DNA of 47,021 bases from a virus (Duplodnaviria; Caudoviricetes), in the IMG/VR virus record IMGVR_UViG_3300011443_000008, positions 1-47,021 of that record. One strand, 5' to 3'. The position numbers were made by a program, and so were the translations under genes. Positions 1 through 47,021 of this stretch are shown piece after piece. Positions within the stretch are counted from its first letter, which is position 1, and each line of letters begins with the position of its first letter. Below the pieces are notes generated by a model. The model did no database searches. It was not told where the DNA came from and worked only from the letters and a program-made list of their open reading frames with translations.

Positions 1-123
1 AAGGATCGCGGGTTGGTGGACGCCGACCTGATCGGGCTGACGGTGGACGAAGCCATGGCGAAGGCGGCGATGTAGGTGATCGCCTATTTTCTTTCGCCCT
101 ATCGCCGTGACCGGAGCTACGAC
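1..123. repeat. Terminal direct repeat, left copy (circular assembly overlap)
   Basis: Identical to 46899-47021. It spans the end of one gene and the start of the next, as expected for a circularised contig. Confidence 0.97.
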
Positions 124-423
124 TTTCCGGCCCGCGTCTGCACGATGAACGACTTCACGTCGGCCATCCATGCCGATGGCGGGTCGTGGTCGGAAAGCGA
201 GATCGCCGGGGACCAGGCCGTGGTCAAAGTCTCGGCGTCCTCGGGGACGATGGCACTGATCGAAGCGGCAGGGCACCGGCCGTTGACCCGCGCGGAGATT
301 CCGGCGCTGCTCGCCACGCCACGCAAGGCGCCGACCTACGACCGCCAGCGGGATCGCGTGACGCTCAACGGCTCGGAGTATCCGTGCAAGACGTTGGCGC
401 AGCTCGATAGCGAGGTGCGCTGA
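76..423 (+). CDS. Hypothetical protein, probably virion-associated
   Basis: 115 aa ORF abutting the previous stop and overlapping the next start (TGATG); GC3-rich codons; lies in a structural-looking cluster. Confidence 0.65.
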   Translation: MIAYFLSPYRRDRSYDFPARVCTMNDFTSAIHADGGSWSESEIAGDQAVVKVSASSGTMALIEAAGHRPLTRAEIPALLATPRKAPTYDRQRDRVTLNGSEYPCKTLAQLDSEVR

Positions 424-1055
424 TGGGATTCCCCTCGACGGCGGTCCTCACCACGTTCGCGGGCGGCGACGAGAACCCGCTGAGCGAGGGCGGGAACTGG
501 CCGGCCAACGTGGACACCGACAATGATGGCGACCTCCAGCTCATCAGCAACCAGGCGGCGGCGGCGACCGATGCCGGCAGCTCGATGTACTGGAACGCAA
601 CATTCGGCCCGGACACCGAAGCCCACTGCAACTTCACGGCGAGCAATGACAGCCAGAGCGCGCGGGTGTATCTGCGCCTTGCGGATGCCGGCACGACAAC
701 ACCCGACGGCTACATGGCCCTGTTCTTCTACAACGCCGCGCTCAAGTTGTTGCAGTTCTGGCGGCTCGATAACGGAACGCTCACGCAACTGGGAAGCAAC
801 GCAACGATCAGCCTGACGCTGGGCGACCAGATCGGCGCTCGCATCATAGGCTCGACGTTCGAAGCGTTCCGCAACGGCACCAGTCTCGCCACGCGAACCG
901 ACACAACGTACACCGCCGCGGGGCCCATCGGCCTGGGCGCGAATCACACCAGCGTGACCATGGACAGCTTCGGCGGCGGGACGGCGTTGCAGGGGTCGCT
1001 GCACTCCAGTCGGCTGGCGGGCGGCAAACTCGTCGGCGGGAGGCTGGCCGGATGA
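423..1055 (+). CDS. Putative virion fibre/appendage protein, concanavalin-A-like beta-sandwich
   Basis: 210 aa, T/S/G/A-rich beta-strand pattern (FEAFRNG, GPIGLG, MDSFGGG); coupled to both neighbours. The fold is an inference. Confidence 0.55.
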   Translation: MGFPSTAVLTTFAGGDENPLSEGGNWPANVDTDNDGDLQLISNQAAAATDAGSSMYWNATFGPDTEAHCNFTASNDSQSARVYLRLADAGTTTPDGYMALFFYNAALKLLQFWRLDNGTLTQLGSNATISLTLGDQIGARIIGSTFEAFRNGTSLATRTDTTYTAAGPIGLGANHTSVTMDSFGGGTALQGSLHSSRLAGGKLVGGRLAG

Positions 1056-2875
1056 CCATGCATCTGGGTGACGTACCTGCGGGCATCACGCTCTACATTC
1101 CCCTTGCGTCCTACTCGGGCTCGACTGGCGCATCCATTACCCTGACCGGCCTCGCCGTCACGGACATCGAGATCTACAAGAACGGCTCCGTGACCCAGCG
1201 CGCCAGCGACAACGGCTACACGCTGCTGGATACGGACGGCATCGACTTTGACGGCACCACCGGCATTCACGGCTTCAGTGTTGATCTCGCGGACAACTCC
1301 GACGCGAGTTTTTTTGCGGTCGGCAGCTTCTACTGGGTTATTGTCAGTGCGGTCACCATCGACGGTCAGACTGTCAATCTCATCGCGGCCACGTTCCGCA
1401 TCGTGGCTGCCGAAGCCGTGGCGGGCAAACCGAAGGTGGACGTCGATGCGTGGCTCGGCACCGCCGCGGCCACGCCGACCGTCAACGGTGTTCCCGAAGT
1501 GGATGTGACCCACTTCGGCGGATCGGCCGCCACGGCATCGTCGGGCCGGCCCGAAGTCAACGCTTCGCACATCTCGGGCGACTCAGTCGCAGCGGACAAC
1601 CTCGAGGCGGCCTACGATGATACCGATGGGCCGGTGCCGCGGTTCGGCATCGTGGATCAGGGCACCGCGCAGTCGGCCAGCGCGACAGGCGTCGTGCTGC
1701 GCGCGGCCGCGGCATTCGCGGACGACGTGCTGATCGGGACCATCATCGGCGTGCATGGCTCGACGCAGGGTTACTGGCAGTTCCGCCAGATCACCGACAA
1801 CGCCTTGAGCGGCGACTCGGTGGTGGTGGATACCTGGACCGTCACGCCCTCGGGGACGATCACCTACAAGATCTTCGGCGCGGTGCCCGCGCCGACCACG
1901 GCGCCCTCCGTGAGCGTCACGCACTGGTCGGGCACGGCCGTCGCCTCGCCGCACACAGCGGGTTACCCGGTGGTGACCATCAAGGACGGCACGGGCACGG
2001 GCGAGATCAACACACTGGCTGGCGCGATTGTGCAAACCACCATCGTCAACTCCCTGGCGGCCGGGGCCATCGATGCGGCGGCTATTGCCGATGGCGCCAT
2101 CACGGCAGCCAAGATCGCCACGGGTGCCATCGACGCAGACGCCATCGCAGACGGGGCCATCGACGCCGGGGCCATTGCCTCGGATGCGATCACGGCGGCC
2201 AAGATCGCCGCTGGCGCCATCACCAGCGCCAAGTTTGCGGCCGGGGCCATCGATGCGACGGCCATCGCGGCAGACGCCATTGATGCCGATGCGATTGCTA
2301 CCGACGCCTTCGGGGCACTGGAGCTGGCGGCCGGTGCGGCGAGCGAGATCGGCACAGCGGTGCGGACGGAACTGGCGACGGAGCTGGCCCGCATCGACAC
2401 CACGATCAGCTCGCGGGCCTCGCAGACCACGCTTGACACGCTGGACGATCTGGTGGACACGGAAGTCGCGGCCATCAAGACCAAGACGGACCAACTCACG
2501 TTTACCACGGCCAACAAGGTGGACAGCCGCGTGGACAACGTGGCTGGTACGGCGCAGACGGCCGGCGACCTCGCCGCGCAACTCGCCATCCTGGTCGCGG
2601 CAGACCGGGTCTACCCGAAGAACGTTGCGGTGACGGGCTTCATGTTCCCGATGCAGACCACGGCGGGCGCCGCGGCCACAGGCAAGACGGTGACGGCGAC
2701 CATCAGCAAGGACACCGGGGCCTTCGCCGCAGTGGCCGGTTCGGTGAGCGAGCTGAGCGGCGGCTGGTACTACGTGAACTACACACAGACCGAGTTCAAC
2801 GCCGACGAGATCGCGCTGAACTACACGGCCTCGGGTTGCCGGCCCACGCAAATCAAGATCAGGACGCAGAGCTGA
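1052..2875 (+). CDS. Putative fibre protein with pentapeptide repeat
   Basis: 607 aa, A/T/G-rich, with 17 tandem xxx(A/K)(I/F) pentads typical of phage fibre shafts. Confidence 0.7.
   Translation: MTMHLGDVPAGITLYIPLASYSGSTGASITLTGLAVTDIEIYKNGSVTQRASDNGYTLLDTDGIDFDGTTGIHGFSVDLADNSDASFFAVGSFYWVIVSAVTIDGQTVNLIAATFRIVAAEAVAGKPKVDVDAWLGTAAATPTVNGVPEVDVTHFGGSAATASSGRPEVNASHISGDSVAADNLEAAYDDTDGPVPRFGIVDQGTAQSASATGVVLRAAAAFADDVLIGTIIGVHGSTQGYWQFRQITDNALSGDSVVVDTWTVTPSGTITYKIFGAVPAPTTAPSVSVTHWSGTAVASPHTAGYPVVTIKDGTGTGEINTLAGAIVQTTIVNSLAAGAIDAAAIADGAITAAKIATGAIDADAIADGAIDAGAIASDAITAAKIAAGAITSAKFAAGAIDATAIAADAIDADAIATDAFGALELAAGAASEIGTAVRTELATELARIDTTISSRASQTTLDTLDDLVDTEVAAIKTKTDQLTFTTANKVDSRVDNVAGTAQTAGDLAAQLAILVAADRVYPKNVAVTGFMFPMQTTAGAAATGKTVTATISKDTGAFAAVAGSVSELSGGWYYVNYTQTEFNADEIALNYTASGCRPTQIKIRTQS
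2057..2311 (+). repeat. Coding tandem repeat of 17 pentapeptides (AAGAI DAAAI ADGAI TAAKI ... ATDAF)
   Basis: 15-nt periodicity with recurring GCCATC; counted directly from the translation. Confidence 0.9.
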
Positions 2876-3033
2876 TGCTCTTCTACTTCGGTGGCCAGGT
2901 CGTCATGGGCGACTGCTATGCCTTCTTCCTCGGCGGGGTGGCCGGCGTGGACCCGTCGCGCCGCATCGCCTATCCGGGCCGGGATGCCGTCCTGACCCCA
3001 GCCGGTCGTGACGCGCTGGAGCCCTCGCTGTGA
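2875..3033 (+). CDS. Small hypothetical protein (52 aa)
   Basis: ATG overlaps the previous stop (TGATG) and the stop overlaps the next GTG. Confidence 0.55.
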   Translation: MLFYFGGQVVMGDCYAFFLGGVAGVDPSRRIAYPGRDAVLTPAGRDALEPSL

Positions 3034-3335
3034 GCACAGAACGAGTCGTGGCCAAGCGCGCCGGCGAGGTGGCCATCCCCTTGTCAGTGGACTGGGCCGA
3101 CGTGCTGGCGTCGGGCGAAACGATAGACGGCACCCCGGCGTGGACCGTGGTCGATGCCGCCGCGACAGACAGCTCGCCCCTGGCCGTTGCGGGATCTGAC
3201 TCACTCTCGAGCACCACGGCATCCAACAGCTTCTCGGCTGGCACCAAGGGCCAGGTCTACCGGGCCCGCTGCACCATGGTGACCAGTGGTGGCGCGACCC
3301 ATGTGCGTGACTGGTCCGTGAGGATCATCGCGTGA
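3030..3335 (+). CDS. Putative fibre adaptor protein (small beta-sandwich)
   Basis: KRAGE..LSVDWADVL..GETI..W..GTKGQVYRARC pattern resembles small phage fibre-adaptor proteins. Confidence 0.6.
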   Translation: MSTERVVAKRAGEVAIPLSVDWADVLASGETIDGTPAWTVVDAAATDSSPLAVAGSDSLSSTTASNSFSAGTKGQVYRARCTMVTSGGATHVRDWSVRIIA

Positions 3336-3952
3336 GAGCCTGGACGCTGGAACTCACAACGAACCCCACGATGGAGCCCCTGACGCTCGAAGAGGTCAGG
3401 GACCATTTGCAGATCGACCACGAGGACGAGGACGCTTGGCTTGACGCCAAGCTGGCCGAAGCGCGCCAGAAGGTGGAGGACGCCTGCGGGAAGTCATGCC
3501 TCACCCAGACCCGAAGGTTGAAGCTCTTGGACTGGCCCTGCTCGGGCATCATCACGCTGCCCAGAGGGCCAGTCGCCTCGGTCTCGAGCATCACCTACCT
3601 GGACACCAACGGCGACAGCCAGACCTGGAGCAGCGGCGACTATCAGGTGGACACGGCCGCGCAGCCCCCGACCATCGTGCCGGTCTACGGCGAGTCATTC
3701 CCCTCGATTCGCACCCAGGATGGCGTCTACGTGGTGACCATCACCTACGTGGCCGGCTACACGGCACGAGGTCACGAGGACCTGCAGCAGCCCCGCCAGG
3801 CCATGCTCGAGCTGATCCGCCTGTGGTGGGAGAACCGTACCGGACTGATCCAGTTCGGCACCGCCACGCCACTGGTGGAGCTGGAGGCTGGCATCCTGGC
3901 CAAGCTGGTCAACTTCACCGACGTCACCGAGTACGACCGAGCGTTCGCATGA
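3332..3952 (+). CDS. Head-tail connector protein (HK97 gp6 / phiE125 gp8-like)
   Basis: EPLTLEEVRDHLQIDH..ED, LPRGPVASVSSITY, VTITYVAGY and QAMLELIRLWWENR motifs. Confidence 0.88.
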   Translation: MRAWTLELTTNPTMEPLTLEEVRDHLQIDHEDEDAWLDAKLAEARQKVEDACGKSCLTQTRRLKLLDWPCSGIITLPRGPVASVSSITYLDTNGDSQTWSSGDYQVDTAAQPPTIVPVYGESFPSIRTQDGVYVVTITYVAGYTARGHEDLQQPRQAMLELIRLWWENRTGLIQFGTATPLVELEAGILAKLVNFTDVTEYDRAFA

Positions 3953-4053
3953 CCCGCCTCGCCCCTCGCCGCCTCACTCGCCTTCCCTGTGCCTTGCACG
4001 GTGGCCGGACAGCGCACCGTTCGGCCATCTCCCTCCCCATGGTGAGGTGATGC

Positions 4054-4272
4054 ATGGCCGGCCGCGTGCTCTACATGAGCGAGCAGGAACAGCGAGACAA
4101 CGCAGCGTATGCGGATCTGACGCCCGAAGCGTGGCGCGCGGCCCTCGAGCGGCTGGGCTTCACCATCGTGCGTTCAGGCATACCACCCGGACTGGTGAGC
4201 CCGGCCGACCTGGCATGGCTACAGGCCAAGGACGAGCCACCCTATCGCCCGGGAGAGGACGACCTGGACTGA
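4054..4272 (+). CDS. Hypothetical protein
   Basis: 72 aa ORF, GAGG upstream, stop overlaps the next ATG. Confidence 0.55.
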   Translation: MAGRVLYMSEQEQRDNAAYADLTPEAWRAALERLGFTIVRSGIPPGLVSPADLAWLQAKDEPPYRPGEDDLD

Positions 4273-4718
4273 TGCCCGCCACCATCGTTGCCGGCCCGCC
4301 GCTCTCAGGCAAGACGACATATGCCCAGGGCACGGGCCTACCATACCTCGACTGGGATGAGATGTATGCCGAGGTGTCCGGCATGCCGCTCCACGTCCGC
4401 GCGCCGAACGACCAAGCGATCAGGAGCCGGGTGCATCACCGCTTCCGGGAAGCCGTCCGGGCGTCGTTGCACAGCGACACGGTCATCGTCCGCGGTGCTC
4501 CACTGCGCTCAGAACGAGACATGTTCCGCCTGACCAAGGGCGTGTCAGTCGTGGTGCTGGTGGTACCCTATGAGGAGTGCGTGCGCCGCCTTCAGGCGAG
4601 CCGCCGTCCACGAAGCGTGATGGCGGCGACCCGGGACGCCATCCGCCAGTGGTGGTTGGCCTATCAGCCCAGCCCCCATGACGTGGTGCGGCGATGGAGC
4701 AGTGAGGTAGCAGCCTGA
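4272..4718 (+). CDS. Small P-loop NTPase/kinase (AAA_33-like)
   Basis: Walker A IVAGPPLSGKTT follows the ATG at 4272; YLDWD and EECVRRL motifs of kinase-like P-loops. Confidence 0.8.
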   Translation: MPATIVAGPPLSGKTTYAQGTGLPYLDWDEMYAEVSGMPLHVRAPNDQAIRSRVHHRFREAVRASLHSDTVIVRGAPLRSERDMFRLTKGVSVVVLVVPYEECVRRLQASRRPRSVMAATRDAIRQWWLAYQPSPHDVVRRWSSEVAA

Positions 4719-5164
4719 TGCCCACGCGCCCACGCCGGCCGTGTGCCCACGCAGGCTGCACCACCCTGGTGCTGGGTGGGACAACCAGGTGCGCCAGGCA
4801 CCCCGCTGCACGCAGGCCACAGGTGAGCAGCACAGCCAGAGGCTACGGCGGCGACTGGCCACGGATTCGCGCCCGGGTGTTGGCCGAGCAGCCCGTATGC
4901 ACCATATGCCACAGGGCCCCAAGCACTTGCGTGGACCACATCACGGCACAGAAGGACGGCGGCACGAACCAGCGGTCGAACCTGCGCGGCGCGTGTCGCC
5001 CCTGCAACTCACGCAAGGCAGCGACAGCGGAGGGCGGATATGGAAACGCACAGCATAGCGACAGCACCGCAATATGCATGATTGCAAAAGACAGTGCAAA
5101 ACAAGCTGCAAGCGTGCAACCATCTGCGCGCTGTGGTGTAAGTCCTTATGGTATAAGGAGATAG
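4718..5164 (+). CDS. HNH endonuclease, probably a packaging cofactor (HK97 gp74-like)
   Basis: PCAHAGC, RGYGGDW, CTIC, VDHI..GGTN..NLRGAC..CN; sits directly upstream of the putative cos region and terS. Confidence 0.88.
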   Translation: MPTRPRRPCAHAGCTTLVLGGTTRCARHPAARRPQVSSTARGYGGDWPRIRARVLAEQPVCTICHRAPSTCVDHITAQKDGGTNQRSNLRGACRPCNSRKAATAEGGYGNAQHSDSTAICMIAKDSAKQAASVQPSARCGVSPYGIRR

Positions 5165-5295
5165 GGGGTATGCAAAAACTTGCACTTGGGGGCGGGGCAA
5201 CTCTGTGGGGGACTAAATGTTCATATCTCCAATACCGCAATTTGCGAAAGTTTGCAGATTGCGGGAGTGATACTGTACGCATGGTGTCGAATTAG
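5050..5295. promoter_or_regulatory. Putative cos/packaging region with clustered TGCAA motifs and inverted repeats
   Basis: Visibly AT-richer than its flanks and located between HNH and terS, where HK97-like phages have cos. Contains G-runs (GGGGGTATGCAAAAACTTGCAC), several TGCAA, and an imperfect inverted repeat at 5235-5264. The exact nick site cannot be determined. Confidence 0.65.
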
Positions 5296-5682
5296 ATGGG
5301 CCGACCACGCACTCCAACGAAGGTGCTGCAACTACGCAACGCCTTCCGGAAGCACCCGGAGCGGCTGGCTGAGCGGGCCAACGAGCCGCAGGACGACCGG
5401 CCCCTGGGCGGTCCACCCGAGTCGCTGGATGAGTCAGAGTTGGCGCGCTGGATCGAGCTGGCCGGCGACATGCCCTGGCTGACCAGGGCCGACCGGGCGG
5501 CGCTGTGGGCCGCGGCGAAGCAGTACGCCGCGCTGTGGCGCGATGGCGGCAAGGCGTCGGACTGGTCGGTGTTCCGCGGCTACCTGTCGGAGCTGGGCGG
5601 CCTGGCTGGCAGTCGGTCGAAGATCAAAGTACCCGGCGCGAAAGCGAAGCCGGCGAACGCCTTTGGAGCCTTGGGAGCATGA
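5296..5682 (+). CDS. terS: Terminase small subunit
   Basis: MGRPRTPTKVLQLR..PPESL..WL..AD..LGGL..SRSKI..NAF pattern of P27-type TerS; overlaps terL. Confidence 0.85.
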   Translation: MGRPRTPTKVLQLRNAFRKHPERLAERANEPQDDRPLGGPPESLDESELARWIELAGDMPWLTRADRAALWAAAKQYAALWRDGGKASDWSVFRGYLSELGGLAGSRSKIKVPGAKAKPANAFGALGA

Positions 5683-7379
5683 GCAAGGGCCAGTTCCCGC
5701 ACGTCGAGAAGGCAATTTCTTACGCCAAAGGGGTGGTGGCGGGGAAGATTCTGGCGTGCAAGTGGGTCCGGTTGGCCTGCCAGCGGCACCTGAATGACGT
5801 CGTGAAGTCGAAGGGCAAGGCGTATCCGTTCACGTTCGACGCCGCGAAGGCCGAGAAAGCCTGTCAGTTTGCTGAGCTGCTGCCCCATGTGAAGGGCAAA
5901 TGGGCCGTTCCGGTGGCCGGGGTGTCGGCGCGGATCACGCTGGAGCCGCACCAGTGTTTTCGCCGGTCGATGAAGTTCGGCTGGGTCGAGAAGGCGACCG
6001 GGCTCAGGCGTTTCAGGGTGTCCTACGAGGAAGTGGCCCGCAAGAACGCCAAGAGCACCGACGCCGCGATTGACGGCCTCTACCTGCTCGTGGCCGATGG
6101 CGAAATAGGCGCCGAGGTCTACAGCGGCGCCACCTCGGAAAAACAGGCATGGGAAGTGTTCCGGCCGGCGAAGCAGATGGCCGAGCGCACACCCGAGTTC
6201 CTCGAGCACTACGGCGTCGAGGTGAACGCCAAGAGCCTGACCATTCTGGCGACGGGGGGGCGGTTCGAGCCCGTCATCGGCAAGCCGGGCGACGGCGCTT
6301 CGCCGTCCTGCGCCATCGTGGACGAGTACCATGAGCACCCCGACGCCACGCTCTACGACACGATGGAAACGGGCATGGGCGCCCGCGAGCACCCGCTCAT
6401 CGACGTCATCACCACGGCCGGTGCGGACATCGGCGGCGCCTGCTACGGGATGCGCGACCGGGCTATCAAGATGCTGCAGGGCGACGAGGATTCGCGACTG
6501 TTTGCCATCATCTACACGATTGACGAAGGGGATGACTGGACTTCGGAGGACGCGCTGCGGAAAGCCAACCCGAACTTCGACGTATCGGTCTCCGGCGAGT
6601 ACCTGCGCGAGCAGCAGCGCGCCGCGGTCAACGACGCGCGCAAGCAGAACATCTTCAAGAACAAGCACCTGAATATCTGGAACTCGGCCAGGTCGCCGTG
6701 GATGAACATGGAGTGGTGGAACAAGTGTGCCGACACCGGCCTCGATCCCGTGCAGTTCGTCGGGGAGCCGGTGGCCTTCGGGGCCGACCTTGCCAGCCGC
6801 CTGGACCTGACGAGCGTGGGGCGTGTGTTCCGCCGCACCGTGGAGGGCGAGCCGCACTTTTATGCCTTCGGCCGGCACTATGTTCCGCGCAAGGCGGTCG
6901 ATGAGCCCGAGAACAGCCATTACCAGGCATGGGCCCACGAGCAGCATCTCACGGCCACAGAGGGCGACGATGTGGACTACGACATCCTGACACGGGACGT
7001 GCTCAACGATGCCCGCGCCCACCAGTTCGCCTCCTTCATGGCCGACCCGTGGAACTGCCGCGCCGTGACGGACGCACTCAAGCGCGAAGGGGTTGAGGAG
7101 GGACTGGTGATCGAGGTGCCCCAGCAGACCAACCACCTGTCCCCGCCCATGAAGGATCTTGAGGCGGCGGTGGCCTCCGGTCGCTTCCACCACACAGGTG
7201 ACCCGGTGCTGACGTGGGCGGTGTCGAATGTGACCGTGAAACCCGACGCCAACGAAAACATTTTCCCGCGCAAGGATCGCCCGGAAAACAAGATCGACCC
7301 GGCCGTGGCCTTGATTCTGGCCTTCAAGGGCGCCCTGTTCATGCAGCCGGCCGAAGATGTCTGGGTGGAATCCGTATGA
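5679..7379 (+). CDS. terL: Terminase large subunit (HK97-type)
   Basis: Walker A ARKNAKST, Walker B IVDEYH, ITTAG, nuclease GADLASRLDLTS and KIDPAVA. Start moved to ATG 5679 (ATGA overlap). Confidence 0.96.
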   Translation: MSKGQFPHVEKAISYAKGVVAGKILACKWVRLACQRHLNDVVKSKGKAYPFTFDAAKAEKACQFAELLPHVKGKWAVPVAGVSARITLEPHQCFRRSMKFGWVEKATGLRRFRVSYEEVARKNAKSTDAAIDGLYLLVADGEIGAEVYSGATSEKQAWEVFRPAKQMAERTPEFLEHYGVEVNAKSLTILATGGRFEPVIGKPGDGASPSCAIVDEYHEHPDATLYDTMETGMGAREHPLIDVITTAGADIGGACYGMRDRAIKMLQGDEDSRLFAIIYTIDEGDDWTSEDALRKANPNFDVSVSGEYLREQQRAAVNDARKQNIFKNKHLNIWNSARSPWMNMEWWNKCADTGLDPVQFVGEPVAFGADLASRLDLTSVGRVFRRTVEGEPHFYAFGRHYVPRKAVDEPENSHYQAWAHEQHLTATEGDDVDYDILTRDVLNDARAHQFASFMADPWNCRAVTDALKREGVEEGLVIEVPQQTNHLSPPMKDLEAAVASGRFHHTGDPVLTWAVSNVTVKPDANENIFPRKDRPENKIDPAVALILAFKGALFMQPAEDVWVESV

Positions 7380-7567
7380 GGCGCCTCGGTGGCTGGCTCC
7401 TCGAGCGGTGGACCGCGCTGGACCTCACGCTGCGGGACCTCCAGTTCTACGGCGGCCTCGTGCTGTTCGCCATCGCCCCAGGACGCTGGGATGCCGTGGG
7501 CGCGGTGCTGGCCCTGCACGCCTGGCTGGCTCCGGTGCTGGCGCGACTCCTCGCGGGAAAGGCGTAA
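7376..7567 (+). CDS. Small membrane protein
   Basis: 63 aa, two hydrophobic stretches, between terL and portal; ATGA overlap. Confidence 0.65.
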   Translation: MRRLGGWLLERWTALDLTLRDLQFYGGLVLFAIAPGRWDAVGAVLALHAWLAPVLARLLAGKA

Positions 7568-7570
7568 CCC

Positions 7571-9175
7571 ATGGGCCTGATGGATCGCGTGGAACGCGGG
7601 GGACTGCACAGCAACGTGTCGTGGCACCCGCTCGATGACCGTTGGTACGGCCCGATCAGCGGGCCCACGGCCGCCGGGTTCGCCGTGAGCCCGTCAACCG
7701 CGCAACGGGTCTCGGCCGTGTTCGCCTGCAACAGCCTGATCCTCGAAACCGTGGCCTCGCTGCCCTGCATCCTCTACCGCCGGCTGGCGAATGGCGGGAA
7801 GGAACGGGCGACCGACCACCGGCTCTACCGCACCGTGCGCTCCCAGCCGAATCCGTGGATGACCGCCATGGACTTCTACGGCTACGGCCAGGGTCACCTG
7901 GGCCTGCGCGGCACGTTCGTGAGCGAGATTCAGGAAAGCCGGGGACGGATCGACCTGATCCCGCTGCACCCCGACGAGGTCACGCTCGAGCAGCTGCCCA
8001 ACCACCGCGTGCGCGTCATCCACCGGCCGCCCAAGGGGCGGGAACGTTCGCTGGGACAGGACGAGTGCCTGATCGTGCGCGACACCAGCGCGGATGGACT
8101 GGTGGGCATGGCAAGGGCTACGCTCGCCCGGGAGGCCATCGCCGTGGCCGGCGCAGCGGAAGGGTTCGTCGGCGGGTTCTTCAAGAACGACGCCACCGGG
8201 CGACTGCTGGTCAAAGCCACCACGCCACTGACGCCCGAGAAGCGGGCCGATGTGCGGGCCATGATCCAGGAGAACTACGCCGGCTTCCAGAACCGCTCGA
8301 AGGCCATGCTCCTGTCGCATGGCCTGGAAGCCACCGAACTGGGCGGCCAGCAGGACAGTGGCTTTCTGGTGGACCCCAGAAAGTTTCAGGTGGCCGACAT
8401 CGCCCGGTTCTGGCGCGTGCCCGGCTTCATGATCGGGCTGGAGGAGAAGTCCACGAGCTGGGGCACCGGCATCGAGCAGCAGAAGCAGGGCTTCGTGGAC
8501 TTCACCATCCGCCCCTGGCTGGTGCGCTGGGAACAGGCGCTGGACCGCGACCTGCTGCTGCCCGAAGAGCAGGAGGAGTTCTTCTTCGAGTTCCTGCTGG
8601 ACGGCCTGCTGCGCGGCGACATCCAGACCACCGTGGACGCGCTGGCCACCGAGCTGGAGCACGGCGCCCTGTCGCGCAACGAGTGGCGCATCATCCGCAA
8701 CCGGAATCCCGTCCCCGGCGGCGACGAGTTCCAGCAGCAGCTCCCCGGCACCGCAGCCAATGAACGGCCGGGCGCGCCGCCGGCCGACGACGAGGACGAG
8801 CAGGCGCGCGCCATCCCCGCGCCACTGCTGTCTGATGCCGCCTCGCGCATCGCACACGGTGACGTGTCGGCCGTGGCCAACCGGGCCGACAAGGCAAAGG
8901 CGGATGGGCTGAAGTTCGTCGCATGGGTCCACAAGTTTGCGGCGGATCAAAAAGCCTCAACCGTGCGAGTGCTCACGCCGCTCGCTGAGTCCTATGGGTT
9001 CCCTGCGTTCGCAGTTTCCGAGTCGGCCGCCAGAGTGGAGCGCACGATGGTCGAGGCGCTGAGCGTCGAAGGCGTGCCGGATGGCTGGCTCGAGCAGCGC
9101 AAGGCCGAGGTGTTCCAGGTGCTGGACGAGACATTCCGTGCCGCGGCAGCCATGCGGCGTCAGGAGGCCGCATGA
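7571..9175 (+). CDS. Portal protein (HK97 family) with C-terminal extension
   Basis: SAVFAC..IL..VASLP, QPNPWMT, LHPDEV, IARFWRVP, IEQQ..FV..TIRPW and NEWR motifs. Confidence 0.96.
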   Translation: MGLMDRVERGGLHSNVSWHPLDDRWYGPISGPTAAGFAVSPSTAQRVSAVFACNSLILETVASLPCILYRRLANGGKERATDHRLYRTVRSQPNPWMTAMDFYGYGQGHLGLRGTFVSEIQESRGRIDLIPLHPDEVTLEQLPNHRVRVIHRPPKGRERSLGQDECLIVRDTSADGLVGMARATLAREAIAVAGAAEGFVGGFFKNDATGRLLVKATTPLTPEKRADVRAMIQENYAGFQNRSKAMLLSHGLEATELGGQQDSGFLVDPRKFQVADIARFWRVPGFMIGLEEKSTSWGTGIEQQKQGFVDFTIRPWLVRWEQALDRDLLLPEEQEEFFFEFLLDGLLRGDIQTTVDALATELEHGALSRNEWRIIRNRNPVPGGDEFQQQLPGTAANERPGAPPADDEDEQARAIPAPLLSDAASRIAHGDVSAVANRADKAKADGLKFVAWVHKFAADQKASTVRVLTPLAESYGFPAFAVSESAARVERTMVEALSVEGVPDGWLEQRKAEVFQVLDETFRAAAAMRRQEAA

Positions 9176-10068
9176 GCATTGCCCGTCTGGTCCGCGCCCT
9201 GAGTGAGCCGCTGGCCATCGAACCCGTCATGGGCCGGCTGCTGGTGGGCATCGCCCGCCGGAAACTGGCCGGCGAAACCTTCCGCGGGCCCGCGCTGCAC
9301 GCCGAGCTGGGGATTCCGCAGGCCGAGGAACGCAAGGCACAAACCGCCCCTCCCCGGATCGCCGTCATCCCGATGTACGGCGTGGTGGCCCAGCACGCCC
9401 AGAGTCTCGGGGTCTCCACGACCGAGATCGGGGAGATGTTCGACGCCGCCATCGCGCGGCCGGACATCGACGCCGTGCTGCTCGACGTGGACTCGCCCGG
9501 GGGCACCGTGGGCGGGACGCCGGAAGTCGCGGCCAAGATCTTCGCCGCGCGCGGCACCAAGCCCGTCTGGGCCATCGCCAACGGCCTCGCCGCCTCGGCG
9601 GCCTACTGGATCGCGTCGGCAGCCGACGAGGTCTGGGTCACGCCCTCCGGCGAGGCTGGGTCCATCGGCGTCTACACGGTCCACGAGGACTGGAGCAAGT
9701 CGCTCGAGCAGGACGGGGTGAAAGTCACACCCATCAGCTATGGCAAGTACAAGCTCGAGGGCGCCCCATGGGAACCACTGAGCGAGGAGGCGAAGGAACG
9801 CCTCCAGGCATCGGTGAACACCGCCGGCCAGTGGTTCACCAAGGACGTGGCCCGGCACCGTGGCGATACCCCGGCCAACGTGCGCGCGGGCTACGGCGAG
9901 GGCCGACTGCTGTCGGCCAAGGACGCCCTCGAAGCGAAGCTGGTGGACAGGATCGGCACGTTCGAGGACGCGCTCGCCGCGCTGGCCAAGAAGGCGGCCC
10001 GGAAACCCCGCGGCAGCCGGGCGATGGTGGAGCGGGAGCGGTTGACGCTTGACAGCGAGTGCAAGTAG
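9172..10068 (+). CDS. Prohead protease, S49 (SppA-like) family
   Basis: LLDVDSPGG, AASAAYWIASAAD, GSIGV and G.YK motifs. Confidence 0.93.
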   Translation: MSIARLVRALSEPLAIEPVMGRLLVGIARRKLAGETFRGPALHAELGIPQAEERKAQTAPPRIAVIPMYGVVAQHAQSLGVSTTEIGEMFDAAIARPDIDAVLLDVDSPGGTVGGTPEVAAKIFAARGTKPVWAIANGLAASAAYWIASAADEVWVTPSGEAGSIGVYTVHEDWSKSLEQDGVKVTPISYGKYKLEGAPWEPLSEEAKERLQASVNTAGQWFTKDVARHRGDTPANVRAGYGEGRLLSAKDALEAKLVDRIGTFEDALAALAKKAARKPRGSRAMVERERLTLDSECK

Positions 10069-10077
10069 TTGCACATT
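10049..10077 (+). promoter_or_regulatory. Putative sigma70 promoter with overlapping palindrome GTGCAA-GTAG-TTGCAC
   Basis: TTGACA (10049-54), 17-nt spacer, CACATT (10072-77); palindrome at 10059-10074. Confidence 0.5.
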
Positions 10078-10186
10078 TCCGTGCAGTAGCGCACGGCATC
10101 GGGATCATTGAGGCGATAGCCCAAGGACCCGGATGACCTAGCGCAAGAAGTCAAAACCGATTTTTCGTCACTCGTCACGCGATAGC

Positions 10187-10241
10187 GGGCGAGGACATAG
10201 CGAACGGAGCATTGGCTTCGGCGCGGTCCTCGCCCCTTTTT
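10187..10241 (+). terminator. Intrinsic terminator in the capsid leader, conditional (overlaps an alternative hairpin)
   Basis: GGGCGAGGAC (10187-96) pairs with GTCCTCGCCC (10226-35), with inner stems, followed by CTTTTT. Confidence 0.7.
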
Positions 10242-10314
10242 CACGGCTAAGTCCCGCCCCTCCTTCCCTTCCTCCTTCGCAGTGTCCTCACCCGCTCCCG
10301 CATGGGGGCGTTCA

Positions 10315-11724
10315 ATGAAGCGATCCGAGAAACTGGTTGCCCAGCGCGCCGATCACCGCAAGAAGATCGACGCCTATCTCGCCCAGAAGTCCGAGGTCGA
10401 TGGCTGGGACCCCAAGGCCGACGCCGACTACCAGGCGCTGCTGACCGCCGACGCCACCCTGAAGAACAAGGTGGACGCGATGGCCGAACAGGAAGCCTAC
10501 GAGGCGTCCGTGCCGGCCGTGGCCTCCACCCCGGCCAACGGCGAGGCCAAGCTGGCCGTCATCCGCGGCGGGAAGAACCGCGCCGAGGACGACAAGGCCC
10601 GCGGCTTCAATCACACGCGCGAGTTCTTCACGTCCGTCATGGGCAATCGCTTCGCCCGGTCCCGCGACGATGTGACCGACGAGCGGCTGCGTCCGCTGGC
10701 TGTGTTCGACAAGGACGACAAGGCCGCCGGCGGCGAGATGGCGTTCCTGATGCCCGAGGCGTACACCCCTCGCTCGCTGCGCGCGACCGTGGGCTCCGAC
10801 GAGCAGGGCGAGTACGATGACCGCTACGGCGGCTTCGGCATCACCACCTCGCGCATCCCCGGGATGCTGCAGATCGGTTTCGAGGGAGACCCCACGGCCG
10901 GCCTGACGCAGTCGATCCCGATGCAGACCACCGCGGTGGAGATCGAGGCCCGCACCGACAAGAACCACACCTCCAGCGTTTCCGGCGGGTTCACCGTCGC
11001 CCGGCGCGCCGAAGCCGCCGCCGCCGCCGCGAGCCGCGGCCAGATGGAACTCATCACCCTCAAGGCCGCCAGCCTGTTCGGCTTCAACTACACCACCGAG
11101 GAGCTGCTGGCCGACTCGCCGCAGACCGTGGTGGCGCTCGTGCAGCGTGGCTTCGAGACCCAGTTCCCGGCCCACATGCTGAACGAGAAGATCCGGGGCG
11201 CGGGTGGCGACCAGTACCAGGGCGTCATCGGCGCAGCCTGCACGGTGTCGATCAGCAAGGAAAACGGCCAGGCTGCCGCGACGATCAACTACAACAACGT
11301 CATCAAGATGGCCGCGCGTTGCTGGGGTTTCGGCAGCGCGATCTGGCTCGCCAACCACGACTGCCGCCCGCAGCTGTCGGTGCTCGCGGTCCCGGTGGGC
11401 ACGGGCGGGACGCTGGTCTACCAGCCCTCGGCGCAGATCGGGTTCCCCGACATGCTGCTCGGGCGGCCGGTCTACTACACCGAGTTCGCCGCGACCCTGG
11501 GCACGGTGGGCGATCTCATCCTCGCCAACTTCTCGCAGTACCTCGACGGGCTCTACCAGCCGCTGCAGTCGGCCGAGTCCATGCACGTCCGGTTCGTCAA
11601 CCACGAGCGCGCGTTCAAGTTCTGGCTGCGCAACGCCGGCGCCCCGTGGTGGAGGACCGCCCTGACCCCGAACCAGTCCAGCTCCACCCTGTCGCCGTTC
11701 GTCACGCTCGCGACTCGGGCGTAA
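10315..11724 (+). CDS. Major capsid protein (HK97 fold)
   Basis: Coiled N-terminal delta-domain, YGGF, TEELLADS, AIWLAN, LLGRPV, GDLILANFSQY and SPFVTLATR. ATG 10315 preferred as start. Confidence 0.95.
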   Translation: MKRSEKLVAQRADHRKKIDAYLAQKSEVDGWDPKADADYQALLTADATLKNKVDAMAEQEAYEASVPAVASTPANGEAKLAVIRGGKNRAEDDKARGFNHTREFFTSVMGNRFARSRDDVTDERLRPLAVFDKDDKAAGGEMAFLMPEAYTPRSLRATVGSDEQGEYDDRYGGFGITTSRIPGMLQIGFEGDPTAGLTQSIPMQTTAVEIEARTDKNHTSSVSGGFTVARRAEAAAAAASRGQMELITLKAASLFGFNYTTEELLADSPQTVVALVQRGFETQFPAHMLNEKIRGAGGDQYQGVIGAACTVSISKENGQAAATINYNNVIKMAARCWGFGSAIWLANHDCRPQLSVLAVPVGTGGTLVYQPSAQIGFPDMLLGRPVYYTEFAATLGTVGDLILANFSQYLDGLYQPLQSAESMHVRFVNHERAFKFWLRNAGAPWWRTALTPNQSSSTLSPFVTLATRA

Positions 11725-11736
11725 GGAGACCTGACC

Positions 11737-12216
11737 ATGGCTTCGACCACAAGCGCAATGCATCTGTTCGCCAACGCGCGGATTCGGATGCGAGAGAACG
11801 ACCCCGATACGGGCAACGACGCCTACGTGGACCTGGCCGAGCCCGCTGCGGGCTCCCCCGGCTCACCCACGGCGCCGTTCCTGCCGATCTCGGGATTCCG
11901 CCGCTGGGCCGCGATCTACATGACCACGGTCGGCACCGGGGGCGCCACGGCGTTCAAGATCATGGCCGCGACCTCGGCGGCCGGCGCGGGCGCCACGGAA
12001 GTGGCGGCGCACGCCATCGGCAGCAACCCCAACGCCGTGGGCGACTTCCTCGTGCTCGAGTGCAACGTCGAACAGGTCCGCGAGGTGCTGGCCACGGCCA
12101 CGCACATCGGCGTGTTGGTGAACCTCGTGACCTCGACGGATGAGGGCGCGCTGACGTTCATCGAAGCCGAGCCGGTCCACGAGTACGCCGGCCTCACCGC
12201 CGACTACGTCAGCTAA
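11737..12216 (+). CDS. Putative capsid-associated (decoration) protein
   Basis: Strong RBS (AAGGAG) directly after the capsid gene; function inferred from position. Confidence 0.55.
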   Translation: MASTTSAMHLFANARIRMRENDPDTGNDAYVDLAEPAAGSPGSPTAPFLPISGFRRWAAIYMTTVGTGGATAFKIMAATSAAGAGATEVAAHAIGSNPNAVGDFLVLECNVEQVREVLATATHIGVLVNLVTSTDEGALTFIEAEPVHEYAGLTADYVS

Positions 12217-12227
12217 GGGGAATCGCC

Positions 12228-12704
12228 ATGGGCATGGTCAATCCCACGACAGTTGAGCCCCAGGCGTATTCCGCCATCAACCTGGGGTTCCGGGTGGACA
12301 AGGCATCGGCAACCCTGCCGGCCTCGACCACCCAGGACCTGTTCACCATCGCCGGCGGCCGGGTGCTGGTGACGCTGCTGTTCGGTGAAGTCACCACGAT
12401 CATCGAGACGCAGGCGTGCAACACCAAGGTCACCGCGGCCCCGACGGTGGGCACCGCGGTGGATCTCGCCTCGAACCTCGACATCACCGCCGACGAGGCC
12501 GGGTGTCTGTATCTGGTCGAAGGTGACGGCACCGCCTTGGTGGGCGCGAATGCCGGGGCCGCCATGAGCGGCATCGGGCGCGCGGGTTTCATCGTCAACA
12601 CGGGCGTCATTCGCATGGAAACCGCCGCGACCAATACGGGCGCGACGAAGTGGACGCTGTACTACGTGCCGCTGGACGAGGGCGCGACGGTCGTGTCCGC
12701 GTGA
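12228..12704 (+). CDS. Putative virion structural protein
   Basis: 158 aa beta-rich ORF (DLFTIAGGRV..WTLYYVPL) with an RBS. Confidence 0.55.
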   Translation: MGMVNPTTVEPQAYSAINLGFRVDKASATLPASTTQDLFTIAGGRVLVTLLFGEVTTIIETQACNTKVTAAPTVGTAVDLASNLDITADEAGCLYLVEGDGTALVGANAGAAMSGIGRAGFIVNTGVIRMETAATNTGATKWTLYYVPLDEGATVVSA

Positions 12705-12734
12705 TCGCATCTCTGAACGACAGGAGCCACGACC

Positions 12735-13355
12735 ATGGCTGAGACCATCCAGGGCGCTATCCGCAACGGGGCCATCGTGGCCCAGGGGAGCATCGCCCTC
12801 AACCAGCTCGCGGAGCAACTCGTTGCCGGCGGGCTCCCGCCCTACACCGAAAGCACGCGGCGCGGCGGCGGGTTCCAGGTCATCGCCACCTCGGCCGTCG
12901 CGGGCCTTGTGGTGCGGCCCTCGACCACCGCGGCGCTGGAACTCTGGAACGGCTACAGCGCCAAGTCGCTCATCATCGACCGGGTGTTCTCGCACAACCT
13001 CGTCTCGACCAACGTGATCGAGTCGTTCACGCTGTGGGCCCAGGTGACGGCCGCCAAGGCGGCACCGTCCACAGCCTCGCTCGTGGTGCGCGGGAACTCG
13101 GGCAAGGCGTACAGCGGAGCCGTCATCAACGCCGTGGGCACCACGGTCGTGGACTCCGGCTGGTTCCCCTGGGGCAACGGCTTCACCAAGGGCGCCGGCG
13201 GCGTCGTGCCGCATGGCGTCATCTGCGCGGAGGTCGAGGGCCGGCTGATCGTGCCGCCCAGCTCCTCGCTCTGTCTGCACGTCGTCAGCTCGCTCACCGG
13301 CCAGACGTTCTGCAGCGGTGCGGGCTGGTACGAAGAGCAGATCACAATCGAGTAA
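12735..13355 (+). CDS. Putative virion structural protein
   Basis: 206 aa ORF, AGGAG RBS, beta-rich, ends in WYEE. Confidence 0.55.
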   Translation: MAETIQGAIRNGAIVAQGSIALNQLAEQLVAGGLPPYTESTRRGGGFQVIATSAVAGLVVRPSTTAALELWNGYSAKSLIIDRVFSHNLVSTNVIESFTLWAQVTAAKAAPSTASLVVRGNSGKAYSGAVINAVGTTVVDSGWFPWGNGFTKGAGGVVPHGVICAEVEGRLIVPPSSSLCLHVVSSLTGQTFCSGAGWYEEQITIE

Positions 13356-13534
13356 TGACCATCCAGGAGCAGCTTCTCGCCCGCCGCGGCGATCTCATCA
13401 CCGAGATCGCCAAGGTGGATGCCGCCCTGGCCGAGTTCGCCGCGCCTGCCGGCGCGCCTGCTGTCGCGCCGCCCGGCACCGTCGAGGAAGCACCACCCAC
13501 CGAAGAACTGAAGCCCCGCCGCCGGGCCAAGTAG
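13355..13534 (+). CDS. Small hypothetical protein (59 aa)
   Basis: TAATG overlap; short helix, P/A-rich linker and basic tail. Confidence 0.5.
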   Translation: MTIQEQLLARRGDLITEIAKVDAALAEFAAPAGAPAVAPPGTVEEAPPTEELKPRRRAK

Positions 13535-13540
13535 GACGCG

Positions 13541-13894
13541 ATGCAGCCGCGCTCCCAGCGGTTCCGGTTCTACGAAGATGCCGGCACCACCGACACCACC
13601 ACCGGCGTGCATACCGAGGACTGGTCCAGCGAAGTCTGCACGCGCTGGGCCGCAGCACTTCCGGAATCCGATAACGCCTTCGCCGCCCTGCGCGCGCGGC
13701 ACGGTTTTTTCCATCTCGGCCTGGTGCTCGCCTACGACGCCACGGCGCTGACCCTCTCGCCGGCGCATCGCGCCGTGTGGGTCCAGACGGGCCGCGAGTT
13801 CGAGATCGTGGGCGTCATCGACCCCGATGGGATGCACCGGGAAATCCATATCGCGCTGGCCGAGCGGTTTATCACCAGGAATGTGACCTCGTGA
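13541..13894 (+). CDS. Head closure / head-tail adaptor (SPP1 gp16-like)
   Basis: EDW..V..RWAA and HRAVW..GREFEIVGVIDPD..REI patterns. Confidence 0.75.
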   Translation: MQPRSQRFRFYEDAGTTDTTTGVHTEDWSSEVCTRWAAALPESDNAFAALRARHGFFHLGLVLAYDATALTLSPAHRAVWVQTGREFEIVGVIDPDGMHREIHIALAERFITRNVTS

Positions 13895-14253
13895 GCGACT
13901 TCGAGACCAAGGTCAACATCTTCGCCCGCAAGGTGGACGACGAGGCCCGAAAGGTGCTCGCCGGCACCGTGGACAAAATCCTCGTGTCCGTGCGCGACGG
14001 CGACCCCGTCACGGGCTCGCCGGGCCAACCCGTAGACCTCGGTGACCTCAAGAGGTCGTGGCAATCCACCGTCGAAGGCAACGAGGGTCATGTGTTCTCG
14101 GACGATCCGGCTGCCCGTGTGATCGAAGCCGGTGTCCGCGCGGGAACGCCGCTGCAATTCCGCTCGGGCGGCGGGGCGCACTCCGTGAAGCTCACCGTGA
14201 ACGCGGCCGACAAGCTGGTTGAGGCGACAGTGCGAGAGGTGAGGAGTGCGTGA
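13891..14253 (+). CDS. HK97 gp10-like neck protein
   Basis: QPVDLGDLKRSW and ARVIEAG motifs; GTGA overlap. Confidence 0.75.
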   Translation: MSDFETKVNIFARKVDDEARKVLAGTVDKILVSVRDGDPVTGSPGQPVDLGDLKRSWQSTVEGNEGHVFSDDPAARVIEAGVRAGTPLQFRSGGGAHSVKLTVNAADKLVEATVREVRSA

Positions 14254-14903
14254 ACCTGACCGACCTGCAGATCGCTCTGCGGGCCCGCGCCCTGACGTTG
14301 TCGGTGGCGACCACCGGCTCGGCTACGCTCGTCGCCACGGCGACGGGCTACACGCGCGCGTCGGGCTCATTCGTGACGGACGGCTTCGTGGCCGGCATGG
14401 AGATCCTGCCGGCGGGCTTCACGACCAACACGCCCCGCGTGATCCAGTCGGTGGCGGCCGGGACGCTGGTGGTGCGTGGCAGCGTGACCCCGGAATCCTC
14501 TGGTGCCTCCCGCTCGCTGACCTGCGGCCTGCCCTCGCTGCGCGGCTGGGACAATCAGCGCGTGACGCTGATAGCCGACCGCTGGGCCGTCGAGGAGGAG
14601 TTCATCCAGCAGCCGGGACGACTGCGGACGTTTCCCGCCGCGTCGGGCCAGATGGAACTGCGCGGACTCTACATCCTGCGGGTCTACGTGGTGCAGGGCC
14701 CGGGTCTGGCAGCCGGACGTCGCTGGGCCGACGCGCTGCTCGAGCTGTTTCTCCCCGAGTCCACGCTCGCGGTGACGGGCGGGGACACGGTACGCATCCG
14801 CGGCGAGTTGACGCCCTCGGTCTCCGGCTACGTGCCGGCACAAGCCGGCTGGTCGGCTTTCACGGTCAGTGTCCCCTGGTGGGCGCTGGTCACGAACGCA
14901 TGA
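14250..14903 (+). CDS. Tail terminator with inserted beta domain
   Basis: Lies before the tail tube; G.Y.LRVYV..G.G..ADAL..LF and VSVPW motifs, plus an insertion SGSFVTDGFVAGMEI. Confidence 0.65.
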   Translation: MNLTDLQIALRARALTLSVATTGSATLVATATGYTRASGSFVTDGFVAGMEILPAGFTTNTPRVIQSVAAGTLVVRGSVTPESSGASRSLTCGLPSLRGWDNQRVTLIADRWAVEEEFIQQPGRLRTFPAASGQMELRGLYILRVYVVQGPGLAAGRRWADALLELFLPESTLAVTGGDTVRIRGELTPSVSGYVPAQAGWSAFTVSVPWWALVTNA

Positions 14904-14912
14904 GGTAATCCC

Positions 14913-16121
14913 ATGGCCTATCAAACGCTGCAGAACATGGTGCTCGCCTACGAGGTGCAGTCGGCCCTGGGCACCCCGTCATCGGGCGCCGGCGCGAAGG
15001 CGCTGCGCCACGTCACGGTGAGCTTCAACGTCGAACGCGCACTGATCGTGTCCAACGTCAGCCGCAGCGACGGCCAGTCCAACCGGCCCCGGCTGGGCTC
15101 GCGCAAGGTCGTCGGCACCATCGAGTGCGAACTGAGCGTCGGGGAGCTGGACGAACTGTTCCGGGCCCTGTTCCGGGCCAGCGCCGAGACTGCGGAGGCG
15201 ACCCGCACCTACAACAACGGCGCCGGCCTGACCAGCCTGACGGTGGACAGCACCAGCCAGATCACCCAGGTCGGGACCACGACACTGCTCGGCGTCCTGG
15301 ACCGGGGCGACCTGTTCCAGCTGGACAACATGAGCACGGCCGCGAACAACGACACCTGGTTCGTGGCCAAGACGGTGACCGCGACCATCATCACCGTCTA
15401 CGGCACGCCGCTCACGGCCCAGGGCGCGGACAACGCCTGCGACATGACCATCGCCAAGAAGCTCACGCAGGGCGACCCGCCCACCGAGCGGTACTTCACG
15501 TTCGAGATCTACAACCAGGACATCGACCTCTCGGAGCGGTTCACGGACGTGAAGGTGTGCAGCGTGAACATCCGCAAGTCGCCCAACGCCCCGGTGTCGG
15601 TGGTGTTCGGCTTCATGGGCCTGGACGGCGACCCGCAGGCGGTCGGCGCCTCGCCGGTGTTCACCACGCCCACCGAGTACACCGGCAAGTCGCTGGTGCC
15701 CTCGGACGGCATGATCGCCGTGGGCGGCACGGTCTACACGGACCTCACCGCCTTCGAAATCTCGCTCGATCTGTTGGGCCAGGTGCCTGATGTGCTGGCG
15801 CCGAACAGCCCGGACGTGTTCCTCGCCAATGCGGTGGGCCGCGGGTCGTTCAGCACGCTCATCACCGACCTGGACCACCTCACGGCGTTCGACGCCGAGA
15901 CAGCCCAGGAAATCGTGTTCCACATGGTCGAGCCGGAAAGCAACCCGAAGGACGGCATGGCCTTCTACATCGGGGACGCCATCCTGACCAGCCACCCCTC
16001 GCCGGGCGGCGGCGTCGGCCCCAAGGTCGTGCCGGTGAGCTTCGCGTTCGGCAAGGACGAGGGCGGCTCGGATCGCGCCGCCACCATGATGAAGATCGCC
16101 AGCACGGCAGCGGCCCTCTAA
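14913..16121 (+). CDS. Major tail (tube) protein
   Basis: R.G.RKV.G.IE.EL, RYFTFE, RFTDVKV and FGFMG motifs; position before the chaperones. Confidence 0.85.
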   Translation: MAYQTLQNMVLAYEVQSALGTPSSGAGAKALRHVTVSFNVERALIVSNVSRSDGQSNRPRLGSRKVVGTIECELSVGELDELFRALFRASAETAEATRTYNNGAGLTSLTVDSTSQITQVGTTTLLGVLDRGDLFQLDNMSTAANNDTWFVAKTVTATIITVYGTPLTAQGADNACDMTIAKKLTQGDPPTERYFTFEIYNQDIDLSERFTDVKVCSVNIRKSPNAPVSVVFGFMGLDGDPQAVGASPVFTTPTEYTGKSLVPSDGMIAVGGTVYTDLTAFEISLDLLGQVPDVLAPNSPDVFLANAVGRGSFSTLITDLDHLTAFDAETAQEIVFHMVEPESNPKDGMAFYIGDAILTSHPSPGGGVGPKVVPVSFAFGKDEGGSDRAATMMKIASTAAAL

Positions 16122-16137
16122 CCCCAAGGAGTACGGT

Positions 16138-16569
16138 ATGGGCTTCGACATCGAAGCGGCGGCGGAAATCACGAAGGCCGAGGACGAGGGCGTGGTCGTG
16201 GCGATCATCGACCCGCGTTCCGGCGAGGAAGCAGCCAAGGTCACAATCGTGGGCACCTACTCGGCAACCTATCGCCGGGAATGGGACGCCCTGACCAATC
16301 GGCTGATCCGCCAGCGCAAGATCGGGAAAGCCTCTACCGAGGAAAAGGAACGCGAAGAAATCCAGTTGGTGGCCGCCTGCATCCTGGACTGGGAAGGCAT
16401 CCGGCTGGGCGGCCGGGACCTCGCGTTCTCCAAGCCCAACGCCATCACACTGCTGACGAAGGCGCCGTTCATCCTCGAGCAGTTGTCGGCCGCGATGCGG
16501 GATCACGAACGTTTTTTCTCGAACGGCTCGGGGACCTCATCGCCTACGCCCGCCACGTCGGGCGACTAA
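16138..16569 (+). CDS. Tail assembly chaperone (gpG-like)
   Basis: VGTYS..YR, VAACILDWEGI, FSKPNAI and RFF at the slippery site. Confidence 0.85.
   Translation: MGFDIEAAAEITKAEDEGVVVAIIDPRSGEEAAKVTIVGTYSATYRREWDALTNRLIRQRKIGKASTEEKEREEIQLVAACILDWEGIRLGGRDLAFSKPNAITLLTKAPFILEQLSAAMRDHERFFSNGSGTSSPTPATSGD
16512..16518 (+). other. Programmed -1 frameshift heptamer T TTT TTC
   Basis: Correctly phased X XXY YYZ near the end of the chaperone; the -1 frame is open to 16877. Confidence 0.85.
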
Positions 16570-16877
16570 GGAAACCGGCCGAAGAAAAGGGCGGCACGTC
16601 ACTCCGGGCCCACCTGGAGGAGGCGGCGAACAACGGCAGCGAGAAGGCCAGGGCGGCGCTGGAAGGCCCGCCGTTTCCCGAGGTGCTGACGCAGTTGTGG
16701 GCACGGTTCCAGGCGCTGGATGGGGCGCGCGAGGCGGGCCAGTACGGGCTGGCGGCGATCACCCATGTGCAGATCGACGCGGCCAACCGGCTGCACGACT
16801 GGCGGCTCCAGCCCCACGAGGTGCAGGCGCTCCTGATGCTGGACGTGGCGATCCGGTTTCCCGAGGAGAAAGCGTAA
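16512..16877 (+). CDS. Tail assembly chaperone, frameshift extension (gpT-like)
   Basis: The -1 frame reads ..LEGPPFPEVLTQLWARFQAL..R..AIT..I..L.P.EV..L..LD and has no start of its own. Confidence 0.8.
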   Translation, partial: FFLERLGDLIAYARHVGRLRKPAEEKGGTSLRAHLEEAANNGSEKARAALEGPPFPEVLTQLWARFQALDGAREAGQYGLAAITHVQIDAANRLHDWRLQPHEVQALLMLDVAIRFPEEKA

Positions 16878-16880
16878 GCC

Positions 16881-18788
16881 GTGGCCATCGACATCGCGGA
16901 ACTGGACATCCCCGTCCGGCTGAAACTGCTGGAGCAGGCCAAGCGCGACCTCGCCGGGCTGGGCCAGCAGGGCGCCACGGTCGCCCGCGACATCGAGCGG
17001 TCGTTCTCGACCGCGAACACCGCCACCGCCACGCTCAACACCAACACGGCGATGACCACGCGGCAATTTACGCGACTGGCCTCGGGCGCCAGCGCCGCCG
17101 CGGTGGCGTTGAACGCAGGCCGTGTCTCCGTGCAGGGGCTTTCTGGTGCGCTGGTGGCGCTGGGTCCGGCGACCGGGGGCGTTGGCGCGGCGCTCGCAGG
17201 CATCGGACTACTGACGACCCTCATCCTGACACTGGGGAACGAGGCGGAAGAAACCGAGAATAAAGTCCGGTCCCTGGCGGATTACTCAGAAGGGCGGCTG
17301 CGCGGGATTGTATCAGGGCTGGAAATCAAAGGACGACAGGAAGTCGAGATCGCCCCTCGCACCCCATTGAATCCATGGGGGCGCATGGGGGCGCAGGGCC
17401 TGTCTGCTGATGAGGCCACACTGCTCAACCAGTCCCGAAGGCAGTTGGAGGCGCTCGGGCGCGCGGAACGCGAAGCCGCGGCGAGGATAGCAGAGCGGGT
17501 CGCCCGTCTGCGCGAGGAATCCCGCGAGCAGTTGACGGTCATCCCGACCATCGAAAGCGCCACCAGTGTGCTGGACCGGACCATCGCGGCACAGACCGCC
17601 CATGCCGAGGCGTTGCGGCGCACCTCGGCGGCCACCGCGGCGGCCGAACTCGCCCAGAAACGCTACAACGCCGCCCTGAACGAGGCGGACCTCACCAAGG
17701 AAGCCATCGGGCCCCAGACGGCGAGTGGCGGGGGCGGGCTCTCCGGGCAGGCGGTCGCCGGGTTCATCAGCGGCGGCGGGTCACTGGGCGGCATGATTGG
17801 CCTGATCTCTGCCATCGGCGGACTCAGCGCGGCGGCGCAGTTCGCCCTGCCCGTCATCGGCTCGCTGACCGAGGCCCTTTTCGGTTCCAGCGAGGCCGAG
17901 CGCCGGCGGACTGAAGCCATCCGGCAATTCAACGATGCACTGGAGGACATGCGGTTCGCGCTGTCCGGGCCCTCGGCGCTCCAGCAGGAACTGCGCCGCA
18001 TCACGGACGAGTTCGACCGTCTGCGTGAGCAGGCGCGGGCAGTCCGTGACGCGACGTGGGGCACCGAGCCCTTCGGTAACACACAGCAGGCGTTCCAGGA
18101 CCGGCTGCGGGAAATCGAAGCACTGGAAGCGCAAGCCATGCAGCAGGCGCGCGCCGCGGCCGCCGCGCGCGAGATGGCCGACGCCATCGAGAAGGCCGTC
18201 AGTCGCATCGAGGGGCTGTCGCGCACCATCGAGAATCTTCAAGCCTTCCGGGGCGGGCTCTCCCTCAATCCCCAGCTCACGATCCTCTCGCCCATGCAGC
18301 AACTGGCCGAGGCACGCCGGCAGTACGAGTCCACTGTCGCCGCGGCGATGGGTGGCGACCAGAACGCGGCAGGCCGGTTGCCCGGGGCGGCACAGGCATT
18401 CCTGACGGCCTCCCGCTCAGTCAATGCTTCGGGTCGTGGCTACGTGCAGGACTTCCTGCGCGTGCAGAACGAGACCGAGGCGGTGACCAAGCTGTTCCAG
18501 GATCAGAAGTCGATCCAGGAACAGATGCTCGAGGAACTCAAGAAAATCGCCTACGAGACCAGCCGGTGGGCCACAGGCGGGGGACCGGGCTCGCCGGGCG
18601 GGCACCCGGTCGATCCGGGCAACCCGAACGCCGGCAACCCCGGGCCCATCATCATCAAGAAGCCCGGGCAGTCCAGCGCCGAGGTTGAAGTGCTCCAGGC
18701 GGGCTTCAACGCGCTGATCGCCAAGAGTGACGAGCAGCAGGCCGAACTGCGTCGGCTGCATACCGCCATCATCGCCATGACGAACTGA
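16881..18788 (+). CDS. Tape measure protein
   Basis: 635 aa, helical and A-rich with hydrophobic G-rich segments; starts MAIDIAEL; follows the chaperones. Confidence 0.85.
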   Translation: MAIDIAELDIPVRLKLLEQAKRDLAGLGQQGATVARDIERSFSTANTATATLNTNTAMTTRQFTRLASGASAAAVALNAGRVSVQGLSGALVALGPATGGVGAALAGIGLLTTLILTLGNEAEETENKVRSLADYSEGRLRGIVSGLEIKGRQEVEIAPRTPLNPWGRMGAQGLSADEATLLNQSRRQLEALGRAEREAAARIAERVARLREESREQLTVIPTIESATSVLDRTIAAQTAHAEALRRTSAATAAAELAQKRYNAALNEADLTKEAIGPQTASGGGGLSGQAVAGFISGGGSLGGMIGLISAIGGLSAAAQFALPVIGSLTEALFGSSEAERRRTEAIRQFNDALEDMRFALSGPSALQQELRRITDEFDRLREQARAVRDATWGTEPFGNTQQAFQDRLREIEALEAQAMQQARAAAAAREMADAIEKAVSRIEGLSRTIENLQAFRGGLSLNPQLTILSPMQQLAEARRQYESTVAAAMGGDQNAAGRLPGAAQAFLTASRSVNASGRGYVQDFLRVQNETEAVTKLFQDQKSIQEQMLEELKKIAYETSRWATGGGPGSPGGHPVDPGNPNAGNPGPIIIKKPGQSSAEVEVLQAGFNALIAKSDEQQAELRRLHTAIIAMTN

Positions 18789-21277
18789 TGCGCGAATACC
18801 TGGTCGAACTCACCGTGTGGGATTCCGACACCGCCAGCACCACGGTGCTGCGGTACTCGACGCACGGGCGCACGACTACGCCTTCGGATGCCCCAGCCAA
18901 TGCGTACTACGCGGCCCGGCTCCGGCAACCCGTCCTGCTGGGGCGCCACGCTTTCCGCGAAGGTGCCTCGTTCGGGCGCTCGCGCAGCGGCCTCGGGGAA
19001 CTGGAGCTGATGAACGGCGACGGCGAACTCGACGCCCTGCTGGACTACGGCTTCGACGGCCGGGGCTTCGCCATCAAGGTGGGCGAGCACACGGCGGCCT
19101 ACTCGACGTTCGAGGAACGGCTGACCGGGACCATGGTCAACGTGGAGTTCGAGCAGGACACCGTCCGCATCTGGCTGCGGGATGCGTCGGTGGATCTCGA
19201 CGTACCACTGCAGCCGAACAAGTACGCCGGCGACAACGTGCTGCCCGATGGACTGGAAGGCACCGGGGACGATCTGCAGGGCAAGCCGAAGCCGGTGTGC
19301 CTGGGCACCGTGAAGAACGTGCCGGCGCCCTGCGTGAACACCGCGAAGCTGATCTACCAGGTGAACGACGGGGCGATAGAGGATGTCGATGCCGTCTATG
19401 ATCGCGGCATCGCGCTGGGGATCACGCCCTACGATCTCGCGGCGGTGACGCACGGACACGGCGACTTCTCTGGTCGCGGCGTGGCAGAGGACGGCGCGGG
19501 GCACATCGTCGCCGGTGGGGGCGATTTCAGCCTCGGCTACGAGGGGTGGATTCTGCACGGCGACGGCGACACCTGGTCGAAGGTGACCCCAGCACTGTTC
19601 GCCAACCACTACATCGAAAGCCTCGCATTCGGCGCAGGCGTGTTCCTCGCGGTGGGCTCGCAGCGCAACGGCGTGGCCGCCGCCCCGGCCATCGCAACCT
19701 CGGCGGATTTCGGTGCAACATGGACGACGCGCACCGCGCCGGGATCATGGACGACGGCTGACAACTTCATCACGTCGGCGCGGTGGCTCGAAGGCGTGGA
19801 CCGTTTCTGCATTATGACCAGAACCGGCAAGGTCGCCATGTCGCCTGACGGCATCACATGGACCGATGCCGGGCTCGCCACGGGCGACGACCTCTGGGAC
19901 TCGGCCACGGACGAGACCGACATCATCGTCGTGGGGGAGACTGGCGGGATCGGGGTTGTGTATCGCAGCACTGACGCCGGCGTGTCGTTCACGTTGGCGA
20001 CCCCCGTCAACCTGAGCGCAACGGCCAGCGGGGCGCTACAGGCGATCTACTACTCGCTCGGCATGTGGGTGCTCGCGGGGCTGGATGGCTCCGTGGCGAC
20101 GGTCTGGTCCTCCGAGGACGGCACGACGTGGGTTCAGCGCATCAAGACCACGGTCGCTGAAAACGTGTTCGACCTGTACTACTCCGATGGGTTCTGGGCC
20201 TGCGGCAGTTCCAGTCTCAACCTGATCTCCCGGGACGGCTACGTCTGGGTTACCGACACCCCGCCGACGAACTACGCCGGCGGGTTCGCGCAGATCGTGT
20301 TCGATGGCCGCTGGTGGTTCGTTGGAGAGCACACCTTCTCACCGGATGGCGGGATCGCCGCTTCTCCGGCGCCCATCCAGTACGCTGACGAAGCGGACCT
20401 GCTGAATGACGATCTCGCGCCGCCGCCCGGCTCCTTCGGGTACTGGGCCGCCGGCGGCCACCTCCGCCTCGGCTCCTCGCCGGACGGCCTCATCACCGCC
20501 GACGTCACCCAGGGTGCATCCGCAACCGACCGCACACCGGCCGCGCTCTTCCGCGCCCTGCTGAACCGTTCGTGGGTCACCGGGGGATTGCTGGGCCAGT
20601 GGGACGAGGACGACCTCGATGACCTGGATACGGCCATCGACGGGGAGTGCGGCTTCTGGACCGATTCCGAAATGACGGTCGCCACGGCCGTGGATCAGGT
20701 CGCCATGTCGGCCGGCGCGTTCTGGGGGCCTGACCGTACCAGCGTGCAGCGCATCAAGCAACTCGCCGCCCCCTCGGGCAGCGCCGTGCTGTCCCTCTCC
20801 GAGGATCAGGTCATCGGCCTGCTGCGCGTCCCGCCGGCGGATGGGCGAGGCTTGCCCTCGCACCGCTCCATCGTGCGCTGGGGACGGTTCTACGCCGTGC
20901 AGCCCACGGACGTGGCGGGCGGGGTCAGTGATGCACGGCGCGGGCAACTGGCGAAGCCGTGGCGTGAGGCACTGGCCGAGGACGCCGACGTGCTCGAAGC
21001 GCACCCGCTCGCGCTCCAGACCGTGGAGGACTCGCTGCTCGCCACCGAAGCCGAAGCGCAGGGCGAAGCCACCAGGCGCCAAGCGTTGCGGGGCACGCGG
21101 CGCGACACGTTCCGCTTCAAGGTGGACCTCAACGAGGACACCGAAGCCCTCGAATTACTGGACGTGATCGACCTGACGCACTCGCGCTACGGGCTCTCCA
21201 GCGGCGAGCTGTGCCGGGTCATCGGCACGGAACCCGATGCCCGGGCCGGCAAAATCACCCTGACTGCGTGGCGCTGA
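18788..21277 (+). CDS. Tail tip/hub protein with inserted beta-propeller (Asp-box repeats)
   Basis: GELEL.N.DG.LD and YAG..GLEG..DL.GKPKP..LG motifs; SxDxxxW/F boxes (SADFGATW, SPDGITW, STDAGVSF, SEDGTTW, SRDGYVW). Confidence 0.8.
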   Translation: MREYLVELTVWDSDTASTTVLRYSTHGRTTTPSDAPANAYYAARLRQPVLLGRHAFREGASFGRSRSGLGELELMNGDGELDALLDYGFDGRGFAIKVGEHTAAYSTFEERLTGTMVNVEFEQDTVRIWLRDASVDLDVPLQPNKYAGDNVLPDGLEGTGDDLQGKPKPVCLGTVKNVPAPCVNTAKLIYQVNDGAIEDVDAVYDRGIALGITPYDLAAVTHGHGDFSGRGVAEDGAGHIVAGGGDFSLGYEGWILHGDGDTWSKVTPALFANHYIESLAFGAGVFLAVGSQRNGVAAAPAIATSADFGATWTTRTAPGSWTTADNFITSARWLEGVDRFCIMTRTGKVAMSPDGITWTDAGLATGDDLWDSATDETDIIVVGETGGIGVVYRSTDAGVSFTLATPVNLSATASGALQAIYYSLGMWVLAGLDGSVATVWSSEDGTTWVQRIKTTVAENVFDLYYSDGFWACGSSSLNLISRDGYVWVTDTPPTNYAGGFAQIVFDGRWWFVGEHTFSPDGGIAASPAPIQYADEADLLNDDLAPPPGSFGYWAAGGHLRLGSSPDGLITADVTQGASATDRTPAALFRALLNRSWVTGGLLGQWDEDDLDDLDTAIDGECGFWTDSEMTVATAVDQVAMSAGAFWGPDRTSVQRIKQLAAPSGSAVLSLSEDQVIGLLRVPPADGRGLPSHRSIVRWGRFYAVQPTDVAGGVSDARRGQLAKPWREALAEDADVLEAHPLALQTVEDSLLATEAEAQGEATRRQALRGTRRDTFRFKVDLNEDTEALELLDVIDLTHSRYGLSSGELCRVIGTEPDARAGKITLTAWR

Positions 21278-21278
21278 C

Positions 21279-21989
21279 ATGAACATTCTGCCCTTCTGGT
21301 ACGCGGACATGCTGGGGTATCGGGACGACGATACCGGCGAAACCCTGCAACTCCTCGCGCCGGTCAACTACGTCGAAGAGTTCCTGGACGACGCGGGCAT
21401 CATCGCGCCGTGGACGGCGCGGGACACCAACGCGGCGACCGAGGCCATCGTGGCAGACGGCGCGCGAGGCGTCATCGCGCTGACGTTGACCAACGCGAAC
21501 GAAGCGCAACTGGCCGGCATCGACTGGGCCGACCACCGGCCGCTGGTGCTGAATCAGTACCTGGCCATCGAGTTCCGCTTCCGGTTCACCGTCCTGCCCA
21601 CCGGCTCGGTGGTCGCGGTGCTGGGCCTGTGCGGAGACCATAACGCGGCGGTCAACACGGTGGCGGAAAGCATCTGGTTCCGGGCCGACGGGTCGGGCGC
21701 CATCACCGTCGAAACGGACGACACCAGCAACGAAACCAGCCAGGTGGCGACGGGCGTGACACTCATCGCAGACCAGTGGTGCGTGGGCCGGATCGAGTGT
21801 GAGGACTTCGAGGACGTGCGGTTCTATCTCGACGGGGCGCGGGTGGCCTCGGGCACCACGTTCAACATGACCACGGTCGATGCGCTGGCCCTGCAACCCG
21901 TGGTGAGGGTGGGAAAAGAAAGTGCGGCCACAACTGTAGGCACGCTGCAAATCGACTACGTGAAAGTGTGGCAACGGAGAGCGGCGTGA
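21279..21989 (+). CDS. Virion protein, putative concanavalin-A-like domain
   Basis: Beta-rich, with IEFRF, VRFYLDG and LQIDYVKVW motifs. Confidence 0.6.
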   Translation: MNILPFWYADMLGYRDDDTGETLQLLAPVNYVEEFLDDAGIIAPWTARDTNAATEAIVADGARGVIALTLTNANEAQLAGIDWADHRPLVLNQYLAIEFRFRFTVLPTGSVVAVLGLCGDHNAAVNTVAESIWFRADGSGAITVETDDTSNETSQVATGVTLIADQWCVGRIECEDFEDVRFYLDGARVASGTTFNMTTVDALALQPVVRVGKESAATTVGTLQIDYVKVWQRRAA

Positions 21990-22660
21990 CCATCACTCGC
22001 AGTAGATCCGAAGCCTTGCGCGACGGGCTGCCACGGTACTTCACCGGGCACCCGTGTCTCCGTGGCCATGTGAGCGAGCGGCGCACCAGCAACTCGCACT
22101 GTGTCGAATGTGAGGCCATCAACCGTCACGAGTTTGAGGCTCGGCATCCGCATCGGAACGCCGAGTACCGACGGCGCTACTATGCGCGCCACGGCGACCT
22201 ACACAAGCAAGGCGTCCGCGCTTGGCGGAAAGCGAACGGCGAACGCTACCTTGCCGCCAAGCGGGCGTGGTGTGCGGCGAACCCCGAGCGCGTGCGGCAA
22301 CAGCGCGCCGACGCCAGGATTCAACACCCTCCAACGATAGAGCAGCGTCGCAAGGACAGCCTGCGCGCGGCCGCATGGAACAAGGAGCACCGCGAACGTC
22401 GCGCTGTCATTTCTCGTTCGGCCGCTTCCCGCCGCCGCGCTGCGCTGCTCAAGGCTACCCCGCCGTGGGTTGACCATAAGGCTATCAACGCCATCTACGC
22501 GGAAGCCGTTCGGCTAACAGAGGCCACTGGGGTGCCGCACGAGGTGGACCACATTGAGCCCCTTCTCGGTCGCGATGCCCGCGGTCTCCATGTGCCATGG
22601 AACTTGCGGGTCATCACGAAGGAACTCAATCGCCGCAAGGGCAATCGGAGAGCCGCGTGA
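21986..22660 (+). CDS. Free-standing HNH (homing-type) endonuclease
   Basis: N-terminal RYFTGHPC..GH..ER..CVEC and C-terminal HEVDHIEPL..GLHVPWNL..N..K.N; inserted between tail genes. Confidence 0.9.
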   Translation: MTITRSRSEALRDGLPRYFTGHPCLRGHVSERRTSNSHCVECEAINRHEFEARHPHRNAEYRRRYYARHGDLHKQGVRAWRKANGERYLAAKRAWCAANPERVRQQRADARIQHPPTIEQRRKDSLRAAAWNKEHRERRAVISRSAASRRRAALLKATPPWVDHKAINAIYAEAVRLTEATGVPHEVDHIEPLLGRDARGLHVPWNLRVITKELNRRKGNRRAA

Positions 22661-23961
22661 GCCGGACCCTGTTCGGTTGGCCGCTCTACTCCGACGTGGG
22701 CGTGACCTACTCACCTGTTCTGAGCGGGGGTTCGTGGCTTACCGCCCTGCCGTTGTCGAATCTCCAGAACCGGGAACTGGCCAAGGTCGCCCGGTCGAGC
22801 AACGACGACCTGACCAGTACGATCATCAAGGCTGACCTGGGCGTGGCGCGCGCGGTGCGCGTGGTCGCAGGGGTGAAGCACAACCTGTCAAGCGCGGCCA
22901 AGGTGCGGGGCCGGCTGATGGGCGCGGTGCCGATCTACGAGGACAATGCGTTGGAGGCGTGGACGCCTTCGGGTACTCCCGTCCTCACGGCGGGGCAGGC
23001 CGACCCGTTCGGTGGCACACGGGCCGTGCTGGTGAACGACGATGACGGCGCGGTGGTGGAGGTCATTCACGACGTGGTGGCCTTTACTGGCGACGGCGTC
23101 AAGGCCATCGGCATCACGCTCAAGGCGGGCACGGCGGCGGTCACCGAGTTCGGCATCTTCGACGAAACGGCGCTGGCGTGGCTTCACCGCATTCGCGCCA
23201 CGTGGAGCGGCGGCGTGCCGACGCTCACAACCACGGCGGGTTCGGGGACGCTGTACACCCCGCAGTTGATTGCGACCGGCTTCTACGCCGCGCTGGTGCT
23301 CGTGGATGGCGTCACCGCCGCTAACACGAACGGCTTCTATCTCTACCCGGCCGGAACCTCTGCGGCCAGTACCGGCACCGTGACCGCCTACGAAGCATTG
23401 GCGTGGGACCTCACCACCCAGCCGGTGCTCTACGACTCTGGCGTGGTGGATGCCTGGCCCACGGGCATCGACGCCGAAGAGTACGAGAACCACACCAAGA
23501 CCTTCCTGCATGTGCTGAGCACCGCCGCCACGGGCCGCTACTGGCGCGAAGAAATCGCGGACACCAGCAACGCCGACGGCTACGTGCAGCTCGGCCGGCT
23601 GGCCATCTGTGGCGCATGGGAGCCGACCTACCACATGAACGTCGGGATGCGGCAGGGTTGGGATACCTCATCGGTATCCGAGGAGTCGGACGGCGGGGCG
23701 ATGATCCACCGCGACCGGGCGGTGCGTCGGAGCGCGGGCCTCACGTTCGGGGACATCTCGCACGATGAGGCACTGGCGAACGCCTTCGAGATGCAGGCCA
23801 AGCTGGGGACCACGAAGCAGTTGTTCGTGGTGCTGGACCCGGACGACTCGACCAACCTGCACCGGCAAAGCTTCCTGTGTCGCCTTCAGGCACTCAGCCC
23901 GCTGGAAGCGCGGAACTATCACCGGCGCGACGTGCCCTTTGCGCTGGTGGAGGAACTGTGA
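22657..23961 (+). CDS. Tail protein with inserted putative carbohydrate-binding domain
   Basis: PLSNLQ..LAKVARS, HNLS and RYWR.EI.D..N.DGYVQLGRL motifs; central DPFGG insertion. Confidence 0.75.
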   Translation: MSRTLFGWPLYSDVGVTYSPVLSGGSWLTALPLSNLQNRELAKVARSSNDDLTSTIIKADLGVARAVRVVAGVKHNLSSAAKVRGRLMGAVPIYEDNALEAWTPSGTPVLTAGQADPFGGTRAVLVNDDDGAVVEVIHDVVAFTGDGVKAIGITLKAGTAAVTEFGIFDETALAWLHRIRATWSGGVPTLTTTAGSGTLYTPQLIATGFYAALVLVDGVTAANTNGFYLYPAGTSAASTGTVTAYEALAWDLTTQPVLYDSGVVDAWPTGIDAEEYENHTKTFLHVLSTAATGRYWREEIADTSNADGYVQLGRLAICGAWEPTYHMNVGMRQGWDTSSVSEESDGGAMIHRDRAVRRSAGLTFGDISHDEALANAFEMQAKLGTTKQLFVVLDPDDSTNLHRQSFLCRLQALSPLEARNYHRRDVPFALVEEL

Positions 23962-23963
23962 TG

Positions 23964-24161
23964 CTAGCGCACGACGATGGGCGGCGGGCACACATGGCCC
24001 GGGGCGCAGGGTGGCTCCACGCCGGCCGGGCATTGCCACGACTCCCAGGTGTAGCCGTTGCGCTGCTCGCTGGCGACCAGCGTGCAGGTCGCTGGCTCGG
24101 TGGTTCCGCCACAGGCGGCTACCCCTATGAGTAACCACAGGATCGTCCGGTATCGTTTCAT
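23964..24161 (-). CDS. Small Cys-rich lipoprotein
   Basis: MKRYR, a hydrophobic stretch and lipobox VAAC, then four further Cys; fills the gap between tail and lysis genes on the opposite strand. Confidence 0.7.
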   Translation of the reverse strand: MKRYRTILWLLIGVAACGGTTEPATCTLVASEQRNGYTWESWQCPAGVEPPCAPGHVCPPPIVVR

Positions 24162-24218
24162 GCCGCACGATAGGGTTCACATGCGCCACCAGCAAGTACC
24201 CGCAGGGGGACCAGGTAC

Positions 24219-24446
24219 ATGACGACCGGGGAAGTCATTGCAGCGGCAGTCCCTACGGGCGCCCTGATCGGATGGCTGGCCAAGCATTTTCACGCGCACA
24301 AGAACGGGAACGGGAACGGCAACGGGATCGGGTCGAAGCTCGACCGCATCGGGGACCTGCTGGAGGCGGTGAAGGAGAACACCAAGGGCATCCCGGTGGC
24401 GATCAATCGGATCGAACACATCGAGCGCAAGGTGGAGGAGAAGTGA
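24219..24446 (+). CDS. Putative holin/antiholin-like protein
   Basis: Single N-terminal hydrophobic helix and charged coiled C-terminus, upstream of the endolysin. Confidence 0.5.
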   Translation: MTTGEVIAAAVPTGALIGWLAKHFHAHKNGNGNGNGIGSKLDRIGDLLEAVKENTKGIPVAINRIEHIERKVEEK

Positions 24447-24775
24447 GCGACCCGGGAAAGACGCATGTCGGATTGGTCACTCAGCGCATCCGGGCCATCC
24501 CGGCCGAGAAGCGCACCAAGAAGATCGGGCGCACGCTCGCTGGCGCGGCGCTGCTGGTCGCGGGCCTCAAGGGCGGGCCGCTGCTCAAGGCGGCGGAAGT
24601 CGCCCACTCGCAGACCATCGTGACGGTCGCCGTAGTGCTGGGCGCGGTCATGATGTCCTTCGAGTTCGTGGTCCTGCCACTGGTCACGCTCATCGCCCTG
24701 GCCAAGGATGCGGTCAACGTCGTGGTGGCGTTCCTGAATCGGAAGAAGGCCAACGGCGACGAGGCGCAGTCGTGA
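24443..24775 (+). CDS. Putative holin (multi-TM protein)
   Basis: Two to three hydrophobic segments and basic ends; GTGA overlap. Confidence 0.55.
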   Translation: MSDPGKTHVGLVTQRIRAIPAEKRTKKIGRTLAGAALLVAGLKGGPLLKAAEVAHSQTIVTVAVVLGAVMMSFEFVVLPLVTLIALAKDAVNVVVAFLNRKKANGDEAQS

Positions 24776-25269
24776 CCACCGACTATCGCACGCTCGTAAT
24801 CCCCGGCCACCCCAACGCCACCGGCAAAGGGTTGGTGCGCGAGCACGTAGCCGTCGTGGTCACCGCGCGTGGCGGCCGGCCGATTCCGAAGGGTGCCGTG
24901 GTCCACCACGTCAACGAGGACCGCTCCGACAACCGACCGCGCAACCTCGTGCTCTGCCAGGACCAGGCGTACCACCGCCTCATCCACCGCCGTGCTGATG
25001 CGCTGAAGGCGTGCGGACACGCCGGCTGGCGGCTGTGCAAGGTCTGCAAGACGTACTCCGACCCGGCGACGATGCGGAATGTCGGCTACCGACCGGATGG
25101 CGAGCCCCGCGGGTTCATGCATCACGCCTGCGCGACGGCCCGCACGCGCGCGTGGCAAGACGCCAACCGCGACCGCGTCAACGAACTAGCGGCCAAGTCG
25201 CGCGCCAGGCATCGGGTGGTCATCCGCGACCGTGAGCGGGCACGACGGGCGACGAAGGGGACGCCATGA
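24772..25269 (+). CDS. HNH endonuclease
   Basis: HPNA..G.VREH and VVHHVNEDRSDNRPRNL..H..IH motifs. Confidence 0.88.
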   Translation: MTTDYRTLVIPGHPNATGKGLVREHVAVVVTARGGRPIPKGAVVHHVNEDRSDNRPRNLVLCQDQAYHRLIHRRADALKACGHAGWRLCKVCKTYSDPATMRNVGYRPDGEPRGFMHHACATARTRAWQDANRDRVNELAAKSRARHRVVIRDRERARRATKGTP

Positions 25270-25925
25270 CGCTCGCCATCGACCGCTCGCTTCGACTCCC
25301 GCACGGCCAGTATTACAGCCGGGCCCAGAAGAAGAACGCCATCGTCCTGCACCACACGGTGGGCGGCTCGGCCCGCTCGAGCTTCGACTGGTGGGCCAGT
25401 GACCCCCGGGTGATCGGCACGGCGTATCTGGTCGAGCGGGACGGGACGATCTACGAGGTGTTCCCGCCCGAGTGTTGGGCCGGCCACCTGGCGTGCCACG
25501 ACCCGGAGATGGAGAAGCGCACCATCGGCATCGAGTTGGCGAGCGAGGGCGCGCTGACGGAGCGCGACGGACAGCTCTGGGCGTTCGACGGCAAGCGGCG
25601 GCTGGGCGCACGCGATGAGATGCTGAAGGCGGGCCGGGTGGTGCGCTTCGGCGGCGGTGGGTGGCGCGGCTACGAGTGGTTCGACGTCTACGACGAAGCG
25701 CAGATCGTGAGCACGATCAAGCTGGTCGCGCACCTGTGCGAGACCTTCGGTATCCCCAAGGCGTTCGCTCCTGAGATGCAGCGGCCGACCGGGGACGCTC
25801 GAGCCCTGCACACCTTCGCCGGAATCTTCCATCACGCCTGCGTCCGGGCTGACAAGTCCGACATGCACCCGCTGTTCCCGTGGGACCGCTTGCAGTACGC
25901 CCTGACCGAACGACTGGCCGCATGA
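25266..25925 (+). CDS. Endolysin, N-acetylmuramoyl-L-alanine amidase (Amidase_2)
   Basis: IVLHHT, AY.V.RDGTI, WAGH, TIGIE and H..VR.DKSD motifs. Confidence 0.92.
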   Translation: MTLAIDRSLRLPHGQYYSRAQKKNAIVLHHTVGGSARSSFDWWASDPRVIGTAYLVERDGTIYEVFPPECWAGHLACHDPEMEKRTIGIELASEGALTERDGQLWAFDGKRRLGARDEMLKAGRVVRFGGGGWRGYEWFDVYDEAQIVSTIKLVAHLCETFGIPKAFAPEMQRPTGDARALHTFAGIFHHACVRADKSDMHPLFPWDRLQYALTERLAA

Positions 25926-26113
25926 GCGAGCCCGCAGTCCCGGTGCGCTACACGCCGCTGGGCAGCGGGCTCTTTGTCGAGCTGGGGCCCGAAGGCGAAT
26001 GGTTGACCACGCTCATTCCCTACGAGCGACTGAGCCCCGAGTGGCGGGACGCCTGCGACATGGCGCGCGCGGACGAGTGGAAGGGCGACGATCCCGACCC
26101 AGGTTTCATATGA
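25922..26113 (+). CDS. Hypothetical protein
   Basis: 63 aa ORF with ATGA overlaps at both ends. Confidence 0.5.
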   Translation: MSEPAVPVRYTPLGSGLFVELGPEGEWLTTLIPYERLSPEWRDACDMARADEWKGDDPDPGFI

Positions 26114-26625
26114 GACCCATCCTGGTCTCGCTCCTGATGCTGGCCGGCTGCATCACGGCCCGCTCGCCCTTGCCCACGATCACGCACTTGGATACCCGAC
26201 CGCTCAACGGATTCCAGGTGGACACCGCGGTCTCCGCGAGGGCCATCGCCTCCTACCGGGAAGCCCTGCGCGACGGTACGGAAACCGCCCTCTGCCTCTA
26301 CGGCGCGGTGCAGACCGTGGACACCCTGCTGCTGCTGTCCATCGACCGGGCCGAAGTGCCCACGGCGATGCAGCGGGCGCCCAAGATGATCCGGTACACC
26401 TGTGAGATCAAAGCCGACTACATCGGCCGCTGGCACGCGCACATCGGCCCCAACCTGTTGGTCGTGCCTTCGACCATCGACGCGGAAGATTTCTGGGGCG
26501 ACACGCGCAGCCTCGTCATGCTGGTCGGTGTCGCGCTGGATTCCTCGTCAGGCTTCGATGTGCTGGTGGTGGCGTGGGAGCTGGTGGACCGACGCCGGGG
26601 CTACCTGCCATTGCGAGGGTTGTGA
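26110..26625 (+). CDS. Lipoprotein with JAB/MPN (JAMM)-like motif
   Basis: Signal MRPILVSLLMLAGC (lipobox LAGC); ETALCLYG ... WHAH-x9-STID. Confidence 0.6.
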   Translation: MRPILVSLLMLAGCITARSPLPTITHLDTRPLNGFQVDTAVSARAIASYREALRDGTETALCLYGAVQTVDTLLLLSIDRAEVPTAMQRAPKMIRYTCEIKADYIGRWHAHIGPNLLVVPSTIDAEDFWGDTRSLVMLVGVALDSSSGFDVLVVAWELVDRRRGYLPLRGL

Positions 26626-26653
26626 TGCATCCCCCGAACATCAAGGAGCGCGC

Positions 26654-26893
26654 ATGAGCAAGGCCAAGGTGTCGCTGGTGGATTTCGCAAGGACGAAGCG
26701 GCGGGCCGACCTGCGGGCGAGTTGCCCGGTCTGCCAGCTGCCCGACGCGGTGCGCGAGGACATGCGGCAGGCGCGGCCCCAGAAGATTCCCCGGGCCACG
26801 GTGCTGGCGTGGCTGAAAGAAATGGGTCACGACGTCGCCAGCACCGCACTGGACACCCACAACCAGGGCAAACATGACATCGAAAGCCCGTAA
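26654..26893 (+). CDS. Small zinc-finger/HTH-like protein
   Basis: AAGGAG RBS; CPVC ... H-x4-H. Confidence 0.6.
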   Translation: MSKAKVSLVDFARTKRRADLRASCPVCQLPDAVREDMRQARPQKIPRATVLAWLKEMGHDVASTALDTHNQGKHDIESP

Positions 26894-27992
26894 GCCCGAT
26901 CTCGCCACCTTCGCGGACGCGCGGGCGAAGGCGCAGTTTGCCGAGAATCAGGAGATCGCCCGCGCCAACCGGACGCTGCGCTCGACGCTGGCGGAACGCG
27001 AGCAGGAACTGGCGGCCGTCAGGAAGCGACTGGCCGAGCACGAACACCCCTCGCTAGCCAAGATCGAGGCGTTGCTTCTCAAGCGCCCCAGCCTGACGCG
27101 CCAGCAGATCACGAAGGAACTGGGCTGTGACCACGCCACGGCCGACGCGGTGTTGGGCGACATGGAAGCCCGGGGCTACAACGTCAGTGACGGCGTGCTG
27201 TCCCGGCAGGCAGGCACCAAGCGGGCCGCGGTCGAGCACTTCTACGGCCCCGAGGTGCGCTTCGGTGTCGTGAGCGACACGCACATCGGCAACCGCCACG
27301 CGATGGAAGAGCAGTTGGCGGAAGCTTACGCGGTGTTCAAGCGCGAGGGCATCACCTCGGTCTACTGTCCGGGCAACCTGATCGACGGCGAGAAAACCTA
27401 CCGGGGGCAGGAGTACGAGATCACCGTCATGGGCGTGGACAATGTCGTGGCGAACCTTGCCCGCGTCTGGCCTCGCGTCCCCGGCATCACCACCTATCAC
27501 GTCGCCTCTTCCACCTGCCACGAAGGTTTCTACCTCAAGAGCGCCGGCATCCTGATCGGCAAGCTCATCGAGAACGCCCGGCCCGACATGAAGTACCTGG
27601 GGATGGACGAGGCCGATGTGGTGCTACAGGACAATGAGGCACGACCGACGTTACGGATCGTGCATCCGGGTGGCGGCACCAGCTACGCGGATTCCTACCG
27701 ACCGCAGAAGATCGTGGAGTCCTATTCGGGCTCCGAGAAGCCGACCATTCTCGCCATCGGCCACTACCACAAGGGCGGCTACTACGACATTCGCGACGTG
27801 GCGGTGATTCAGGCCGGCTGCCTGGAGCGCCAGACGCCCTTCATGCGGAAGCTGTCGCTGCGCGCCGTCATGGGCTTCTGGATCATCGAGGCGCGGTTCA
27901 CGGACGACGGCAGCCTGCGCCGGTTCCGGCCCGAGTTCTTCAAGTATTACATCGGCGGGAACGGACAGGTGCTGCGGAAGTGGGCGGCGTGA
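26874..27992 (+). CDS. HTH plus calcineurin-like metallophosphoesterase
   Basis: N-terminal coil and HTH (LTRQQITKELG); FGVVSDTHIG, GNLIDG, HPGGG and GHYH motifs. Confidence 0.88.
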   Translation: MTSKARKPDLATFADARAKAQFAENQEIARANRTLRSTLAEREQELAAVRKRLAEHEHPSLAKIEALLLKRPSLTRQQITKELGCDHATADAVLGDMEARGYNVSDGVLSRQAGTKRAAVEHFYGPEVRFGVVSDTHIGNRHAMEEQLAEAYAVFKREGITSVYCPGNLIDGEKTYRGQEYEITVMGVDNVVANLARVWPRVPGITTYHVASSTCHEGFYLKSAGILIGKLIENARPDMKYLGMDEADVVLQDNEARPTLRIVHPGGGTSYADSYRPQKIVESYSGSEKPTILAIGHYHKGGYYDIRDVAVIQAGCLERQTPFMRKLSLRAVMGFWIIEARFTDDGSLRRFRPEFFKYYIGGNGQVLRKWAA

Positions 27993-28387
27993 TTGTTTTC
28001 GACCGCTCGGTTCCCGAGGAAGAACGGGTCTGGATTGGCCGACTCGCGCGGCGGTTTCTGCGGGCCTGCGGGCTGGAATCCTGGGAGCTGGTGGTCAAGC
28101 TCAAGCGGTTTCGCGGCACTCAGCTCGCGGAGTGCGAGGTGCAGGCCATGAGCACCCGGGCCATCCTGACGCTGCACCCGGCCCGGCTGGAAAACCGGGA
28201 GGCGGTACGCACCGACGCGATGCATGAACTATGGCACATGCTGGACGAGGAGCTGATCGACACACTGGCTGACTTGGCTGCCCATATCCCCGATGAGAAG
28301 AAACGCCGCCGCGCCTACCGCCGAGCGGAACGGCGCTACGAGGCGTGGCACGACCGGACAGCGCGAGTCGTGGGGAGCCTACTGTGA
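27989..28387 (+). CDS. Putative zinc metallopeptidase (HExxH)
   Basis: AMHELWH motif with a downstream Glu; GTGA overlap. Confidence 0.65.
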   Translation: MIVFDRSVPEEERVWIGRLARRFLRACGLESWELVVKLKRFRGTQLAECEVQAMSTRAILTLHPARLENREAVRTDAMHELWHMLDEELIDTLADLAAHIPDEKKRRRAYRRAERRYEAWHDRTARVVGSLL

Positions 28388-28701
28388 AGTGGACCTCGCT
28401 GCGTGGCGCGGACGGAGTGCTCGGTGGTGACTTCGTGGACATCACGACGCCGTGGGGGATGCGCGATAAAGTGAGCCATCTCCTACTCGGGGCGTTCGCG
28501 CAGCTCGCCCATGAGCGCTGGATCACCCCGGCCATCTTCTGGAATGCGTCGTTCGTGGTGCTGGTGGCCGTACTGGTGGAGCTGGTCGAGCAGCATCGCT
28601 TCGACCTCTACGGCTGGAGCCGGTCCTTCAGCGATGAAGCCGATGGGACTGATGTGCTGGTGACCATCGCCGGCGGCGTGATCGGGTGGCTGCTGCTGTG
28701 A
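28384..28701 (+). CDS. Membrane protein (VanZ-like DKxxH)
   Basis: DKVSHLLLG and ELVE..D..DV motifs, three hydrophobic segments. Confidence 0.6.
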   Translation: MKWTSLRGADGVLGGDFVDITTPWGMRDKVSHLLLGAFAQLAHERWITPAIFWNASFVVLVAVLVELVEQHRFDLYGWSRSFSDEADGTDVLVTIAGGVIGWLLL

Positions 28702-29324
28702 GTCCCATTCGAGCCTTCGCCACCGGCGCACTGGTCGCTACCCTGGTGGCCGTGTTCATCGCCCTGTTCTGGTCCTCGTCGGTAGACCAGCAACTGGCGA
28801 TGTTGGCCGATTCTGCCGCCGCCTCCCGAGCGGCATCCCACCTAGCGGATTCGGTGCGCGAGGCTGAGCGTTTGGCCGATCATGTGGCCCATGTGCAGCT
28901 CGAGGCCGAAGTCCTGCGCCTCACTCGAACCGCGCGCGTCACCGGGCAGCAGATGTTAGCGACCGCCGACACCCTCTGGCGCGAGGCCCCGGATACCTGT
29001 ATCCCGGGCATCGCACGACTGAGACTGGGGATGGTCCTGCACCTGGCGGCCGATTCAGTCAAAGACGAAGGCGTGACCCGGATGCTTCGGGCCGACAGTC
29101 TCGCCCTTGACGCCGAGCGTAGCCGCACCTTCGCCGTGATGGCCGAACGGGACACGGCGCAGAACCGACTGGACCGGGCGATCAAACTGGGCCAGCGATC
29201 CGACTGGACGGTCGGCCCGCACCTGGGCTACGGATTGTCACTGGTGGATGGTAGAGTGGTGGACGGCTGGCAGGCGGGCATCAGTGTGCAGCGGCGTATC
29301 CGGCTGAAGGTGCCGTTCCTGTAG
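28698..29324 (+). CDS. Putative spanin-like protein (N-terminal TM, coiled coil, C-terminal beta-hairpin)
   Basis: TM at about aa 5-25, long A-rich helix, C-terminal WTVGPHLGYG..GWQAGISVQ; last gene of the lysis region. Confidence 0.55.
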   Translation: MSPIRAFATGALVATLVAVFIALFWSSSVDQQLAMLADSAAASRAASHLADSVREAERLADHVAHVQLEAEVLRLTRTARVTGQQMLATADTLWREAPDTCIPGIARLRLGMVLHLAADSVKDEGVTRMLRADSLALDAERSRTFAVMAERDTAQNRLDRAIKLGQRSDWTVGPHLGYGLSLVDGRVVDGWQAGISVQRRIRLKVPFL

Positions 29325-29505
29325 GGCGCAGTCTGCACCGAGTCGCAACTTTCCTTCATGATCTACGGTCGTAGAATGGTACCCCTTCGATGAGCTTGAG
29401 CGTCCATGCCTGACCCGTGTCCCCTCGGGGGCCGCTGTGCGGGTGGCCCCTGCGTCTACGAGCTGGTCCCCGGCGGGCGCTTCGCTGTGTGCGAAGCCGG
29501 GACGG

Positions 29506-29976
29506 TCAGTCTGTTTCAGCGCCTCCCCGGCGTCGTGATTTCCTCTTTGCCACTGCTCGATCCCCCGCTGTCTGCTGTGCCAGTTGCGCTATCCGCTCCC
29601 GTTCGCTCGCGGGTGCGCCGGCGCTGGCTTCATGTCCTGCCAATCCTGGCGCTGATAGTGGCGTAGCGAGGGCGAGGGCCGACGGCCGCCCCTTCCCCTC
29701 GATAGCCGCCAGCAGCTCGTCACAGGTCACCCCGAGCGCCTGGGCGACCCTACGAACGACGCGGGAATCAGGGGCGTGGCCAGTGCGGACCCAGCGGCGA
29801 ACGGTCGCCTCGGGAAGCCCAGCGCGTCGGGCGAGACTTCCTGCGTTCCATTGCGTACGGTCCCGTTCGAACCGGGACTTGATCTCCCGGTCCAGCCACG
29901 CCGACCACGGGTCGGGCGCAACAACTTTGTGACCAGCCAGACCGTAACCCCCTGATACTACGCAGGTTGCAAACAT
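29506..29976 (-). CDS. XRE-family HTH repressor (CI-like); start uncertain
   Basis: LARRAGLPEATVRRW..G..P..RVAQALGVTCDEL; divergent from the early operon; no S24 peptidase domain seen. Confidence 0.8.
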   Translation of the reverse strand: MFATCVVSGGYGLAGHKVVAPDPWSAWLDREIKSRFERDRTQWNAGSLARRAGLPEATVRRWVRTGHAPDSRVVRRVAQALGVTCDELLAAIEGKGRPSALALATPLSAPGLAGHEASAGAPASERERIAQLAQQTAGDRAVAKRKSRRRGGAETD

Positions 29977-29978
29977 GC

Positions 29979-30007
29979 TTGCGCGTTAGTGTGCGAATGT
30001 GTACGTT
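29979..30007 (+). promoter_or_regulatory. Putative early rightward promoter
   Basis: TTGCGC (29979-84), 17 nt, TACGTT (30002-07) with a TG extension; overlapped by an imperfect inverted repeat at 29991-30012. Confidence 0.55.
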
Positions 30008-30058
30008 CGTGCCCACACAAAAACACGACCGACACCTTCTGAACGCGAGCGTACAGGT

Positions 30059-30268
30059 ATGCAGCGCAAGTCTGTATCACATAAGAAGATAGAAGTAGCC
30101 ACCGGGGCGGTGGGACCGCAAGGTGCCGCCTCGGAGACCCTCACCGTGCGGCTCCAGGTCGCGGACAGCAACCGGCTGGAGCGGGCGGCCAAGCAGCGCC
30201 GGTTGGCGAAGGGCACTATCGCCCGACTGGTCATCTGCGAGTGGCTGGACCGGAATCAGGCCGCCTGA
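30059..30268 (+). CDS. Ribbon-helix-helix DNA-binding protein in the Cro position
   Basis: ETLTVRL..RLERAAK..KGTIARLVICEWL (beta-alpha-alpha pattern). Confidence 0.75.
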   Translation: MQRKSVSHKKIEVATGAVGPQGAASETLTVRLQVADSNRLERAAKQRRLAKGTIARLVICEWLDRNQAA

Positions 30269-30270
30269 CG

Positions 30271-30528
30271 ATGTCCAGCAACGCGCCCGGCACCAACTCT
30301 CCGACGCGGAACCAGCCCGAGCCTCGAGCGGTCTGCTGGCGCATGGGCCGCGAGTACGGCAAGTGGCACCTCAAGGTGCCGGGCACCACGCGCACCGCCT
30401 GCGGGCTCGACTTCGCCGGCGTGCGGCCTGACTCGATCTCCCTGTCCTCGTTCACCGACAAGGTCACCAACGAACGGTGCCAGACCTGCCTCACCAAGGC
30501 CCGGGCCCATCTGGAGTTGATCCGATGA
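30271..30528 (+). CDS. Hypothetical Cys/His-containing protein
   Basis: KWH..TACG..CQTC; possible zinc binding. Confidence 0.6.
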   Translation: MSSNAPGTNSPTRNQPEPRAVCWRMGREYGKWHLKVPGTTRTACGLDFAGVRPDSISLSSFTDKVTNERCQTCLTKARAHLELIR

Positions 30529-30971
30529 CCACGCGCCAACGGCTAACGACTCCGTCCCAGCGACTCCAGTATCCGACCGCCTCGCGAGTGACGGCCCACG
30601 TCGCCCTCGCCCTGGGCTGCACCGAAGGCACCGCGCATCAGGCCCTCTACTCCTCGGACCCCGCGCGCCGGCTGAACCTGCGCGTCGCGGAAGCCATCAC
30701 GGCGCTGATCCGCTCGGGTGACCGGGCGGCGCTGGCCCATTTCCTCGCCCCCATCGAAGCGGCCATCCGGGGCATCCCGGCGCCGGCGGAATCCGACCGG
30801 CTGGCTGAGCAAGCGCAGGTGGCCGATGGGGACGAAGAAACCACCGGCACCGCCTACTACCGGAACCCCTGTCTTGAAACCGCCCGGGCCTACGTGCTGG
30901 CCATCGACACCCAGGACGCGCTGTGCCACGAGGAGCGGATGGCCGTGGCCTCGCGTTGGGGCATCGCATGA
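30525..30971 (+). CDS. Putative CII-like regulator
   Basis: HTH-like VALALGCTEGTAHQAL; position after the cro-like gene. Confidence 0.45.
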   Translation: MTTRQRLTTPSQRLQYPTASRVTAHVALALGCTEGTAHQALYSSDPARRLNLRVAEAITALIRSGDRAALAHFLAPIEAAIRGIPAPAESDRLAEQAQVADGDEETTGTAYYRNPCLETARAYVLAIDTQDALCHEERMAVASRWGIA

Positions 30972-31168
30972 CCCCCTGCTCGAACTACACCTGTCCCAAC
31001 TACGACGCCGATGCCGTGAGTGAATGCGAGCTGTGCCGCACGGAAGGCGAGCCCTGCACCAACGGCACCCGAGGCGAGATGAAGCACGGTGATCCGCAGG
31101 ACTGTCGCTGCTTCTCCTGCTCGGCCTGCCGCTGTGATGCCGCTGAGTACCTGCTGGAGGATCGGTGA
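30968..31168 (+). CDS. Cys-rich hypothetical protein
   Basis: 66 aa with multiple CxxC; ATGA overlap. Confidence 0.5.
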   Translation: MTPCSNYTCPNYDADAVSECELCRTEGEPCTNGTRGEMKHGDPQDCRCFSCSACRCDAAEYLLEDR

Positions 31169-31274
31169 AACTCCGCGACTGGATCGTCATCGGCCTGTGG
31201 TTCGTGCTGGCCGGCCTGACATGGGTCGTGATGCTGCCCGTGAAGGCGTGGAAGAAGTTGACCGGGATGGCGCC

Positions 31275-32748
31275 ATGAGCAGGACCCGGAGCGCACGACC
31301 CGAACAACTCGCGGGCCACAAGCGCGTCGGCGGCAGGGTGTCGGTGGCCATGTCCTGTGAATGTGGCTGGCGGTCGTCGTCGTGGACGGGGCCCGGTGCT
31401 CGCTGGTCAGCCGACGCCGAATGGCGCGAGCACCGTGCATCGCACCAGGTCGTGAAGCACGAACAGCCCATGCGGGGAGTCTGATGAGCGAGAGCCTGAG
31501 CGCACGACTGCGCCTACAAGCCCGCATTGCCCGTGGATGCGTATCAGAAGAAGTCTCGCCGCTGCTGGCCGAAGAAGCCGCTGACGAACTGGACGCCTGC
31601 ATAGAAGCCCTGCGGGACGTAATCGCATGGCGCGAAGGACCCGAAGCCCCTGCGTTCATTCACGATGCAAAGCCGTGGCTCAAGGCTCGTGCCGTACTGG
31701 AGCGAGTCGCCCCGCCCATGCCTAACGACAAAGGCGCTGCCCATGAGTAGCACACGACTCGACAAGGCGGGCATCATCGCCGCGCTTGTTGACGGTGCCG
31801 AGTTGCTCCTGACGGAGCCGTATTGGGATGCTCGCCGTGTTGCCCGTGCGTGGCTGGCGTGGCCATCAGGCGAGCGAGTCGAGGCCAACCGACGCAGTGC
31901 GGACGCAGTGCTCGCTCGGCGTAACGGTTCGATCACCGGTCCCGTTCGCCACATCCGCGACACCGTGGGCGGCAAGGTCTATGGCTTACGTGCGGTGATT
32001 CAACCTCACGAACAGAAAGGCGTAACCCATGAGTAGCGCCAGGTTCACGGCGTTCGTGGAGGCGATGGCGCTTTACGTCGAAGCACGTCGAGTGCTGGAC
32101 GAGAAGCTGGACGCCTACGAAGGCTACTCGCCGGACTACGAATTGTCGCAAGAGTTCGACGCTCGCGCACGGACAGAGCGCGCCGCCGCTGCCGCCTTCC
32201 GAGATGCCGTCCTTGAGGCAAGTCCGGGGGTTCGGGATGCCTAGCCGAATGTCAGGCGGTGTCCCGGTGAGTGAGCCCAAGACGCTACCCGAGAAGGGAA
32301 TGCTGCCGTGTCCGTGGTGCGATATCCCTCCGGTGAATCACGGATGGGTTGCGTGCCACACGAAGGGGTGCCCGCTGGAGCGTGTGTTGTTCTCCCGCGA
32401 AGGTTGGAATGCTCGCTGGGACCGTCGCGCCCCCTCCCCGGAAAACGCTGTTCCTGTGTCTGCTCCGTCCCCTCAGGAGAAGAAGGCGTAGCCATGGAGC
32501 GCGACGGGTTGTACGAGGTGACCGAAATCCTGGTCCCGCCCGTTGACGCGGAGGCTGGGGTGCGGCTGCGCTGGAAGGTCACCAACCGGCGCACCGGCAG
32601 CGTTGAAGTCGTGGCGTTGCTGCGGCCCACCGGGGCGGCGCCGGCGCTGGCCTGCACCTGCTCGTTGCCCTTCTGCAATCACCGGCAGGAAATCCTGCCC
32701 CGGATCGGTCCTACCTTCCCGCCGCCTGACGGACAGGCCGTCGCTTGA
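31275..32748 (+). other. Cluster of small, coupled hypothetical early genes (31275-31484, 31484-31750, 31743-32036, 32029-32244, about 32267-32491, 32494-32748)
   Basis: Overlapping start/stop junctions and RBSs; the last ORF has a SWIM-like CTC..CNH motif. Confidence 0.55.
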
Positions 32749-32900
32749 AAGGCGTTCTCTCTCCCGCATGGGAACGGGCCACCATCGCCACCATCGTGCG
32801 CTGGCACTACCGCAACGAGTGGTGGAGCGAACGGCTCAAGTGGTTCAAGCCCACGGTGCCAGGTCACCTCGTCAGACGCGCCCGACCGAGCGTGAACTGA
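32745..32900 (+). CDS. Small hypothetical protein (51 aa, ends RRARPSVN)
   Basis: TTG start overlapping the previous stop; stop overlaps the HNH ATG; read manually because it is below the ORF-track cutoff. Confidence 0.55.
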   Translation: MKGVLSPAWERATIATIVRWHYRNEWWSERLKWFKPTVPGHLVRRARPSVN

Positions 32901-33376
32901 TGGAAAAGACGGCACTGAGGATACTCCGAGAACATCTGACACGCAGTCCCCGGTTCGAGTTGGGATTCTGGCGGCGAGTAAAAAAGGGGGCCGACTGTTG
33001 GCTTTGGGCCGGACGGCGCAACCCGATGGGGTACGGCATGGTCGATGTGCCGGGAAAGAGCGCACGACTGGCGCACCGCGTTTCCTATGCCCTGTTCCAC
33101 GGGGCCGTGGAGCCCGGCTTGGAATTGGATCACCTGTGCCGCAACCCGGGTTGTGTCCGGCCCGATCACCTCGAGGCGGTTACGCACGACGTAAACATGG
33201 CCCGCGGCAGGCGAGCGAGCCAGACCCATTGCCTGAGGGGTCACGAGTTCACCGCAGAGAACACCAGGTTCAAGAAAAACGGCACACGACAGTGCCGTGC
33301 GTGTGATCTCCTGCACGAACAACGACGCAAACCCCGCGTTCATTGGCGTCGCCGGGCGCGCCCGAGCGTGAATTGA
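32900..33376 (+). CDS. HNH endonuclease with C-terminal zinc domain
   Basis: CWLW..GYG..AHRVSY..LDHLCRNPGCVRPDHLE..N and THCLRGH..RQCRAC motifs. Confidence 0.92.
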   Translation: MEKTALRILREHLTRSPRFELGFWRRVKKGADCWLWAGRRNPMGYGMVDVPGKSARLAHRVSYALFHGAVEPGLELDHLCRNPGCVRPDHLEAVTHDVNMARGRRASQTHCLRGHEFTAENTRFKKNGTRQCRACDLLHEQRRKPRVHWRRRARPSVN

Positions 33377-33957
33377 CCCCGCCGCTGATCGTCATCGCGC
33401 TCTGGCTGGCCTGCTGCGTCGGCGTCCGGCTCTGGTTCGACGCCCTCAAGCGCGAACCGAAGCCCAAGGTGCGGATGCCGAACAAGTGGGTCGAGCACCG
33501 CCAGCCTGACAAGTGCAGTTACCCGGTGAACGCCTCGAACGACGAGTTAGCAGCCTACCTGCTACTGGGTGGCGCCGTGACGTATGAACACGACGAGCTG
33601 AACCGTGGCTGAGATCAACCCTGCTGCCGTGGCCGCGAAGGGCGACGAGGTCGAATCACTCGTCAGGCGATTGGCCGAAGCCTGTCGCGAGTACACGGCG
33701 CTCAATGCCCGTCAGTGTCTGGAAAACGCTTTGAGCGAATCCCAGTTGTCGCTGCCCATGGGAGAGAAGAAGCCATGAACGTCCACATCGTCCACCGGAA
33801 GCCGTGCCTGCGGGACCCGCAGGGCTCGTACCTGGTGGTCGCCGACACCGTGGGTCCTCGCGGGAACGTCATCGCCGTGGTGGATACCCGCGAAGAAGCC
33901 GACGCGATTGCCGCGACCAAGGACCCGACCTACCGCAATGAGGAGGAGATGGCATGA
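33373..33957 (+). other. Three small hypothetical genes (33373-33612, 33605-33778, 33775-33957)
   Basis: Overlapping junctions; the first has an N-terminal TM. Confidence 0.5.
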
Positions 33958-34469
33958 CGACTGCAACCGTGCCCGACACCCTGTACGCACTGGCCCCGCA
34001 GTACGCGATTCTGCTGCGCGAGTTGGAGGCGTCCGGGGGCGATGTCACCGACGAGGAGTTCGCCGCCCACTTCGACGCGATCCAGCAGGGATTCGGGGAA
34101 AAGATCGAGGCGTGCATGCTGGTCGCCCGGCACCAGATGGCCGACGCCAAGGCGTTGACCGAGTTCGCCCGGCCCTTCATCGAGCGGGCGGCGAGGCTGG
34201 AGAAGGAAGCGGAGCGCATCAAGCGGTACGCGATGGGCTGCATGATCGTGGCCAACCAGATCCGCATCGAAACCCCGCTGGGTGGCGCCCGGATTCAGTT
34301 GAACCCGGTGAGCGTGAAGGTGGACTGCGACCCGGCGACGTTGCCCATCGAGTTCACCCGCACGGTGGTGGAGCCGGACAAGAAGATGCTGGCCGAGCAG
34401 CACCGGCTGGGCCTGCCGCTGCCCGAAGGCGTGAGCGTCGAGCGCACCAAGCGGCTGGTGTGGCTGTGA
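33954..34469 (+). CDS. Siphovirus Gp157 family protein
   Basis: LY.L, EKIEA, coiled coil, NPVSV, LP.EF, EPDKK and GV motifs; adjacent to the recombinase. Confidence 0.85.
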   Translation: MTTATVPDTLYALAPQYAILLRELEASGGDVTDEEFAAHFDAIQQGFGEKIEACMLVARHQMADAKALTEFARPFIERAARLEKEAERIKRYAMGCMIVANQIRIETPLGGARIQLNPVSVKVDCDPATLPIEFTRTVVEPDKKMLAEQHRLGLPLPEGVSVERTKRLVWL

Positions 34470-35020
34470 ACCTCACCGACCTGGCCAAGCCGTTCCCGGC
34501 GACTGACATCGAGTGGCGCGTCGGGCAAGCGGGGATGAAGGGCGAGAAGGTGTGGGCCAAGGTGCTGGCCTACATCACCAACCGCGCCATCATGCAGCGA
34601 CTGGACGATGTGTGCGGCCCCGGCAACTGGCGCAACGAGTTCCGCTACGAGCCGAGCGGCGCAATCCTCTGCGGCATCAGTGTCCGGGTCACTCGTCGCG
34701 GAGCAGCATCCACGGACCCGCATGTGTCGGAATGGGTGACGAAGTGGGACGGCGCCGAAGCGACGGACATCGAAGCCGTCAAAGGCGGGTTGTCCAGCGC
34801 CATGAAGCGGGCCGCGGTGCAGTGGGGCATCGGCCGCTATCTGTACGACCTGGAGGAAGGCTGGGCCACGGTCGGGGAGAGCGGCGTCCACTACGTCCCG
34901 AAGAACGAGAAGAAGGGCACCCCGGCGTTCCGGTGGAGCCCGCCCCGACTGCCCGCGTGGGCATTGCCCACGGACGACGAACCGCGGCGGCCGGCGGTGG
35001 AGATGGCGACCCAGGCGTAG
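34466..35020 (+). CDS. Rad52/Rad22-family single-strand annealing protein (Sak)
   Basis: LAKPF..DIEWRV, LAYITNRAIMQRLDDVCG..NW and KGGLSSAMKRAAVQWGIGRYLY motifs. Confidence 0.93.
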   Translation: MNLTDLAKPFPATDIEWRVGQAGMKGEKVWAKVLAYITNRAIMQRLDDVCGPGNWRNEFRYEPSGAILCGISVRVTRRGAASTDPHVSEWVTKWDGAEATDIEAVKGGLSSAMKRAAVQWGIGRYLYDLEEGWATVGESGVHYVPKNEKKGTPAFRWSPPRLPAWALPTDDEPRRPAVEMATQA

Positions 35021-35027
35021 CGGGCAT

Positions 35028-35206
35028 CGGGGCGGTAGCGAGCAGTTCCCAGCTCGGCTTCCATGGACAACCGCCCCGTTGAATGGCCCCGGTGATTTCA
35101 AGAGGGTGCAAGGGCACTCATTGGGGCGTAGGTCGGACGGGTGAGCGGCAGTCTCGCAGCGACTGAACCGCTTGGCACTACGGGGCTCAGATCCCCGGCC
35201 CGTCCA
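35028..35206 (+). ncRNA. Candidate structured RNA: three tandem closed stem modules, tRNA-like
   Basis: Stems 35028-36/35070-78, 35086-95/35118-27 and 35135-42/35198-205 in a gap of about 250 nt; G-U pairs favour the + strand. Confidence 0.5.
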
Positions 35207-35270
35207 TTCGTACAGATCGTACAAACAAGCAGGTTACCCAGAAGGGAGCGCACCCGACGTGAGGCGTGGC

Positions 35271-35660
35271 ATGGGCTTGCATCCCGGCGCGAGCCGATTG
35301 ACGAGCAAGGGCGGCAGCAAGTTTCCCGAGAAGGTGGATCTGCCCTACCGGGCCTTCTGCAAGGACAGGGGCTGTGCCATCGCCCCGGTGCTGTACAACC
35401 TGACGTTGCAGGAAATCGCGGAGAGGGGCTGGTGGCCCTGCGGCACCCGGCCGGAACGCGCCGGCGTCGAGTTCGCCCATGTCGTGAGAACGTGGGGCGC
35501 GAGCGGCGAGGACCGCGGCGTCGGAGTCGGACTCTGCCCTGCGCACCACGACGAGCAGGAAGGGCGCACCAAGCAGATGGTGGCGAAGTACGGCGTGGAC
35601 CTGTACGAGCTGGCCCAAGCCAACCAGGTGGAGTACGAGGAGGCCGAACGTGGCGCCTGA
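35271..35660 (+). CDS. Putative HNH-like nuclease (DUF968/DUF1364-like)
   Basis: YRAFC..GC..FAHV..G..D..VGLCPAHH..F/YG.DL pattern. Confidence 0.6.
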   Translation: MGLHPGASRLTSKGGSKFPEKVDLPYRAFCKDRGCAIAPVLYNLTLQEIAERGWWPCGTRPERAGVEFAHVVRTWGASGEDRGVGVGLCPAHHDEQEGRTKQMVAKYGVDLYELAQANQVEYEEAERGA

Positions 35661-38082
35661 CACCCCCTCAGAGGACGCGATCCCCGAACAGTTCGCGCAC
35701 GACAACGCCAAGGAGGCGCTGTTGTCGTGGGGCAAACACTCGACAACGCGGCCCGAGGTGTGTCGGGCCATCCAGCGCTCCGTGGCGCAAGCCGACCTAC
35801 TGGTCGCGGCCCTGCGCCGGAGACTCGCACAAGTCGAACAGGACAACACCAAGATGCACGACGAGTTGGCCGGAATCGCGGCGGGCACCCTGACCATCGA
35901 GCATCTACTGATCGAGCGCGGCAACATGACTGCGGCCTTCGGGGGCGAAATCCTCCGCATACTAGGTGACGCGCTCGTGCTCTGGTTTCGTGAAACGGGC
36001 GCGACGAACTATGTCGAGGCGCGAGTGCGCCACAAGGCGAGCGGAGATGAGTACATGCTGACGGTGCAGAAGGCCCTCGCCAAGACGCCGCACGAGTGTC
36101 GCCGGCGGGCCGAACAGGAGCGCGACGAAGCCCGACGCTTGGCCGAAGCCGGTAGAGATCACGGCTACATGTGCGGGCACTACAACATCGCGGAGTATCT
36201 GAGCGACTACCAGAAGCGCAACCCGCTCCCGTGGGAAGTTGCGTCTGCTTCGGGGACCGAACAGAACAAGGAGAGAACGTGAGGAAGACCAAGACGGCAG
36301 CCCGGATGAAGCCGTGGGTTGGGTGGGTCTACGTGGACAACATCGGGCAGATGAGTCTCCATCGCTACGACAATGCCGCCATCGACGGGACGCCGTTCTT
36401 GCTCAAATCTCGCGTCGGGCGTTCTCCCGTTCGGCGCGTGGAGGTTCGTGAACTCTCTCCCCGTCCCAAGAAGAAGAAGGAGTCTCGGTGAGTGTTCCCC
36501 CGGAAGGACCAGAACAGACGCTACCCGAGGAGAAGCAAGCGTGAGGATCAGCGAGGCTCACAAAGGATTGCGGGTGCGCTTGAGCGATCGGCAGCGTGAG
36601 CTACACACGTTGCCCACCGACCTCCAGATAGACCTTCGGCGGCAGATGTTGATTCCCCGCGAACTAGGGACGCTTCGCAGCGGGCGGGTCATTGCCCGAG
36701 GGCTACCATACGAGGAAGCCTTGGTGGTCTACGTGCTATGGGATGGGCTGCGAACGCCCGAGGCATGGGACCTAACCGACCTCGTCGCCATCATTGAGGA
36801 GAAAGCCAAGATATGAGCACGGGCGCAACGACCTACTCCTGCGAGAAATGCGGGCGCCGCATCACCGAATGGGACGGGTCGCCCTCACACCGGGAAACTT
36901 GTTGCGTCGTGGCGGTACCAGGTTCGGTCCCCTCACCCGACCCCAACTTCGCTACCGTGAGGCGATGGGACTATCTCGGTGATAGGCGGCTTTGCACGTC
37001 ATGCGGCTGGCACGAGGGCACGGGCCACCGAGACATGTGCCTGATTGCCGAAGCGGATCGGCGTGTCTCCTCGCCTCCCCTGGCATCGCGCCCCTTCCCG
37101 TCGCCGGGCGCTCTTACGAGTCTGGCGCCTCTCCCAGACTCAGCAACAACGCTGCCCACGGAGCGAGGACGGGTCTTGGCGAAGGCCGTTGGCGACCTGC
37201 TCGACGCCTGCGGCATATCCGCAAACCTCTGCGGGGTCACCGACCGCTTCTCCACGGAGAGCGCCGTTGAGTTACTGAACTTCGCGGCGAGGCTGGTGCG
37301 GAAGTCGCGGAAGGCGCCTCCCCCAGCACCAAGCGGGGACAAGGTACCGCGTTGCCCGAAGTGCGGGACGGCGAAGTTGCTGTGTCCTGACGGGCATGTG
37401 TGGAACATCGAACCGAGCAAGGAGCGTGCGGGCGAGCCAAGCGTGGCGCGTGGAGAGGGAAGCGTAAAGGATGGTCGCGTCGAAGGCCACGACGTGCTGA
37501 ACCCATCGCCCCCTCCCGCGCCATCCCCTGAGGCCCCGCCGACCATGTGCCACGCTTCGTTTCCGCCTGACGAGTTGCGGAGGATTTTCAAGGTCGCGCC
37601 ACGGAACAGGGAGGAAGGATGAGGCGGCTCTGGTGCAGGCTGTTCGGTCATCGTATGGCGGCGTTGCCCCCGAGCAGGAACATGGTGCGCTACGAGTGCC
37701 TGCGCTGTGGCCGACTCTGGACGCGAAAGGGCAACCGATGACTGACTTCTCCGGTCCCCGGCCCAGCGTCGAAGAAGTGATGGCCTACGCAAAAGTCTAT
37801 GCGGGCTACTACGTGGCGCTGCGGGCTGCCGACGATTTCACCGAGGACATGGCCGAGAAGGTCCGCGCCAGCCTGCTACCCGAAGCCGCGAAAGCCGAAG
37901 CCAACCTGCGTGCAGCGGTGGCGTCCCTGGAGAAGCCGCCCGAGGTGATTCGGCAGCACACCTACGAGGGCGTGTGCATGGCGTGCGGCGCCACGAACAA
38001 GATCATCGGAACGTTACGGGGCACGCCCCTGCGGAAGCTGGACGTGGAGCAGGTAGCACGGCTACTCGAGCAGGAGAAGTAA
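35650..38082 (+). other. Cluster of hypothetical early genes (35650-36282, 36279-36491, 36541-36816, 36813-37622, 37738-38082)
   Basis: Coupled ORFs with RBSs; several CxxC microdomains; no family recognised. Confidence 0.55.
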
Positions 38083-38766
38083 ATGAGCGAGCAAGGCGTT
38101 TCCCAGAACACCAACCAAGGAGCGAACATGCGTAGCGACTATTGCGAGTTGGCCATCGTGCTGGACCGTTCCGGCTCCATGTCCACCGTGAAGAACGACA
38201 TGGAGGGCGGCTTCGCGAGGCTCATGGAGGAGCAGCGCAAGTTGCCAGGTGAGTGCCGGGTGACCCTGACCCAATTCGACACGCAGGGCATTGACACCGT
38301 CTACGAGAGCAAGCCCGTAGCCGACGTTCCCGCGCTGGTGCTGGAGCCTCGCGGCGGGACTCCGTTGCTCGACGCCGTGGGCGATGCGGTGACCAGCCTC
38401 GGTAAGCGGCTGGCTGCAAAGCCCGAAGCAGAGCGTCCCGGTAGCGTGGTGGTCCTCATCATTACGGACGGCGAGGAAAACAGCAGCACGCGCTTCACGA
38501 AGGCGCAGGTCAAGGAGTTGGTCGAGCGCCAGACCACGACCTACAAGTGGTCGTTCATCTACCTCGGCGCCAACGTGGACGCCTTTGCTGAAGCGGGTAG
38601 CATGGGCATCGCCGCAGCCGCAGCGGCCTCATACACGCCAGACAGTGCGGGTGTAAAGGCGGCGTACTTCGCGGCCAGCGCATCGGTTGGTCGGTCCCGC
38701 TCCGGCGGCACCGCCGACCTCACGCAAGCCGAACGTGATGCGATGAACATCAAGGGCGCGAACTAG
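38083..38766 (+). CDS. von Willebrand factor A domain protein (alternative start 38128)
   Basis: MIDAS LDRSGSM, PRGGTPLLDAVG, IITDGEENSS and WSFIYLGAN motifs. Confidence 0.92.
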   Translation: MSEQGVSQNTNQGANMRSDYCELAIVLDRSGSMSTVKNDMEGGFARLMEEQRKLPGECRVTLTQFDTQGIDTVYESKPVADVPALVLEPRGGTPLLDAVGDAVTSLGKRLAAKPEAERPGSVVVLIITDGEENSSTRFTKAQVKELVERQTTTYKWSFIYLGANVDAFAEAGSMGIAAAAAASYTPDSAGVKAAYFAASASVGRSRSGGTADLTQAERDAMNIKGAN

Positions 38767-38835
38767 CGTGGGCGCTTCTCCCCGGACTACGTCCTCAGTC
38801 ATTTCTGGAGCCCCAGAGAAGGAGCGGTAAGACAA

Positions 38836-39006
38836 ATGGCAGGCGTCTACGTTCCCGAGGACGCTCGCGTGGAATGCGCGTGGGAGCAGATCGCCACGGA
38901 GCTGCTGCGGCGACTCGTCCACGCCGAAGCTGAAGCAGCCCGTGCGCGTGTTCGCGCCAGCGAGGCCGAAATGGAACTCGAAAACTTCAAGCGAGGGCAT
39001 CGGTGA
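38836..39006 (+). CDS. Small hypothetical protein (56 aa)
   Basis: AAGGAG RBS; MAGVYVPED..GHR; stop overlaps ATG 39006; read manually. Confidence 0.55.
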   Translation: MAGVYVPEDARVECAWEQIATELLRRLVHAEAEAARARVRASEAEMELENFKRGHR

Positions 39007-40229
39007 TGGTTGATCTTCCGGCTCCCCGAGAGGAACTCCCGGTGGCGATGCGGGCATTCAAGTATCGCCTCTACCCGACCGCTGCCCAGGCGCGGGAGCT
39101 GCACGCCCAGATCAACGAGGCGTGCCGGCTCTACAACGCCGCGCTCCAGGAGCGTCGGGACGCGTGGAACAAGTGTGGCGTCCGCGTGACATGCTACGAG
39201 CAACACCGGCAACTGACGGAGATTCGGGCCGCGGGCGATGTAGCCATTCCGTCCTGTGTCGTGGCGCGGGATGTTCTGCTGCGCGTGGACAGGGCGTTCC
39301 GGGCATTCTTTCGCCGGGTGAAGGCTGGTCAGAAGCCGGGGTATCCACGGTTTCGGGCTGCGCGTCGATACGACTCCATAACGTGGACGCAAGGGGAAGC
39401 GCCCATCGTCAACGGGCTGGTCAGGCTGTGCGGCGTCGGCCATGTTCGCGTGCTCCTGCACCGGCCGGCGCCCGAGAACATCAAGACCACCACCGTCAAG
39501 CGGGAAGCTGGTAGGTGGTTTGTTGTGGTTGTGGCCGAGGTGGCCGACGAGTCACTCACTCCAATCGGGGCATCGGTTGGAGTTGACGTTGGACTCGCAA
39601 CCTTCGCCACGCTTAGCACGGGCGAGAGGGTCGAGAACCCCCGCCACGCCGCCGCGGCCAGCCAGAAGCTCCGGGTTGCCTGCCGTAGCGTGGCCCGCCG
39701 CACCAAGGGCAGCCAGGGCCGGCGGAAGGCCGTCCGATTGCTTCAGCGTGCCTTGGCGCACGTCCGCAACCAGCGCCGCGACTTCCATCACAAAGTGTCC
39801 CGCAGCCTGGTCAACCGCTTCGACCTGATCGCGGTCGAGGCTCTCAACGTCAAAGGACTCGCCAGGGCGATACTGGCGAAGTCGGTACATGATGCCGGAT
39901 GGGGGCAGTTCTTGGAGATGCTGACCTACAAGGCTGAAAGCGCCGGTAGGCAGTTGATCCGAGTCAACCCGTCGGGCACCTCGCAACGGTGTGCGATCTG
40001 CGGCACCGAGGTACGCAAAACGCTGGCGCAACGGCGGCACGATTGCCCGGCGTGTGGCGTGAGCCTCGACCGCGATCACAACGCCGCGTTGAACATCTTG
40101 GGGGCCGGGTTGGCCCTTGCCGCGCCAACGTGGGCCGAAGTAAGGCCGAGCGTTGCGGCAGAAGTGGGACGCGCCCACGGACCACGAAGCTCCAGCGATA
40201 CCGTTTTTTTCCGGGGCCGCCAGGGATGA
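39006..40229 (+). CDS. tnpB: TnpB RNA-guided endonuclease (IS200/IS605 OrfB family; alternative start 39048)
   Basis: AFKYRLYPT..Q, CRLYN, GYPRF, RuvC-I GVDVG, RuvC-II IAVEAL, zinc finger CAIC/CPAC, RuvC-III DRDHNAALNI. Confidence 0.95.
   Translation: MVDLPAPREELPVAMRAFKYRLYPTAAQARELHAQINEACRLYNAALQERRDAWNKCGVRVTCYEQHRQLTEIRAAGDVAIPSCVVARDVLLRVDRAFRAFFRRVKAGQKPGYPRFRAARRYDSITWTQGEAPIVNGLVRLCGVGHVRVLLHRPAPENIKTTTVKREAGRWFVVVVAEVADESLTPIGASVGVDVGLATFATLSTGERVENPRHAAAASQKLRVACRSVARRTKGSQGRRKAVRLLQRALAHVRNQRRDFHHKVSRSLVNRFDLIAVEALNVKGLARAILAKSVHDAGWGQFLEMLTYKAESAGRQLIRVNPSGTSQRCAICGTEVRKTLAQRRHDCPACGVSLDRDHNAALNILGAGLALAAPTWAEVRPSVAAEVGRAHGPRSSSDTVFFRGRQG
40102..40203 (+). ncRNA. Putative omega RNA (3' scaffold about 40102-40185, guide about 40186-40203)
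   Basis: Overlaps the tnpB 3' end. Hairpin GGGCC/GGCCC, nested stems TGCCGC/GCGGCA, AACG/CGTT and GGCC/GGCC, hairpin GTGGG/CCCAC, terminal CCAC complementary to GTGG (40130-33), then T7. The 5' end is undefined. Confidence 0.65.
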
Positions 40230-40564
40230 AGCCGCTGGAACAGGTCCTGGCTGACTGGTCGGAGCGGGTATCGGCCGCACGGTTCCTCAAGCACGAGCGC
40301 GAGGCCGAGCTACTGGACCAGCTGGTTGCCGAGGTACGGGAATCGGCCCACGAGTACATCACCTGGATCTCAGAGGCCGAAGCCGCCCTGCGTTCGGGCC
40401 ACCAGACCCCATGGTTCCGCCACCGGTTCGCGGAGTGGGAACGGGCCGGCCATGCGCGGCGTGGCAAGTCGGGGCGGGAGTACCGGATGTTGATCGTGCC
40501 GCGGCGAGCCAACCTGGCGGCGGCTCGCGAGGCTGGCCGTCGGGCGGCCCGGGACGCGGCGTGA
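40226..40564 (+). CDS. Putative excisionase / recombination directionality factor
   Basis: WISEAEAALRSG HTH-like motif; directly upstream of and coupled to the integrase. Confidence 0.55.
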   Translation: MKPLEQVLADWSERVSAARFLKHEREAELLDQLVAEVRESAHEYITWISEAEAALRSGHQTPWFRHRFAEWERAGHARRGKSGREYRMLIVPRRANLAAAREAGRRAARDAA

Positions 40565-42051
40565 GGGCCAAGCGCCAGGTGCTGTTCCAGCAGGGGCCGA
40601 AACGGGCCAAGGCCGGGGTGCCGCGGGTCCGGGTCTACGTGGACAGCGCCCGGCGTTTGGTCACCGTCGAATCCACCGGACGGGCCAAGCAGAGTTACGG
40701 CCTGACCCCGGCCGGCAAGCGGGAAGCCATCGCTTACGCCAAGGCGTTTTTCGAGGAGGCGAACCGGGTCAAGGAAGCGGCCAGCGAGCCGGTGCCCACC
40801 GTGCGCCAGCTCTGGCACCGCTACGTGGTGGCCTTCCAGGATGCGTGGCGACCCAAGACCCGGCTGGGCCATGGCAACCGGTGGAAGCTCTGGGAGCGGT
40901 TCGTCTTTCACGACACGCCGGCCGACCGGGTCACCGCCGACCACCTGGACGGCTTCAAGACGGCGCTACTGGCACAGGAGTACGCCAGCAACCAGGTGGC
41001 CGCCATGGTGGGCCTGGTGAAGCAGGTGTTCCGCTGGGCCGTGGTCGAGCGGAAGGCGCTGCCTCATTCCCCGGTGCTGGACTACCGCCTGAGACTGTCG
41101 CAGGACCATGGACCGGCCGAGCCCGAGGAGTACCGGCTCGAGGAGTTCGAGCGGCTGGTGCCGGCCATGGGCAGTCCACAGGACAGTCGCAGCTGGCGGG
41201 CGTGGTGCGTCCTGATGCTGGCCGGCCACCAAGGTGCCCGGGCCAACGCGGTGCTGCGACTCAAGGTGGCCGATCTGCACGACGGGCGGTTGTGGTGGCA
41301 GCGGGAGAGCGACAAGCGCCACCGGACCTGGAGCCAACCGATCAGGGACGGGGCGCTGGCGGCGATCCTGACGGCGTTCGACTGGAGAGAGCGGGATGGC
41401 TACCACGGCCCGTGGCTGATCTACCCCAGGCCGAGGCCGGCCAAGGGGCCGCGGACTGACCGCGGCGGCAGGTCATGGCCTGATGGGCACGGTCCCTACA
41501 CCTACGCCGCCTTCCACGCCCAGCTCCAGAAGGCCGAACTGGCCGCCAAGGTGCCCCACCTGGACCTGCGGGCGGCCCACGGGCTGCGGAAGATGGTGGC
41601 TGGGGAGATCCTGCGGCTGACGGGCAATCCCAAGGCGGCGATGGACTTCATCGGGGACCAGGACCTGACGCTGATCCAGAACTATTTGAAGGTCCGCGAG
41701 GACGAGAAGGACGCGATTGCGACCCAGCTGGACGCCATGGACCGGACCCGAAACATGGACCCGAGCCGCACCGGTGGGATTGAGGGAGAAACGGCGCCTG
41801 CGGAAGTGGGCGCCGGGCTACAACTTACCAAGAGCCACCGGTCGGAATTGAACCGACGACCGCTCCTACTAAAGGAAAGGCCGCAGAAAGCGGCTGAGCA
41901 CGAAACCTCGTCGGAAACAGCGCCGTTCGCAACTCCAGCCGCCCCGAAAGTAGCCGAAACCGCTCCCGAAGTTGCACCCGGGGCGCACCCGGGAATCGTG
42001 CAACAGGAAAAGGCCGGCGTGCAACATCTCCCTGGTGGGAGCCCGAAGTGA
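40561..42051 (+). CDS. int: Tyrosine integrase
   Basis: Catalytic GAR (R), SDK (K), HGLRK (HxxR) and IQNY (Y); GTG 40561 overlaps the previous stop; low-complexity C-terminal tail. Confidence 0.9.
   Translation: MRAKRQVLFQQGPKRAKAGVPRVRVYVDSARRLVTVESTGRAKQSYGLTPAGKREAIAYAKAFFEEANRVKEAASEPVPTVRQLWHRYVVAFQDAWRPKTRLGHGNRWKLWERFVFHDTPADRVTADHLDGFKTALLAQEYASNQVAAMVGLVKQVFRWAVVERKALPHSPVLDYRLRLSQDHGPAEPEEYRLEEFERLVPAMGSPQDSRSWRAWCVLMLAGHQGARANAVLRLKVADLHDGRLWWQRESDKRHRTWSQPIRDGALAAILTAFDWRERDGYHGPWLIYPRPRPAKGPRTDRGGRSWPDGHGPYTYAAFHAQLQKAELAAKVPHLDLRAAHGLRKMVAGEILRLTGNPKAAMDFIGDQDLTLIQNYLKVREDEKDAIATQLDAMDRTRNMDPSRTGGIEGETAPAEVGAGLQLTKSHRSELNRRPLLLKERPQKAAEHETSSETAPFATPAAPKVAETAPEVAPGAHPGIVQQEKAGVQHLPGGSPK
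41832..41865 (-). other. attP core: 3' half of a tRNA (probably tRNA-Thr) inside int
   Basis: The minus strand reads GAGCGGTC GTCGG TTCAATT CCGAC CGGTGGC TC, i.e. variable loop, perfect T-arm and acceptor 3' strand; no 5' half is present. Confidence 0.85.
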
Positions 42052-42896
42052 CAGCCTACAGCGTTACACAGGGGTACGTAGGGCGGCGAGCGCATCGCCC
42101 GGTGTGGCTGTCTCGCGAGGACTGGCAGCGTCGGCTGATGGGTTGCTATCTGGGCCCCCGAGGCGTGCTGCGCGGGCGCGAGGTCGAGTGGTGCTGGACC
42201 TGTGGGCGGCGCTGGGTGCCAGCCGGCCACGTCCCGAAAAACGTAGTTGAGGGAGGTCTGAGGGGATGAGAAGCCAGCACGAACAAGAACGAGTTAACCG
42301 TGGAAAGGCGGGCTGGTGAACAAGACTGGGCCGGTGCGGCGCCGCGTCATCATGCACCCATGCGATGCGAAGTTGGCGCACGAGTTGGCGTACCGCTTCG
42401 CCGCGTCGGTGACGTTGTCGGAGAACTTTCCCGCCTGCAACCTTGGGCTGTGTGGCGAATGGAATGATCGGGACATCGAAGCGGTGTTCGCGCTGGCCCC
42501 CGGCTGGTACGTCAAGGAACTGGACTGATGCCTAACGCCTCGCGCCCCTCCACGGCTAACGCTGTTGACGATCTACCCTTGTTCAAGAAGTCGAAGAAGT
42601 TGACCCATAACGCCACCCTGGTCTGGCTCATCATGGCGCCAACTGATGGAAGATTTTTAGGTGACTACTGGAGTCAGGAAGCCATCGTGGAGCAGTTGAG
42701 GATTCGCTTCGGCGTGTTGACGAACACCCACGCGGTGAACACCCGGATGAGCGAGCTGGTGACCGTCGGAGGGTACGTGAAAGAGAAGCGGCGCTCCTCC
42801 ACGGGTAACGCCTATGAATATCGAATTTCGTCGCGTCCTTCAGGGGAGAGGGCTAGCGCCGAAGCTTCACCGTCAGGGAACGAGGCCGCGGCGTGA
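42048..42896 (+). other. Hypothetical genes (42048-42269, 42316-42528, 42528-42896; the last possibly a winged HTH)
   Basis: Coupled ORFs; AVNTRMSEL..G.Y..YEYRI resembles a winged helix. Confidence 0.55.
42845..42861 (+). repeat. 17-bp direct repeat, copy 1 (GGAGAGGGCTAGCGCCG)
   Basis: Identical to 43883-43899. Confidence 0.9.
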
Positions 42897-43062
42897 CCGA
42901 CTCCAGGGCCAGGAGCCACTCGCGGGCTTGGTCGGGCAGCACTTCGCCGGCCAGCCAGCGGCGGATGGTGCGTTCGTCCCGGCCCATGACCTTGGTAGCG
43001 AACTGGCGAGCGGACAGTCCGCTGCGCGTGATGGCAGCGGCCACCAGCTCGGCGTCAGACAC
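42853..43062 (-). CDS. Small XRE-type HTH protein
   Basis: SGLSARQFA..GRDERTIRRWLAGE. Confidence 0.82.
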   Translation of the reverse strand: MSDAELVAAAITRSGLSARQFATKVMGRDERTIRRWLAGEVLPDQAREWLLALESVTPRPRSLTVKLRR

Positions 43063-43609
43063 AGGAGCCCCACTGGGTGGCCATGGCCGTGGCGATGCCG
43101 GGGAACGTGCGGCTGCGGTTCTTCCAGCGGTCGGGCGAGGGTGCTTCGCGGTGGACCCGGGCGAAGCGGCCCTCCACGATCTGCGTGGGTTGGAGCGGCG
43201 GCAGGCCCTTGAGCCACCAGCAGGTTGCCTTCACCTCGCCGTGACCGAACTGCCACGGCTGGACGATCTGGTCAGGCTTCCGTATGCGGCTGGAGATGAT
43301 GCTGACCGGGTTCTCCAGTGCGATGCGGGGAATGGGCGCCTCCAGCAGCCGGCGCACGAAGTCCAGCGCGGCCGCCTGCTCGGGCAGCTTGTCCTTGAAC
43401 CAGCGGGCGCCGCTCACCGCCAGATGGGTACAGGGCGGGTGGGCGACCATCAGGTCCCAACCCCGGTCGAGTACGTCCAGCACGTTGCCCTGAATGTGCT
43501 GGCCGGGTCGCTCGCTCGGCAGTACGTCGCACGACCATGCGTTGTGACCACGGATGCCGAACGCATCGCGCACCGTGCCCGAGAACTCACAGGCGATCAG
43601 GACGCGCAT
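43055..43609 (-). CDS. Phage-type DNA cytosine-5 methyltransferase (short form)
   Basis: VLIACEFSG (variant motif I), catalytic HPPC, IALENPV, QPWQFGH and RSRTF motifs. Confidence 0.85.
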   Translation of the reverse strand: MRVLIACEFSGTVRDAFGIRGHNAWSCDVLPSERPGQHIQGNVLDVLDRGWDLMVAHPPCTHLAVSGARWFKDKLPEQAAALDFVRRLLEAPIPRIALENPVSIISSRIRKPDQIVQPWQFGHGEVKATCWWLKGLPPLQPTQIVEGRFARVHREAPSPDRWKNRSRTFPGIATAMATQWGSCV

Positions 43610-43774
43610 CTAGTTCTCGACTGCTTCCGCTTGCGCCAGCGCAGCGCGGGCGGCGGCGATTGTGGCGAGCTTCGGAGCGCGGGCGATGCCTTCGGCCTGC
43701 AAGGCGCCGGGCTGGCAATCCTTCAGCATGGCTCGCAGCGCGGAGATCAGGTCGGCGGTGGTCTTGGCGTCCAT
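43610..43774 (-). CDS. Small hypothetical protein (54 aa)
   Basis: AAGGAG RBS; DLISAL..ARAALAQAE. Confidence 0.65.
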   Translation of the reverse strand: MDAKTTADLISALRAMLKDCQPGALQAEGIARAPKLATIAAARAALAQAEAVEN

Positions 43775-43820
43775 CTGGGTAACTCCTTGCTGGTCGGGCT
43801 GGATTGCCCTGACGAGAATC

Positions 43821-43849
43821 AGTATAGGGCATATGCCCCGCCCTGTCAA
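43821..43849 (-). promoter_or_regulatory. Near-consensus sigma70 promoter with palindromic operator
   Basis: Minus strand TTGACA, 17 nt, TATACT; perfect palindrome GGGCATATGCCC (43827-38) in the spacer. Confidence 0.85.
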
Positions 43850-43882
43850 GTACCTACGTTCCAGTCTGCTACTACACTTGTA

Positions 43883-43899
43883 GGAGAGGGCTAGCGCCG
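43883..43899 (+). repeat. 17-bp direct repeat, copy 2 (contains the RBS of the rep gene)
   Basis: Identical to 42845-42861. Confidence 0.9.
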
Positions 43900-43900
43900 C

Positions 43901-44644
43901 ATGAGCCAGGACGGGTTTCTCGTGGTGGTCAACTGGACCGAGTTCCAGCATTACAAGGACCGGGCGCCACCGTGGATCAAGCTCCACACGGCGCTGCTCG
44001 AGAAGTACGAGTACCAGCGCTTGCAAGATGCTAGCAAAGCGCACCTGGTCGGAATCTGGATGCTCGCCAGCCGGCTGGAGAACCGGATTCCGAATGACCC
44101 GGAATGGATCGCCACGCGCATTGGGGCGCAGAGCATTATCGACTTCCAAGCCCTTGAGGCCGCTGGCTTTATCTCCTACGAGGGTAGGCGTGCTAGCAAG
44201 CCGCTAGCGTTAGGCTTGCAAAGTGCTTGTCTAGAGACAGAGGGAGAGGGAGAGTCAGAGAGAGAGACAAAAAAGACGGGCGCTGACGCGCCGTTTGAAT
44301 TGCCGGACGATGAGGACGAAAAAGAGGAGCCGTTGGGAGCGTTCTACGGCCGCGTGCTGAAAAACCTGCTGTGGCCAGCGCTCCACCAGGACGCCCAGAT
44401 GCAGCGGAAGCTGGAAAGTCGGGACATCTCCATCCTGAAGAACCAGCTTGCCAAGATGCCGCGACCGGACATCGAGGACGCCGTGCGCGGGGTTCGGTCG
44501 GCGGCCGAGGCTGGTCAGATCAACTGCATCCCCGCTGGCACCGGCTTTGGGCTGCGTTACCTGGTGGCCGACACGGAGGGCATCGCCATGTTCGACAAGT
44601 ACCGTCACGCCGCAGTGAAGCGAAGGGAGTGTGAGGCCGCATGA
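43901..44644 (+). CDS. Replication initiator (replisome organiser-like)
   Basis: NW.EFQHYKDRAPPWIKLH N-terminus; central GCTAGC repeats and a GA-rich ETEGEGESERET linker. Confidence 0.75.
   Translation: MSQDGFLVVVNWTEFQHYKDRAPPWIKLHTALLEKYEYQRLQDASKAHLVGIWMLASRLENRIPNDPEWIATRIGAQSIIDFQALEAAGFISYEGRRASKPLALGLQSACLETEGEGESERETKKTGADAPFELPDDEDEKEEPLGAFYGRVLKNLLWPALHQDAQMQRKLESRDISILKNQLAKMPRPDIEDAVRGVRSAAEAGQINCIPAGTGFGLRYLVADTEGIAMFDKYRHAAVKRRECEAA
44180..44280. promoter_or_regulatory. Putative replication origin within the rep gene
   Basis: GCTAGC-type repeats (also TGCTAGCAA near 44029) followed by a polypurine GA tract and an A-run. Confidence 0.5.
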
Positions 44645-45478
44645 GCCTCGACCTGACCGGCCTGAAGAACCAGATCGCGGAAGGCTGGAAAGAACTGGCC
44701 GGCGCCCATCTACCCCCGGAGGGCGAGATGCCGTGGCTGGTGCTCTGCCGCTGGCGAGCCGTCGAAGCCCAGGTGCAGCAGCTCAGGAACGCAATCAGCG
44801 AGCTGGTGCTCGAGCCCGCCAAGGAGCACCTGCGGTTGGAGGTCAAGGCGAAGGCACGGGAGAAGGCTGACCAACAGGAGGCAGCATGAGGCGGGCCTGT
44901 CGCACCCCAAACTGTCCGAGTACGCCCCGGCGAGGAGAACTGCGCTGCCCGGACTGCTTGCGCGAGCAGCGCGCGCGCTGGATGGCCACCTTCAGGGCGC
45001 GGAAGAAGGCCGGGCTGACCAAGGTCCAGCGCGGCACCCAGATCCGACAGCCCCAGGACGAGTACGTCGCCGCCCGGCCGGCGATGCGGGCGACGGGCTA
45101 CAACGGGCCACCCTGCTGGATGTGCGAGACACCGATTACCCCGAGCGGGGTGTGCCCATCGTGCGGGACCACAAATCGAGGGGTGGCGTGATGTACGTCG
45201 TGGTGAAGTCGGCGGTCTACCTGCATGAAGTCTACGGGCCGTTCGACGTGACCGAGGTGGAGGCTCGGGCGCTCGCGCAGCGATACGCCAGCGAGGACGA
45301 GGACCGGGACGACCATCATGAGTACGGCGTGTCGCTGCTGACCACCGAAGGGCTCAAGGAGACTAGCGCGAGCTACCGCTACGGCGGTCCCGGCTATCCA
45401 GACGACGACCCGGAGCATTGGCACCAGCCATCCGGTATCGACCACGCCGCGGCCCTGCGCGAGGACCGGAGTCGGTGA
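44641..45478 (+). other. Three hypothetical genes (44641-44889, 44886-45191 with multiple CxxC, 45191-45478)
   Basis: ATGA/TGATG coupling. Confidence 0.55.
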
Positions 45479-45489
45479 CTCTTCCCCGG

Positions 45490-45684
45490 ATGGTCCCGGT
45501 CCACTGCCCAGCCTGCAAGTCGCAGGACGATGCGGCCATCCTGTGCCTGGTGCCCCATGACGTGCCGCGGGAGGACGTGATCCGCTTCGAGGACCGCCGG
45601 CCCGAGGACGTGCTCTACCTGTGCGACGTGTGCCCGAAGTGCGGCGGGGGATACTGCGTCCGAATATTGAGAAAAGCGGCGTGA
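45490..45684 (+). CDS. Small zinc-ribbon protein (Com-like?), candidate late regulator
   Basis: CPAC and CPKC; last early gene, overlapping the putative late promoter. Confidence 0.55.
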   Translation: MVPVHCPACKSQDDAAILCLVPHDVPREDVIRFEDRRPEDVLYLCDVCPKCGGGYCVRILRKAA

Positions 45685-45695
45685 TGTAATAAGTT
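45667..45695 (+). promoter_or_regulatory. Putative late promoter
   Basis: TTGAGA (45667-72), 17 nt, TAAGTT (45690-95) in an AT-rich patch. Confidence 0.55.
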
Positions 45696-45720
45696 TCCAC
45701 GGACAGCATCATGGCTCTAC

Positions 45721-45763
45721 GGGGGCCACCACCGGGAAGTTCTCCGGTCGGTGGCCCCTCTTT
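45721..45763 (+). terminator. Leader hairpin/terminator that sequesters the GTG start at 45751
   Basis: GGGGGCCACC-ACCGG pairs with CCGGT-C-GGTGGCCCCT, followed by CTTTCGTTGTT. Confidence 0.65.
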
Positions 45764-46758
45764 CGTTGTTACCCGGGAGGCGGCTTCTGGTTCTGCTGGG
45801 CGCACGTCAACCTCTGCGGTCCCGTTTCGGCGTCAGTGCCGCGGCCGGCGTCATCACGGGCATCAATCCCGAATACGGCCTGACCACGGGCGCCCACACC
45901 GTCACCATCACGGGGACCGGTTTCGCGGGCACTCCGAGCGTGACGTTCGGCGGCACAGCAGCAACCGATGTGGTGGTGGTCAGCGGCACCTCGCTGACCT
46001 GCACCGTTCCGGCCCATGCGGTGGGCGCAGTGGATGTGGTGGTCGAAAGCTCCACGTTGTCGGGGGTGTTCGAGTACTTCACGGCGGCGACCGGGACACT
46101 GGTCGATGACCCCGACTTCGACAACAACGATCTGGGCGGCTGGACTACCGGCGTCTTCGGTTCGGGGAACAGCATCGCCTTTGATGCCACGGTGTTCCGC
46201 ACCGGACACACCAAGAGCCTGCTTTGCACGCTGGCAGCCGATGAGGGTTTTTCCGGGCTGATTATCGACGGCATCAATAACAGCGTGTTCAAACTCCAGC
46301 CGGGCGTGTGGTTCCAGCAATACTGCCGTGCTCCACAAGCCACACTCGATGCCTGCTGGGCTGCGGGCCAGATGAAGATGATGAAGGTCAATGACTCGCC
46401 CGGCTCTGGCTCCAGCTACATGTCCAGCCTGCTGGGCCTGCAGCTGGTCTACAACCAGGCATCGGGCGACTTCACAGTGGCGGGCACGGGACATTCGGGC
46501 CCCAAGACCGGGACGCTGGTCGCGGACACGTGGACCCACATACTGGTCGGCTGCTTCCGGCTAGCGGGCAATGTGGGTCGGGTCGTGGTGTTCGAGGACG
46601 GCGAAAAAACGAACGACGATACGCTGGCCACGATTGGCGACGATGGCAGCAATGACAAGAACGTCAACGTCGGTGGCCACTACCAGCAGGATGTCGGCAC
46701 CACGGTGGTCATGAGCATTGACGGGGTGTCCCTCCGAAACGGGATATTCGTCGCATGA
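45751..46758 (+). CDS. IPT/TIG-domain plus lectin-like domain virion protein
   Basis: ITGINP..G.T.G..TVTITGTGF..SVTFGG..VVSGTSLTCTVP..G.VDVVV is the IPT/TIG pattern; C-terminal DTWTHI..FEDG resembles LamG. Confidence 0.8.
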   Translation: MAPLSLLPGRRLLVLLGARQPLRSRFGVSAAAGVITGINPEYGLTTGAHTVTITGTGFAGTPSVTFGGTAATDVVVVSGTSLTCTVPAHAVGAVDVVVESSTLSGVFEYFTAATGTLVDDPDFDNNDLGGWTTGVFGSGNSIAFDATVFRTGHTKSLLCTLAADEGFSGLIIDGINNSVFKLQPGVWFQQYCRAPQATLDACWAAGQMKMMKVNDSPGSGSSYMSSLLGLQLVYNQASGDFTVAGTGHSGPKTGTLVADTWTHILVGCFRLAGNVGRVVVFEDGEKTNDDTLATIGDDGSNDKNVNVGGHYQQDVGTTVVMSIDGVSLRNGIFVA

Positions 46759-46973
46759 GCACCGCACTTCACCGAGGAGCGGCAATGGCGGATACGCGGG
46801 TGATTCAACTGGTCAAGTTCACCGGCACGGACACGTGGGCCATGGTCAAGGACGGCGCGGGCGATGAGCAGCCGTGGAAGCTGTTTCGCGGCCGGCCGAA
46901 GGATCGCGGGTTGGTGGACGCCGACCTGATCGGGCTGACGGTGGACGAAGCCATGGCGAAGGCGGCGATGTAG
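46755..46973 (+). CDS. Hypothetical protein (alternative start 46785; 3' end duplicated at 1-75)
   Basis: GAGGAG RBS before 46785. Confidence 0.55.
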   Translation: MSTALHRGAAMADTRVIQLVKFTGTDTWAMVKDGAGDEQPWKLFRGRPKDRGLVDADLIGLTVDEAMAKAAM

Positions 46974-47021
46974 GTGATCGCCTATTTTCTTTCGCCCTAT
47001 CGCCGTGACCGGAGCTACGAC
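46899..47021. repeat. Terminal direct repeat, right copy
   Basis: Identical to 1-123. Confidence 0.97.

Follow-up and report, generated by a model that had tools for sequence, protein, structure and literature searches.

The locus considered here raises the question of why a phage should carry a gene for an RNA-guided nuclease of the IS200/IS605 type, tnpB, beside its integration genes, when neither the transposase gene tnpA nor a left transposon end accompanies it. The window, that is the whole stretch of DNA analysed (47,021 nucleotides), is the complete circular genome of a temperate phage, 47 kb long, with a 123-bp terminal repeat and a GC content of 66%, in which terminase, portal, capsid and tail genes are recognised by PHROG search. 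Its host is probably a member of the Gemmatimonadota, because a relative of the integrase is located in a Gemmatimonadaceae MAG, the integrase subfamily occurs in 15 of 401 Gemmatimonadota genomes (E below 1e-80), and that phylum supplies most of the Atlas models closest to the xis-like protein. The genes and sites in question are as follows.

38836 to 39006, + strand: ORF of 56 amino acids, function not assigned by homology (no Pfam or PHROG match)
39007 to 39047, + strand: 41-nt gap from this ORF to the likely tnpB start, holding GAGG and TTGAT, without a left-end hairpin
39048 to 40229, + strand: tnpB, IS200/IS605 type (Pfam, ISDra2 alignment, catalytic triad), with alternative starts at 39042 and 39006
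40226 to 40564, + strand: xis-like small gene, with no Pfam or PHROG match, directly upstream of the integrase family in 16 of 19 loci
40561 to 42051, + strand: tyrosine integrase (Pfam and PHROG), whose frame runs through attP
41836 to 41865, − strand: attP core, matching the 3′ portion of a tRNA; a contig break with loose ends is seen in runs X1 and X2, and related integrases have similar cores next to them

The letters adjoining the attP core read the anticodon CGT (Thr). The tRNA-Thr-like core coincides with codons 426–435 of the 496 in the integrase frame; integration at attP would alter the C-terminal tail of the integrase, and similar tails are seen in several related integrases.

The catalytic features of the protein itself are intact. 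All three expected Pfam domains (PF12323, PF01385 and PF07282, giving the order HTH, OrfB_IS605, zinc ribbon) score above their cut-offs, and ISDra2 TnpB aligns with it at E 6e-50. The initial annotation had described the RuvC acidic triad and both CxxC pairs as intact, and the alignment bears this out: D195 (39585–39587), E279 (39837–39839) and D358 (40074–40076) match D191, E278 and D361 of ISDra2, and the RuvC inactivation typical of TldR proteins is not seen. An AlphaFold model is of low confidence (pLDDT 65, pTM 0.43). The protein may cleave DNA in an RNA-guided, TAM-dependent manner. As to the borders of the gene, the letters TGATG are indeed present at 39004–39008, but the overlap with the upstream gene that had been read from them is doubtful: M16, encoded by ATG 39048, is the first residue aligned with both ISDra2 and the PHROG family, and the closest relative (locus L011) starts at the same position. 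ATG 39048 is thus the likely start, with ATG 39006 as a less likely one, and since a gap of 41 nt then remains, the claim that there is no intergenic space for transposon ends is also doubtful. At 40226–40229 tnpB and the xis-like gene do overlap by ATGA, and the last 15 or so tnpB codons read through the segment in which the guide and a run of T are found. That segment, and the scaffold before it, can be divided into the following parts.

40102 to 40116, + strand: omega-RNA hairpin with loop triplet GGT (40108–40110), predicted from covariation and loop pairing to form a pseudoknot with ACC (40181–40183)
40118 to 40160, + strand: omega-RNA long stem and inner helix, with two-sided changes in all 7 pairs of one and in 2 of the 4 pairs of the other
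40161 to 40185, + strand: remodelled right end, by comparison with canonical ends, consisting of GAAG, a 5-bp hairpin (40164–40168 with 40174–40178) and CCAC
40186 to 40203, + strand: predicted guide, its 5′ end set by the pseudoknot and its 3′ end inferred
40204 to 40210, + strand: run of seven T, a rare run at which the omega RNA may have its 3′ boundary, with no terminator called

The proposed omega-RNA scaffold is corroborated by covariation and by compensation in the pseudoknot. Over 22 aligned 3′ regions the 16 named pairs of three helices are paired in 96.9% of cases, and two-sided changes occur in 14 of the 16, far above shuffled and slid controls, in a test favoured by the structure having been drawn from the same 22 sequences. 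The pseudoknot of the ISDra2 RNA is formed between a scaffold loop and positions −5 to −3 (PMC10097598). The corresponding triplet pairs in all 22 sequences, 17 being fully Watson-Crick and five containing one G-U; among them are 20 canonical relatives, in which the loop triplet pairs with GTC, usually as GAC:GTC (15 Watson-Crick, five with one G-U). In place of this, the window has GGT:ACC and L011 has GGA:TCC, each compensated at two positions. As the end has changed and the triplets pair again, the fold was kept after the change of the right end, and the view that a guide-RNA system is maintained here holds up. The putative omega RNA overlaps the 3′ end of tnpB, as expected of TnpB systems, with its predicted pseudoknot just before the guide. 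With that pairing fixed, the scaffold ends with CCAC at 40185 and the predicted guide starts at 40186, as first suggested; the alternative register from 40179 is incompatible with the pairing and falls away, and the other ACC in range, taken as partner, would make the guide a run of T. The T7 run that had been seen to follow the guide is certainly rare, being one of only four + strand runs of at least six T in the window, although no terminator is called there. Two runs of six T lie in the tail region (13705–13710 and 16512–16517), and one of them may be a tail-chaperone frameshift site. The 23 codons within the scaffold show reduced synonymous change between the window and L011 (pS 0.38 vs 0.70). 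An Rfam search gave no match, and plain folding of the scaffold was no better than that of shuffled sequences (z −0.17). Matches to a covariance model (R1) were left out of the evidence as circular, the model having been built with the window and L011. Among RNA datasets, none is listed as carrying the window sequence, and expression data were not found.

If the RNA-facing parts of the element have been kept, those that face the transposase have not. The statement that the genome has no tnpA agrees with an empty Y1 search of the complete circular genome, in a series where the positive control was detected in 6 of 14 genomes; Y1 tnpA was absent from all five related phage records as well. No left-end hairpin preceded by a target tetranucleotide was found in the 39007–39047 gap. 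At the right end, 88 of 103 distinct related loci finish with GAAG, a hairpin of at least six pairs and TCA followed by C, G, A or T, in a classification that misplaces a few ends, and a tnpA C-terminal motif lies upstream in 16 of the 32 canonical loci examined. The window has neither the long subterminal hairpin nor the TCAC right end: from GAAG to the last tetranucleotide there are 17 nt in both the window and L011, against 23–26 in canonical kin, and the terminal hairpin has 5 bp in the window and 3 bp in L011. Three GAAG:TCAC pairs direct cleavage by TnpA in the scheme known from IS608, and the CCAC end breaks one of the three. The existence of a pairing scheme of this type is stated in 10.1101/2025.02.11.637750, where the right-end hairpin is described as tolerant of mutation for TnpB and needed by TnpA. 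Thirteen left ends of relatives, of the GGGGA/GGGCA-hairpin type and recognised by eye, are preceded by CCAT in 11 cases and by CTAT in one, the last being cut off, which points to CCAT as the likely ancestral TAM. The TTGAT at 39010–39014, put forward earlier as the TAM of an empty site, is not the motif of the sub-family, whose left ends follow CCAT instead, and it was rejected.

An ordinary recent insertion of IS1341 type, mobilised in trans by a TnpA of the host, might be expected from a typical IS605 TnpB with thousands of relatives at 53–65% identity, and from a GC3 of 0.77 compared with 0.81–0.92 in five of six neighbouring phage genes. Such an origin is already largely refuted, and is extremely improbable, given the missing left end, the short hairpin, the CCAC that breaks one of the three pairs, the failure to find any copy above 48% identity in 401 Gemmatimonadota genomes, and a nearest protein relative at only 65%; in this respect the initial annotation was right to set an ordinary insertion aside. 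The window tnpB is known from a single copy, and a metagenome scan covering 20 of 64 parts revealed no near-identical copies at unrelated sites. No joint lacking tnpB was found among contigs from the likely source run, in which rare variants are dropped. Solo IS1341-type and non-autonomous IS605 elements (PMC10055086, PMC10691335) resemble the window in having tnpB without tnpA; they keep TnpA-compatible ends and move in trans, whereas the ends of the window element are lost or remodelled and the RNA fold is kept. No CRISPR array, as would mark a phage type V CRISPR-Cas system, is visible adjoining the window tnpB, and the xis start lies 40 nt past the scaffold end.

The same condition seems to extend beyond this one phage. 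In a FastTree tree of 66 rows, the window TnpB and eight relatives (60–65% identity) form one branch with an SH-like support of 98. DNA is at hand for two of the nine members, the window and L011, so that a phage location and a CCAC end are shown for these two and would be compatible with others. L011 is a complete 52-kb phage that shares nothing except tnpB with the window, and a further member (P0010) lies on a 53.5-kb contig. Among four other members with read-through tails, three can encode TCCAC 15–20 nt past GAAG and the fourth TCCA, where 11% of control peptides are compatible and three proteins stop too early. Between the window and L011, dN is 0.33 and dS about 2.0 over 349 codons, which gives a dN/dS of about 0.16, with dS near saturation; purifying selection is apparent from this codon comparison.

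The residues that would read the TAM follow a different course. In ISDra2 these are Y52, S56, K76, F77 and Q80, and both Y52A and Q80A abolish cleavage (PMC10097598). Eleven canonical kin, with CCAT visible in ten and one (L160) taken in by its left-end type, have Y, A/S, F/Y, S and Q at the equivalent positions, those of Y52, F77 and Q80 being invariant. In the clade the five positions hold four, eight, six, four and six different residues, and the equivalent of Q80 is replaced in all nine members by six different residues and is never Q, although the clade is less diverged overall than the canonical kin (65% vs 61% mean identity). The window has C, H, C, V and R, and with cysteine at the equivalent of Y52 its activity could be lost. 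What is new, as far as alignments of sequences can tell, is that TnpA-facing features appear to have been lost across a clade in which the RNA fold persists and the TAM residues vary; a search of the literature, mostly open-access, found no account of this clade, nor of phage TnpBs that are active and combine remodelled ends with diversified residues at the TAM positions. PMC10691335 reports non-mobile TnpB clades for which activity is predicted and which are mostly unlinked to other genes, and the window clade may be catalogued among them.

The position of tnpB within the integration module was the basis for proposing its domestication into a xis-int operon. Comparison of 19 related integrase loci, with integrases 28–38% identical and flanks of 1.5 kb for 15 and up to 6 kb for four, does not sustain this view: the xis-like gene is present in 16 and tnpB in none, so the module is conserved without tnpB, which is an optional gene in it. 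The locus L234, from genome G059, is among both the 19 integrase loci and the 16 xis matches. The closest integrase relative (P0125, 62%) lies on a 45.6-kb contig. In 12 of the 16 matches another frame, at least 45 codons long, has its stop overlapped by a candidate start of xis, so that the ATGA overlap is a property of xis, which overlaps whatever neighbour lies upstream. The closest relative of the window tnpB, L011, resides in an unrelated phage without a detectable xis-int homologue. In the window tnpB the in-frame stop of canonical elements is gone, and the gene therefore reads through to end at the ATGA overlap. It is likely that this read-through preserves the translational coupling seen for xis in most relatives, and selection for keeping xis coupled is plausible; the position of tnpB beside the integration genes looks incidental. 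An excisionase role for the xis-like gene is suggested by its position and by HTH_17/MerR leads in the Atlas that score below 0.9.

A stronger tie would exist if TnpB steered integration or excision, or were fused to Xis by a −1 frameshift. The T TTT TTC at 40204–40211 in the last tnpB codons is a possible site for such a shift into the xis frame, the −1 frame is open into xis (ORF 39989–40564), and the ATGA overlap provides coupling. A partnership of this kind is nevertheless highly improbable, considering the absence of tnpB from all 19 related integrase loci, the overlap of 12 of 16 xis genes with other frames, and an L011 phage that has only tnpB in common with the window; a longer, xis-containing protein was not found, which is weak evidence. 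The integrase-linked TnpBs reported in PMC10691335 are all inactivated, and the conserved integrase linkage with TnpB inactivation that marks the tyrosine-recombinase-associated type is not seen in the window.

If not its neighbours, then its guide may indicate what the nuclease is for. The initial annotation found no full match to the guide elsewhere in the phage, and the best match is indeed 13 of 18, with a longest seed of 8 nt. A host gene or competing element, also suggested as target, was sought in viral contigs and 401 genomes without success and without any shared 5′ motif emerging. In viral contigs a 16-mer of the guide gave 10 matches in seven distinct contexts, none sharing a 5′ motif. 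With up to two mismatches, 147 of the 401 Gemmatimonadota genomes, a set that includes the unpublished G059, G159 and G184, matched, one exactly, and no target was recognised; a reversed-pattern control gave a similar-looking rate. Inspection of 38 of the match sites revealed no common upstream motif. The sole exact match falls within a gene for a lipoprotein-like product in a single genome, and a recurrent two-mismatch site in a deacetylase-like gene has its mismatches at 13–14 and variable upstream bases. Five related phage records contained no site with up to three mismatches, and the best match in 16 xis upstream regions was 11 of 18, the integrases there (28–38% identical) being too distant for a fair test. 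The empty allele of the window site was not found in the related phages searched, none of which is a close sister. As for the guides of relatives, that of L011 was found only in itself among viral contigs and, with one mismatch, in 3 of 401 genomes compared with 6 for the control, and that of L025 had six other matches, unrelated by flanks and GC.

A fixed-guide weapon or repressor kept by the phage, whose guide did not come from the flank and is aimed at an unrelated mobile element or a gene of the host, must be considered in this light. The 18 nt that a rare T7 run delimits do resemble a discrete guide, and diversified TAM residues would fit re-targeting; the TldR proteins (10.1101/2023.11.30.569447) set a phage-borne precedent for the loss of transposon ends. 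As described there, TldR further resembles the window in having no tnpA, no recognisable ends and a retained guide RNA, yet it is nuclease-dead, targets promoters and is accompanied by a conserved partner gene, whereas the window keeps the triad; neither a conserved partner gene nor a promoter target was found for its tnpB. That such a weapon should be present is quite unlikely, as matches in the 401 genomes have no common 5′ motif, and as in four relatives (L011, L017, L025 and L090) part of the left flank recurs in the guide, an indication that the target is the insertion site.

These repeats come largely from a second branch. L017, L025, L001, L090 and L012–L015, mostly viral, group together with a support of 99, and their ends are remodelled in another way and still fit their own loop triplets; by this comparison, the second phage clade is one that has remodelled its right end independently of the window clade. 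The start of the guide recurs 5′ of the cassette over 9 nt in L011, 11 in L017, 10 in L025 and 10 in L090. Guide-seed repeats thus end 0–54 nt before the start codon in four of seven remodelled loci, and repeats of at least 9 nt occur in none of 88 canonical loci. The left repeat is missing from the window, from L001 and from the 5′-truncated L015; in the window the best repeat is 6 nt long and 116 nt away, and a decayed copy was rejected because its best match, 9 of 11, was reached by 17 of 312 control windows. ISDra2 requires about 12 TAM-proximal bp for cleavage (PMC10097598), and all four repeats fall short of this length. In L011 the upstream copy is preceded by GTGGG and not by the ancestral CCAT, and the TAM required there may be absent. 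We have adopted the reading that the left repeats may be repair scars. In three of these loci (L017 3946–5131, L025 803–1991 and L090 456–1653) the cassettes bracketed by the 10–11-nt repeats appear to have their own −10 box and lie antisense, just upstream of an apparent ribosome-binding site of an opposite-strand gene. In L011, a repeat of some 25 nt is common to two successive gene junctions (3805–3836 and 3985–4015), the one before tnpB included, suggestive of cassette-like recombination in the early operon.

The placement of the 9–11-nt repeats could also be taken to mean that TnpB binds partial guide matches at the 5′ edge of its own cassette without cutting and so represses itself. This is very unlikely, for the repeat is absent from the window and L001, and the keeping of the nuclease would be left unexplained.

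Taken together, we give about an even chance to the proposal that the window tnpB is a free-standing, transposase-free, RNA-guided homing nuclease directed against sister phages in which the site just upstream of xis is empty, and the homing-like option of the earlier reading is thus adopted as the best one. The omega RNA would be processed from the early-operon transcript, and TnpB would cut the guide match and its TAM in a phage that has the same xis-int module and is either co-infecting or resident as a prophage. The break would be repaired from the tnpB-bearing genome, with xis-int as right homology arm and a left join that is often non-homologous, or else the rival genome would simply be destroyed. 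Left junctions keeping less than about 12 nt of the target would escape self-cleavage, which would explain the 9–11-nt repeats of the four relatives, and, once free of the fixed target tetranucleotide of TnpA, the TAM residues could drift to suit each new site. The broader statement, that at least two phage TnpB lineages have, each on its own, abandoned the IS605 life cycle permanently to become RNA-guided free-standing homing endonucleases, and that the window copy targets competitors for its tRNA-Thr attachment site, is made tentatively, its joint probability being short of even. In both lineages the TnpA-facing features of the right end would have been dismantled, the pseudoknot re-paired and the TAM residues diversified site by site, new sites being fixed through left junctions just under the length needed for self-cleavage.

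It is also conceivable, though rather unlikely, that the window copy is an orphaned passenger of a past homing lineage, without a current target or TAM reading, which rides in the early operon. The lack of a target for its guide and of a left-junction repeat, the C64 and R89 at positions where alanine substitution kills ISDra2, the single known copy and the existence of 5′-truncated copies in the sister clade (L012–L015) all speak in its favour, and TnpBs that stand alone and do not move are frequent, with 89% of clusters immobile in PMC10691335. Against decay stand the full-length open frame, the intact triad, the dN/dS of about 0.16, and a window-specific GGT:ACC that differs from the L011 triplet and still pairs.

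A homing role may be measured against known systems. The window resembles the ISDra2 TnpB–omega RNA complex (PDB 8H1J and 8BF8; PMC10097598) in domain order, D-E-D triad, zinc finger, the HK pair that binds the pseudoknot, loop pairing to positions −5 to −3 and a guide just past the scaffold. It differs in having no tnpA or left end, a terminal hairpin of 5 instead of 7–9 bp, a CCAC end, and other residues at all five TAM-contact positions of REC, which vary within the clade. TnpB-dependent, TnpA-independent displacement of IS-less plasmids is described in PMC11870625, and a 2026 review (PMC13565253) refers to TnpB homing between phages as theoretical. Such a TnpA-independent edge over the empty allele, known as gene drive or non-restorative homing in these two sources, is the mechanism proposed for the window; the drive of PMC11870625 concerns an intact IS605 in plasmids, whereas the window element appears unable to transpose. 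The T4 enzymes SegF and SegB, as presented in PMC13565253, are likewise optional nucleases in a phage operon and proposed cutters of related co-infecting genomes, but the target in the window would be read by RNA and, on our proposal, would be the insertion site itself.

If true, this would extend TnpB homing from plasmids to phage–phage competition, and the clade would offer a ready-made natural set of compact nucleases that differ in TAM and use a shorter scaffold. Its members are nine natural variants for TAM screening. The TnpB TAM is normally tied to the insertion motif of TnpA (PMC11870625), and a clade with nuclease and RNA fold but without TnpA-compatible ends and with scrambled TAM residues is a direct test of cutting this tie, which is relevant to the step from TnpB to Cas12. 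Should the proteins prove inactive, the locus would be one more immobilised IS remnant.

Some other features of the early regions may be mentioned. The window encodes a Rad52/22-family annealing protein (34466–35020), and an ORF of L011 (1012–1719) appears ERF-like by eye; either protein could mediate microhomology joins in break repair. A free-standing HNH endonuclease gene (32543–33376, PHROG 826), with a homologue in genome G406, lies in the same early region as tnpB. Upstream of the 56-residue ORF is a vWA-domain gene (38083–38766, PHROG 7371), of which 204 nt recur without a difference in run X2, the product of a separate study. A DNA methyltransferase gene and a small gene (42853–43609, − strand) are antisense within an early region otherwise on the + strand.
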